Source: Gekko japonicus (lineage: Eukaryota). Taken from it: a stretch of DNA of 64,000 nucleotides. A program made the position numbers and the translations under genes. The notes below the pieces were generated by a model. It was given only the letters and a program-made list of their open reading frames with translations, was not told the origin of the DNA and did no database searches. Shown one piece after another: positions 1 through 64,000 of this stretch (the first letter of the stretch is position 1; each line of letters begins with the position of its first letter). The stretch is from positions 875,304 through 939,303 of the forward strand of contig NW_015163102.1 of assembly GCF_001447785.1 (NCBI RefSeq), read 5' to 3'.

Positions 1-783
1 TTCAGAGTACAGGCTAAGAAATAAATTTGTAAATTGATTCTTAAGCATTTTTACCCACCCTTACATTAGATGATGAGCTTGAGCTGATTCTTTACAAGAG
101 TTTCCAAGCACTGCATCATGACAATTTTAATTTCTAGCAGAAAACATCCAAAGCTCATATGTGATGAAAAGTGTAGGGCTCCCCCCCCTTAAAAAAAAAA
201 CCACACCCACATTTTCAACCTTTAAAATCCCTGACAAACTATGTACAGATTACAGTTATTTTAAGCCCCACGTTTTGTGAGAGTTTGTATTTGAAAAGGA
301 ATGAGAGGGGGAGGAGGAAGAGAAGAAGATGAAGGGGATGTTTCCTGTGGGCAAAGTTTCATGCAGCAGTTCTCCAAGAAATTTAAAAGGGAAGATTTCA
401 ACTCCATGGTGAAGCAGAGACTTCAGAAGTCAGCCTCTTCAAACTGCACTTGAAGTTGATAGCTCAGAGTGAGGTGATTTTGGACCTGACTGTTTGAGGG
501 CTGGAGGGAAGTCAAGAGCAAGAATCTTGCTTGCTGAAGAAAAATCTTAGTCTTTGTTTATCCTGTAAAGCCCTGCAGCTCTTCCAGCTCATTTGTTCCC
601 CAGAGGGCTCCTTGGCAGCTCACAAAAACTTGCTTTCTGGTTGCTTAGGGCAGACTTGTACAGTCAAAAGTCCCAGAATAACCATCACAACAATGCAATC
701 ATGTATGTAAATTGAGCACACAGGTGAGATTCAGGTCATGTCTATGCAGAAAGGACAGAGGGGATTGAACTGGGGTTATCAGG

Positions 784-1014
784 TAGAAGAAAAAAAAGAG
801 TAGGCTTTTATGTCCTTTTGTGTCTCAAAGCAGCTTATAATCGCTCTCGCCTTATCTTTGTGAGGTACTTTGTGAGGTAGGTGGGGCTGAGAGAATTCAG
901 AGAGAACTGTGACTAGCCCAAGGTCACCCAGCAGGATTCATGTGGAAAAGTGGGGAATCTAACCCAGTTCTCCAAATTAGAGTCTGCTGTGCTTAACCAC
1001 TACACCATGCTGGC
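784..1014 (-). mobile_element. tRNA/CORE-type squamate SINE (Squam3-like)
   Basis: Reverse complement of the SINE at 5830-6079 (gcttaaccactacaccatgctggc head, cccaaggtcacccagc core, gtgaggtaggtggggctgagaga body). Confidence 0.8.
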
Positions 1015-1105
1015 AACCAGGGAAAGTGTTGTGTGGGGGAAGGGGGAGCATCCCAGGAGAAAAATTAAAAAGAAAACTGAGGCCTCATCTACTTCCAGAA
1101 AGTTT

Positions 1106-1285
1106 TTACCATAGAATTCCTTGCAATTCCTAGAACTACCTGGAAGTGACAAAGAGTAGCTCTCAGAATCACTGGAAACTCCATGGTAAAACCAGAAGTT
1201 CTTACTATAGAGTTTCCAGTGATTCCTAGAGCTCCACTTTGTCACTTCCAGGTAGCTCTAGGAATAACCAAGAGATCTATGGTAA
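1106..1285. repeat. Long inverted repeat, core of a palindromic MITE-like family
   Basis: About 84-bp arms 1106-1189 and 1202-1285 are near reverse complements. The ctctatggtaaaacc motif recurs near 27307, 33525 and 60528. Confidence 0.8.
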
Positions 1286-2375
1286 GATCTTCCTGTAAGT
1301 ATACAAGATCTTATTTTCTTTTTTTAAAAAAATATCCAGCTGCTGCTTCCAGCAGTGGCAGGCAACAGAATGTGGGTGTGGTATACCCCCCCGTGGGGGC
1401 TTGGGAGTCTGAGATTGAACCTTTTAACTGCTTCTTATTCCCTAACCAAGTCTGAGCTTCCAACATTTCTGTTAGCAATTTAATGGGGAGAAGGCAAGTC
1501 TTTAAAGGACATCTCTCTGCCTTCACCTTTAAATCAATAACAGTATGGTGTAGTCCAGTTTCGACTGGCAAAGCAAGTGGGGAGAGGATAGAAGATTAAG
1601 TCCCCTCTGCACATGAATTGTTGCTTCCCATGTTTCCTACTGGAGCTGCACACATGTACTAGTTACTTTTCACCAACAGAGACATGGATCCAGGGGTAAT
1701 TGCCACTGATGAAAAAGATTTCCATCAATGTGGTGGGACTTACTCCTCATTCTGCAAAGAAACCTCCAGCAATGAAAATCAGGAAAACATGGGTGTGTAT
1801 ATGCCTCTCTTCTCTTTTTTTAACTACTGAGATAGTAATTTAGGATTATGTCTATATGATACAAATTATTTCAGTAATACACATCAAGAAAGGGTGATAC
1901 CATTTGTCACAAATGTCAATCCTTTGAGAGGGCATGTTATTTTTAGCCCTGTCTTCTGTATAAACTGTCAATTAGGCATGCCTATCATTCCATCAGAGAT
2001 GGAAATACAAAAGAGTATATTTGTGCAATAGTGGCTTCAATCAATAGAAGATCAGACAACGGATCAATACCCTCCCTCTGTAAGGATGAATCAGCTAACA
2101 GTAAATGAAACAAATCCTTTCATTCAGAGAACAGCCATGCAATGAGAATGTTAATAGCTATAGCTGATGTTCATACCATAAGTCAAGTGAGCAACCAAAG
2201 TGGGAGAAGACATGTCCTCAGCTTGCATTCTATAAATATTGTCTGTTCCAGACTGTTAAGACTCCATCTGTACACCTGGAGAATGAACTAGGTCCCAGAT
2301 TCTCTAGCAGCAACTTTGTTTTGGAGTTCAGGGAAGTAAATTCATATAACCTTTCCCCCCATACACAGGTAAATA

Positions 2376-2508
2376 CCTTGTGATACTGTGACCCACAGGT
2401 AATACTGAGTGCCTTTCCTTGATTGTATGTACCTTGTGATACTGTGATCCACAGGTAAAACCAAGTGTCTTTCCTTGATTGTAAGTATCTTGTGATACTG
2501 TGATCCAC
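2376..2508. repeat. 56-bp tandem repeat, about 2.4 copies
   Basis: (c/t)cttgtgatactgtga starts at 2376, 2432 and 2488. Confidence 0.9.
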
Positions 2509-3166
2509 GAATAGACTTAAGGATTCTACTGTTGTATTCCCAATAGTTTCCCCAGCTAAATGGAAATGCTTGAGCCTGGTATTGGAGGCCTCCAGGTTTT
2601 GATGACGCAGATTATAACATTCAGAATGATGATTATGTATTGATGAATGTGAAGATTTCTTCACTGACACCACAATAAGGAAGCAGCTGACTTCATGGTG
2701 ATCATGTTCAGTAGGAACAGCCGTGGTCACTCATGAGCCAAGCCTCTGATGTCTCTGCCTTACCACCATCAGAATCTAACAGCTACTGAAGAACTTTGCA
2801 GCTACAAAGCAGCTGTTCTTGCCTTGCATGCACTTTTGCATCTGTGCTGCAGGTGAAACCATTTCTCCTCCAGGGTCATGGATAGTTCACTTGGGTACTT
2901 AAATGGCATCAGGTAGAACTACCCCTTGCATAAAGTTGCGCAAAAATGCATATTTACAAGATAACATTGGTAACATAGACTTAAGCAATAAGATGGGGGG
3001 GGGAGCCTTGTTTATGATGTACTGGTTTGTTGACTATTTATTTGAACACATTCATAGCCTGCATTATCTCCTTCACCTTATTTATATACCAGCCAGCTTG
3101 ATGACAGGGATGTTGGGGAGGGAATAGATCAGAACTCTCATCAGGTTGTGCATTGCACACTTTTGC

Positions 3167-3392
3167 ATTTATTTATTTATATCCCACTTTCCTCCCCACA
3201 GTCGGGACTCAAGGCAGCTTAGAATATTGTTCTTCCCTCCTCCATTTTCCCACAACAATAACCTGTGAGGTAGGCCCAGAGTGAGAGCTTGAGATGAGCG
3301 CAAAGTCACACAGTGACCTTCCGTGGTAATAGTGGGGATTCCAACCCAGATTGCCTAGGGTCCTAGTCCAACACACTGTGTACTGCACCACA
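3167..3392 (-). mobile_element. Older CORE/MIR-like SINE
   Basis: tttatttatttatatcccactttcctcccc tail, acaacaataacctgtgaggtagg, caaagtcacacagtga and ggattccaaccca in reverse orientation. Confidence 0.7.
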
Positions 3393-5377
3393 CTGAGAAT
3401 GTGCATGCATGAAAAACCACTGGCTGCACTGTGGCACTATACTGTTTAAATATCTGAAGAGTAACTCAATTAACAGGCTTAAGATGCAGCTGAACAGATT
3501 CATGAAAATTCAGCTCCCTGCTCTTGACTTGTGAACCAAATGTAAGCAGAACTGGCAGGTTGTTTGAGCATCCCTAAACCTCATAGACCTGCAAATGAGT
3601 GCTGTAAGGCATACTCATTAAGATTAAGCATGCCACGAGTCCCAGTTATCTTACTGCCTGTTTTCTAGCAGGCAGTTGTAGCCATTTGAGAAAAGGGAGA
3701 GGAGTTGCTGGAAAGCAACTCTGTTAACCGACTCAATCAGCCTGCCGGTTCCAAATCTCTAGCAGAATATTACTGAAGATATGGCTAGCATCTCCTCTCT
3801 CTCTCTCTCTCTCTCTCGGAGTCTCTTTTACCTTGTTAAGATTTTAATTGTTTCAAAAGCCTCTTGAACAGATGGGAAGGCAGCGTCAAAATGTCTTAGG
3901 TACTTTTTTGCAATTGCATTTGGCTGGTTCACAATCATACCTGAATGTGTAACATCTGTATAATGCTTCATCCCGATCCAGTTCTAATGCCACTTAGAAT
4001 GGTATTTACATGTGACTTGTTACTCCAGGATGTGGGTCAGTATGTGTGTTTCTAGTGAAATCAGTGCAGTGCAGAAAGTTCGCATTCACACCTGGATATG
4101 CATTGTACCTCAGACTGATGTCCCTGATTACTGATTCAGCCAGTTATGGTAGCCTATTTCCATGCATACATCTCCTTTGATAGAGGGGGACTCCTGTACG
4201 CAGGGAGTATGTCTAAGTGAGAAGATTCTTTTTCAGGGGAAGCATCATCATAACAGAATTGTGTACTGCAATTGTAATACCTTGACCTTATCCATAAGAT
4301 CTATTTTGACTCTCATGGAAAGAAGTGGCTCAAAGTCATTCAGAACTAATAATCATGAAAGGTCAAAACAGAAAGCAGTTTGATTGATTGGTAGCCAGGG
4401 CACGGAAATCCACACAAAGAGAGGAGGAGGAAGAGGGAGATGATTAGCTGGCAGCCATAGCAAGATGAGACACTAAGAGGAGTGGGATATTCACAAAGAA
4501 GGATTGCTAGAAAAGAATGTGGAATGAAAGGAAAGTGTTTTATATAACTAGAGCCCTGGGGGTATTTGTTTTGATTGATCCAGAGATCTCCTTGATTACA
4601 AGTCTCATCCAGTTTCCTATGTGGCTGTCTACAAAAGGGACTCGGAAGCCCAGATATTGTATTGGCATCTCTTTTCTTGCCGACTGATGACCTGACCCCA
4701 GCAGCCAATGTTGGATTTTTTCCCTAGCCTAGGGCAATGCCCTTTTTACATCACCTTCCCGGCTCTGACCACCTGCAGGATTCTTTGTAGGTTAGGTGAC
4801 TGTCACATGAGGCTCCTACTGGTTAGCAAATGGCATGACTGCATTGGAGCGTTCTTTCATTACACGACCCTACTTTGATGTATCAGAGATTTCTTCTTTT
4901 TTAAATAGTAGAATTCAGCTTTTTCATAACTTTGGCTTTGCATTTGATTCGTCAAAAAGCAGTGTTCTGACCATTCACACTACAGAAGATATATTTAAAG
5001 GGTTGTTTCCCACCCTGGGGCAATCCAGTGCTCTACAGACTACTTGGTCTTTTTCCAAATTAATTGTAAAAGATAAAATATATGCAAAGATCTTTAACTT
5101 ATGTAACTCTTAGAATTGCCTCAGGACACCCACCCACCCCCGCAATATAAAATGTAGATAATCTGGCACAGGGGTCTCCAGTGCCTGGCAGCTCTTTTCC
5201 TGGTGCCCATCTACTGTTTCTAGAAAGTGGGCTGAGTCAGGTGGGGCTTTTGCACATCTTTGCTTTTGACTGGCGACTGGAGATCTGATTGGCCACGCAG
5301 ATCCAAAAACACATTGCTTCAGTAGCAGCTGCCACCACAGCATAACAATCTTTACTCTATGACTGAAGGTAAACTGT

Positions 5378-5760
5378 GGCCTCTTCCATGATAGACCTTT
5401 AATACTGGTTCAGCACTGTCTCCTACTAGCTATTCGGTGCTACACTCTCTTTTTATACCTTTTTTTTTTTGTCAATTCTGCATTACATTGTGGTCACCCT
5501 TGGTTCAGACTGCCATTTCCCCAGGGTATATGGATCCTGTTTAACTTGGTTTTGACCCCCCCCCCCTTACCATCATACCTAAGACATTAAACCCCTGTTT
5601 ACTGTTCACAATGCAGAAAGTATAACCCAGGGCAGGCAAGCAAATTCAAGCAGGACAAAATTAGCTCAGAAAACAACAGAAACAGAGATAACAGCGAGGT
5701 AAATGGCTGCAAGTCGAACACAGAGAAAACCCTGGGTGAGGTCCAAGTGCGGAAAGGGCC
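5378..5760. mobile_element. PIF/Harbinger-like MITE
   Basis: Imperfect TIRs ggcctcttcc...ggaaagggcc flanked by a 3-bp TSD TGT (5375-5377 and 5761-5763). Confidence 0.65.
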
Positions 5761-5829
5761 TGTGTGTGAGCAAGAATCATTTTTAAGTATGTGTATTTAA
5801 AAGGGTATTCTGTTAAGCAGAACATCTTG

Positions 5830-6079
5830 AGAGCCAGTGTGGTGTAGTGGTTGAGAGCAGCGGATTCTAATCTGAAGAACTGGGTTTAATTCCCCCACTC
5901 CTCTGCATGTAGCCAGCTGGGTGACCTTGGGCCAGTCACAGTTCTCTCAGAACTCTCTCAGCCCCACCTACCTCACAAGGTGACTGTTGTAGGAGAGGAA
6001 GGGAATGGTGATTGTAAGCCACTTTGAGTCTCTTTAGGGGGAAGAAAAGGGGGGTATAAAAACCAACTCTTCTTCTTCC
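5830..6079 (+). mobile_element. tRNA/CORE-type squamate SINE (Squam3-like), full length
   Basis: A-box tggtgtagtgg, B-box-like gggtttaattcccc, core gtgaccttgggccagtcac, 3' ggggtataaaaaccaactcttcttctt tail. Confidence 0.85.
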
Positions 6080-6444
6080 TGAAATGTTAAAGAAGTACCG
6101 TAACCTCACTCTCTGATATTTTCTGGTTGGCTTCACCACCCGTGGCACCCATTTTGTGTTTGGTTCCATCTGCAGCAGCTGATTTGTGGTTGATTCTGCC
6201 TGCTATGGCAGCCTCTTTCTTGGTGCATTCACTGTGCTCTGCTAGAGCCAGAAAGGTCCCTACAGTCTCAGAAAATGTTGAGAACCCCTGTTCCAGCACA
6301 TATGTCCTCTCTTGTGCCAGCTGCCCAAGAGTCTGCTATGTTCAGTGGCTGGGGGAATTTTGTGGTTGGAAGAAATTGCCTCACTAACTGCTTGAAAAAT
6401 TACCTTCTATCTAGAGCAAGGCCAAGTTTAAAAAACAAAATCCT

Positions 6445-6650
6445 GCCCTCACCTGGATAGCCCAGGCAAGCCTGATCTCATCAGATCTCAGAAGCTAAGC
6501 AAGGTCGACTCTGACAAGTATTTGGATGGGAGACCTCCTTGGAATACCAGCAGTCGGGAGCCAGGGGCAGACTTTATTCAGCCACCTCTCTGAATATCCT
6601 CCAGGCCTGCAATAGAGGTCAGTCACCAGAGGTCACCATGACTTCCAGGT
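6445..6650 (+). mobile_element. 5S rRNA-derived SINE (SINE3 type)
   Basis: gcctgatctcatcagatctcagaagctaagcaaggtc...gtatttggatgggagacctccttggaatacc matches the vertebrate 5S rRNA internal control region; it continues into a non-5S tail and (CA)n. Confidence 0.8.
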
Positions 6651-7038
6651 GCACACACACTCACATGCACACACACACATACACACACATGAAAAATACA
6701 AAAATAATAATATTTCCTGACTAGCCTCAAGGGAAGCAGTGCACACTGCTGTACTGCAGCAGTGGAATAAGTAGGAGAGACGTGGCTCAAACAGCCATCA
6801 GAAACTATGCAGCAAAGAAATGGGTTCTATCTGTTTGGATAGAAGACCCTGCTGATAGAGGGATGGGCACAACATCTGTCCCAGAAGAACTGTTGAAGAC
6901 TAACTGGTCCCTTCTAAAATTAAGGGAGGTGGCATTACGATAGATTCCTCCTAAGAACAGAATGAAGCCCTGTGGCTATTATTTTGTGACATTCGTTTCT
7001 CTATAAGAAGGTAAATTTTTATTCTGTAAATCAACATT

Positions 7039-7587
7039 GGCCCCGTTCATATGGAGCATTTGCCACCCTAAAGATACGGATGATAGGCGGATTTTCCGGG
7101 TGCGATCACACCGCAACATCTGGGAAGCGTAGTTCTCCCGTGGCTAACCCGTGGCTTCCCGCCAAAGATGCGGAGTAAAAAACTAGTACTTATGATGTAC
7201 TGGTTTCCAGAAAACGCGGGGCAAGGGCGGGCGTCTGATCACATTTCCACTGGAAACCCATGGCATCCGGCACCTGCCCATGTCCCCTTGCAAACCGGAT
7301 TTTTTTTAAAGTCCCCACAGAATGCGCACAAACGATCATGCACATGCGCAAACTTCAGTGAGACAAACAAAAAATCCCGCTTGCCACAGTAGCAGTGCTG
7401 TGCGATTGCCGGTGTGAATGCGCTGTGCTGCTTCTTTGCCATGCTGCAAACTAGCCGCTTGATCGGCACCTAACGCCTAACCATGGGACATCGACAGGAC
7501 GTCTGATCGGGCTGCCACACATTACTTTGTTCCGGGGCAAACAGCCACGCTTCCCCCCTGCATTTTCTTGCCAGTGTGACCGGGGCC
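7039..7587. mobile_element. PIF/Harbinger-like MITE, family A
   Basis: TIRs ggccccgttca...tgaccggggcc; flanks att/ata; CpG-rich body homologous to 13702-14210 and 19883-20463. Confidence 0.8.
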
Positions 7588-8035
7588 ATAGTTCATCAAT
7601 TACTTTTAGAGCTACAAGCACTAGTGTACATTATTTATACATTGAATTGTATCCTACCACTCCACTTAGCCCTCCTCTCTTGAAGATGCTCAGAAGCCCA
7701 AAGAAAACTTTTTAGGCCATAGGAAGGCTTCATGCTTGACTGAATAGAATGGTATGATACAAGCCAATGTATAAATAATGTGCACTCATGCTTGTAGCTC
7801 CAGATGACAAGAAAGAAATCCAAGCCTCCACAATCTATATGAAAAGGCTCTGGAAGACAATGGGGTGTGTGTGTGAAATACATTTAAATTGAATTATGGC
7901 TAGCAAAACAGAGTGGTGCATCTTTGTTGTATATTGACATCTGTTTTGTATCCAACACCATTTAATCCATTGAAGTACACAACACATATTTTGTTCTCCT
8001 TTTAGATTCTTCAGAAGGTAACATTTCTCCATCAT

Positions 8036-8452
8036 GGCCCCTGCCACACGGCAGGGGAAAAGCCTCTAAAAGCGCGGCTTTTAAAAGCCACGCCAAAGTT
8101 GAGACGCCGCGGCGGGATCCCATGGATCAGACGCCGGGGAGAAACCAGGGCCCTGACAGGGAGCCTGCCGAACTGCACATGCTCCGATATGTCGGAGCAT
8201 GCGCAGTTCGGCTAGGGGCCGGGGATGCGCTGGCGCAAAGACGGCCGGCGATCCGACGGCCCGGCTTGCGGCACTTCATCCAGATGAACCACCTCGGTAG
8301 GTGGTTCACTTTTGACGCGCCGCAGCTGGGGAAAGGGCCAGATTGGAGACGGGAGCGCCACGCCAGCCAGAAGTTGGCGTGGGATCGTGCCCGTTTGCTC
8401 CGTCTCCAATCTGGTCCACTCCCGGCCCAAAACGCCTCGTGTGAACGGGGCC
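8036..8452. mobile_element. PIF/Harbinger-like MITE, family B
   Basis: TIRs ggcccctgccacacg...cgtgtgaacggggcc; body homologous (inverted) to 12893-13112. No clear TSD. Confidence 0.75.
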
Positions 8453-8570
8453 ATGTCCTGATTTTTTCTCTCTCTTCTCTCATTTTGTTTTGTTCCAAAC
8501 ATCTAACCTAAAGAAGAGTTGTGGGGAATTTCAACCCTTGTGGGTTTTTGTTGATACTATTTAATTTGGA

Positions 8571-8790
8571 TTGGTGGTGGAGGAAAATGCCACCAAGTCA
8601 CAGCCAATTTATGGCAACCCCATAGGGGTTTTCAAGGCCAGAGATGTTCAGAGGTGGCTTGCCATTGCCTGCCTCTGCACTGCGGCCTTGGTAATCCTTG
8701 GTGGTCTCCCATCCAAATATGAACCAGGGTCAAACCTGCTTAGCTTTCGGGATCTGAAAAGATTAGACTAGTTTGAGCTATCCAGGTCAG
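8571..8790 (-). mobile_element. 5S rRNA-derived SINE with RTE-like tail
   Basis: ggtctcccatccaaata...ctgcttagctttcgggatctga is the reverse complement of the 5S-like head; the tail matches 48866-48955. Confidence 0.8.
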
Positions 8791-11700
8791 AATATATACT
8801 CAATTTATAGTCTGGCTTTTTCACCGAGACTCAAGGCAGATTTCAAAAAATTTAAATGGTGCACTAAAACTGTATAATATGACAATGCAATACAATAAAA
8901 TTAGATCAGTGATGGGAAGAGCCGTCAACTTCCTGCTGACCTATGCTGACCCTGTGTCATTTTCAAGGCAAGAAATAGACAGAACTGATTTGTCTTTGCC
9001 TGCTTCTGTGCAGTAACCCTGGACTAGGAGATTACAAAACATAACAAAGAGGAGAGATACATTTATTTTACCACTTTGAAGTATGTAGCCAAATTGTGAT
9101 TTTAATTCTGCTTTCTCCTAGATAGTGGCCCCACTTTTTATACTTCTGGAAACAGACAGAGCTAGAAGATAATTGCTGTGAAAACAGCAGTTGGCTTTTA
9201 TAAGGACAAAATTAAACTGACCTTAGTCCACCGACAGAGTTGCCCATTTATGCTATATGACTTTTATTCAAAGTACCATGTTGACCAACCCGCATTTAGT
9301 AATCCCAGAGATTTCATATGCACACATCAGAACAGAATCTAAGTATTTTTCTCTCTCCCTGGGGGTAGCCACCACATTTCAAGATCCATGTGCTGGCAGT
9401 TTAGACTGCTGCGACAACTTCCTTACTACAGCTATCAGGGTGATTAAAATTGTATCAAGCCAGGCTTAAAAAATATATGGAACTGTTTCATTTTGTATAA
9501 GACACTGCTCTTGCTAGCTGCCACTGCCTGTAGCAGCTGTTACCTCATCCATCTAGGCAATCCTCCAAAACTCCTGGGTAAATATCTCTCAGCAGAAGCC
9601 TTCCTAATGAAAAACAGAAGTCTAAATAAATGTGTTGTTAGATGTCTGTAGGACTCCTTGGGCTTCAACAGAGCAACAAAATGGATAAGTTCTAAAACCT
9701 GACCAGTTTCCGTGAAGAGTCTTTATGATACAACAATAGTTTCCAGAACTGTGAGAGTAACTACAGATGATGGCCTGTTATGCACAGGTGTTTTCCCTTG
9801 CTTTCACCATGCATGTCCATCGGGTTTTGTTTGTTGTTCTGCATTGATTTTCTTTCCTTCAGTGCTCAGTTCGCTTTCTGGTCACTGTTTCCCTGGGTCT
9901 TCTGAAGGTGCTTTTGTGCCAATTTGTTCTCTTGTTTTGCTTCCAAACTGAAAGTAATTCAAAGGCATTCAGATTCCCTTGAATTTTCCCTGCCCTTTTG
10001 CCGCCCCTCGAAGGTCACTCCCCCGCCCACATCAAGGTCAATCTGCCCACTCTGCACCTTCGGCCATCCTTGCCCCTTCATCGGTGTACAAGCTCCATTT
10101 CCCCCTCATTTTTATTTTATTTTTTATAAGTGGCATGAATCTAGCAATATACTATCACTAGTCTTAGATTGCTGAATAAAAATAATAATAATTGGGGGGG
10201 GGGGGTTTAAAAGGAGCTGCACAAGGTTTAGTTCCCTGCTGGTATTGCCTTGAAAGGGGGATTGGAGAGGAGAAAAAAATAGCAGCTTCCCCAGTTCAAA
10301 TAAATAAATAAATAAATCAGTTCTGTATGCAAATAAAATAAAGGGCTGGGGGTTGTTGGCGCAGAATTAAATTAACATGAGATGTAAAAAGAGAGAGGAT
10401 AGGATAGGAAGCCTAAAGCTTTGAAGACATTTTCCCCCTTGAATGCTTTAGAGAACAATGTTTTTTGGGGAAGCTATTTTGGCAGTCTCTGGAAGCCTAA
10501 CATTAAAATGTCAGCTGAGCAACGTGGATCTTCTGCAAAGCGCCAAATTTAAAAATCGCTTGGGATTGATCCATTTGGAGGACAAAGTGCTATCTGCATA
10601 TGACAGGCTCTAAAAAACTGCCAAGATCATGACCAGTGTGCAGGATCAAATTAGAGAATTAAAAAGAGAAAACCATGCAACTTTGCAAAAAAGGGCAGGA
10701 AATTAGCATTGGTATGCAGCTGTGCTTGGGCATTGGTTTAAAAAAACAAACAAAACTTTGTTTTCCAATTCAGTGGCACAAGACCAAAAAGGCTCTTTAG
10801 AGCTTCTGCCAGAGGACGTCTTCCCCATACAAATTGAAGCCCTGTACAAAGTGTGGTGGATTTGCAGCCAATTTTGCACAGGTATGCATGCACACACACA
10901 CACATTCCCAGCAATCACAGCTTGCAATGCCAGTGGGTTCTACTGTGCATTCTGTACATTCAGCATGGTCCTGCATATGAGATCGTGTGACTCCTATTTT
11001 TCACAGTGGCCAATAACACAGCAGAGAATTTCCTAGTGCTGGCAATGTGGAAAAAATGTGGGTTTGCAGCTGTTTGTCAGTTTCAAAAAAAGTCTGGTCA
11101 TTTTCAACATTGGGTTCCCCCCTTTGCCTGCCTTACTTTCTGTTCCCTTTCATTCAAGAAACACTAAAATGCATGTGCAAAACCTGACTCCTGGAGAAAA
11201 TGGCTGCTTTGGAAGGTGGACTCTTTGGTATTATACCTCACTGAAGTCCTTCCCATCTCCAAATCCCGGTCTCCTCAGGCTCTACCTCAAAATCACCAGG
11301 TACTTCCCAAATCAGAGCTGGAGCCTAGGGATAGAAGATTCCATGCTAAGAGAGCAAGGTGGTTGGTTAGGGAATGGCAATACATTCTGTCTGTGTAGAG
11401 GCAGTGCAGCTTGTGTAGAGTGATGGTTCTACCCAGCCAGAGGGGGAAAATGTAGCTCATCTCATTAATAATTGCATAAGTGGAGAGGGACAACACCTAA
11501 CCTGTCTAAACGAGGCTACTGGATGATACTCAAGGCACCCATTCTAAATCCTAATCTATTCAATGGTTTTCTCAGATAATTTTGCAAGTATTCTGTGCCG
11601 CAATTCAGTCTGTAGAGTGATGAAGCTTAATAGGAACAAAGGGAGTGATCCTAAACAGGTTCACTTGCAAGAAAGTCCCATTTCATACAGTGCAGTTTAC

Positions 11701-12019
11701 TCACAGGCAAGGGTTTCCTTCTGTATAAATACAGCAGTAAGATACGTGTACTGTCTACGTGTAGGAGAAACTGCTGTGTGGGACAAAGGATGTGCATGAA
11801 GTCCCTACTGTGCTTCTTATTAGGAATGTTCAGATACCAGCTGGTTTAGCTCGCTTCACTTCTGATCAGGCTATTGGGTGTTTGCAGCCTCATCAATAGG
11901 CTGGTTGCAGCAGAGGATCTGAAGCTGACTACCAACCAGTCCCCTATCAGCTGGGAGTCAGCTTCTGACCTTTGACTGGGAAACTTCTCTAGATTGCCAA
12001 GAATATCTGCTCTGGAGTG

Positions 12020-12305
12020 AGAGCCAGTTTGGTACAGTGGTTAATTGTGTGAACTCTGATCAGGGAGAACCAGGTTTGATTCCCCACTCCTACACTTGCA
12101 GCTGCTGGATGACCTTGGGCAAGCCATAGCTCTGTCAGAGATGTTCTTGAAAGAGCAGTTTTTTGGGAGAGCTCTCTCATCCCCACCTACCTCACAGGGT
12201 GTCTGTTGTGGGGAGGAGAAAGGAAAGGAGACCGTAAGCCACTTTGAGACTCCGACTGAAGGGCAGGATATAAATCCAATCTCCTCCTCCTCCTCCATCT
12301 TCTTT
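12020..12305 (+). mobile_element. Squam3-like SINE
   Basis: Same head, core and tail as 5830-6079; (CCT)n tail. Confidence 0.85.
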
Positions 12306-12697
12306 TCCAATGCCCCCCAAATCACAGTTCACTAGATCTGAAACCTCTGTTTCGCAGCTCTTTGCATTGTTCTGCCTGAGATGAACAAATCTGTGTTCAC
12401 CTCATGATCTGACCACATGTCTCAAGCATAGGATGTTTTGCTGCCAAACAGGCTAACTGTTAAATTTGCAGCCTCCTTACCTCTCATCAAAGTGGAAGCT
12501 GGGAAAAGGCAAAGTCAAGCAGTGCAATGAAGACCAGGATGGCCTTCATAGTGTGAAAGTACAGTAATCTGAGAAGGGTGGATATCTATCTGTCCAGTAT
12601 GTTTTTATCCCGATATTCCTCCAAGGAGCTCAGTGTGGCATACATGGTTCTTCCTTCCTCACTCTATCCTCAAAACAACCTTCTGAGATAAGTTATT

Positions 12698-12699
<2 letters not shown>

Positions 12700-12740
<41 letters not shown>

Positions 12741-12781
12741 CCAGCCAGCCAGCCAGTCAGCCAGTCAGTCAGTCAGTCAGT
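12700..12781. repeat. Compound microsatellite (GA)n-(CAGC/CAGT)n inside an old minus-strand SINE
   Basis: Read directly from the sequence. Confidence 0.95.
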
Positions 12782-12892
12782 GGTCACTTGGGAGAAAACT
12801 TTGTAACAGGGTGCGGATTTGACCCTAAAAGTCCCCAATCAATCTGATTTTCTAACCATGCATTTTACTAGCTGATCTAATAGCTAAACAGA

Positions 12893-13112
12893 GGCCCTGT
12901 TCATACGAGCCCATTTGGGCCGGGAGCGGGACGGAACTGGGGCGGAGCAAACAGGCGCGATCTCACCTCAACATCTGGGGAGCGTGCCGTCTCCGTCCCT
13001 GATCTGTCCCAACAGCCCATACTGCGCCGTAAAAAAGAACCACCTCTCTAGGTGGTTGCATCCATTGGTGCGGCTCAGGCCAGGCTGTGGGATCGGCGGC
13101 GTGTCCTTGCGC
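12893..13112. mobile_element. Truncated Harbinger-like MITE, family B
   Basis: One TIR (ggccctgttcatacg); body is the reverse complement of about 8230-8452; second TIR missing. Confidence 0.75.
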
Positions 13113-13701
13113 GATCTGATTTTCTAACCATGCACTATACTAGCTGATCTAATAGCTAAACTAATTGCTGTATAGTAGTATCTGGTTAGTAATAAGATCA
13201 GAGAGCATTTGCTGTATAGTAATATCTGGTTAGTAATAAGATCAGAGAGCATCTCAGTGCTTTTTCATCGTGGATAGGGCAGGGTTGAGTGAAGTCCCTT
13301 GGCTTTGTTCCATTGTTGTTTCTCAGATTGCCTGTAGTAAGCATTCCATTCTTCTGGCTTTTGTCTGTTCACAATTTTTTTCCTCTTCCTTTTCACTCTC
13401 CAAAATGTATATGCACATTTTGCTATTCAACGTGACGTTTCATATGACTGTGAAGTCTTGAATATTGCAGTCATACATTATTGCCCAAGGATGTGGTGTG
13501 TATTTGTAGTGGGGGACATAGGAGGTGTAATACACTGGTGTCTGGGATCAGTTGCTGTTCCCTGTCTTACACTTCGTATGGGCTTTTGCACATTTTGTAT
13601 CAAATTAAAACATAATTTATGATAGGGTGCTTGCAAGGATTTGTGGGGGCATCTCATTTCCCCTCCCCTAGTATTCATTATCTTCCCTGAAAGTCCACAT
13701 A

Positions 13702-14210
13702 GGCCCCGGTCACACGGGCCGGATATCGTAGGGGGGAGGCATGTCTAATTGCTCCGGAGGAAACTAATGTGCGGCCGCCCGAGCACATGTCCTGGTCGAG
13801 GTCCTGTGATTAGGGGATAGATGCTGACCAGACAGGTATCCTGCAGCGTGGCACAGAAGCCGTGCGGCGCGATCGCACTAGCAATTGCTCTTTTTGCGCA
13901 TGTGCTGTTGGGCACTGTTGTGCAACCTGCGGAGACTTGGGAGAACCCCCCCTTGTGTGCGACAAACAGTGGCGGACACCAGATGCCACGTAAGTCCACC
14001 GGAAACGCAATCAGACGCCCGCCCTTGCCCTGCGGTTTCCGGAAACTAATATCTCGGAGGTACTAGTTTTTTACTCCGCATCTTCGGCGGGAAGCCTCGG
14101 GTTAGCCACGGGAGCTCTACGCTTCCCAGATGTTGGAGTGTGATCGCGCCCGGAAAATCCACCTACCATCTGTATCATCAGCACGGCAAATGCTCTTTGT
14201 GACCGCAGCC
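13702..14210. mobile_element. PIF/Harbinger-like MITE, family A (inverted relative to the 7039 copy)
   Basis: TIRs ggccccggtcacac...gtgaccgcagcc; 3-bp TSD ATA at 13699-13701 and 14211-14213. Confidence 0.85.
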
Positions 14211-14504
14211 ATAGATCCCCTTTTCCTGCCTCCTACTCTTCTTCCCACCCACCAGCCTTTGTCTTCCCCACTCCATCTTCATCTTTCCTTATTCTCTCTT
14301 CCTAGCAGCCTCTCCCTTGAATATTCTGCACAGTTCTGGCCACCAGGCTGGGCCAGGCCCAGTTGTGTAGTGGAAAAACTGCAAGGACCTGTGGGGGCAC
14401 CTTATTTCCCTGATATTCCCTCACCACACTATGTTCCTGCCTCCTCCTCTCCTTCCCACACACCAACCTACCTTTTATCTTCTCCCCATCTTTGGCTACA
14501 TATA

Positions 14505-14730
14505 TTATTTATTAACTTAATTTATACCCTGCCTTTCTCCACAATGGGAACCCAAAGCAGCTTACACAATTCTATTTCATTTTATCTTCACAACAACCCT
14601 GTGAGGTAGGTTAAGCTGAGTGTATGTGACTAGTCCACAGTCACCCTATGAGCTTCCTTGGCAAAATGAGGATTCAAACCTGGTCTCCCGGATTGTACTC
14701 TGAAACTCTAACCACTATACCACGCTGGCT
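14505..14730 (-). mobile_element. CORE-type SINE
   Basis: caacaaccctgtgaggtaggtta...ctaaccactataccacgctggct in reverse orientation. Confidence 0.75.
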
Positions 14731-17700
14731 TCTGTGGGGTGGTTGATGTTGAACAAAAGGAAGCAGCCAGCCCTGGGTAAATCAAGTTTCCAGGTGATTG
14801 TTTGTGGGTCTGGCCCTGATGAGCCTTCCTTAAAGGCCAAAACAGGCCTGGAAAGGGATTCTGCTTTTCCTGACAGAAACCAAGTCTTGAATACTGTTGT
14901 GGTTGCCTAACAATGGCCACTGAGGGCATCTGTCTTAAAGCTACAGAGACCCCTTTTATCATTTGGGGGGGAGTTACCCCAATTATATTTCTTTAAGGTT
15001 TTGGACTTATTCATTTAATTCACAAGGTAGGGGCTTTTCTCAGGTTTGTAGAAATATTTACCTTGTTTCTCCATGACTCCAGATTTAAGTATCCACAGAT
15101 TGGGCTACATCGAATTAGATAATATTGATGTGTTAAATAACCAATTCATAGACAGGTAATTAGTGAAACAAAAACAAATATAATTAGGACCATTTCTGTG
15201 GAATGTGCCTGTAAGTAGAGGGAGGAAATTTGGCATTCTCTTCTTCAGACACCGTGCTTAATAAAAAGGTGTGTGATGCCAAAGAGATCACTCCAAGTAT
15301 TTATTTTATTTACAAAATTCTTAGCCCACCTTTCTCACTGAGACTCAAGGAGAATTACAAAACTTATAAAAACAGTTCAATCAGACAGTAAGCACCTATT
15401 ATGAGCAATGTGGTAGAACAAGGATCACAGAACTGGGGAACCGTGCAAACAGAAATCAAAAGAGAGAGAAAAATGGTCTAGGCATGATATGTCATAATGC
15501 AGAAAGTGGATGACAAAGACAGAATACAATGCAGTAGAAGGAAGGTGATAGATACACAAAGCATTGCAAGAGAGTACGATCCTCTCCCTTATCAAGCAAC
15601 TTGCTCAGCAGTTCTGTTCTACTGAGCTTTAATCCCTATATAAAAATGCCCTCCTGAGCATTTCTGTTTGACACATTCTGCAAAATAATAATAAGGTTTC
15701 ATGACTTATGATTGTGCATGGAAAGCATAATTGATTGTAAATTGGCAACTGGAGCTCCCCAGCCAGAACTTTGGGGGTTTCCCATCGGTTTTGCTGTATA
15801 TCCTCTTATCTCAGGGACCTCATCCATTTTCTTCTGAACTAAGCCAAAGACAAAGGACTCTTTAGCCGGTTCCCATTCAGTATGAACAGCAGCAGAGGTT
15901 CTGCCAGAGTTCTCCCATTAGGTTTTGTAGCGATTCACACACATGTGGGAGTCAGGCTCAGGCAACTGGGAATGAGAAGCTAAAGTACATCAGAGTGAAC
16001 CAGGCAAAATGCGTGTTGCTGCAAACTCTGAAGAGGGGGGGCTTCAATGAGCCTCTGGTTGTATCTTGGTCCACTTAGGGGTGTGTCAGTGTTGCTGAAC
16101 CTTCTACACATGCTTAATTGAATTATTCAAGAAAATTTTCTATGCAGGCAATAGAGTTGCACTGTACTAAATGATTCACCAAGTTACTTAGATAAATTAT
16201 TAGGGACTGTGATCTCTACTACTGTGTTTAGCTTACTGAAAACTAGGATCTGACTATGGAATGTTTGTATTATTTAATGTGTCATCTTAAGACTTAGGGA
16301 TTGCTTCCGTCCTGTTTTTAGATTTCTGATTGGTTCTGCAACCCTAATCCTATTACTGAATATCCCATCCTGTCAATTGTATTGACTTTACTCTGTATGA
16401 TCCGCCTTGAGTCGAAGTGACAAAGACAGATTATAAAGGACACAAATGTGGCTCTTATTAATTAGTTGAGATACACATATTAGTTCTAATATATTGTTCT
16501 ATGATTTAAACATACATTTTTGTTAAACTTCTGTAAATCGTTATGGATGGGGAAGGAAGGGAGAGAACGTATCCATTAAGATGCAAGTTACTTTTAATTA
16601 AGCTTCCTTTTCTGACTCAATTGAGCCAAATTAAAACTCATACATAAACATAACTGTGAAGGCTGCTATAGGAGAAATGCTTTCCAAAAGCAAATCCATA
16701 ACAAAAAGAAAGGTTGTAAGGAGTTTGTATTGGAATAGGCATCTTCACCAGGTAATCCAAAATCATTTGTGCCTTTTTCAGATGAAAGTCTGGGGACTTT
16801 CAGAACGCAAAATAAATTCCTTTTTGTCCTCTTAACACATTATTCATCAGCCATGGGGAGAGAGGTCATTCTCTTTCTTTAACCATGCTTTTAATACTGT
16901 CTATCAATTCTCAGTATTTAAGTACAAATGTAAAAAAAAAGAATATTTACTTTCCCAAAAAAATGAATATATTTTATTGCTGTTATTCTCTCACCCCTTT
17001 TGTCTGCCCTTAAGTAAAAAAATATTTAAATTCCACAAACTTTCTTTGCAGGGGGAAAAAAGAAAGTAAAGTTAGCTTTTTGCTTTTGAACAAAGTCAAA
17101 AGTAGTGGATGATTGCTCAGTGATACAATGACTATAGGGAAGGAAAAGAATCTAACAAAGCTTAGAAGTTTCTCAATTTCCCTTTGTTCAAATCTTCAAA
17201 AAGTGAAATTTGAAAGAAAATGCTATTATAATGAAGGTACTTTGGGGGAGGTCTCAGCATATCTCCAAGGAAAAGCCAGGGTTGGGTTTTTTCCAGAGCA
17301 ATTTTAGCAGTTGGGTGTTAATAAGGTATCCTTTCATTTGTCTTATAGACAAATCTTTCATTATAGAGTTTATGTTAATTATATTTTATTTAAAAAATAA
17401 ATACTTGATCTCTTTGGAGTGCATCACATCAGTTGGGAGGGGCTATTTAAAAACAAGATCAGAACAGAAGGATAAGGATAGCTAACTCTACTTCCTTCTC
17501 TGATATTAGAGGTCAACTGGGCAGGGAGAAAAATGCTAAAATCAACCATAGTAAGGTATGGCAGGGAGAAGCTGGTTTTAGCTTCCCTCACTCATATGTA
17601 CCATTTTTTTTGTAAACGGTCACACCATATCCTACTTGAGAATCGGGGGGGGGGGGGGCATGCACACACACCTCCTTGTGTCTGCTTTGCAAATGAGAAT

Positions 17701-17822
17701 TTTCACAGCCTGTAGAACACAGATACTTTCTTATATCTGCCTGAAATTTGGGTGTAAGGATTGCTTAGGTGAGGGTACAACTTTATTCCAGTTGAGTTTG
17801 GGGAATGGGAAACCTGGAAATA

Positions 17823-17862
17823 NNNNNNNNNNNNNNNNNNNNNNNNNNNNNNNNNNNNNNNN
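17823..17862. other. Assembly gap (40 N)
   Basis: Run of N. Confidence 1.
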
Positions 17863-18239
17863 ACAGGATTGCCAGCTGATTAACTTTGATTTCCGTGTTT
17901 ACTCTTGAGTTAAGCCCCCTCACTGGCTTGCCAGTTGTTTGTCTCCAACTCTGTGCTGAGCAGCTTTGTGCCTGTGCAGAATTGCTCACAGTTCACTCTC
18001 TTTTTGAGCCTCTGTACTCTACTGTAGTCTTTACATGACCTGTAATGGATATGTTGCTTTTTTTGTTTTTGCATGCCAGGAATAGTGCATGGTGACAACA
18101 AGCCCAGAACATCTATTGGTAGTGTAAAAGTTCCCATAGTTTAAGGACAATTTTTGTGATCTGACTTATAGATATAAGGCAAAGAGGGCAGAGGGTTGAG
18201 AGAGAACAGATCTCAGGCATCCATTTTGACAGGAGAGAC

Positions 18240-19320
18240 CATGCCCCCCCCCCATCCTCCTCCATTGTTTTCAATGAAGGAAAAGGCACTGGGTTTTGCT
18301 GGGCACTAGTACATTGTGCTGGTACAGCTAGGCACTCTGTACATGCACTGGCTATGCTGGGCTTGAATCCTTCCTTGCTTGGATTTGTTGAGCTGGCATT
18401 GCCAAAGTGGCATTGGTTCTGCTGGGCACTCTGTACATGCACTGACTGTGCTAGGCTTGCAAATCCCCCTTGCTTGGATTTGTTGAGCTGGCACTGCCAC
18501 GTTCTGCATGCCCCCCTTCAGTTTCTATTGCACAGACTCTCTGGTTTGACATCAGTACCTGATTTTTTTGCTGTTTTCCCCTCCATTGGACATAATGGAT
18601 TATTGGGGCACCTTCTTTGGGGGCCTATGGAATTGGACCTCCTGGTCAGTCTAAGATGAGTTAGTGTGAGCTAGCTCACAGTTTTTAGCCTCCAACTCAC
18701 AGATTTTTGTCTTAGCTCATGAAGGATGGCTCCAGAGCAAACTAATTTATGCAGTAGCCAAATCTCTCACTCTTAACTTCAGTGCCAGTAGCTCACAAAG
18801 TAGAATTTTTGCTCACAAGACTCCACTACTTAGAAGGGAGCATTGCCCCAGTCCAATCTTTTTGAAACTTGAGGGGGGTGTCTTTTGAGGGCAACAGAAG
18901 CAATGCTGAAAATTCAGTGCTTCTACCTCAAAAACAGCCTCCCCAGACCCCCACATACCCCCAGATAGATTTCCCACTATAGCCTATGGGGATCATTGAC
19001 TATAATGGTCCCCATAGACTATAACGGAGCTGAAGGCATTTAAAGATATCACAGTCCCTTTAAACGTGTTTGTGAAGCTGCAGCTTCACCTGGAAAAGCA
19101 TTTAAAGGGAGTGCAACCTCTTTAAACACTGTTTAACTGCAGCTATCCTGTTTTCCCAGATAATCCCAAATTGGGGGGGGGATTATCCAGGATTGGCTAT
19201 GCTCGATAACTGAAAATACACCCCCCCCTCTATATCCAGCTGAAAGAATAACCAATAAATAGTAAAAAGGTATTTTCCAGCTATTTTTTCAGCTTGGATA
19301 GAGCCGAATGCACACTCCTA
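18240..19320. mobile_element. Non-autonomous DNA-transposon-like element ending in gccgaatgcacactccta, containing a partial hAT MITE (about 18650-18845)
   Basis: Shares internal blocks (tctacctcaaaa, cattgactataatgg) and its terminus with the element around BovB (about 41700-45105). Left boundary uncertain. Confidence 0.55.
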
Positions 19321-19387
19321 CTTTGGAGCCAAGCTTCTGAGCGTGCACGATTTCCCTTCTACTCATTCTTTCTCTTTCCAGCATTTT

Positions 19388-19622
19388 GTATTTTAATTTA
19401 TTTCTCTTGCTTTTCTCCCTGATTGGGGACCCAAAGTGTCTTCTCAGATTGTTCACCTCTCCTCCGTTGAATCCTCACAATAACAACCTTATAAGGGTAT
19501 GTTAGGCAGAGAGATTGTGACAGGCTCAAGGTCACTTGGTGGGCTTCCATGGGTGGAGTGAGGGATTCAGACCCAGTCATCCCAGGTCCTAGCCCTACAC
19601 TTTAACCACTGTGCCACACCAG
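19388..19622 (-). mobile_element. CORE-type SINE
   Basis: Reverse-oriented head ttaaccactgtgccacac and core ctcaaggtcacttggtg. Confidence 0.7.
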
Positions 19623-19882
19623 CCCACACTGGTATGGATTTTTTCTCCTTGCTGGCTTTAACCCTCATTTGACATTACATCTACAGCATTGATAACTTGA
19701 GTTTGAGATCTAGAAATAAGATCTGAAGTGCTTTTGCAAGCGTTAGTTATGAAGTAACCAGGTTATAGATGGTTAATGTAAGTGCAGCTGTCTTGTTAAC
19801 TCATGGTTAACACCAATAAGAAAAGTGGGAGTTTTGTTTCCCTTTCTTTCCTTACCCCTGTATACCCCCAAAATTTAATAAA

Positions 19883-20463
19883 GGCCCCGGTCACACGGAG
19901 CATTAGGCACGCTAGAGAGAGGGAAGATAGGCAGATTTTCTGGGCGCGATCTCACTGCCACATCTGGGAAGCGTAGAGCTCCCGTGGCTCACCCGAGGCT
20001 TCACTCCAAAGATTCGCTGTAAAAAACTAGTACCCCCAAGGTACTAGTTTCCAGAAACTGCGGGGCAAGGGCGGGCGTCAGATCACATTTTCAGTGTTAT
20101 CTTGTGGCATCCGGCGCCCGCCCATGTCCCGTCGTGAATTTTTTTTTGGGTCAACTCTCCAAGGGTGTGCACAAGCACCCAACGGTGCATGTGAACACTT
20201 GGGTTAAAAAAAACAACACAAACCCCACGGCGCCGCTTCTTTGCCGCAACGCAGGAGTGAGGTATGATCGGCACCTCCCCCCAACCACGGGACGTCGGCG
20301 GGACGTCGGGCGGGACATTTGATCTGGCTGCCGTGCGGTAGTTCGCTCCGGGGCAAACAGCCACGCCTCCCCCCCCCCCCCCCCCCCCTCTCCGGCCGGT
20401 GGGCCCCGACCACCACCCCCCCCCCCCCCCCCCCCGCGATATCTGGCCCGTGTGACCGAGGCC
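19883..20463. mobile_element. PIF/Harbinger-like MITE, family A
   Basis: TIRs ggccccggtcacacgg...ccgtgtgaccgaggcc; 3-bp TSD AAA on both sides. Confidence 0.85.
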
Positions 20464-20812
20464 AAAATTAACTTAAAAAAAAAAAGTGGGAGTTGTACCA
20501 GATGAGGAAGGAGCATGTATCTTCAAAACAATTAGCTCTCATTGGGAAATCATTAGCTTACTGTTCTGATCCTTTACTTGTTAAGCATAGTCAACTTACC
20601 AAGCAATACCGCTAGCGATCACAATGGGATACTTGGGATTACCTCTTCACCACCACCCAGGGAATGCACTTCACACATTTTAATTGACTTTTGAATGTCC
20701 TAAACAAGAGTAAAATAATTGTCATAAATCTCCATTTGTAATTTGAAGTGAGGGGGATTGGTTCCCCAAACAAAAAGACCTCCTGCTCCAAACACTGAAA
20801 ACATATAGGCCC

Positions 20813-21725
20813 NNNNNNNNNNNNNNNNNNNNNNNNNNNNNNNNNNNNNNNNNNNNNNNNNNNNNNNNNNNNNNNNNNNNNNNNNNNNNNNNNNNNNNNN
20901 NNNNNNNNNNNNNNNNNNNNNNNNNNNNNNNNNNNNNNNNNNNNNNNNNNNNNNNNNNNNNNNNNNNNNNNNNNNNNNNNNNNNNNNNNNNNNNNNNNNN
21001 NNNNNNNNNNNNNNNNNNNNNNNNNNNNNNNNNNNNNNNNNNNNNNNNNNNNNNNNNNNNNNNNNNNNNNNNNNNNNNNNNNNNNNNNNNNNNNNNNNNN
21101 NNNNNNNNNNNNNNNNNNNNNNNNNNNNNNNNNNNNNNNNNNNNNNNNNNNNNNNNNNNNNNNNNNNNNNNNNNNNNNNNNNNNNNNNNNNNNNNNNNNN
21201 NNNNNNNNNNNNNNNNNNNNNNNNNNNNNNNNNNNNNNNNNNNNNNNNNNNNNNNNNNNNNNNNNNNNNNNNNNNNNNNNNNNNNNNNNNNNNNNNNNNN
21301 NNNNNNNNNNNNNNNNNNNNNNNNNNNNNNNNNNNNNNNNNNNNNNNNNNNNNNNNNNNNNNNNNNNNNNNNNNNNNNNNNNNNNNNNNNNNNNNNNNNN
21401 NNNNNNNNNNNNNNNNNNNNNNNNNNNNNNNNNNNNNNNNNNNNNNNNNNNNNNNNNNNNNNNNNNNNNNNNNNNNNNNNNNNNNNNNNNNNNNNNNNNN
21501 NNNNNNNNNNNNNNNNNNNNNNNNNNNNNNNNNNNNNNNNNNNNNNNNNNNNNNNNNNNNNNNNNNNNNNNNNNNNNNNNNNNNNNNNNNNNNNNNNNNN
21601 NNNNNNNNNNNNNNNNNNNNNNNNNNNNNNNNNNNNNNNNNNNNNNNNNNNNNNNNNNNNNNNNNNNNNNNNNNNNNNNNNNNNNNNNNNNNNNNNNNNN
21701 NNNNNNNNNNNNNNNNNNNNNNNNN
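20813..21725. other. Assembly gap flanked by an identical 70-bp sequence
   Basis: N run; 20743-20812 is identical to 21726-21795. Confidence 0.95.
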
Positions 21726-22975
21726 TTGAAGTGAGGGGGATTGGTTCCCCAAACAAAAAGACCTCCTGCTCCAAACACTGAAAACATATAGGCCCATAAT
21801 CCCTACAGCCACAGTTATCAGGGAGGCAATCATATACTTGCACCATACAATGGAAGTTTGAGGGACTTTTTACTCTGGTATAGAAGTTTGAGCTTCCTGT
21901 AAGCAAAATTGAACTTAACTCTATGAATGCAGAAAGTTTGTTATTCTTTGTTGCTCATAAAGAAAACTATCATTATTTCAAAACTTTAATGTCTTAAAAA
22001 ATACTCAAAGAGCAAAAGAATAAAGAAACATGACAGGCATTCTGAAACCTTAATTGCTAGTTTATGCTGGTAGAGGGAGGGAAACCAAATTTTAATTAGG
22101 GCTGAGCAAATGTCCCCTGTTACATTTCATTATTGGTCTGTGGGTTGACTCTGCCCTGCATGCCACTCTGCCTGATTTCCAATTTAATTTGTATAATTTT
22201 GACGATTAATTTTGGAATTGGCACATACCCAGTTACTTTAAAGGTTACCAATGTGCACCAGCATGTGTGTGCTCTAACTGAAGCACCTGCAAAAAGGATT
22301 CATCATGCTACTGCACGATAGCACCAAGATTATTTTCTTTCTTTCTTTTTTGCACAATTTTGATCAGTGCATACATGCACTTGTGAGACTAGTAATCTGA
22401 AACGGGAGAAAAGGATACAATAAGGCACTACCTGATGGCGGTCTGAAGGGCCGCATAAGGAGGGAGGGAAAACTTTGCAGGCTTGGAAGGAGAGAGACTG
22501 CTGGCAGAGTTTCCCACCCATACGGGTATCTGGTGATGGGAGGAGCTTACCTAATTCAGCTGTTGTGCCACCTCACATCTGGGCAGTTCTTTTGGAATCA
22601 GCCGGCGAGAAGGATCATCTCTCTGGCACAGTGTTTGTTCAGGCCTAGGAGTCATTGTGATTGGTTTGGAGGATTGGAGTGGTTGAGATAGATCGTTGCG
22701 GGTCTTGGTAGCTTACTTAGGGGAATGGTGGGTGGTATATTTACTGCCCTTCCCACCCACCCCCTTAAGGGGTTTTTCTTCCCCTCCTGCCCCCCCTCTT
22801 TTTCCCCCCTTTCTCTAGTTCTTGCACGAGGAAGACCTCTTAACTCCTTATATCCTTAGTTCTTACATGCCATGAGTTTGCAGGTCGCTCATGGTCGGCA
22901 GCTTTGGGAGCGGGCTGGGCACGGTCATGCAGTTGGGTGTAGGTGCCATTTTGTCACATGCTTTCCTCGTGCAAG

Positions 22976-23595
22976 ATGGCGTCAGGAAAAGGGAAGGGGC
23001 CGGCGAAGGATTTGCAGCAAGCAGCGAAAGCTGCGAAGCCAGTTCGTGAGTCTCATTCCTCTTTGGATGATGAGGAGATGGAGCAGGATTGGCGGCTCAT
23101 TTTGGAGCATTTGGAGGCTTTAGAGAATGCTCACGGGGTTACTGTCACTCGGGGGCAGGTGGAAATCTGTGGTCCCATCAGCGGTCTCGTTCTGCTCAGT
23201 TTAACCAGTCAGTGTTGGCCCATCTTTCAGCTCTAGATGGCTCCTCTTCTATCACTCCCCCCGCAGGGAGTGAGGACGGAGGGCTAGAGCAGGGGGCTGT
23301 GGCAGCAGAGAGATCACCAACCCGGGGTACAACTGGAGAGGGGGTACTGGTTGATGTGGCTGTTGTGGCCACGGACAGTGCAGGTAAGTTGGACTCTTCT
23401 GTTGGGGGAACCGCTTGGCCTTGGGGATGTGGGAACTCAGGTGGGGCTGCCGCGGGTGCATCTGCGGGGGTTCTGGTGGGCAATTTGGCATGTCCCCCTT
23501 GTGGGCTGGGCAATCAATGGGGGTTCAGTCCTCCTGCCAAGGCCGGGCATGGCCTTTGGGGATGGGAGACTGGGGATCGGGACAGCAGCCCTCTT
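22976..23595 (+). pseudogene. YR-retrotransposon ORF1 (gag-like) N-terminal part, frameshifted
   Basis: MASGKGKGPAK...DDEEMEQDWRLILEHLEALENAH, then in the 23089 frame QSVLAHLSALD: basic N-terminus, acidic patch and two short amphipathic or coiled-coil segments. Confidence 0.6.
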
Positions 23596-23599
23596 GGGC

Positions 23600-24130
23600 T
23601 TTTTTTGTTTGTTGGGCTGGTGGGTTTGGGACAGTGCCAGCACTTGCTCCAAGTGTTAGCTGGTGAGCTTGGGGTCCCATTGACTCATGAGAAGACTGAA
23701 GGGCCATCATCCATATTGACCTTTTTGGGTATAGAACAATACTGTCCAGCAGAGATCACGCCTGCCTGAGGCCAAGTAGGGACACCTGAGGTAACAAGTT
23801 GCCAGCTTTTTGGCCAAAAAGAAAGCCTCTCTGTTAGAGTTACAGCAGTTAGTGAGCCATTTGATTTTTGCTTGCCGGGTGGTAGCCCCGGGGAGGGCGT
23901 TTCTGCGCCAGTTTTCTAAGGCCATGTCTGGCTTGAGACAACCACACCACAGAGTCAGGATCCACAAGGGTATGAGGGAGGACTTGTTAGTTTGGCAGAG
24001 CTTTTTAGGCCAGTTCAATGGGGTTTCATTTTGGAGGGAGGACCTCTGCCTGCGGGGTGGCCTGCAGGTGTCCTCTGATGCAACACGTGCCATAGACTTT
24101 GGGGTCTTTTTTCAAGGTCACTGGTGGCAC
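23600..24130 (+). pseudogene. DIRS-type RT C-terminal region and start of RNase H
   Basis: FLFVG...LGVPLTHEKTEGPSSILTFLGIE and ELQQLVSHLIFACRVVAPGRAFLR...DLLVWQSFLGQFNG...SDA...FGVFFQGHW are typical of DIRS/Ngaro pol. The YxDD expected just before FLFVG is absent. Confidence 0.85.
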
Positions 24131-24143
24131 TCGGTCACTGGTT

Positions 24144-24200
24144 GGGCGGTGGCACTCGGCTGCTTGTAAGACATACGTACGGCCTCTATTGGCTCCCTAA
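24144..24200 (+). pseudogene. Tyrosine recombinase C-terminal remnant
   Basis: My translation of 24144-24200 is GRWHSAACKTYVRPLLAP*, matching the GRWxSxAyxxYxR motif that carries the catalytic Tyr. Not in the ORF track. Confidence 0.75.
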
Positions 24201-24244
24201 GGAGGTTTACTGTTTAATGTTATTCGTTGTTGTTGTTTTTAGGT

Positions 24245-24800
24245 TCTTTGGAACCGGCGTGGAGGCTCTGAGTGCTTATTGTGGGGCACAACATGGTTTT
24301 CTGGGCACCCCATTATGCAGCGAGATCCGGAATGGGGGCACAGCTGGGCCTGAGTGACTGCGCCATCATTGAGTGGTTGGGACAACGGGGCCTGCAGTGG
24401 ACTGGACTTATGCTGCTGCTATTCTGTGAGTGGGATAGGCCTCCTCCTGATTCACTTGGGGGGTAATGACCTAGGGATGGTCATGGGGAAGGCGTTGATA
24501 CTGCAGGTGCAGGACGACATGGATGAAATTGTGGCACGGTGGCCCAATATCTCGCTGGTGTGGTCAGCCATTCTCCCCCGCCGGGTGTGGAAGTGGGCAT
24601 GTGACCCGCATGCCATGATGCGGGGTGGGGGCTTTGTGATTCCTCACCCGGGCATTCTACGGGAGTGCACCCATCTCTATCGGGAGGATGTGGTGCCTCT
24701 TTCTGAGCTGGGAAATAGGATACTGTTGGAAAATTTTCGGCAAGGTCTGAGGCAGATTGTCTGCTGGTGTGTGGGGTCAAGGGCCAAAGCAGAGGCTTGA
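24245..24800 (+). pseudogene. SGNH/GDSL hydrolase-like ORF of the YR retrotransposon
   Basis: VLIVGHNMVFWA (block I, Ser replaced by Asn), WLGQRGLQW (block II), LIHLGGNDL (block III), LYREDVVPLS (degenerate DGVH block V); one frameshift near 24445. Confidence 0.8.
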
Positions 24801-26625
24801 CCCTTTTCTGTGGTGGAAATCTGGCTTGTTTCTTCTATTATGGGGAACACCAAGTGACAACCCCCCTTTGTGGGGGGTTGGCACACCACACACAAACCAT
24901 TCCTTGTCATGGACCTCGGATGGGGACTGTGGGTGGGCTGTTAGATGCCTCAGGCCTGGGCCTCCCTTCATGCTTTGCGGTTGAAGGTGGGCTCAAGGTG
25001 GGGTGCTGACATGTCTGCCACCTGGCAAAGGCCTTGTTATGGTTGGCTTGCACCGGGAGCTATGGTGGTTCACCCTTGTTTATTCTGGAGAGGGATCATG
25101 GGATCTTCTGTTGGTCTATGTTGCAGCCCTTGCCAGATACAGTTCTTTCCAGTTAAAGTTAAATAAAGCTGCCCTTAGTTATACCATATACCTGTGTCAG
25201 TCTCTTTCTTCTGACTAAGTCTGCAAAGCGAAAATTGCAGAAAATTGTACATGCTTTTCTTTTTCTTTTCTCTTTTGTCTGCATTTAAATGCCTCCTTTC
25301 TCCCCAGTGGGAGTCCAAAGTAGATCACATCATTCTTCCCTCCTCCATTTTATCCTCACAACAACCCTTTGAGGTAGATTAGGCTGAGTATATGTCACTG
25401 GTCTGAGATCACTCAGCAACCTTCCATGGAGATTTGAACCTGGGTCTCCAAGGTCCTGTCATGCCTGCCCCTGCTGATGTCATGCCTGCCTTTGCTGATG
25501 CCCCTGAACAGGCTCCTGAGGACCCTGAACAGGCTCCTGAGGACAGTACTGCAGCAGAAAGAATGCCAAAACTCAGAAAATAATTCAGGTGGGAAAATTT
25601 TGCAACCATCCCTAACTTGAATTGTACCAAAGAGAAAAACCAGTCTCTCCAGTTACAACTGAATGTGTTTCTTCAATTCAATGTGGCTTGCCAGAAGAGC
25701 AAAAAAATAAAAATAAAATGTCTGTGATGTTAACTTTGACTAGTACTTGGAACTTTCAAAGGCTGAGGTGAAAGATTGACTTAAATGGCAACCGAAACTT
25801 AAATTCTCTTAAGGCACAAATCATGACATTTTAGAATCTATTAAAGCAGGAAGGTACTTAAACCAAAACTGCAGATTTCCCTGCTGTATATTTCAGAGCT
25901 TCTTTTACCTTGTGCACCGCTGTTTTCATCCATCCCACTTGCATGCAGTGTGTGTTTGCATACTAGCTTTAATTAATAGCATGTGACTTGAAGCCAGCTA
26001 ACAGCGCTTACCGTTCATTGATGGTCAGTCACATTGAGCAATAACTTGCGTATGCGAATGAGCCTGCATGTCACAGATTAATTGACACAGACTGAAATGT
26101 CATATTGCCAGATGGCAACTGAAATATACTACAATTACTTATCTGGCGGGGACTATCAAGGGTCGGGTAATCAAGTGCTAATAATGCTCATCATCATCAT
26201 CATCATGCTTAGCATTTAGATCACATATTATCTAATGTTTGAACTGCTTCACGTGCATCTTTTCAGAAATCCTTATAACAGTCCTATAAGTCACACTAGT
26301 ATAATTGTCTTGATATTGCAGAGGCTGAGAGAGAGTAGACTGAAGCTGAGGGAAGAGGGTCAGTGTGGTGTTGAACCTGGGAAAGCTGGGTTCAAACCCC
26401 TACTTTGCCTGAAACTCATGGGGTAAATTTAGGACTGTGTCTCACAGGGTTGTTGTGAGGACAAAATGTGGGAGGAGAAACTCATGTCACTGCCATGAGC
26501 TGCTTAGATAGATGGGTAGCTAGAAAAGTAGTTTGCTTAGGGACACACAGTGTATTTGCGGCTTAGGTGATTTCCTGGGGTTCCCATCTCTGTAACTACA
26601 GGACTATAACATGACCGATTCATCT

Positions 26626-26775
26626 GTGAACCAACCCTGAGGATATGAAGATACTACTCTGAGGTAATATCTACAAATCTGCAAATGCCTTTGAGGATAT
26701 GTGAACTAACCCTGAGGATATGTAGATACTACTCTGAGGTAATATCTACAGATCTGCAAATGCCTTTGAGGATAT
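26626..26775. repeat. 75-bp tandem duplication
   Basis: gtgaac.aaccctgaggatatg... starts at 26626 and 26701, with few mismatches. Confidence 0.9.
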
Positions 26776-27699
26776 GTAGAAGAGTCAGTGCATTAGTAAG
26801 GCTATTGGGCTACGATTGGGATAATCTGAGTTCAAATTCCCACTCAGCCATTTATCTTGCTGGAGAACTTTTGGTGCTATGCTCCCTCTCAGCCTAAAAT
26901 ACCTGATACAACTGTTGAAATGGTAAAATGGAGGATGTGAAAATCATGTATACCAACGTCAGCTTCTTGTAGGAAGGGGTGCGTGTAAAAATATTGTTAG
27001 ATGTGTGTTTTCTATTGGAGTTCAGAGCTAAATTTCTAAATCAGGAATACAGATAGTGGTGGATATACTGAGAGAGTTGAACAGTCATATGCTTCCCCAA
27101 AGAGGTAAACTGAGGCCTTGATCCCAGGCAGGGTTGCTAGTTTTCACACTATGACGGGAGACCTCACACTCCCCCTGCTGGCCTTTCATGCTGCTGCTCA
27201 GCTGGGTGGTGGGAGGAAAAGTTTGTGAGGGAGGAATGAGACCAATCAATTGTGAATTTGTGTGGTGTCACTGCATTGGTGGCCACGTTCTAGCAGTTGG
27301 TCAGAACTCTATGGTTAAACCAGAGTTTTGTCTGAATGTGAGAGGATCACCGGTGGTGTGGGGACATCACTTCCAGTTGTGCCTGAAATGACATCATTGT
27401 GTTATCAGCAAAACCATTACATAACAAAAGAGGTGCCCCCCACAGATTAGTCTCCCACCAGTTGCCAGTCTTGTGCTTATCTCAGAACCTGTTTGTGAAC
27501 ACCAGATTTAGCTGTGAAAATATGATAAAATTAAGTAACATTTAAGCGGAGAGTGTTACAGACATTATGCAGAGTATTTTCCCCTCTCACCCTATTAAGG
27601 ATAGGGGAGTTGAAAGAAGCCAGATTGAAAGGGTACAATATTTCATTTGGTTTAAAGGATGTTGCAAAACATATATTTTGCAAAAAATATATATATCTT

Positions 27700-27890
27700 T
27701 CAGAGCTGTTCTCTCATGAAAAATTCTCAAGAGAGTTCTCTCAGCCCCACCTGTGTCACAGGGTGTCTGTTGTGGGGAGGGGAAGGGAAAGGAGATTTTA
27801 AGCTGCTCTGAGACTCCTTTGGGTAGTGAAGGGCAGGGTATAAATCCAATCTCCTCCTCCTCCTCCTCCTCCTCCTCCTCCTTCTTCTCT
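27700..27890 (+). mobile_element. 3' half of a Squam3-like SINE with (CCT)n tail
   Basis: ctctcagccccacc...cacagggtgtctgttgtgggg...gggtataaatccaatctcctcc. Confidence 0.8.
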
Positions 27891-28190
27891 TCTATATGTT
27901 TTTAACACCAGTTCTTTTCTCTACTTCCGTGCATGTAAAAGCAGAATAAATGAGTCTTGGATACCATAAAAAAGCTTTTTATTTTCATTTTTTAAAATCT
28001 TGCCTTTGCTGGACCTTCTTTTATGGGAATACAAGCCTGATACCCATGCTTCACTATGGTATTTAAGTTCCGTAAATCCAGTTATAATACTGATGATGTG
28101 AAGTTTGAAATGTAACATTTGTTGTAGGAATTCTAATGGAGAATATTGTAGGTATAGAAAATGAAGTGAGGCATACACACTTTTTTTTCT

Positions 28191-28340
28191 CTACTGAAGG
28201 ACCTCTCTGTAGACCACATTGGTGGTTCTGCCCTCAGGTGGTAGGATCACCAGGCTGCTTGGTGAGCTCACTCTGGAGCAGGCAGCATAGAACTGTCCAT
28301 TTAAGAAGCAGTCGTCTGTTAAGTCAACTCCTGCCACCTT
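28191..28340 (-). pseudogene. Helitron RepHel PIF1-family helicase C-terminal fragment
   Basis: KVAGVDLTDDCFLNGQFYAACSRVSSPSSLVILPPEGRTTNVVYREVLQ* matches the Helitron end pattern (GxDL...FSHGQLYVAxSRV...TxNVVYxEVL*). Confidence 0.85.
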
Positions 28341-29111
28341 CCACAAAAATGATGGCCTCTCTACTTTTGTTCCTGGATTATTTTGCTCATATGGAGACTG
28401 TATTGTTCTGAGCACCTCAAGGTGATCTTGCTGGTACTTGGCCTGCACAGCTCAGTGCACTGCAGAAGTACTATCTTTGCTGCATTCCTAAGTTACCTCC
28501 TTCTTGTAGAGTTGGTGTATCTGGCTCGACATTTGCCAGGAGCTTTCTTGGGGGCAGTAAGAGGTGAGAGGTATGAGGGGGAGTTGGTGTGAGGGAGTGG
28601 TGACATGGTGGACATTTCTTCAGGTTCATGAGGGAGGCACGCATTGAAATGGCTCCTAAAAAGGTCCTTTACTATCTCCCCATGAACATTCATCAACTCA
28701 ATTGCCATGCTGGGTTTTTTGAAAAATGTCTATTCAGGAGTCTTGAATTGCTGATTTCTGTAACTGTCCTCAACTGTCTGAAGTCTCTTTTAACTGTGTT
28801 TTTTACCTCAGAACATTGCGATCCACAGCAGAGGGAGGTGGATGCAAACAGGTAAGTTTTACCTCAGAACTCTGAACTACACAGTTGACCAATCCGGGGG
28901 GGGGGGGGGAACGCCTCAAAAAAAAGCAAGTTCATATGAACCAATTTTCTAGAACCCACATTGTGAGAAGTTAAATAACCTAATAAAGGAAATCACTTTT
29001 CTATAAACTTGCGGTATATTTCCATAGTGGATGGGAGTATGGCTAAAGCCATTGGTAAGGCTGGGCCAGCAGCATCGCTAAGGATTAAAGTACCCTGGCC
29101 CTGCTCCTACA

Positions 29112-29531
29112 CCTGACGGAAACCTGCCTGTCTGATGTTGGGGGGGAGTATATTTAAAGGCATCGGCTAAGGCAATCCTGCTGAGCAAGGCTCCCTGTTG
29201 GCTGTAAATATCCAACCCCCTCTCCTACGCCTGACAGGCAGCTGCCTGTCCAGTGTAGAAGGGGGAGGGAGAGGAGTATTGCAAGCCATTGTGGAGGCTG
29301 GGTTGGCAGGATTTCTAAGGCTGACAGACACCTGCCTGTCTGGTGTTGGGGGGGGGAGTATATTTAAAGGCATTGGCTAAGGCAATCCTGCTGAGCAAGC
29401 CTCCCTGTTGGCTGTAAATATCCAACCCCCTCTCCTATGCCTGACAGGCAGCTGCCTGTCCAGTGTAGAAGGGGGAGGGAGAGGGGTATTGCAAGCCATT
29501 GTGGAGGCTGGGTTGGCAGGATTGCTAAGAT
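29112..29531. repeat. 210-bp tandem duplication inside the Helitron
   Basis: Two near-identical units; the ORF track also shows twin ORFs at 29198 and 29408. Confidence 0.9.
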
Positions 29532-30926
29532 GTTACTGCTGGGGGGGCTCCCAGATGGCTTTAAGCACCCTGCACCTGCTGCTGCGCTTGATGGACAGTT
29601 GCCTGTTTGGTGTAGGAGATGCATGGGGAGCAAGTCTGGGCCAGCAGCGTTTCTGCACCTCACAGGCGGTTGGCCATTTCTGGTTTCCTTAACTGTCATT
29701 AGCTCTCTGCAGTCTCCTGTAACAGGGGGGGGGGGTTTACCTCAGAACACTGAGCTCTGCAGCCAACCAATCAGAGAGTGGGGGGGGTGCAAGGAGGCAG
29801 CAGCCTAGCAGCCACATAGGAAGCAATGGGAGGAGCTCATTTTTACCCCTTTCAACAGGGGTTAAATGTCCAAAAAAATCCCTTCTTAGTGAGCATCTAT
29901 GTCATGGTAGGAGCACTCTCCCCAAATTTTGTTTTTCTAGGTCCAGGGGGTTGGCCTGGGTGTTGATTTTATGGTGAGGGGACTTTCTTTTATATATATA
30001 TAGATAGATGGAAGTGACAGCCCATTGAATCCAAACCACTATTCTCATTAGCTCCCCTTATTAGCAAAATACCTGTGTACATAGGAAAGCCCACTAATCA
30101 GATTAAATAATTAATTCAGCAATCACAAAATAATTAACGAATTACTGAACTCATGAATCATTTTGGCAGATTTTTTCCAAATAATCAGTCTCTCAGTATT
30201 ATTATCAGTCGGTCAAAGTTTATTGTTCTAACTCTCTTTTCCATTCTGAGTGCCTGTTAGGTGTTCTTTCTAAATCAATTCAAGTGCTCTTAGTGGTGTG
30301 GCTGCCAAACATGTCTGTGATAGTGCAAAGTGAAATTTTGCTAATCTCATTTAACTTCCTTCAAAATTCCTTGGATGTTTTGTGTGAGTGGGAACCACAA
30401 ACAATACTTTGGTTGCATGCTACAAATATATGGAAACCCTAACCCCCATGACAATTTGACATATTTCCTGGTTATAAGACAACTCTATATGGGGGGGGGG
30501 ACAACACTACGTCAAGAATTTTAAAAACGCCTTCCAATGGAAGCACATATGATGATGTTTGCGTTGTGCAGAAAGGGCACTTTTCATGCATTCTGGCAGA
30601 TCCATGCAAAAAGAGAATTTATATGTATTTATCGGGGCACAGATCCTCATGGTCATGCACTAGCAGTGGTCTCATGTCCTAGAACAAGGCCAGTGGCTGT
30701 CGAGAGAGATCGGGATTTTTGAATGGTGGGTCTTTTTAGGAAGTTGAGACATCAGACCAAGAAATAAAGCAATTGACTTATGGAACTCATTGCGATAAGT
30801 TGAAGAGGGAGCTGGACAGAGAATCCAGAAAGTTGAATAGCTTTCTCTCTTCCAAGTGGCAAGAATGGAGCTATTATGCCACACACCCATAATCACATCT
30901 TACTATCAGTCCAGAACAGTCACTAC

Positions 30927-31137
30927 CAATGTTCCCTCTAAGCTATGCAGTCTTGTGAGCAAAAATTCTACTATGTGAGCTACTGGCATTAAAGTTGTGA
31001 GTGAGTGATGTGGCTACTGCATAAATTAGTTTGCTCTGGAGCTGTCCTTAGGGAGCTGGACTAAGACAAAAAACTATGAGCCGGAGGCTAAAAAACTGTG
31101 AGCTAGCTCACACTAACTCAGCTTAGAGGGAACAATG
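30927..31137. mobile_element. hAT MITE
   Basis: TIRs caatgttccctctaagct...agcttagagggaacaatg; 8-bp TSD gtcactac at 30919-30926 and 31138-31145. Confidence 0.92.
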
Positions 31138-33282
31138 GTCACTACCTCACTTGAACTGACTGGAAAATAGAGAGTTGTGTGTCAGTCACATGCTGCTGAC
31201 ACCTAACTTCATAACTCAATTAGCTATAACAGCGGGATGGGACTATCAGTTTCAAAGGCAGAATATCTGATAATCTGATGCTGAACAGACAGCATGGAAG
31301 GGCTGGTGTCTGTGGTTCTCACATGTGGGGGCCCTGGTGGCATATGATCTGCCACTGATGGAAACAGGATGTAGGATTGGATGGACCACTGTTCTGAACA
31401 GGCTTGGCTACTCTTATGTTCTTACATCATATAGGCAAGCTGGTTCCAGTTTCTCAAAGGTAATGTGGGCAGGTAAGACAAGTGTGGAAAGAGAAGCAGA
31501 GAAAGACTGGGAGTGTCAGGAACAGCAGTTCAAGGAATAACACATGTGAATGTCATGCATTTACTTGCTGTGCTTCATGCAGTCTGCTAACAGTAAATAA
31601 CAGCTTATATAGACAGGGAAGATCACTGACCAACCACAACAGGAAGAAGTAGAGAAAGGCAAAGAGGCTGAGACAGCAACTTGAGGCTAATGGAGTGTTA
31701 TTGGTTTCCAAAAGAGATGCAGTGCTTTTCATCTTTGCAGTAATTCAACACAAATACAGCTTCGGAACTTAGCAAGGATATTTGAATGCTCATCCTCACT
31801 GATAGATCTCCCCCACTAATTAAAATGGTATTGTTGGTTTACTAAATAAAACTTCAGTTGATCAATATACCAGTTACATCCATTTAAACATGCAGCCCTG
31901 CAAGATGCCCATCAGGCTAAAATAAAGTGTGATGGACAGCCCAAGTAAATCATCCATAAAGCATACTTTAAGATTAGTATGCACAGGACTACTGCTTAAG
32001 TGCACTGAAATCAATGGAACAAGCTTCTTGTGGCTAACTGATGGTGAATCAGGACCCTAGATTTAGTTGATCAAAGGCTTTAATCTGAGTGTGTTTAAAC
32101 TGTTAAATCATTTAATCTACATTCTTGATGTCAATTTGTAACATTAGGTGTTTTAAAATCTTACCAGGAGAACAATGTGTTTAAACGACAGCAACGAAAC
32201 CCCTAATACTGATCATTTTCAAAACCGAGTGGAGAACATAAGTAGGAACAGATGGTAAATTATATTACAAAGACAGAGTGTATGAAGTGACAGCTTTAAA
32301 AGTAGCTAGTATTAAAAATACATGCCAAAACATCTCATTTAAAGCACCCATGAGTTAATTTTGTTGGCTGATAAAAGCAATGCCGCTGCACATTTGTCTT
32401 GCCTTGTCTGGTTGGTGCAGCCGTGAATGCTGGCCACAAGCAGAATGTGTGGGAACCTGTATGAAAGGGTAACCCTCCAAATTACAGCCACCCTGCAATG
32501 GGAAGCAGACGCTGTCTGCAGGGTGAACTGTGTGGATGCTGAATTGTCACCATTGAGATTCATTTATTTTCATGTTTCTTTGCAGGGATTTTTTAAACAT
32601 AGAGTAAGGCCAGGATTATGCTATAGCATTTGTAGTTATGCCTCTGCCACCCAAGGAAGAAATTGCATACCGGCTCAACTTGAACTGAAATGATACTGGA
32701 GAAATTGTACCACAAAGTTCTGAATGGGACAGGTTTTGTTATTGGGTTATAGCTGAATGATGTTTCGAGACAGGGTTCTGCTATAAGGCCCAGAGTGCAA
32801 GTGATACCAAAGAGTGTTGGCTGCCCTTTGTGCTGAGGAAACTATTGATGTAGTCATGTATAGCAATACAGCCTTTCAAATGTTCCAGCCCCGGAACTCA
32901 CCTTTGCCCCCAAGGCATCAGCATGGGACCAACCAAGTTGCAAACTTGTGGCAGGAAGTCATGTGACTTCATTGCTGTATGAGAGGAAGTGCAGCAGCAA
33001 ACATTTATGAATCTGTCAGCAAGCATTCATGAACCTGTCAGTGCTAAAAAAATAATAATAATCCTCTCTACTCCTAAGTGAGGGCATTGCATGTCTCAGC
33101 ATATGTGAGGTACTGTATTGTTCCAAACAGCAGCAAAAATGGCAGTATGTTGTGCTAGAATTGCCAAGTCCCTCAATATTGTGGGAGACTTACTATCAGG
33201 AACCTTTCTTCCTGCTATTTCTCAGTAGTGGAAGAAATCACCAGTATCACCCAGAAGTGACATCATGTTGCTCTAGAGCCAA

Positions 33283-33512
33283 GTAAAGGTAAAGGTTTCC
33301 CTTGCTCGAATGCTACTTGAATCCGACCCTAGGGGGCGGTGTTCATCTCCATTTCCAAGCTGAAGAGACAGCACTGTCTGAACTTTGTCCATGGTCATGT
33401 GGCTGGCATGACTAAATGCCAAGGCACATGGAACGCTGTTACCTTCTCACTGAAGCAGTACCTATTTATCTACTTGCAATTTCTTGCTTTTGAATGGCTA
33501 AGGTGGCAGGAA
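33283..33512 (-). mobile_element. Sauria SINE (3' portion), inserted in a palindromic MITE
   Basis: gtaaaggtaaagg is the reverse complement of the (ACCTTT)n tail; ggtcatgtggctggcatgact and gtacctatttatctact are typical body motifs. Confidence 0.8.
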
Positions 33513-33822
33513 GAATATGCCAAACTCTATGGTAAAACCATAGACTTTCCAGTGATTCCTAGGGCAACATGATGTCATGTCCAGTTTCCCCCAGAAGTGA
33601 TATCATACCACATCCAATGCTAGTGTCCCTTGTTCCTACCCATCCCACTCCCATCTGTTGCCATCTGTTATACTGAAAGGTGGGAGATAAGTGTTCAGAA
33701 GAAGAGGAGGAGGAGGACATTGGATTTCTACCCCTCCCTTCACTACCTGAAGGAGTCTCAGAGCAGCTTACAATCTCCTTTCCCTCCCCCTCCCCACAAC
33801 AGACACCCTGTAATTCTTGCCA

Positions 33823-35085
33823 TTACGTACATATTCCATAGCTAGCATGCCAGTTCTGTTTATTTGGTCTCTGTTTACTTTTCCACTGTAGAGCAACAGC
33901 ATTTTTAGCCTCTGCTAAAAGAATGGCAATTTGCTGTTCCATACTCTCTACTGGTATATCTATACTCCATTGATGTAAAAGAAGATGTTCTACAGTATTT
34001 TGCAATTTTATACCAGATACTTGCTCTATGGTTAAGATTATCTCATCCCAAAAGGGTATCAAAATAGGACATTCCAGCCAGCAATGCGTATATGTTCCCA
34101 GGCTACCACACTGTTTCCAACACAATGATCTTGCTGTTGGCACCATATGGGCCAGCTTCTGTGGAGTCAAATACCAAAAAGTAAGTATTTTAAACATCTG
34201 AAGTTTTATGTCAACAATATTGGTACTAAATGGAAAGTTCAAGCATAACTTTTTCCATAGATCATCATCCAAAGTTTGTGTGCATAAAGTTTGCCATTTA
34301 AGTTGATATGATAATGGTTTATCAGCATCCATTGACAATAAGATAATATATAGCTTAGAAATTAAATGTTTCTTTGAGCTCCAAGCATATTTATAAACTT
34401 GTTCGAATTCAGATAGCAGTTGTGACATGATTGTAGTTATTTTTATTTGAGAACAAACATGTTGTATTTGTAAATATTGGTACCATGGGATAGTCATCCC
34501 CAATTTTCCTTCCATTGTTGTTTTCTCTATTAATATCTTATTGGATGTTATATCTTCCAGAGTATTGAGTCCAGCTTTTCTCCAAGCTTCTTGAGGTATC
34601 ATAAGTTGGCCGACATAAAGTTTGCATATTAATTCTGTGCCATTTATAGGCCCCCAAAAAGTTTAATAAGGCCTTCTGCCATTTATTTATTTGGGCAATT
34701 TCTATTTTAATTGGTAAAGCTCGAAATAAAAATAATATTTTAAGTAATATATATGTTTTAATAATAAGTAATCAATCATGCCATGAGATTTTTAATCTAT
34801 GCCATCTTTCCAGCTGTTTTTGTATTGTTGCTAAAAGAGTGTCATAATTATATTTTTGATAGTTTTTTAAATCTAATGGTATTTTAATTCCTAAGTATGT
34901 CATTGAGGATGCAACCCATTTATATGAAGTTGTAAGCTTAAGATGTTCTATTTGTGATGTATCTAGGTTTATAGAAAAGATGTAGGACTTTGTTACATTA
35001 ATTTTCAATCCTGAGACTAAACTAAACTCATTTAATATCTGTTGAACCTTGCCTACAGATGTTGCTGGTTGTGAGAGAAATATTT
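33823..35085 (-). mobile_element. L1-clade LINE ORF2 fragment, deleted and degraded
   Basis: KINVTKS...YLGIKIP (RT C-terminal region) and WYLTPQKL...CWKQCG...HCWLECP...FW (CCHC region). Confidence 0.85.
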
Positions 35086-35097
35086 CTCTCGACTTGT

Positions 35098-35670
35098 CAT
35101 TTTTTATTTTAAAAGTTCATTAAAACCATTTCAAACATATATATAAACCAATTCATTCAAACATATTAGCGAGGTAAACAGTAATATTCGAAAAGCTCAT
35201 ACTCACTTTCAGCACTGCATACAACTAAAACATTTAGAATATATATCTAACATTGACTTCTCTTAAAGCTGTTTTATGGCTCTAAAAGTATGAAAAGAGT
35301 GCTCAGACTAAAGACAATGACCCTAAAAATGTAACCATTCTTCATAGCTAGGGTTTGAAGGTAGTATTTCATTTTCCATGAAATAGGTCAGTAGTGAGCC
35401 CCATTTGCGTTCAACCCTGGAGCAGGAATCCTTGGGGCCAAACGTATGGCTGTCGTAGGTGTCCACAATCCTGTCCATCACATAGTGTTCCCAACATTTG
35501 TTCCTCCAGTGTTGAACGGATGGAGGGCCGGGAGTCTTCCAAGAAGCCGCAATACAGAGCCTGGCCATAGCTATCAGCGTGGCTGCCAGTTCTGAAATCT
35601 TAACTTCCTGACCATCAATCGTGGACTTGCCGTTAAAGTCTGAAAGGGAAGTAGAAAGAGTCAGCATTTG
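35098..35670 (-). mobile_element. 5'-truncated L1-clade LINE 3' end (different family)
   Basis: LIAMARLCIAASWKTPGPPSVQHW...KWGSLLTY is an ORF2 C-terminal pattern, followed by a 3' UTR and a T-run at about 35100 (poly-A on minus). Confidence 0.75.
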
Positions 35671-38279
35671 GAAAAGATATTTTCTTTTTCCTTTTTTGTG
35701 GAGGAGGTGATGCTCATAAGTATTTATCAGACTAAACCTCAACTGCAGATCTCCAGTACTGAATATAAAATATGTTTCTTTTCTTTTTTTAAAAAAAAAA
35801 CCTTTTGCATTTGAAATGAATGCTGATGCAATGTTTTTTCTTCTTCTTCTCATTTATGGAACACCGAAAATATAATTTTTAAACCTCATTAACCTGTAAT
35901 GTAAGGTTTGGATATTAGAACAGACATAGACAAATATATTCAATCAAGATAATGGAACTTATGGACCAACGCAAGCATTTTCTGTTGTTTATGAATGCCT
36001 TCTAATGCACATTGTGAAACAGCAAATAAGTAAATAAATCCCAAAGATTCATGAAAAACCTCAGCTGTCAAAACCAATTTTAAATAAAAATCACCTGTTT
36101 TTTAAGAAAATTGATATACAGAACATTGAATGGAAGGCTAGGCAATCATTGTATGAACAACATTTGGTGCTCTGTATTTGTTTCTCCTTGTGCAAATTCT
36201 AGAGTACCAGTTGCCCTTCCCTCTCGCGTTCCCCTAGTAATAACTGCCCGCATATATATAAATGTGTATGAAAGCGACATCTGGGGGGAAACCCCATAGG
36301 ATCACCCCTGTTTAATAAACATCTGTTTGAATAAATGATGTTGGCTGGATTCTAGATAAGTAGCGATGAAGCAGAAAGTTACCATGTAAGCACTTAGTAA
36401 GACTTTTGCCTAAAATGCTTGCAAAATGATGAAGCAATCACTGTGTATCCCCACTCTGTACAAAATCTGCGAAAGCAAGGGGTAAGATAAAACTTTCCTG
36501 GTTATTTGGCAGGATAACTGATAAGGTGTCACTGGATGAAGTGTCGCATGTGTTGTTGTACTCATGACTTATTACTGATGAAAAAGCACCCTAGTTTTAC
36601 CTTTCTCAGACCTTCCAAAAAAAGGTTGCTCTAAACTTGGGGTGCAACCCCTGAAGCCATCTCATTAGGATAACTCATTAGGAGGCTCATTGGGTACAAG
36701 CTGTTGTGACAGGGAGTGCAAGAAGGCCCCAGACTCAGGGAAGGAAGTGCTAAACACCATAAATTGCCAGCTCAGCAGAGATGAGTTTCCTACAAGGAGG
36801 TACCCATTTCCCCAGCTGCCAGAAAGGGGTAAGATGGGTTGCTATTTGGATTACCTGAGTGGGGCAATAAAGGATGAAAACATGTGCCCCAAGTTTATTG
36901 GAGAAAAGAGTGGGTGGCCCATGTAGGCCATCACTCCCCAAACTCAGGATTGAGTGAAAGGAAACTCACCCAGCTTGGGGCAAGAAGGGTTACATGATCT
37001 GGACACCCTGCCAGAGAGTCAGTGTGGTGTAGTGGTTAGGTGGTATAAAGACCAACTTTTCTTTAAAGGCACTCAAGCTGGGATCAGAACACAGGAGGGA
37101 AATGGAGTGGCATCACTTCCAACCAGTCTCTATTTCCTAGGTTCCAACAGGTTTCTGTTCATTTCAGGGAGGGGATGCTATGATCACATCTGTGTCTCTA
37201 AAGCTTAGATTAGCCTCATGTGTTTTGTTTCCTTCCTTAGTTCTATGATAGCCCTTTAGTGTTGCCATGTACTTCTCCTACGTCCTTGTGCTGTAGAGTG
37301 TAAAGCTGTGTTACAGCAAGGGAAGAACTTTCTCTTTTAAGGACTCATAATGTGTTCAAAGAGCCTCACCTTTGTATCCAGCTGCTTCATCCATGCATAG
37401 GTGACAACCTCCTGGCTAGGGTGGTTTTGACAGCAAACAGGAGAAGGTGAGGTGGGAGCTAGGAGTGCACAAACGCACAGAGCCTAGGTGATGTCCCAAG
37501 CTGCCAATACTCAAAGAAAAAGGGAACAACTTTGGTGGTGGCATGTACCCCATATACCTGGTGGGGGGGGGGAGAAGTGGGGCAAGTCTCCTTACATGCT
37601 CATGCACCCCCCACACACTGTGACACAAATTAGTAGCTCAGATGGTCTGCTGTTTGCCTTATATCTCCTCTTCAGAGGTATGACTTCAATGAAGCCTTTA
37701 CATGTCTCACACATAGATGTAGACTTTAAGAACCCTTCTGATCTCCAACTAAGTTGTAAGTTTCTACTATTTACTGATCATGAGGACATGTTTATGACAT
37801 AGGAGTACTTTTTCCATATGTGTATGCATTTTTTTTAAAAAAAATTTTTGAATGATTATTTGACTTTCATAATGGAATTTCCCCCCTTCCCTCTTTTCTT
37901 TTTATTTGTTGTTTTATGGGATATTTGTGGGCATATTCATTTCTAATACATGCCTGATGTATATGATACTAATCAGAATCTATAGCCTGAAATTTCCCAC
38001 CACTGAAAAAGGTGAAAGCTGAAACAGAGTTGGTGTTTTGTTGATGATTTACGACCTACGGATGTTTTTTTTTTTTGACCAACTGAGTATGTGGCAGGTT
38101 TGTTGATTGTTCTGTAGGAACTGGCTAAAGGATTTTTCTGCCATACTGTCAAAATCACATATTTACAGTATATATTTGGATTATTGGCTATTTAATATCA
38201 GAGCAATTATTTTTAGTGTCTTGTACTGTCTATCAGCAAACATATGCTATTGTCATTATTGTTATGATTAAATTTTATT

Positions 38280-38750
38280 TTAGTTTATTTATTGATTTGA
38301 TGTCTAGACTCCAAGTAGGGGTCAGGGGAGTTCATAACATTCAGTAAGTACACTCGGTCATTCCAATAAATAATCTTAAGAACAGGTTAAAAATTTAAAC
38401 AACAATCAAACTATTCCAGATGGCATTAAACATTTGTATCGTACCCCTTGGAGTGGCGGAGAGGTGAAGGATAGAGGAGGCCAGGCTTGATGTCAACCAT
38501 TGCTGTCCTCAACCATAGGCCTGGCAGAACATCTCTGTCTTATAGGCCCTGCGGAACTCATTGGGTCCCACAGGGCATGGATGTCATTAGGCAGAGAGTT
38601 CAACCAGGCTGGCTCTGGTCAAGGACAGCCAGATATCCTTCAGGCCAGGGATTGCCAGAAGATTTTTCTCACCAAAGCATAATGCTTTTTGATAGCTATT
38701 TATTTATTTTTTTGTATTTGAGGGTTATGCCAGGAGAGATGGGCTCATAG
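38280..38750 (-). mobile_element. Degraded L2-like LINE 3' fragment
   Basis: taggccctgcggaac...ggcagagagttcaaccaggc resembles the reverse complement of an APxLWNSLP-coding L2 3' end. Confidence 0.45.
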
Positions 38751-40564
38751 ATTTGTTGGCCCCGACCCTTTAGGGTTTTTTCTTTCTTTTCCATTTTGTA
38801 TATTTCTGGAGCCTCTCTGCTTAACCCTTTTGGTTACCTAGCATGGGTTATTTACATGAATGGTGTATACTTTTGTTCAGTGTGAAGAGCCACATGCTAA
38901 AGGATTATGTTTCTTTTTCCAACACAAGGAGTGTTGTGGAGGAATATTCTTGAGATTACTAGAACAAGGTCAAAGACAACTGATTGGGAATCCCCATCCC
39001 CTATAATTTAATTCTAAATGAATAAAGCATGGGTCTTTTGACTTTACTGAATTTTTGTTGGCAGCCCATTGGTATTTACCTTCCATTGTAGAACCATAGT
39101 TGCTCTTGTGGTTGAAGTAATGCTTCATAAAAAGAAAATTTGTCAGTGCCAAAAGATCGCTCTATAACAGAAATGTATTCTTATAATGTATTGAGATACT
39201 AATGTGATCCTCTGAGGGAGAAAACTAATAAGGAGAATTTGTCTCCCTGGGATGTGAATTATTCATCATATATTTCTCTGCTAAATAGTTCATTAGTATT
39301 GTTTGAACAAGAATATGTTCTCTAGAAAATGCCTGTAGGGTTGTATAACAAATGGGGATGTTTTTAAGTCAGAAAAAAATGTTTTCAAGGGGAGAATCTG
39401 AAGAATTTTTTTCTGGAGGTGGAATATTTGATCGCCCTTCTTATGGTTTGGATGCTGAATTAGATTTAAAGAGGAACAATCAATATGTATCATTTTATTA
39501 TCAAGGACAGATTTAATAACAAATGTTGCAATACTGAAGTGTTGGTTATGATTTTGATATTTCTAATGACCATTGCAGAAAATGCTCCACTTTAATATAT
39601 ATGTTTCAATCATAGCACCCTTGATGTTTCTTCAAAATGTGGTGGATGCATTTTTATAGAACATTGATTTTCATGGGGGTTCATTTTTTTAGGAATGATT
39701 TCTCATCCATGCCATCTCAACCTGAAAATCCCTGGTTTGATTTCAGTTCTCCAGATATGAATCTGTTTTCAAGGTTTTACCCCCTACATCGTTGCCCCAA
39801 ATTTTCATATATATGTATTTGCCAATATTTTCCTGTCATTGAATTAGCATTGTTCATGTTGCAAGTATAAGTGGTGTATTGTTTAAATATTGTGCGTGCA
39901 CAGCTCTCTGGATGAGTGGGTTTCCTTTTTTTTTAACTGAATTTTGTTTCCTCTGTACTGAAATCTCTTCTTTTTCCTCATCCCCCGCTCAAATGTGAAA
40001 TGGTATTTCTCGTCAAAACTGCAAGCTACTCTAAGAATGGGAAATAGCTGAAAATAATGGGACATGCTTATTGCATTTACTCTTCCTTTTGGTAAGGCTG
40101 ATGCTGTGATTTCTGAGATCCTGGGCTTTTTTCTTCTTCTAAGAAACATTTGACAGTTTTAAAAGGTAAATGTAATTCTAGGGAAATTAATAGACCTGTA
40201 ATACCCAGAGCATCTGCTGCTGCATTTAAAATTAAAAGCAGACTGCAGGTTTTCTTTTTCCTTAATGCCTCTATAATTAATATAGGTAAGTTTCCCCTTC
40301 CTTAATTATCATACTATATATCAGCTTCTTGAAATATATGGAGGTAGGAAGAGCTGTAATACAATTTCTCCCTTTTACTTTATGCTGCATATTTGCAATA
40401 TAATGTGATTAGCAGAAAGATGACACTAATTTTAGTTTCCATAGGAAGTAGTAACAATTTATTCAAAGATGTGTAACCATAATCAAAACCTTAATTACTG
40501 TACATGGAAATTAGAGGATAAAGTAGCTCCCCAAAACAACACACTAGCATTAGAAAAATACTCA

Positions 40565-40655
40565 CCAGGGACTTGGACTGCCAAAAAGACAATTAAGTGG
40601 GTCCTAGACGAGATCAAGCCTCAACTCTCCCTAGAAGCTAAAATGACTAAACTGA
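40565..40655 (+). mobile_element. Short older RTE-clade LINE fragment
   Basis: WTAKKTIKWVLDEIKPQLSLEAKMTKL aligns with the BovB C-terminal WTARRSNQSILKEINPDCSLEGQIMKL in this window. Confidence 0.7.
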
Positions 40656-42478
40656 CCACCTTCGTAATTGTTCTCAAGGGGAAATTGGTACTTTAATACA
40701 TATTTTGTCGAATCTCCTCTTTATATTAGCCTTAGGAATAGGTTTTTAACACACTACCTAGATAATTTTTCATCTTTGTCTCATTATAAGCCGGTTTAAT
40801 GCCTTTTATCTGACAGATTTCCAAACTTAAGCCTTGCTGTTGCAAGATTTTTCCAGTGGTTTAGTGTTGCGTCCAGATGATGCTACTTAACAGATGGGTT
40901 TTTGACTGCTCAAGACTTTTAGTCAAGGAGCTTTAATCAGATTAAAGGAAAGGAAAGGAAACAGAGCCAGTGTGATGCAGTAGTTAGTGTTGGACTACAG
41001 CTAGCTTCACAACTACAACTAGCTTCACATCCTTGTTCAGCCATGAAACTCACTAGGTGACCTTGGGTCAGTCAGTCTCTCTTAGCCATGTATGCCACCT
41101 TGAGTTCCTTGGAGGAAGGGCAAGATTAAAAAAATGTGATTGATAGAGGAATGAAGAAATATGCAAAAGCACAATTAACATCTCTTCGGGTTAGAAGTAA
41201 CACATTAAAACATCGTTGGGGAATAGGTCAGGAGAGGCATTTCCTTCTGTCTTGAATTTCAATCCTCATGTAATTATTCCTCTGGAACACATATATTTCT
41301 GTTCAGTTCACTGATTTTACATGTTGAGGGCCAGAATACATGATACTAAATCCATGTGTCACAACACAAGTTTCCAACCTGACTCGTGGTTATACAGTCT
41401 AGTGTAGGCACGCCTTTAGAAAGTTCTCAGCTGAAAATGGGGTGTAGGGGAAGGAAGAACTTCCACCCCAAAAACATTTTTGCCAACAGAAATGGCACCG
41501 GGGGCTCTGTGCCCCTTCCTCTAGGACCATGAATCCATACCAGGACTCTTGAAGCCAGAAGAAGGGACAAATAGGGCCCCCAGAACAAGCTCTATTGGTG
41601 GAAGTGGCTTGGGAGGGAAACCTGAAGCCCTTCTCTTCCCTGCACCCTGTTTACAGCCAGATGGAGAAACTCAGATATTTTTTAAAGTCAGTCCCTACTA
41701 GATCATGTCCTCACTCGGGCAGTGCCAAAACCCACTGGCACTGGTTCTGCTGGGTACATTGCACTGGTTCTGCTGCTGGCCTTGCAAACATGCCCCCTCC
41801 CCACACCTCACTTTCTACTGCAGAGAGTCTCTGGGAGAATTTTCTCTGCTTGTCATGTGCCTGCCTTTCTTTTTCCCCAACACTGGAAACAATGCAGATT
41901 CTCAGATTTGACCTTAGTCCTCTTGGGTTTGGGCACTAGTTCAGTTAGTCACATTGCAGTGGTTCTGCTGCTGGCCTTGCAAACATGCCCCCTCCCCACA
42001 CCTCACTTTCTAATGCAGAAATTATCTGAGAAAATCTGCTGGGCTTCTATGCCTGCTTTGCTTCCCCCCACAAACACACCATTGGAAACAATGGTTCACA
42101 TAGAATCTGACCCTGTGGTCCAATCTTCTTGAAACGTGGGGGTTCTTTTGGGGAGAGACTCCAGCAGCTACCTTGCAAATTTGGTGCGTCTACCTCAAAA
42201 CTCCTCCTCCTTCAGCCCACTGAATATACCCTAGGAGATTTGTCATTGACTATAATGGCCCCATAGGGTATAATGGAGCCAAAATAATGGGATTCCCGAA
42301 TTAATTTGGGATCACTGCCTTGTCGTGGCGAGGGGGCTTGCGTGGTTCAATGAGGCTGTGGGCTATGCTGTGGAGGGCCACCCAAGATGGACAGGCCACA
42401 GCAGAGAACTCAGATGAAGTGTGATCCACTGGAGAAGGAAATGGCAACCTACTCCAGTATTTTTGCCAAGAAAACCCC

Positions 42479-44620
42479 ATGGACAGTAACAAAAGGCTAA
42501 AAGATATGATGCCGGAAGATGAGCCCATCAGGTTGGAAGGTGTCCAATATGCTAACGGGGAAGAGCAGACGGCAAATACAAATAACCCCAGAAAGAGTGA
42601 AGCGAAAGGACGCTCAGTTGTGGATGTGACTGATGGTGAAAGGAAAGTCCGATGCTGCAAAGAACAATACTGCATAGGAACCTGGAATGTAAGATCTATG
42701 AATCAAGGTAAGCTTGACGTGGTCAAAAATGAGATGGCAAGACTGAACATCGATATCCTAGGAATCAGTGAACTAAAGTGGACAGGAATGGGCGAATTTA
42801 ACTCAGAAGACCATTATATCTACTACTGTGGCCAGGAATCTCGTAGAAAAAATGGTGTGGCCTTTATAGTCAACAAGAGAGTGCAAAAGGCAGTACTGGG
42901 ATACAATCTCAAAAATGACAGAATGATTTCTGTCCGATTCCAAGGCAAACCATTCAACATCACAGTAATCCAAGTCTATGCCCCAACCACTGATGCAGAA
43001 GAGGCTGAAGTGGACCGGTTCTATGAAGACCTACAACACCTCCTAGAACTAACACCAAAAAATGATGTCCTCATCATCATAGGGGACTGGAATGCTAAAG
43101 TAGGAAGTCAAAAGGTAACCGGAATAACAGACAAGTTTGGCCTTGGAAAGCAAAATGAAGCAGGGCAAAGGTTAACAGAGTTTTGTCAAGAGAACACACT
43201 GGTCATAGCGAACACCCTTTTCCAACAACCTAAGAGACGACTCTACACATGGACATCACCAGATGGGCAACACCGAAATCAGATTGACTATATAATTTGC
43301 AGTCAAAGATGGAGAAGCTCTATCCAGTCAGTAAAAACAAGACCTGGAGCTGACTGTGGTTCAGATCATGAGCTACTCATTGCAAAATTCAGACTTAAAC
43401 TGAAGAAAATTGGGAAAACCACGAGGCCATTCAGGTTTGACCTAGATCGCATCCCTGATGAATATACAGTAGAGGTGAAGAATAGATTCAAGGGTCTGGA
43501 TTTGATAGATAGAGTGCCTGAAGAACTATGGACAGAGGTTCGTGACATCGTACAGGAGGCAGCAATCACCACCATACCAAAGAAAAAGAAATGCAAGAAA
43601 GCAAAATGGCTTTCTGATGAGGCTTTACAAATAGCAGAGGAAAGAAGGAAAGCGAAAGGCAAAGGCGAAAAGGAAAGATTTACCCAACTGAACGCAGATT
43701 TCCAGAGAACAGCAAGGAGAGATAAGGAGGCCTTCCTGAATGAACAGTGCAAAGTAATAGAAGAAAACAATAGAATGGGAAGGACTAGAGATCTCTTCAA
43801 GAAAATTGGAGAAATCAAGGGAGCGTTCCATGCAAAGCTGGCCATGATAAAGGACAAAAACGGTAGGGACCTAACAGAAGCAGAAGAGATTAGGAAAAGA
43901 TGGCAAGAATACACAGAAGAACTATACAAGAAAGACCTCGATGTCCTTGACAACCACGACGGTATAATCACTGACCTCGAGCCAGACATCCTGGAATGTG
44001 AAGTTAAATGGGCCTTAGAAAGCATTACTAACAACAAAGCTAGTGGAGGTGATGGTATCCCAGCTGAGCTATTCAAAGTCTTAGAAGAGGATGCTGTTAA
44101 AGTTCTGCACTCCATTTGCCAGCAAATTTGGAAAACGCAACAGTGGCCACAGGATTGGAAAAGATCAGTATACATTCCAATCCCAAAGAAGGGCAATGCC
44201 AAGGAATGTTCAAACTATCGCACAATTGCACTCATATCACACGCTAGCAAGGTCATGCTCAAGATCCTACAAGCTAGGCTTCAACAGTACGTGGATAGAG
44301 AACTACCAGAAGTACAAGCTGGGTTTCGAAGAGGTAGAGGAACGAGAGATCATATTGCCAACATTCGCTGGATTATGGAGAAAGCAAGAGAGTACCAGAA
44401 AAATATCTACTTCTGCTTCATTGACTATGCTAAAGCCTTTGACTGTGTGGATCACAACAAACTATGGCAGGTCCTTAAAGAGATGGGAGTACCAGACCAC
44501 CTCACATGTCTCTTGAGAAAAAGTCTGCATGGTCAAAGCAATGGTATTCCCAGTAGTCATGTATGGGTGCGAGAGTTGGACTATAAGGAAGGCCGAGCGC
44601 CGAAGAATAGATTCTTTTGA
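42479..44620 (+). CDS. BovB ORF: intact APE endonuclease plus N-terminal half of RT, then out-of-frame read-through after the deletion at about 44520
   Basis: GTWNVRSM, ILGISE, GDWNAKVG, QIDYI and SDH (APE); IPKKG, YRTIALIS, QAGFR and FIDYAKAFD (RT); no QG or YADD motif. Element ORF, expression unknown. Confidence 0.9.
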   Translation: MDSNKRLKDMMPEDEPIRLEGVQYANGEEQTANTNNPRKSEAKGRSVVDVTDGERKVRCCKEQYCIGTWNVRSMNQGKLDVVKNEMARLNIDILGISELKWTGMGEFNSEDHYIYYCGQESRRKNGVAFIVNKRVQKAVLGYNLKNDRMISVRFQGKPFNITVIQVYAPTTDAEEAEVDRFYEDLQHLLELTPKNDVLIIIGDWNAKVGSQKVTGITDKFGLGKQNEAGQRLTEFCQENTLVIANTLFQQPKRRLYTWTSPDGQHRNQIDYIICSQRWRSSIQSVKTRPGADCGSDHELLIAKFRLKLKKIGKTTRPFRFDLDRIPDEYTVEVKNRFKGLDLIDRVPEELWTEVRDIVQEAAITTIPKKKKCKKAKWLSDEALQIAEERRKAKGKGEKERFTQLNADFQRTARRDKEAFLNEQCKVIEENNRMGRTRDLFKKIGEIKGAFHAKLAMIKDKNGRDLTEAEEIRKRWQEYTEELYKKDLDVLDNHDGIITDLEPDILECEVKWALESITNNKASGGDGIPAELFKVLEEDAVKVLHSICQQIWKTQQWPQDWKRSVYIPIPKKGNAKECSNYRTIALISHASKVMLKILQARLQQYVDRELPEVQAGFRRGRGTRDHIANIRWIMEKAREYQKNIYFCFIDYAKAFDCVDHNKLWQVLKEMGVPDHLTCLLRKSLHGQSNGIPSSHVWVRELDYKEGRAPKNRFF

Positions 44621-44900
44621 ACTATGGTGCTGGAGAAGACGCTTGAGAGTCCCTTGGACTGCAAGAAGATCAAATCAGTCAATCCTAAAAGAAATCAACC
44701 CTGACTGTTCCCTGGAAGGTCAGATAATGAAACTGAAGCTCAAATACTTTGGCCACCAAATGAGAAGGGAGCACTCACTGGAGAAGACCCTGATGCTGGG
44801 AAAGATTGAAGGTCAAAGAAGATGGGGACGACAAAGGATGAGATGGTTAGACAGTGTCATAGATGCAACGAACATGAAATTGAGCAAACTTCAGAGGTAG
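44523..44900 (+). pseudogene. BovB ORF C-terminal segment after the deletion
   Basis: VKAMVFPVVMYGCESWTIRKAERRRIDSFELWCWRR...KLKYFGH...RWLD. Confidence 0.9.
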
Positions 44901-45455
44901 CGGAAGACAGGAAGGCCTGGCGTGGTCTGGTCCCTGGGGTCGCGAAGAGTCGGACTCGACTGTGCGACTGAACAACAACAAAATTTTTATCAGTAAACTG
45001 AACCAGATCAAATAATCTGATTCAGATTAACTAATGCCTGAAACATGCTAAAAAGGCTTGATTTGGGTATTAGTTCAGCTCAGAAATGCCGAATGCACAT
45101 CTCTAAGAACACTTGAAACTCACAGACTCTTACCTAAATTAGACTGGCAAGCTGATATCAAGACCCAGGAGACACAGAAATACAGGAGGAGGGTGAGATA
45201 ACAGCTTTGGGAGCCTTCAAACACAGACTGATGATTTTCCTGGTTAATCTTGAAAACAGGTCCCATTTTTTTGTATCTCTAAAAATCCTGGATACATTTA
45301 GGAGACTCAGATATATCTGTAAAATACTGGTAAGGTATTAATAGCCAAATGTACATCTCTATCCTGGAGTAGGCATTAAAAACACACTTGAATATCTTCC
45401 ATCCCACCCCTATTCTGAAATCTGAGCTAGCATCCATGGAGATACATGAGATATA

Positions 45456-45977
45456 AGAGCCAGTTTGATGTAGTGGTTAAGTCTGCAGACTGTAATCTGG
45501 GAGAACCAGGTTTGATTCCCCAATCCTCCACTTGCACCTGCTAGATGACCTTGGGCAAGCCATAGTTCTTGCACAGCAGTTCTTGAAAAAGAGCAGTTTC
45601 TGTCAGAGCTCTCTCAGCCCCACCTACCTCACAGGCAATGTTCCCTCTAAACTGTGGAGTCTTGTGAGCAAAAATTCTATTCTGTGAGCTACTGGCATTA
45701 AACTTGTGAGCACGTGATTTGGCTACTGCATAAATTAGTTTCCTCTAGAGCCATCATTCCTGAGCTAAGACAAAAATGTGTGAGCTGGAGGCTAAAAAAC
45801 AGCGAGCTAGCTCACACTAACTCAGCTTAGAGGGAACATTGCTCACAGGGTGTCTGTTGTGGGGAAGGGAAGGGAACGAAGTTTGTAAGCCACTCTGAGA
45901 CTCCTTTGGGTAGTGAAGGGCGGGGTATAAATCCAATTTCTTCTTCTTATTCTTCTTCTTATTCTTCTTATTCTTCT
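45456..45977 (+). mobile_element. Squam3-like SINE interrupted by a hAT MITE
   Basis: SINE head at 45456; body resumes after 45849; (TTC/TTA)n tail. Confidence 0.85.
45636..45841. mobile_element. hAT MITE (same family as 30927-31137)
   Basis: TIRs caatgttccctctaa...ttagagggaacattg; 8-bp TSD ctcacagg at 45628-45635 and 45842-45849. Confidence 0.95.
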
Positions 45978-46542
45978 CTCCCCCCCCCATCTTTGTTTGT
46001 AGATGCATGAATATTTTCTGTACAACTCATTGTTCAAGAGTTGTGGATTATACCATCATGGACATGGGGGGGGGGAGCTAGCTTTAATGAACATATCAGA
46101 CCTTGTTTCTAGGCTGTGAAATGAAAACCACTTACTCCCACACCACTACTAAGGAGTAAGTGGTTTCAGTTTTACAGTTCAACTCCCAGAGGAAGTCGGT
46201 GGCTTTAAGGGTTTCAGGAATCTCGTAACAACAAAGCACTTCTGTAAAGTTAAAATTGCTTGTCTTAAGGGAAACAGCTCTCACCTCTGCCTTTCCCACT
46301 GAGGAGGTTTGTTTTTTACAGAATCTCTTTTTGTGCTCTTCCTACAACTCTGCTGCTATCTCTGTACTGCCTTTCAAGATGCTGCAGAGCTTTAATTGCA
46401 TGATTTTCTGCCTTTCAGAAAGAAACGGGCCTGGATTATTTCCTTGTGTTCCTGGAAAACATCTGTTTTCTACATTCAGTGTTCTAGCTCTGATCTACTC
46501 AGAAATTTGTACTGTGTAGAGAGCTCTGGTAAATCTTCGTAG

Positions 46543-47503
46543 GGCCCTTTATGCACATAGCATACTTCAGATTTTCAGTGAAGTGGGGTCAGTTGGGCTT
46601 TACTTTGAATGCTGTCCCTGCACTCTGCACCTGTTCTTCCTTCCTCTCCGATTTTCTATTGGGAATCAAGGAGTATATATTCTGCGTACCAATGAGAAAA
46701 CCCTGGGTTTGTCTCTCCTGATTCGTCATTTTCGCACTGGGCATGTCTTTTTGAATTAGAAGATCCTTCGAGCTGAATTTGCTGTGGGCCAAACAAGAAA
46801 AATAGACCTCCCAGTACTAAGACAAAGAGCAAGCAACAAACTGGGGGAAAGTGGTAGAAAACCCATTACAACACTTAGATATGTACACAAATACAGTAAT
46901 TTATATATTTAGATGCTATATCAAAATTTACAATATTTATATGCAAGGCATATTAGCCATAACAATACAATATCTTAGTGCTATATAATAGAACATTGCA
47001 ATTTGTATTTTTCTATTATATAGCACTAAGAATTTACTGTGGGGTCACCACTGGTGTTTCCTCCACCTTTATCGGTGCACACGTGCCACCATTGGTTATG
47101 CTTTCCATCTGTACATTTTTTTTCCCCCAAGGCAAGTTTAGTCTAGCATTAGGAGTTTCACACTAATCTGGGAAGGTTGGAGAAAAAAATCATTGGCAGG
47201 GAATGCTTTAAAAGTTTGACTAGCAGTGCTGTGTGTGTATGTGTGCAGTTAAAATATTTGGAGGGATTGTGTATGCTTTTAAATTACTTTCAGCTTGGAA
47301 GTGAAGCAAGGGGGAAAATAATCACAAAAGCAGTTTGAGAAAAGCTAGGGAAACAGTAGACTGAAATCAGGCTCAGCGCTGATGGGGGGATCAATGCAGA
47401 AAGAAAAAGAAAACACAATTTCAGTGCGTAGGGGGATGCAGAAGGGGGGGAGCCAACAGTGATGCACAGAGAATGCGAGGGAAACAGATGTGCATAAAGG
47501 GCC
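46543..47503. mobile_element. Harbinger-like non-autonomous TIR element
   Basis: Perfect 16-bp TIR ggccctttatgcacat / atgtgcataaagggcc; the right end is homologous (inverted) to about 9772-9930. TSD not preserved. Confidence 0.7.
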
Positions 47504-47656
47504 AAATTTTCAGCTTCTGTGTCAGAATGGACACATTTGACTGGAAGGGCGGGGGTTCAGTCAAACAGCTATAAAAATTGAACTATTCCTTCAAACTTCA
47601 TTTTGTAATCTTCCATTAGTCTAAGTGAGGAAGGCAGACTATAAATTAAGTAAATA

Positions 47657-48955
47657 CCCTGACATGGGTAGCCCAGGCTAGCCAGTCTTTTCAGATCCTG
47701 AAAGCTAAGCAAGTTTAACCCTGGTTCATATTTGGATAGGAGACCACCATGGCATACCAGGGTTGCTATCCAGAGGCAGGCAATTGCAAACCCAGGGCTG
47801 GCCCCAGGTATTTTTGCACACTAGGCAAGGACACCTTCTGACACCCCCCTTATGCCCACCCATTTCTGGCTCCCCCCGCAGCCGCCTGGGTTCATCCCTC
47901 CCTCCCAGCAGCCTCGCTTGGGCACATTTTTTCAGAGGTCAGCCCCGAAGAGACCTGCCCACAAGGCCGCCGCCAAAGTGGTCATCGCTGGAGACCCACC
48001 CGCAAGGGACGCCCGCCTGGTCACAGCGCCTGCCCGCCCGGGCTCATGAGCTCTCCAGCCCTGCTGGCAGCCACCTGCACTGGCTGGCCACAGCGTCTCA
48101 CCAGCCTCCCAGCAGGCCACTGAAGCCTGGCCGTGCTCACCTTGGCCACCGCCTCCTCTGCCAGACCCTGCCCCCGGGCTGATCTCTGAGCATGCACAGA
48201 GGGAGCACCCATGGGCCATGCAGCTCGCCCAGGGCATGGAGAGGCAGGGTCAGAGGGGGGACAGAGGCTGCTCCGGGCATGGGGGGAGGTGCAGGAGGGG
48301 TTAAAAGCTGAGCAGAAACTTTGCTGCCACCGCCTGCCTCACACTCCCCCAGCTTCTCCTCACCCTCGGGATGGAAGCAGAGGCCAGCTGGCACAGCGAG
48401 GGATCCCGGGCTGCAGCTGCCTGCAGAAAAGGTTTATCTTGCTTGAAAACCGGCTTGCCCCAGCCCGCTGTCCCCACCAGACAGCCAGGATTCGCACCCC
48501 CTGCCTGACTGCTGCTGCCTCCCACAAAGGCCAGTCCAGGGCTGAGGACTCTGCCAGCTGCCTCTCTGCTGCAATGCCAAGCCCGGACGCCTTCCTGTGG
48601 AGGGAGGGATGGGGGGGAGGAAGCGCACTGGGGCTGCCCGCCCAGGGGAACATTGGCACTCCCAGCTCCAGCAGCAGCAGCGTGAAACTTGAGAGCAGGA
48701 CTTTTGGTGGGGAGGGGGGAGAAAGAGGCAGAAGCAGCTGGGGTCAGGGGGTGACGCAGCACACAGGGCTTTTGGCAGGGGGGTTTTGGCGGGGGGGCGG
48801 GTGCAGTTTGGCACCCTAAGGGCCGGCCCGCCATAGGCGAACGCCTAGTGAGTGAGCCAGCCCTGGGCAAACAACCTCTGGTCACCTTTTGCCTTGAAAA
48901 CCCTATGGGGTCATCATATGTCAGCTGCAACTTGATGGCAATTTCTACCACCATC
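47657..48955 (+). mobile_element. 5S-derived SINE split by a hAT element
   Basis: 5S-like head 47657-47765; the tail ...ggcaa(t/g)gcaaacc|...acctctg...gccttgaaaaccctatggggtc resumes at 48866. Confidence 0.8.
47793..48865. mobile_element. GC-rich non-autonomous hAT-like element
   Basis: TIR cagggctggc / gccagccctg; 8-bp flanks tgcaaacc and ggcaaaca, each one mismatch from an inferred ggcaaacc TSD. Confidence 0.8.
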
Positions 48956-49002
48956 AGTCTAGTGGAATACATGAGGAAATTTTCTGTCTGAAAAAAACCT
49001 CC

Positions 49003-49279
49003 CGGTTTGGTGTAGCAGTTAAAAGTGGCGGACTCTAATCTGGGAGAACCAGGTTTGATTCCCCCACTCCTCCGCATGCAGCCAGTTGGGTGACCTTGGG
49101 TCAGTCACAGTTCTCTCAGAGCTGCTCTCTCAAGAGCAGTTCTCGAAAAAGCTCTCTCAGCCTCACCTACTTCACAGGGTGTCTGTTGTGGGGAGAGGAG
49201 GGGAAAGGACATGGTAGGCTGCTCTAAGACTCCAAGTGAAGGGTGGAGTATAAATCCAATCTCCTCCTCCTCCTCCTCC
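49003..49279 (+). mobile_element. Squam3-like SINE
   Basis: Same structure as 12020-12305. Confidence 0.85.
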
Positions 49280-49329
49280 ATTGTCTTCATCTTTGTCTTT
49301 CTTCGCTCTACTCCAAACTACCTTTGTTC

Positions 49330-50412
49330 ATTATTTTTGTTTGTTTGTTTATAGTCTGCCTTCCTTCCTGGGACTCAAGGCAGATTACAGAGAATAAATC
49401 AGTACAACTAACAATGTGGGGCATCCAAAAGACAATGCACTAGGCATTTGACTTGTACAGATCGGGATAACTAACCAGAGGTGAAGCACATTATAAGTAC
49501 TAACATGAGTTACATGACACATTGAAAAAACGGCAAAAATTACTTCATAGGAGCCTACTTACAGCAACAGACTGTACAAACTGTACACTGTGGTATAGTC
49601 CACAGTCTCTAGCTTTCCATCTCAGGCCTTTCTCTGAGCTACATTGTTACAGTGTAGTACTATTACCTGTGCGAAAAGCCTTCTTGAATATTTCAATTTT
49701 ACATAGCTTGTGGAAAGCCAGGAGGGTGGGAGTCTTCCTGACCTTATCAGGCAGACAATTCCACAAAGTGGGTGCCACAACAGAAAATGCACAGGCACGG
49801 GCAGTTGTTGACGTTGTCCATTTGCAGGGTGGCACCATAGAAGGCCCTGTTTAGATGACAGAAGCTGTCATGGCAGATAATAGACAGAGAAGCAGTCCTG
49901 TAGATATGAGGGACCAAGGCAATGGAGGGCTTTCTATGTGGTAGCCAGTACCTTAGATTGACCCAGTAACTAATAGGAAGCCAATGGAATTACTGCAGAA
50001 TGGGAGTAATATGCATTCTCTTTCTGTCTCCCAATAATAGCCAAGCTGCAGCATTCTGTATCAACTGGAGACTCCTGATTAACTTTGAGGGGTGAACTAT
50101 GTAGAGTGCATTACAGTAGTCTAGTCTCAGTGTTACTATGTCATGGATCCAGGTGGCCAGATCATCCGTATCAAGGTAGGGGGCCATCTTCTGGGCTAGG
50201 CTTACTTGAAGACACTTTTTTGCATCTACTTTAATTTGTTTCTCTAGCAGTAATGTTGGATTCAGTACAACACCAAGGCTCTTAACTGAGTCAGCAAGGG
50301 TCAGCTGAGCCCCACTGAAAGCATAGTGTTCTTCAAGACATTTGTATTCCCAGCCAGCATTATGTCTGTCTTCCCAGGGTTTAGTTCCAATTTATTCTCT
50401 CTTAGGCATTTA
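49330..50412 (-). mobile_element. L2-clade LINE 3' fragment
   Basis: LELNPGKT, RLDYCNALY...LQLIQNAAA...HITPILQ and AFSVVAPTLWNCLP are L2 ORF2 C-terminal motifs. Confidence 0.88.
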
Positions 50413-51598
50413 GCCACGGAGAGAGGGGGAGGAGGAGAGAGAGAGAGGTATCGTCTACATAATGATGACAGCCAACCCCAAAACATTAGCAATGATATAC
50501 ACATTAAGTATCTACAGCTTGGGCCAACCTATATCCTGAATGTCATAGCTACATGTGAGTTACAGGTTCTCCTGCATGCACAGTGCTCAATTCAGATCAT
50601 GACTACAGAGTGCATGGAGAAGGGACTAGCCTTTCCCCTGTACCAGTTTTCTCGCTTGAAACGAACATGGGACTTGCTATTTGACTTATTGTGGAGCCCA
50701 CAAGTGTATGTGTGGGTTTCCGTGATGGGTGAAATTGCATCCCCTTGGGATTGGCATTGTAGATTTGTTTGTATTATGTATGCATACCGTAGAGTTTCAT
50801 ATGCAATGTGTGCATACAGTGTGCATCATTTATAGATTTAATGTACACGCAGATAGGGCTGGGAAATGTGTATGATTTATGGGGGGAAATCGGGGTGGGG
50901 CACAAAATTAAATAATTGTGGGCTTGTTCAGTATAAAGGAGAAATGGCATTGGGACAGAAATCTTGAAGTGGAAACAATAGGGGTGAAAAAATTGAAATT
51001 AACCCTTTCATCAGGCTGGACAGTTTATTAGTGAGGAACTGTAGTTGGGTTCTTGAACAGAAATCACTGGCTTTTACAGATAAGCCTCAGCAAACCATTT
51101 TGTGCTTTCCCCCCAGAAGTCTAGGATATATTGCACAGAAACTCTGCTGTCTTAATTCATTTCCTTGCTGTCTTTGTTCACCTGTCGCTCTTGGAATATG
51201 CTATCTACATTTTGCAATTGTTTTCCTATGGTAGCCATTTGTTTATCTGAAGAGCCATCTTTTTGATGACCACAGATTATGTGGTTGAAGTTCTGTGTAT
51301 ACCTTTTTATAGATTCTGATGTTTTTTTCCCTATCACACATTCAGATAATATACTGCTATTGGTAAATACCTGCTTGGTTTTCCCTTTATACATGAAAAA
51401 CATACATTTTGTATTTGGCATCTCATGGGCAGTGACTTTTCATGACAGTTTTCTCCCTAAACTACCAATGTGTTTGAAATGTCCTTTACACATGGTAGTG
51501 ACCTTTGCCACTGACCTTGACTGATTTAGGACTAAATTCAGTAATCACACTGATGAAATCAGTGCACTCAACTGCAAATATGTCATATGGTGATCACC

Positions 51599-53518
51599 AT
51601 TTTTTTGGTAAACTTTTATTGATAATATGAAGAACTTACAAATCACTTTACAGTTATAAATCTAGAGAGAACATATAAAACAGTTGTTGTGAAAAGAAAA
51701 GTAATCACAGTAGGCATGAGAAGAAATCTAAAAAGTTAAAAGAATACAATGTCCCATAAAAAGTGAGGTCAATATATAAGTCAAAGTAGAGATTTTCAAC
51801 CACATAGTATTTCAAATGAACTAGTTATTTAAAGAGTAGAAAGCAATACTGATGTGACAGGGAGCTTCCACTGTTGTATGTGACTCCACACCAGTTCAAG
51901 AAAAGAGTAGAAAGAAGAGAGGGGAAAAGATAACGTGAGGAATTTAAAGAGAAAGTATTTGTTGATATATCGAAGATGGAGGTGAAATGTCTTGCAAGAG
52001 TATGTACTTGAGAAAGGGAAACCATTTTTCTGCAAATGAGGTTGTTTTGGGATAGATGTCTGTTTGTAAGATGTGGTCTGTGATTTTTTCCCAATATTAG
52101 ATGGTCCCATACTTTCTTATATCAGTTGGATAATGTGGGTGTTGATGGAGACTTCCAGTGAGATGCTATGACTGTCTGTGCAGCTGCCAACAAGCTGTGA
52201 ATGAGGTCCCATCTGATTTTGGGGACTGAGAGATTACTTCCATAGCATAAGAAAATCAGTTCTGGTGACATTGGCTGTGTATAACCTGTTATAGATGTGA
52301 TTTGTGTGAAGACAGTATTCTAAAATTCTTGCAATCCAGAAAATCCAGCAATGTGCAAATGAACTAGTGCCTTCACAGCCTTTCCAACAGATCTGAGAAG
52401 GAGAAGGAGATATCTTGGCTAGCTTCTTCAGAGTGGGATACCATCATGATAAGATTTTATAGCATTGTAACTTGAGATGTATGGAGGGTAAGGAAGCAAG
52501 TAGGGTGTGCCAAATAGGAGACCAATGATCAGCTGTGAAATCAATGCCACAGTCCTGGGCCAATGCCATTTGATAGGGCAGAAGTCTGGAGGTAGACTAT
52601 TGGAATAGTAAGAGATACAACTTCCTGACAAGTCTGTGAGTAGCAGTAATGTCACAATTTAATAGAGTTTCACATTCTGTTAGAGGATAGCTCATTAAAG
52701 CAGATAAACATAGTTGATTGGTCATGTGATGCAACTGAAGGTAGAAGAACCATGGGATCTTATTGTGTAACTTTTGTTCTAGAAGCAGTTCTGGTCCAAG
52801 GTCATGAACCAGTATTATATCCATCAGACCAATAACAATCTGGCTTGTCTCCAGATTGGAGTGGCTGATGGATTTGCCTCCGGAGGGAACAAGGGCTTAT
52901 GTAAAAATTTAGAGAAATGTGAGATTTTTGAGACCAGCTTGTGCTTCAGAGAATCCCACACCTTGAGTAGAGCCGTGAGAAGGATGTTATCCCGATGTTT
53001 GGGTGGGCACAATGTTGGGTTTGTCCAGATTGTTTCTCATGAATATGGTGACCATTAATGACCATGATTTATCAGTGCAGTATAAAAAAGGACCAGTAAG
53101 AGAACTGCCTCTGAAGTACAGTTCAAACTGAAGGTAGAAGAACCATGGGATCTTACTGTGTAACTTTTGTTCTAGAAGCAATTCTGGTCCTAGGTCATGA
53201 CCCAGCATTATATCCATCAGACCAATGATGTTGGCTTGTCTCCAGATTGGAGTGGCTGATGGATTTACCTCCGGAGGGAACAAGGGCTTATGTAAAAATG
53301 TAGAGAAATGTGAGATTTTTGGGACCAGCTTGTGCTTCAGAGAATCCCACACCTTGAGTAGAGCCGTGAGAAGGATGTTATCCCGATGTTTGGGTGGGCA
53401 CAATGTTGGGTTTGTCCAGATTGTTTCTCATGAATATGGTGACCATTAATGACCATGATTTATCAGTGCAGTATAAAAAAGGACCAGTAAGAGAACTGCC
53501 TCTGAAGTACAGTTCAAA
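51599..53518 (-). mobile_element. Degraded L1-clade LINE fragment with internal tandem duplication
   Basis: T-run at about 51600; PWFFYLQL and FELYF L1-like peptides; multiple frameshifts. Confidence 0.75.
52733..53518. repeat. About 392-bp tandem duplication
   Basis: Units start at 52733 and 53126 (aactgaaggtagaagaacc). Confidence 0.95.
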
Positions 53519-53865
53519 TATAACGTGAATTATATTGAATTTTCATAGTTCAAGTTCAAAATTTTAAGGGATTTTTACCCGCTATTGTGATTGGGGAAAC
53601 CAAAGCTAACATCCTTGCTCTGTCATGAAGTTCATTGGGTGGCCTGCAGCTAGACACAATTCCTTCACTCAGCCTACCTTACCCTATTGTTAGGATAAAA
53701 TGGTGAGTGAAGAATAACATATCTCACCCTGAATTCCCTGGAGGAAGGCCAAGAAACATTTGATAGATAAATTTGATAAATCATGACACTTCCTTCTGCT
53801 GATCTGATCTGTTTAGTACAGCATTTTCTTTTCTGAACAATAGTGACTCTCCAGAATTGGATATT

Positions 53866-54085
53866 GGGTTCCAACCTCCAAGTGGTGGCTGGAGATCTCC
53901 TGGGATTACAATTGATCTCTAGGTGACAGAGATCAGTTAACCTGGAGAAAATGACTGAATTGGAAGGTGGACTCTATGGCATTATGTCCTGCTGAGGTCC
54001 CTCCCTTCCCTCCTCAAACCCCACCATTCACATGCTCCACCCCCAAAACCTCCAGGTATTTATGAACCCAAAGCTGGCAACCATA
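53866..54085. mobile_element. MITE-like repeat with (ta)gggttgcca-type ends
   Basis: gggttccaacctcc...ctggcaaccata; homologues at about 11185-11330, 54195-54432 (inverted) and 56935-57305. Confidence 0.65.
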
Positions 54086-54194
54086 GTTGGATGTAATGAT
54101 ATTTCCCAGTCCTTCTCTTTGAGAAACTTTTTTAGCTGGAAATATCAGGATTTGAACCTGGAACCTTCTGTATACAAGGCATCTGCTCTGCCAG

Positions 54195-54432
54195 TAGGGT
54201 TGCCAGCCCCCCACCACCACCAGTGGGGAATGGGGGCTAGGGCTGCCAGATCCACATTGGAAAACTCCTGGAGATTTGGGGATGTAGCCTGGGGAGCATA
54301 GGAACCTCCGTGGGGTATAATACCATAAAGTCCACAAGCCAAAGCACCCATTTTCTCCAGGTTAACTAATACTCTGGAGATGAGCTATAATTCTGGGAGA
54401 TCCCCAGGTCTCACCTGGAGGCTGGCATCAGT
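54195..54432. mobile_element. Same MITE family, inverted copy
   Basis: Starts tagggttgccagc; ccattttctccagg...gagatccc is the reverse complement of the 53890-53950 block. Confidence 0.65.
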
Positions 54433-54962
54433 ATCTATGACTGAGCTACAGCTTCTGCCATCTGTTTTGGGTGCAAATATATTCTGTATGATATAATTTC
54501 ACTAGTAATTGAGTTTTCTCACTAATTAAAACAAAAGAATTTCAATTCTATGAAGGCTTGTGTATACATAAAGCATATTTTATAATCCATTTCATCTAAA
54601 TCAAGTAATCAGAAAACCATTAAAATTCTCCAGCCAGTGTGGTTTTGTCCATGTTACCTTATCCTGGAGTATTTAAGGGCTTGGGCAAAATGAACTTTGG
54701 TTTTGGTTGGGTGGTAATTAAAGCTAACATTTATTTAATCTTTCTGCCTGATAAGCCTTATTCCATTTTGTTCAGGGTCAGCATACTAGCAGCATATTAA
54801 TAACACCAGTGTTCCTGTATTAATATTTTAAACTAAATTAATACATCAGAAAAGGCTCAAATTAGGAGAGGTGCTCATAAAGAAACATTTAATAGCCTAC
54901 AGTAGGGTAATCATAATTTTCAATCAAACAGTGCCTGTGAAAACTACTTCCAATTATTAATT

Positions 54963-54982
54963 GTGTGTGTGTGTGTGTGTGT
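54963..54982. repeat. (GT)n microsatellite
   Basis: Read directly from the sequence. Confidence 0.95.
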
Positions 54983-55142
54983 ATTCTTCAGTAACGTAGC
55001 TGTGATTCAGCTAAAGCTAAGTACTTTTAATCAAAGGAAAGTTAATATGTAATTCTCCTGTTTATCGAAAGGGAGCAGAAATGGATGGATTGACTGAGTC
55101 CTATATGTTTTACATTGAGTTTTTTGTCCCCAGTGTAAATCA

Positions 55143-55428
55143 TCTATAAAACTATGATATATCAATACATCTAATTCTCAGTATTGCCAACCCTGTGGAT
55201 ACTTAAATCCAGAGATTGGGACCATGGACAAACAAGACCGATCTTTCTACAAACGTGAGAGAAGTCCTAGGTTTGCAGAAAAAATCTAACACCTAAAAAA
55301 GGAAGGAAAGCTGGCTGATGGGTGGAAAAGGGGAAAGGCTATTGGGGCTTTCAGGGAAGGGAAATAGTGGGGGAGGGTAAAATGAGATGCCCACCAGCAA
55401 GTCCTTGAAGCCTCGTCCCCCACTTGTA
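55143..55428 (+). mobile_element. Possible short non-autonomous Helitron-like repeat
   Basis: Begins tctataaaac, ends gcaagtccttg...ccccacttgt with a small hairpin; inverted homologues at about 13625-13700 and 14370-14420. Confidence 0.4.
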
Positions 55429-56129
55429 CACTCTATTTACCAGAATGCTCCACTGGTATTCCAATTTGCCTGGCAAGGTGCCCGGTCCCCCACAGCTATT
55501 AATCCAATACACGTTTAGGTAAAGTAGTATTTTATTAAAGCTATGATAGTGGGATGAAAGAACCTGCTTGTTTGGATTTCTATATATACACTAGAGCAAT
55601 GAAGCACTTTGGCTTCATGCCTAAAAGTTCTTAGACTCTCCTCAAGTGAATAAACAATATTACCTGCACTTCCTTAAGTTAGTGTAATGAAATACCATTT
55701 CTGATGTAATATTTAGCATTCAAAGAATCACTTGCTGGATTTGTTTCAGCAAATATATGTGCATCAGTTGCCGTTATAAACGTTGTTCAAATGCCATTTG
55801 ATAGTGTTAAGGGACATCTTAGTGAGGTTAGTACCTGTTTTATGAGGCACTAACAACTATGGAAAAAAAACCAGGATTAGTGTACTGCTGCAGCATGTCA
55901 TGTTGGAGCCAACTCTTTTTATTTGTTTAGACAATTTCTATCCTGCCTCTCCAAGAAATCTGGAGTGAGGTGGTTAACACCAAAAACAAACAAGTTGTTG
56001 CTGTTGTTGTTAGTTAGATATTTCTGCAAACCTGGGCCTTTTTCAGGTTTGTAGAAAGAACTGTCTTGTCAGTTTATGGCAACAGGCTCTGGGTTTAGGT
56101 GTCCACATGTTGAGAATTAGATATACACT

Positions 56130-56435
56130 GATGTGTAGTGTTGCCATGGAAGACACCAGGTCCAGAGCCTGTTTAGAGCGGGCCACATCAGCATAGACAT
56201 TGAAATCTCTGAGCACCAGAAGCCTTGGAAACTCCAAGGTCCAGCCAGTGGCTGCCGCCAGCAGGCCTGACAGACTGTCCACTGGTGCGCTAGGCAGTTG
56301 GTACACCAGCCAAACTCTCCTCGGCTTCCCACACCAGACCCACAGAATCAGTACTGGGGATCTTTGGTGCAGGGAGTGCCCTGAAAAAGAAAGACTCCTG
56401 TATGAGTATTGCCACCCCCACCCCCCGTAGATCTG
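56130..56435 (-). mobile_element. L2-like LINE endonuclease fragment
   Basis: GVAILIQESF...YQLPSAP...LLVLRDFNVY across frames (APE GGVA, YRPP and GDFN-like motifs). Confidence 0.7.
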
Positions 56436-56934
56436 GGACTGATAAAGGACAACAAAATTTCAACAACAAAATTCTCAGCAATAAAAAAAATCAGTGAAAC
56501 CAGCAGTATAAACATTTACAGTAAAATGGTAGACCTGTCTTCCATGTTGTTTATTTCCATTTCTGTCCTGTCTTTCTATATAATAATTCTGTTTTGGTCA
56601 TGGACTCTCCTGAACATTCCACATGCTCCCAAATCAGTTGGATTCCTGATCTGTCACTCAGAAGCTGTCCCTGTCCACTGGCTGCACTGCCTGAGTCTCA
56701 CCTCCAGTATTCTAAACACTTTGCTGTTCCTCCCCCCCCCCAATCCAGTCGGAACACAGAGTTCATTTGCATATGTGGCCTGATTGGCCTTTGCCGCCAA
56801 CATTCTAAACAGTTTGTTGTTGCTGTAGGGAGTTATTGAATGTGTCCTGAGGTAAAATACATATCCTAAATTTCCCTTAAACAATCACTGGAATTGCCAA
56901 AATACATATCCCAATTTTCCCTTAAATGGTCACT

Positions 56935-57305
56935 GGAGTTGCCAATCTCCCTGTGGGGCCTGGAGATTTCCCAGAAATCACCGTGTTCCCCAGCCACAGC
57001 ACATCATTTCCCCTACAGAAAATTTCCAAGCTACTACAATGGCTGCTTTGGGCAGTGGACCCTATGGCATTATACCCTGCTGAAGCCCTTCTGCACCCCA
57101 AACCCTGCCCTCCCCAGGCTCTACCCCTCAAATCTACAGGTCTGGCCCTCCCCTTAGTATTGCCAGGCTCCAAGCAGCACCTGGAGATCTCCATGGGGTA
57201 CAATGCCATTGCATCTACCCTTCAAAGCATCCATTTTCTCCAGTCTAGAGATAAGCTGCAATTCTGGGGGATCCGCAGCTTCCACCGGGAGGCTGGCATC
57301 CCTAC
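56935..57305. mobile_element. Two adjacent copies, in opposite orientation, of the gggttgcca-type MITE family
   Basis: Homology to 53866-54085 and 54195-54432. Confidence 0.6.
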
Positions 57306-59679
57306 TCCAGCAGGTATTTGATGCCATTGCAAGTGAGGCCAGAAGAAGTACACTGAATGGGGAGAGCTGTAGACGTTGCAGAGATAACAAGGGGCAGCAT
57401 AATAAAGTGCAAACCAGGGATGTCACTGACCATGAGAGATGAGGTACAGCTGGATATATTTATGGTGCACATAATACATGGTACACATCCACAGAGGCAT
57501 TTTCCACACCGTTCTGAATATGCCATTTGGAAATAAAACCAGAAAAGCACCGCAGTGTACACTTTAGAGCAGTTATTTTAACATATTTCTGCAACCTTAT
57601 TAAAAATGATTTCTTAAACCATTCTGATTGTTATCCATGGGTGCCTTCTGCAGAGAGCTGATAAGTAGAAGAGATGGCCTAATAGCCTGCTAATGAGCTC
57701 TTTCCCCCAGTGGAACTTTTAAGTCTGGATCAGGAGGGTCACTGCCAGCCAAGTATTGAATTATTAAAGCTGGTAATTAATCCAGCCCAAATGCACCTGT
57801 TTATAATGCTATAGCACCTGGGAATTGCCAACCAGGTTTTTGTGGATCGTATATTTATGCGCAGTTATCACAGCGAGGTTTTTAAAATATATAGATTTTT
57901 AAAAAACCCTTTCCTTCAGGAAAGAGCAGACATGTGCGTGTGCTCAAGCAACGGAGATTGCTACAATGAGACTTCTTAAGTAACTGTGAAATGTGGTCTT
58001 TATTTTATTCAGAATGCAAAAAAGTTGGATGGTTGCCGTCAAGATCTTTGCCTGTTGCAAGGAATCAGACTGCTAGGCAAAATCCAGGGTGCAAGGGACA
58101 GGAGCTGGGTCAAATATAGTGTGGTGCTGTCACATTTGAAAACTGATCTGATGGCTATTTCAAAAACCACCATACTGTCAGTGAATCCACTGAGGAGACA
58201 AGCCTCATATAATGGATGTTATTTCTTCCCATACCATCTACATCCTTGAAATATTCTAAGCTTTCTCCATGAAACTATCTATATTCTTGTTCATGTTTAT
58301 CTTCTCACACAAAGTAATTTTCTCTTGCAAGCAGAACATATATGTGAAAAAAACCCATCTATATGCTTATGATATTCCCATTCTTCTGAACCAAATGATC
58401 TTGAACCAGGAGGGGTGTGCAATCCCCCCCCTTTCCAGTACAGGTATATTGAACGGGGGGGAGGGGTCGAGTTTAAAAACAAAATCCTGTATCCTAATAC
58501 CAGTGTGGTATTCAGATCTGGGATTTTTAGGCTATCCCAATTTTTTCCGAGTCCAATAGAACCCATGGGGGGGATTGCACAACAGAAGCTGTGCCCTTGT
58601 GGAACAGTCTGCTCCTCACAGGCATAGCTGATCCTGCTTTAAACCAGACTGCAAGAGAAGACAACACGAAACTGAGACAGAGGGGAGCTCTCAGCTCCTG
58701 CCACCCCGGGCAGTCCTTGTCTGTCTACACGTGCAGCTTGATTTAAGCTGAGCTGCAGGAGGAGCCAGCCCCAGCTGAGAGGCATGGAGTTCTCAGCTAC
58801 TGATGATCAGTGTCAAGTCCTGGATGCAATCACTCTCACAAATACTCGTGTAGCAGCAAGATTTGTTTATTAAGAGGTTGAAAGGTTCCAAGCATAGACA
58901 GCTTCTGTGTCGGAACTGGGGCCCAGACACCAATTCTGCCAATATATTGAAAGCAAGGAATTCCACAAATGCCAAGCAACCAATCATTGCTCCCATTCAG
59001 CCTGCCACACATCTGCCCCTAACACCTGCAAGCTAATGGTTACATTATCTAGAAGCTCCCCAGACTACAAGGTCACACAGAACACTGAGATCATATACTT
59101 CCCAATGTGTTCTCAACACACTTGGGAGGCCCCTGCTTGAGAACTGTTATGAGCTGACAAGCTAAGTAAACAACTATACACATCCACCACCTCCCTTTCC
59201 CAGCAGAGATGATAAACAGCAGTGAAGAAGAGGAAGGTTGCGTGCAACATAGGAATTGTAGAAAACATGTGAATCCATAGCACAACCAATGGAATAATGA
59301 AATGTGGGACAATAACCCCTAATGCAACAGAACATGAGTGTAAGAAAACAGGGAATATTTGGCACGTTTGACAATCAGCTAGTCCTCTCTTGCAGGCAGC
59401 TTCATTTAAACTGACTTCTCTTGCACCTTGGTTTAAACCAAGCTACAAGTGGAGCCAGCCCTACCTGAGGTGGCGCAGAGCTCTCAGCACCCGCTGCCCC
59501 AGCTTGCAGCTCAATTTAAACTGAGTTACAAGAGGAGCTACCCCCAGTTGAAGTGGCATGGAGCTCTCAGCTCCTGCCACTCCAGCTGATCCTCTCTTGC
59601 AGCTCAGTTTAAATCGGTCTGCAAGAGGAGCCAGCCCCAGTCGAGTTAAATACCAGACTTTACCCAGTCATAGAAGCAT

Positions 59680-60067
59680 GGTACTGAGTGCAGTAAATAA
59701 GTCTCCCAAGAAGTATATTGCAAAAAAGGTAAATTTACATTTATTCAAGTAGATCCAGTTCACATTCAGGTTGCGGTCGAGAGGAGAGAGAAGCCTCATC
59801 TATACTTTCCCTATCACAAATGGCCAGTTTATCCGGCACCGTCTGGGAGTATGAAGGTGTTGTTTCTTCAGGAGAGACCTGCAGAGATGTGTCTCCATGG
59901 AAGGCCATGAAGAGTGAGAGGACAACGAGACCGGGGGGGGGGGTTAGAAGGCAGCTCCCAGGTTAAGACAAAGAGAGGCATCCTATTCAAGGAGATAGCA
60001 CCTCTACACATTTAGATTAATGTAGCGTCCCCCAATGTCCAGGCATGCTGGGTTGCTCACTCCAACA
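59680..60067 (-). mobile_element. Possible solo LTR
   Basis: Ends ccaaca (TGTTGG on minus) and has a minus-strand aataaa near 59740; no TSD found. Confidence 0.3.
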
Positions 60068-62537
60068 CCAGGTACCCTGAGAAACTCACAAGCAATTTGA
60101 GAACATTATGTGGCCCCTGTTTTCTCTGTGTGGTAATCAGAGACATATTATAAGCCAATTTTCTTGGTTTATAATAAAAGCTCCACCATTTATCAGTTCA
60201 CAGTTATTGAGCACATGTGTTCAGGCATATTTGTGGTATTACATCAAAAAACCCAATAGAGAGCCAGTGCAGTATATTGGTTAGGGTGTTGGTTATAACC
60301 AAGGGCATCCAAGTTTAAATATCTGTTCAGCCACAAAGTGCAGTGGATAACTTTCTCTCTCAACTGAATCAAATTATCTTAGGGATGCCAGTCACTGGTT
60401 GGCAACTGGGGGGGGGGATGGAGGAATGCCCCCCCTCTAGTTAACAACCAATGGCTGGTATATGCCTGAAGTGACATTATATCACTTGGTATGACATTGG
60501 AGTGACAGTCTAAGGTTTGGACAAAATTCTATGGTAAAACCACCCAGTAAAATAATGGTACATAATTTTCTGGGGAAACTTCTTAAAAGTGACATAAAGA
60601 AGGAAACAATTATTTTGAAATATGTTAACAGCATGGAATCAACTATGTGCATTTTTAAAAACAAAAATACAGTTTCGTCCAAATCCTAGAATGTCAGACC
60701 GATGTCATGCTGGTGATGTGATGTAACTTCTGTGTGTTCACTGGAAATGATGTTGCGCCATTGAAATGATGCCACTTTTTTAAAAAGTCCTCTTCCTTCA
60801 GCAGGCTGGCAGGAGACAGAGGGAAACCAGAAGGTCTCACTATATTATCTGGACTGAAATTTGTATCTCAGAGACCAGAAGAAGTTTTTTTCTGGGGCTG
60901 GTTCTAGCCCAGACTTCCGGTTGGCGAGCTCTATGTACAGGGACTCAATCCAGCAATGATTTTATTCCATAAAATCAGGTGACATCCTTTTCATATCCTG
61001 AGCTTATCTATCAAAGAGATCCATGTACCAAAAGCCTGATACTTCACACAGACAATCCCTGATGGGCCAGGACATCTATCTAACTATTTATTTCCATTCA
61101 CTTCTTGTTATCTTTCTAATGGTACAGTGTATCTATCCTCCCTCTCTCTCTTTCTCTCACTGTTAAGCCTCTCTGCTTCTATTTATCTGGCCTTTCTCTA
61201 CCTTCCACTTATTTCTATTCCTATCTACAATATATCTAGCCCATCGATGTATCTCTTTACTTTCCCATCTCTTTCTAACTCTGCAATATATCTATCTGCT
61301 TCTCCATTTTTCTGTTTATCTTGCTTTCTCTTTTCCCTGTTTCCCTGGTTCTATTTATCACTGTCACTTCTCCCTGCTTCCCCCCATCTTTCTGTTCCTA
61401 TCTATAATATATCTACTTTCCCCACCGTGTAATGGATTCCAATCACAGCCCTGCAAAATGCCTCACAAGGGCTGATGTTTCTGCCCTGTTAGAGTAAATA
61501 GACCCAAAGCCTAGGCTGAGCCATTTTCAAGATCAAGGCTTGATAATTGCCTGAAGTCATTGCGAGCCATTCTAAAGAGAGTTTCACTCCTGCCGTGAAT
61601 AAATTCCTCAAATGAATCAATTTCACTTATGCATGAAAATCAATCATGCAAAGTTCCTTCTTTTCTTTTAAAGCAATCTGTCACTTTCAAAGCAGAATAT
61701 ACCGAGCCCATTTTATGGTGTAACAGCCCCCCCCCCCACAGCTCAGTTTCTTGAACTTTATCTTTATCTAAGCAATACTAAACAATGGTAATGGCTGTGG
61801 AAACATGGCACAAAGAGGGGCTGAAATTGTTTGGCTGGACATGTACCAATCTAAGGATATTTCCCAAATTCTCCAATTTCTTTTGAGATGTTGGTGATCC
61901 AGATTAGGTTGTTTATTAACTGATTTCCCACCAAAGTGGCATATAAATATATGCCCTATTAAATATAAAATTATATATAAAACCCACAATTACATATTGA
62001 GAGTTCTTTCTGCCTCACTCCTGGTGCCCTCCCCCTGTCATTGTTCCAGGGATGCTGAAGTCTCAGAATTGAGATGGCTGAGGCTACTTCACCCCTGCTA
62101 GCTGACTCCCAGTCTTTCTGTCACTCTCACCCTGACATGGATTTAGACCACTGTCCTTCTCAACCTCAGCAGTTGGTCCCTTTTTATCTTTGTTTCTCCC
62201 TGTAAGTGCCTCCCCTCTCCCTCCTGTTCCTTTGAGTGAATGGGTCAATCCTCCCATCTGTCTTCCCTCTCCATCTTCACATTGGTTCTTCTACTATTCC
62301 CATAAAAGCCCTCTTCCCTAACTCCTCCCTTATGTTTCCTCCTCCTGCCTGTTCATCCTGGGTGTGACTGGGTTCAGCATCTTTCTTTGTTCTCCCCAGT
62401 CCTTCTATTGCAGCCCAAGGTAGGTATTCCTTCCCATTAGTGGGTTCCCTTCCCCACTCCCTCCTCCCTCTTTCCAATCCCTTGCCCTGGCCTGGCCCTG
62501 TGAAAGCTACTGCTTCAAGGCTTTGGGAGCCCTGCCC

Positions 62538-63195
62538 TGTAACTCTTCTGATACCTTGGGGAGGCTCCATGGAGCCTGGGGAGGTGGAGTGCTATTTTTC
62601 CTCAGCCAGCCTTCCCCCACTCTCTTTGCTGTTGGTGGCATGGAGCAACCCAGGCTCCTCCAGAGTCAGTTTAGAAGAGGAACCTTTACCAACACCTGAG
62701 AGAGAAGAGGCTCCAGCATCTGCGCAGGAGAGGCACCAAGGTGAAGAGACTGAGGTGCAGTCAGAGGAAGAGTCTAATCCATAGCCTGGCCCAGTACCAC
62801 CAGTTTGAGATGCCACGAGGCCAGAGTCCCCACCTAGCTCACCTGGTTGTCCCAGAAGCAGGGCACACCAGCATCTGAATGTGCAAGAGAGAAGAAGAAG
62901 TGCCAGACTTCAGCTGTTGCAAAAGCAATGTGAGGGGCTGTGAGTCTTTGCAGATTGCCTTCCAGGGAAGGGAGGATCCGGTCATAAGCAACCACACTCA
63001 CCTGCCTTGGTGCGGATGCAACCGTGTGATCTCGGACCTTTTCCCGGCTGCCAGCCTCCACTCTTTGCTCCTGAGAACGCTGACTGATTTCCTGGGATTC
63101 TGACCATTGGCAGGCATTGTGTTTTGGCTAGGTTTTGGACTGTGTATCTAGCTTTCAGTGAAGTGTATCCATGGTGACCGGCCAGACCCAGCACA
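62538..63195 (+). mobile_element. Possible solo LTR
   Basis: TG...CA-bounded GC-richer block; no TSD found. Confidence 0.3.
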
Positions 63196-64000
63196 CTCTA
63201 CCTTCTGTAAGAGGAGGGCGATGTTGGGGGGTGGCTTGTTCTCTTAAGGCTGGCTTGGGAATGCCTGAAGCCAGCTGTGAGACCTTGGGTGGTGAAGAGC
63301 TATTTTTCCAGGACTCAAGGTAAGTCACTTTCAGCAGGGGGTGGGGGTGGGACCTGTTCTTAAATAAAGTGTAATGGGTTATCAAAATCAACCACATATA
63401 GCTGAGCAATGACTAACAACATCTGAGCAAATGAAAATAAAAGGAGTATTAAGCACACTGTCTCTCACCTTAGGTCTAAAACTTACTCACCTTTGATGGT
63501 GAATTATGAGATAGACTCTGATCTGAAAACATTCCAGATTCTGTTGAGGCTCTGTTGATATCCCTGTTTCTCGGCCATTTTGTTGGTCTCCTTGAAGTAT
63601 GACCCTCCTCTGTTCTCCAAAAGAATACCCCAAATCGTCTCCTCCCTTCTCTTCTGTACAGCCCACTAGACCTTTCTCTAATGGGAAATTACCAGTAGGT
63701 TCCTAGAAGCCTCTTTGCAGCCTTCTTTGCTTACCCAAGTCTCATTTCAGTCAAGGATCTTTCGTTCTTTGTCTAACTCCATCAGCATACAGACTGTCAT
63801 CCTCTAGCTTAGCATTTGGAAGTAAAACGTGGTTCTGCATCCTTTTGACAATCTGTTAGGATAGTTTTAGTTCAACCTTTGAGCATTCCCGGAGTGCAAA
63901 GTTCATGTTCACCTTTCTATGTTGTAAACTTTTACACAGATACCAGGGATGAAGTGTTGTTTCAGGACAGCTTAAGGTATATTCAGTGAAGTATATTTTC

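Follow-up and report, generated by a model that had tools for sequence, protein, structure and literature searches.

In the available text of the papers that mention it, the hydrolase of Ngaro retrotransposons is treated as an extra open reading frame (ORF) whose function is unproven (PMC9210276, PMC6681497, PMC7192593). For instance, the Ngaro-like elements DIRS-53_XT and DIRS-54_XT from Xenopus have the hydrolase as their fourth ORF, described there as one "with no proven function"; splicing is not mentioned in the available part of that account (PMC9210276). (The same source gives split direct repeats as a hallmark of Ngaro elements.) Two other types of retroelements are similar in some respects. 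In LINEs of the ZfL2-1 type, the ORF1 protein combines a helical oligomerization module, a basic peptide, a poorly conserved linker, and an SGNH domain, with no folded RNA-binding domain, and a membrane role has been proposed for the esterase (PDB:4c1b; PMC3905857, in part). In LTR retrotransposons, in retroviruses, and in the bdelloid elements with GDSL ORF3s, a 3' ORF behind pol (ORF3 or env) is made from a spliced message that skips pol (PMC5408684, in part). We found no published description of a splice from ORF1 to SGNH. Six papers mention hydrolases or spliced ORF3s, but not an ORF1-SGNH junction, in their available text (PMC9210276, PMC7192593, PMC6681497, PMC5408684, PMC4157794, and PMC9341512); our search did not extend to Repbase entries, supplements, the first Ngaro paper, or the review by Poulter and Butler, which may bear on the point. 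Splicing across pol and coiled-coil-esterase proteins are each known already; what may be new is their combination in a tyrosine recombinase (YR) element.

We analyzed a stretch of 64,000 nucleotides from Gekko japonicus (the window), which contains a dead copy of a Ngaro-type element (Table 1). Like the Xenopus elements, its relatives encode a gag-like ORF1, reverse transcriptase and RNase H (RT/RH), YR, and then SGNH, and one of them (L159) has split direct repeats. Unlike in the Xenopus account, the hydrolase here would be the second exon of an ORF1 isoform. Also, in the gecko copies, the SGNH ORF does not overlap the YR ORF. In this family, ORF1 keeps a donor in phase 1, and an acceptor in the same phase is kept just past the YR stop. 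We consider it highly probable that the family splices its own RNA between the two to make a fusion of the ORF1 N-terminus and SGNH (ORF1N-SGNH).

Table 1. Features of the Ngaro-type copy in the window (positions within the 64,000 nucleotides).
Feature	Position	Strand	Basis or remark
Ngaro-type YR retrotransposon copy, dead, internally deleted	about 22415..25230	+	ends from blastn vs other copies
Exon 1 coding part: ORF1 N-terminus (basic head, acidic patch, two helices, low-complexity linker)	22976..23383	+	frame broken near 23166
Helix 1 (..LILEHLEALE..), site of relatives' first RhxxhE motif	23081..23137	+	P0004 model helix H36-54, motif counts
Helix 2 (..FNQSVLAHLSALD..), site of relatives' second RhxxhE motif	23194..23244	+	P0004 model helix H72-96, motif counts
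Splice donor CAG/GTAAGT, phase 1, 11 codons upstream of ORF1 W-P-W-G	23381..23389	+	family conservation; homologous site used
Intron of spliced form (rest of ORF1, RT/RH, YR; remnants here)	23384..24242	+	859 nt; near-complete copies 3.1-3.9 kb
RT/RNase H remnant	23601..24126	+	alignment to pol frame of L061-L064, L071
Tyrosine recombinase C-terminal remnant GRWHSAACKTYVRPLLAP, ends in TAA 24198-24200	24140..24200	+	PF00589 on full YR of L159, L174
Branch-point-like TTAAT (A 24217, 26 nt upstream of exon), T-rich tract, and acceptor TAG	24214..24242	+	
Exon 2: SGNH hydrolase, broken	24243..24800	+	PF13472 on open copies; SGNH fold
AATAAA near 3' end, candidate poly(A) signal	25162..25167	+	same place (6998) in L159

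A first-pass annotation of the window had predicted this splice, and its reading of the sites was accurate: the donor ends an exon at 23383, in phase 1 in the frame ...ATDSA-G; the T-rich acceptor (...TTTTTAG/G) begins an exon at 24243, past the YR stop codon and in phase 1 in the SGNH frame; and the SGNH frame has no ATG between the upstream stop and block I. Its claim that ORF1 is joined in frame to SGNH holds for the phase of both sites, but not for the start codon. Exon 1 of this copy (408 nt) is one base shorter near 23166 than in the copies L062 and L063, so the frame of the ORF1 ATG (at 22976) is not the donor frame. Similarly, the annotation described the TGA at 24269-24271 as the single stop, explicable as a decayed CGA. 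That stop is present, and the first two letters at this position in 35 copies (CG in 6, TG in 16, CA in 9, TA in 2, and AG in 2) show a pattern of CpG decay, which fits. But it is not the sole lesion. Besides the break in exon 1, block I (24284-24292) reads G-H-N instead of G-H-S, the SGNH frame shifts near 24449 (just before block III, 24450-24470), a segment is lost near 24606-24613, and block V (24687-24698) reads D-V-V-P instead of D-G-V-H, so that the catalytic histidine is absent. None of the broken frames in the window had a Pfam match under E = 0.05. Relative to L062 and L063, the copy has also lost about 1.35 kb near 23595-23600 and about 1.2 kb near 24126-24139. The predicted skipping of RT/RH and YR would apply to near-complete copies, but the window's intron holds only remnants of them.

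(Elsewhere in the window, the same 70 bases lie on either side of an N gap, at 20743-20812 and 21726-21795, which is probably an assembly overlap. A repeat with a 210-bp period, with internal inverted repeats, occupies 29046-29544; two 180-nt copies are 97% alike. A short and very abundant interspersed repeat is found in opposite orientations at 18643-18837 and 30934-31134, and a similar one interrupts the YR of another copy, at L139:3070-3270.)

The window copy is one of a family of repeats. In the gecko genome G000, at least 50 DNA matches were found for the 3' part of this family and at least 42 for the 5' part. (A protein search for the family gave 5,273 first-look candidates, of which 119 were scored.) Near-complete copies are about 5.5 kb, with ORF1, RT/RH, YR, and SGNH in that order. 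The reverse transcriptase (PF00078) is above the cut-off in copies L159 and L174 and weak in L071, which is from the window's family. The YR (PF00589), whose ORF overlaps the end of pol, is above the cut-off in L159 and L174 and weak in L086. The ORF after the YR matches PF13472. The pol ORFs of 604-607 amino acids had no match to any methylase family. Of 13 copies tested for split direct repeats, one has them (L159, from another subfamily); they were not seen in the window copy or in six other copies of its family, which are old or truncated. There is also a young Ngaro subfamily (L172-L175), whose members are at least 99% identical over the 3' 1.7 kb; L174 has long open frames for pol, YR, and SGNH.

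Taken alone, a single donor motif does not exceed what chance would give: the 64-kb window has 4 occurrences of AGGTAAGT, versus 2.39 expected. What carries the case is the set of family copies, the records from other species, and contigs of RNA type. In the window's family, GT is present in 28 of 30 copies and GTRAG in 25 of 30. (52 loci entered this count and 30 passed the score filter; adding the window and dropping one duplicate left 30 rows.) Of the 4 copies in this family whose exon 1 has no stops, 3 are in phase 1 at the donor. Across subfamilies, 49 loci have a match resembling W-x-W-G. A strong donor in phase 1 was found in 29 of these and a strong donor in another phase in just 1. 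The 29 loci span 11 groups, and their donor is always 11 or 12 codons upstream of W-x-W-G. (By our reading, the matches at the remaining 20 loci are LWxWG from RNase H or are unrelated.) In other subfamilies, nine copies have a frame that stays open between the first codons and the donor, and in all nine the donor is in phase 1. Whereas the residue that follows the donor varies (K, M, T, or R, and E in L159), the GT persists. Of the 29 donors, 26 are G/GT, although GGT accounts for 96 of the 392 upstream glycine codons. These patterns suggest that the nucleotides are under constraint.

We then examined the acceptor. In the window's family, the AG is present in 32 of 35 copies, and the exon start is in phase with block I in 32 of 35. 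(43 loci entered and 35 passed the filter; adding the window and dropping L002, which is 97% identical, left 35 rows.) Branch points have the consensus YTRAY; a site of this form is present in 24 of the 35 copies, with an A at the position of 24217 in 33. Because neighboring columns are also highly conserved within this family, conservation of either site is modest evidence on its own. The gap from the YR stop to the AG ranges from 22 to 56 nt, which implies that it does not serve as coding sequence. When all subfamilies are considered, block I was found in 83 of 90 loci, which form 15 groups at 79% identity. Upstream of block I, 81 of the 83 copies have a pyrimidine-rich AG within 25-60 nt (with a loose cut-off and no shuffled control), and the best such AG is in phase 1 in 75 of 83, versus one third expected. 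All 15 groups have a phase-1 AG either 38 or 41 nt before block I, and the spacers, which cannot be aligned between groups, nevertheless end in YAG in one phase. A caveat is that the copies are related, so these counts are not independent. Overall, both sites and their phase are kept in the window's family and in divergent subfamilies.

The SGNH ORF mostly lacks its own start codon, and the splice likely explains how it is expressed. Instead, it might be made as a separate protein, from an internal promoter, from a non-AUG start, or by re-initiation after the YR stop, with the splice sites being real but secondary. The four ORFs of the Xenopus elements are reported to overlap, at least in the available text (PMC9210276); many window-family copies have a TAATG within the gap; and in 24 of 83 copies, with groups 4 and 5 represented, an in-frame ATG does precede block I. 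However, the other 59 have none, near-identical copies within group 4 differ in whether they have it, and the gap contains an in-frame ATG in just 5 of 35 window-family copies. The longest open frames are those of L158, L159, and L172-L175, where a start codon for SGNH would have told against the first-pass annotation; in none of these copies does an in-frame ATG precede block I. Separate expression would also leave unexplained why there is an in-phase donor 3 kb upstream and why fused proteins are on record. We consider it quite improbable as the main route.

Fused proteins are on record for other species. Searching with an open SGNH frame led to two proteins from Eublepharis, P0004 and P0005, whose first 140 residues resemble ORF1. 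(The counterpart of exon 1 is P0004 residues 1-141; L095 and P0004 are 38% identical, E = 8e-12.) Among 42 other matches to P0004, 17 cover at least 82% of the fusion, and these are from Eublepharis, two species of Anolis, Hemicordylus, Pogona, and Rhineura. Many of the fusions are predicted at several loci and as numbered isoforms, although RefSeq models of this kind can arise without RNA support. Two pairs of models part at the donor: P0025 and P0246 share 49 identical residues up to the donor glycine, and P0005 and P0248 share 44, after which one member continues into SGNH and the other into the K...WPWG of ORF1. Also, P0121 is an uninterrupted fusion on a Logan contig of 1,677 nt. In Anolis sagrei (P0040/P0041) and Hemicordylus (P0048/P0050), fusion isoforms have inserts of 17-32 residues at the junction, which suggests further alternative splice sites.

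A profile search gave 3,574 proteins at E = 0.001 or better. Among the best 150 of these, 13 have the lizard N-terminus, 8 have a piece of YR, 3 have a piece of pol, 21 have a second type of N-terminus, and 96 have nothing that we recognized; 9 of the 150 have several SGNH domains. Bufo, Hyperolius, and Xenopus tropicalis supply the named examples of the second type. We infer that this amphibian type is also an ORF1, and fusions in frogs and newts are likewise only inferred, because the profile for this N-terminus proved circular as evidence (20 of its 21 matches were seeds) and no protein tied it to the ORF1 core. (Six long proteins, P0108, P0109, P0111, P0113, P0116, and P0124, contain 3-6 related SGNH domains, and about 15 others have one SGNH domain at the end of a chain of 800-2,000 amino acids; neither set had a match to pol or YR.)

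For direct evidence of splicing, we have a junction at one copy. L139 is a Ngaro copy from another subfamily that lies inside DUSP12 (the DUSP12 exons of L139 and L140 are 92-100% identical to the gecko protein P0038). A joint between positions 2531 and 5464 of L139 skips 2,934 nt and has CT..AC ends, which is the homologous donor (5465/5464) joined to the homologous acceptor (2531/2530). It is present in contigs from runs X2 (depth 8.2) and X9 (depth 27), which are from two studies, with 27 letters on the shorter side. It is absent from X1 and X18. (X18 is the sole run recorded as RNA, and 3% of it was read, at a depth of about 1-5; X1, X2, and X9 are classed as RNA by the tool's guess, which fits because they contain a DUSP12 intron joint.) So, the junction search that the first-pass annotation had proposed succeeded in two of four runs, at a homologous site: the splice pair is used at the DUSP12 copy, in a host-driven transcript. 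This transcript runs from DUSP12 into ORF1 of the Ngaro copy and then to the SGNH exon (L139:1930-5744, G000:C7384). All four runs contain another joint, which links a DUSP12 exon to a cryptic acceptor within ORF1, and unspliced contigs also span the intron.

The DUSP12-Ngaro chimera is annotated in two gecko genera (P0037 and P0038, which are 77% identical). In both proteins, the SGNH frame is open but the catalytic histidine is absent. The chimera is possibly an old exonization that replaced the C-terminus of DUSP12.

At the young copy L174, the donor-acceptor joint was not found in the four runs, where the depth at the donor bin was only 0 to 1.5. (The runs placed 530, 2, 96, and 31 records on L174, with one joint, which is non-canonical.) Intron-less genomic copies were not found either: among the 233 best-scored of thousands of loci, 0 of the 21 with both exon ends lack the intron. 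Some loci (L139 and L141-L145) had apparent contiguous matches across the exons, but we rejected these as processed copies because the alignments extended spuriously into the end of YR.

A further alternative is that both sites are look-alikes, arising from G-K-S codons and a T-rich spacer, that are used just by host read-through transcripts and by gene predictors. In its favor, the one junction seen directly is in a host-driven transcript, which also uses a cryptic acceptor within ORF1, and the single AGGTAAGT motif has a chance-level frequency. But the GT is kept while the encoded residue changes, the acceptor spacers end in YAG in one phase even where they cannot be aligned, and the same fusion is recorded in distant lizards. 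This idea is largely refuted, and we give it very little chance. The sites, their phase, their conservation, and their use at the DUSP12 copy are observed directly; that the element splices its own RNA between them is likely. The observations of the first-pass annotation are partly confirmed, and its interpretation is supported; as far as its three refuting conditions could be checked, each came out in its favor.

What would the fusion protein be? In AlphaFold models of 24 sequences, a disordered linker joins two helices (residues 36-54 and 72-96) to an alpha/beta domain that is modeled with confidence. (In the P0004 model, the helices have pLDDT of about 66-79.) The fold matches of the alpha/beta domain are to PAF-acetylhydrolase, GDSL lipases, and bacterial GDSL proteins; the ZfL2-1 esterase (4c1b) ranks lower (rank 36, E = 2.3e-5), so the matches show no special kinship to it. 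The motifs GHS and GxND are present in 25 of 25 fusion models and DGxH in 24, so that 24 of 25 have all three blocks. We predict that the SGNH domain is a lipid-cutting enzyme. As for the N-terminus, the first-pass annotation had described a coiled coil in ORF1, but what we find is limited to two short predicted helices with RhxxhE motifs. RhxxhE is a trimerization motif in the ORF1 protein of LINE-1 (PMC5940361, in part). It is present in 24 of 26 N-termini, 16 of which have two, and the total of 40 motifs compares to 0.7 in shuffled sequences (the sequences are related). A trimer prediction for P0004 residues 28-100, which did not use an alignment, gave no clear verdict (score 0.01). The spliced form drops the Cys/His-rich knuckles at the C-terminus of full-length ORF1. 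A sequence search of the PDB gave no match, and the ESM Atlas placed the ORF1 core with unnamed eukaryotic clusters, one of which has zf-CCCH in 10% of its members.

The N-terminus resembles that of the LINE-1 ORF1 protein in its RhxxhE motifs and its positive charge (PMC5940361, in part), but in LINE-1 a long coil is followed by an RRM and a CTD. The overall arrangement of the fusion is like that of ZfL2-1, although ZfL2-1 is encoded by one unspliced LINE ORF and forms an antiparallel dimer of five heptads, while the gecko fusion has two short RhxxhE helices and would be made by a YR element as an alternative product. And since the gecko element has RT/RH and YR, and the fusion needs a splice, this is not an ORF1 of a CR1, L2, or RTEX LINE; at most, it works like ZfL2-1. 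The bdelloid GDSL ORF3s lack coiled-coil or transmembrane parts and are not described as Gag fusions in the available text (PMC5408684), whereas the gecko fusion retains about 136 residues of ORF1. The first-pass annotation had compared the splice to that of retroviral env. This comparison holds in that a 3' product is spliced past pol, as in the host-driven transcript at L139. It fails in that so much of ORF1 is retained and that the product is no fusogen. The product is modeled as a soluble SGNH domain preceded by two helices and a disordered linker, not as a membrane-anchored fusion glycoprotein. Avian retroviral env has short gag leaders.

In the mechanism that we propose, unspliced RNA would serve as the genome and as the message for full-length ORF1, RT/RH, and YR. 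The spliced RNA would encode a protein of roughly 340 residues that retains the basic head and both RhxxhE helices, and in which the esterase replaces the conserved ORF1 core and the Cys/His knuckles. The shared helices might let the fusion assemble with full-length ORF1, so that each particle displays a small number of esterase heads, which would bind membranes or modify them; the splice ratio would then set their number. We propose this co-assembly and membrane activity only tentatively, by analogy with the ZfL2-1 esterase (PMC3905857, in part). A different role for the splice would be regulatory: it could strip RT/RH and YR from most transcripts and so limit transposition, as self-restraint or host control, with the fusion being a by-product or a dominant-negative ORF1. 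The spliced form does lose the catalytic genes for transposition and the ORF1 core while retaining the helices, and such regulation is compatible with the fusion being made for use. But 24 of 25 fusion models, which come from several lizard families, retain the catalytic motifs, and this points to an enzyme that is needed. As the main purpose of the splice, regulation seems unlikely to us, though less so than the other alternatives above.

If the element splices its RNA in this way, then the splice tells us which protein is made from the hydrolase ORF. This makes the question of the hydrolase's role testable, with ORF1N-SGNH in place of the bare ORF as the object of study. More broadly, it is conceivable, though we would not call it probable, that the hydrolase-bearing Ngaro elements of lizards, and probably of amphibians, have a two-isoform Gag switch, in which the ORF1 N-terminus is joined either to the particle core or, through a splice across pol and YR, to a catalytically intact lipid esterase that co-assembles and handles membranes; that they reached the LINE design by a separate route; and that the splice pair was taken over by DUSP12 in two gecko genera. 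The same architecture in LINE ORF1 proteins and in a YR element would support a general role for lipid esterases in the particles of retroelements. Many lizard and frog gene models that are "uncharacterized" or misnamed would be explained as transposon isoforms. And Ngaro copies carry a ready pair of exons that is open to capture by host genes.
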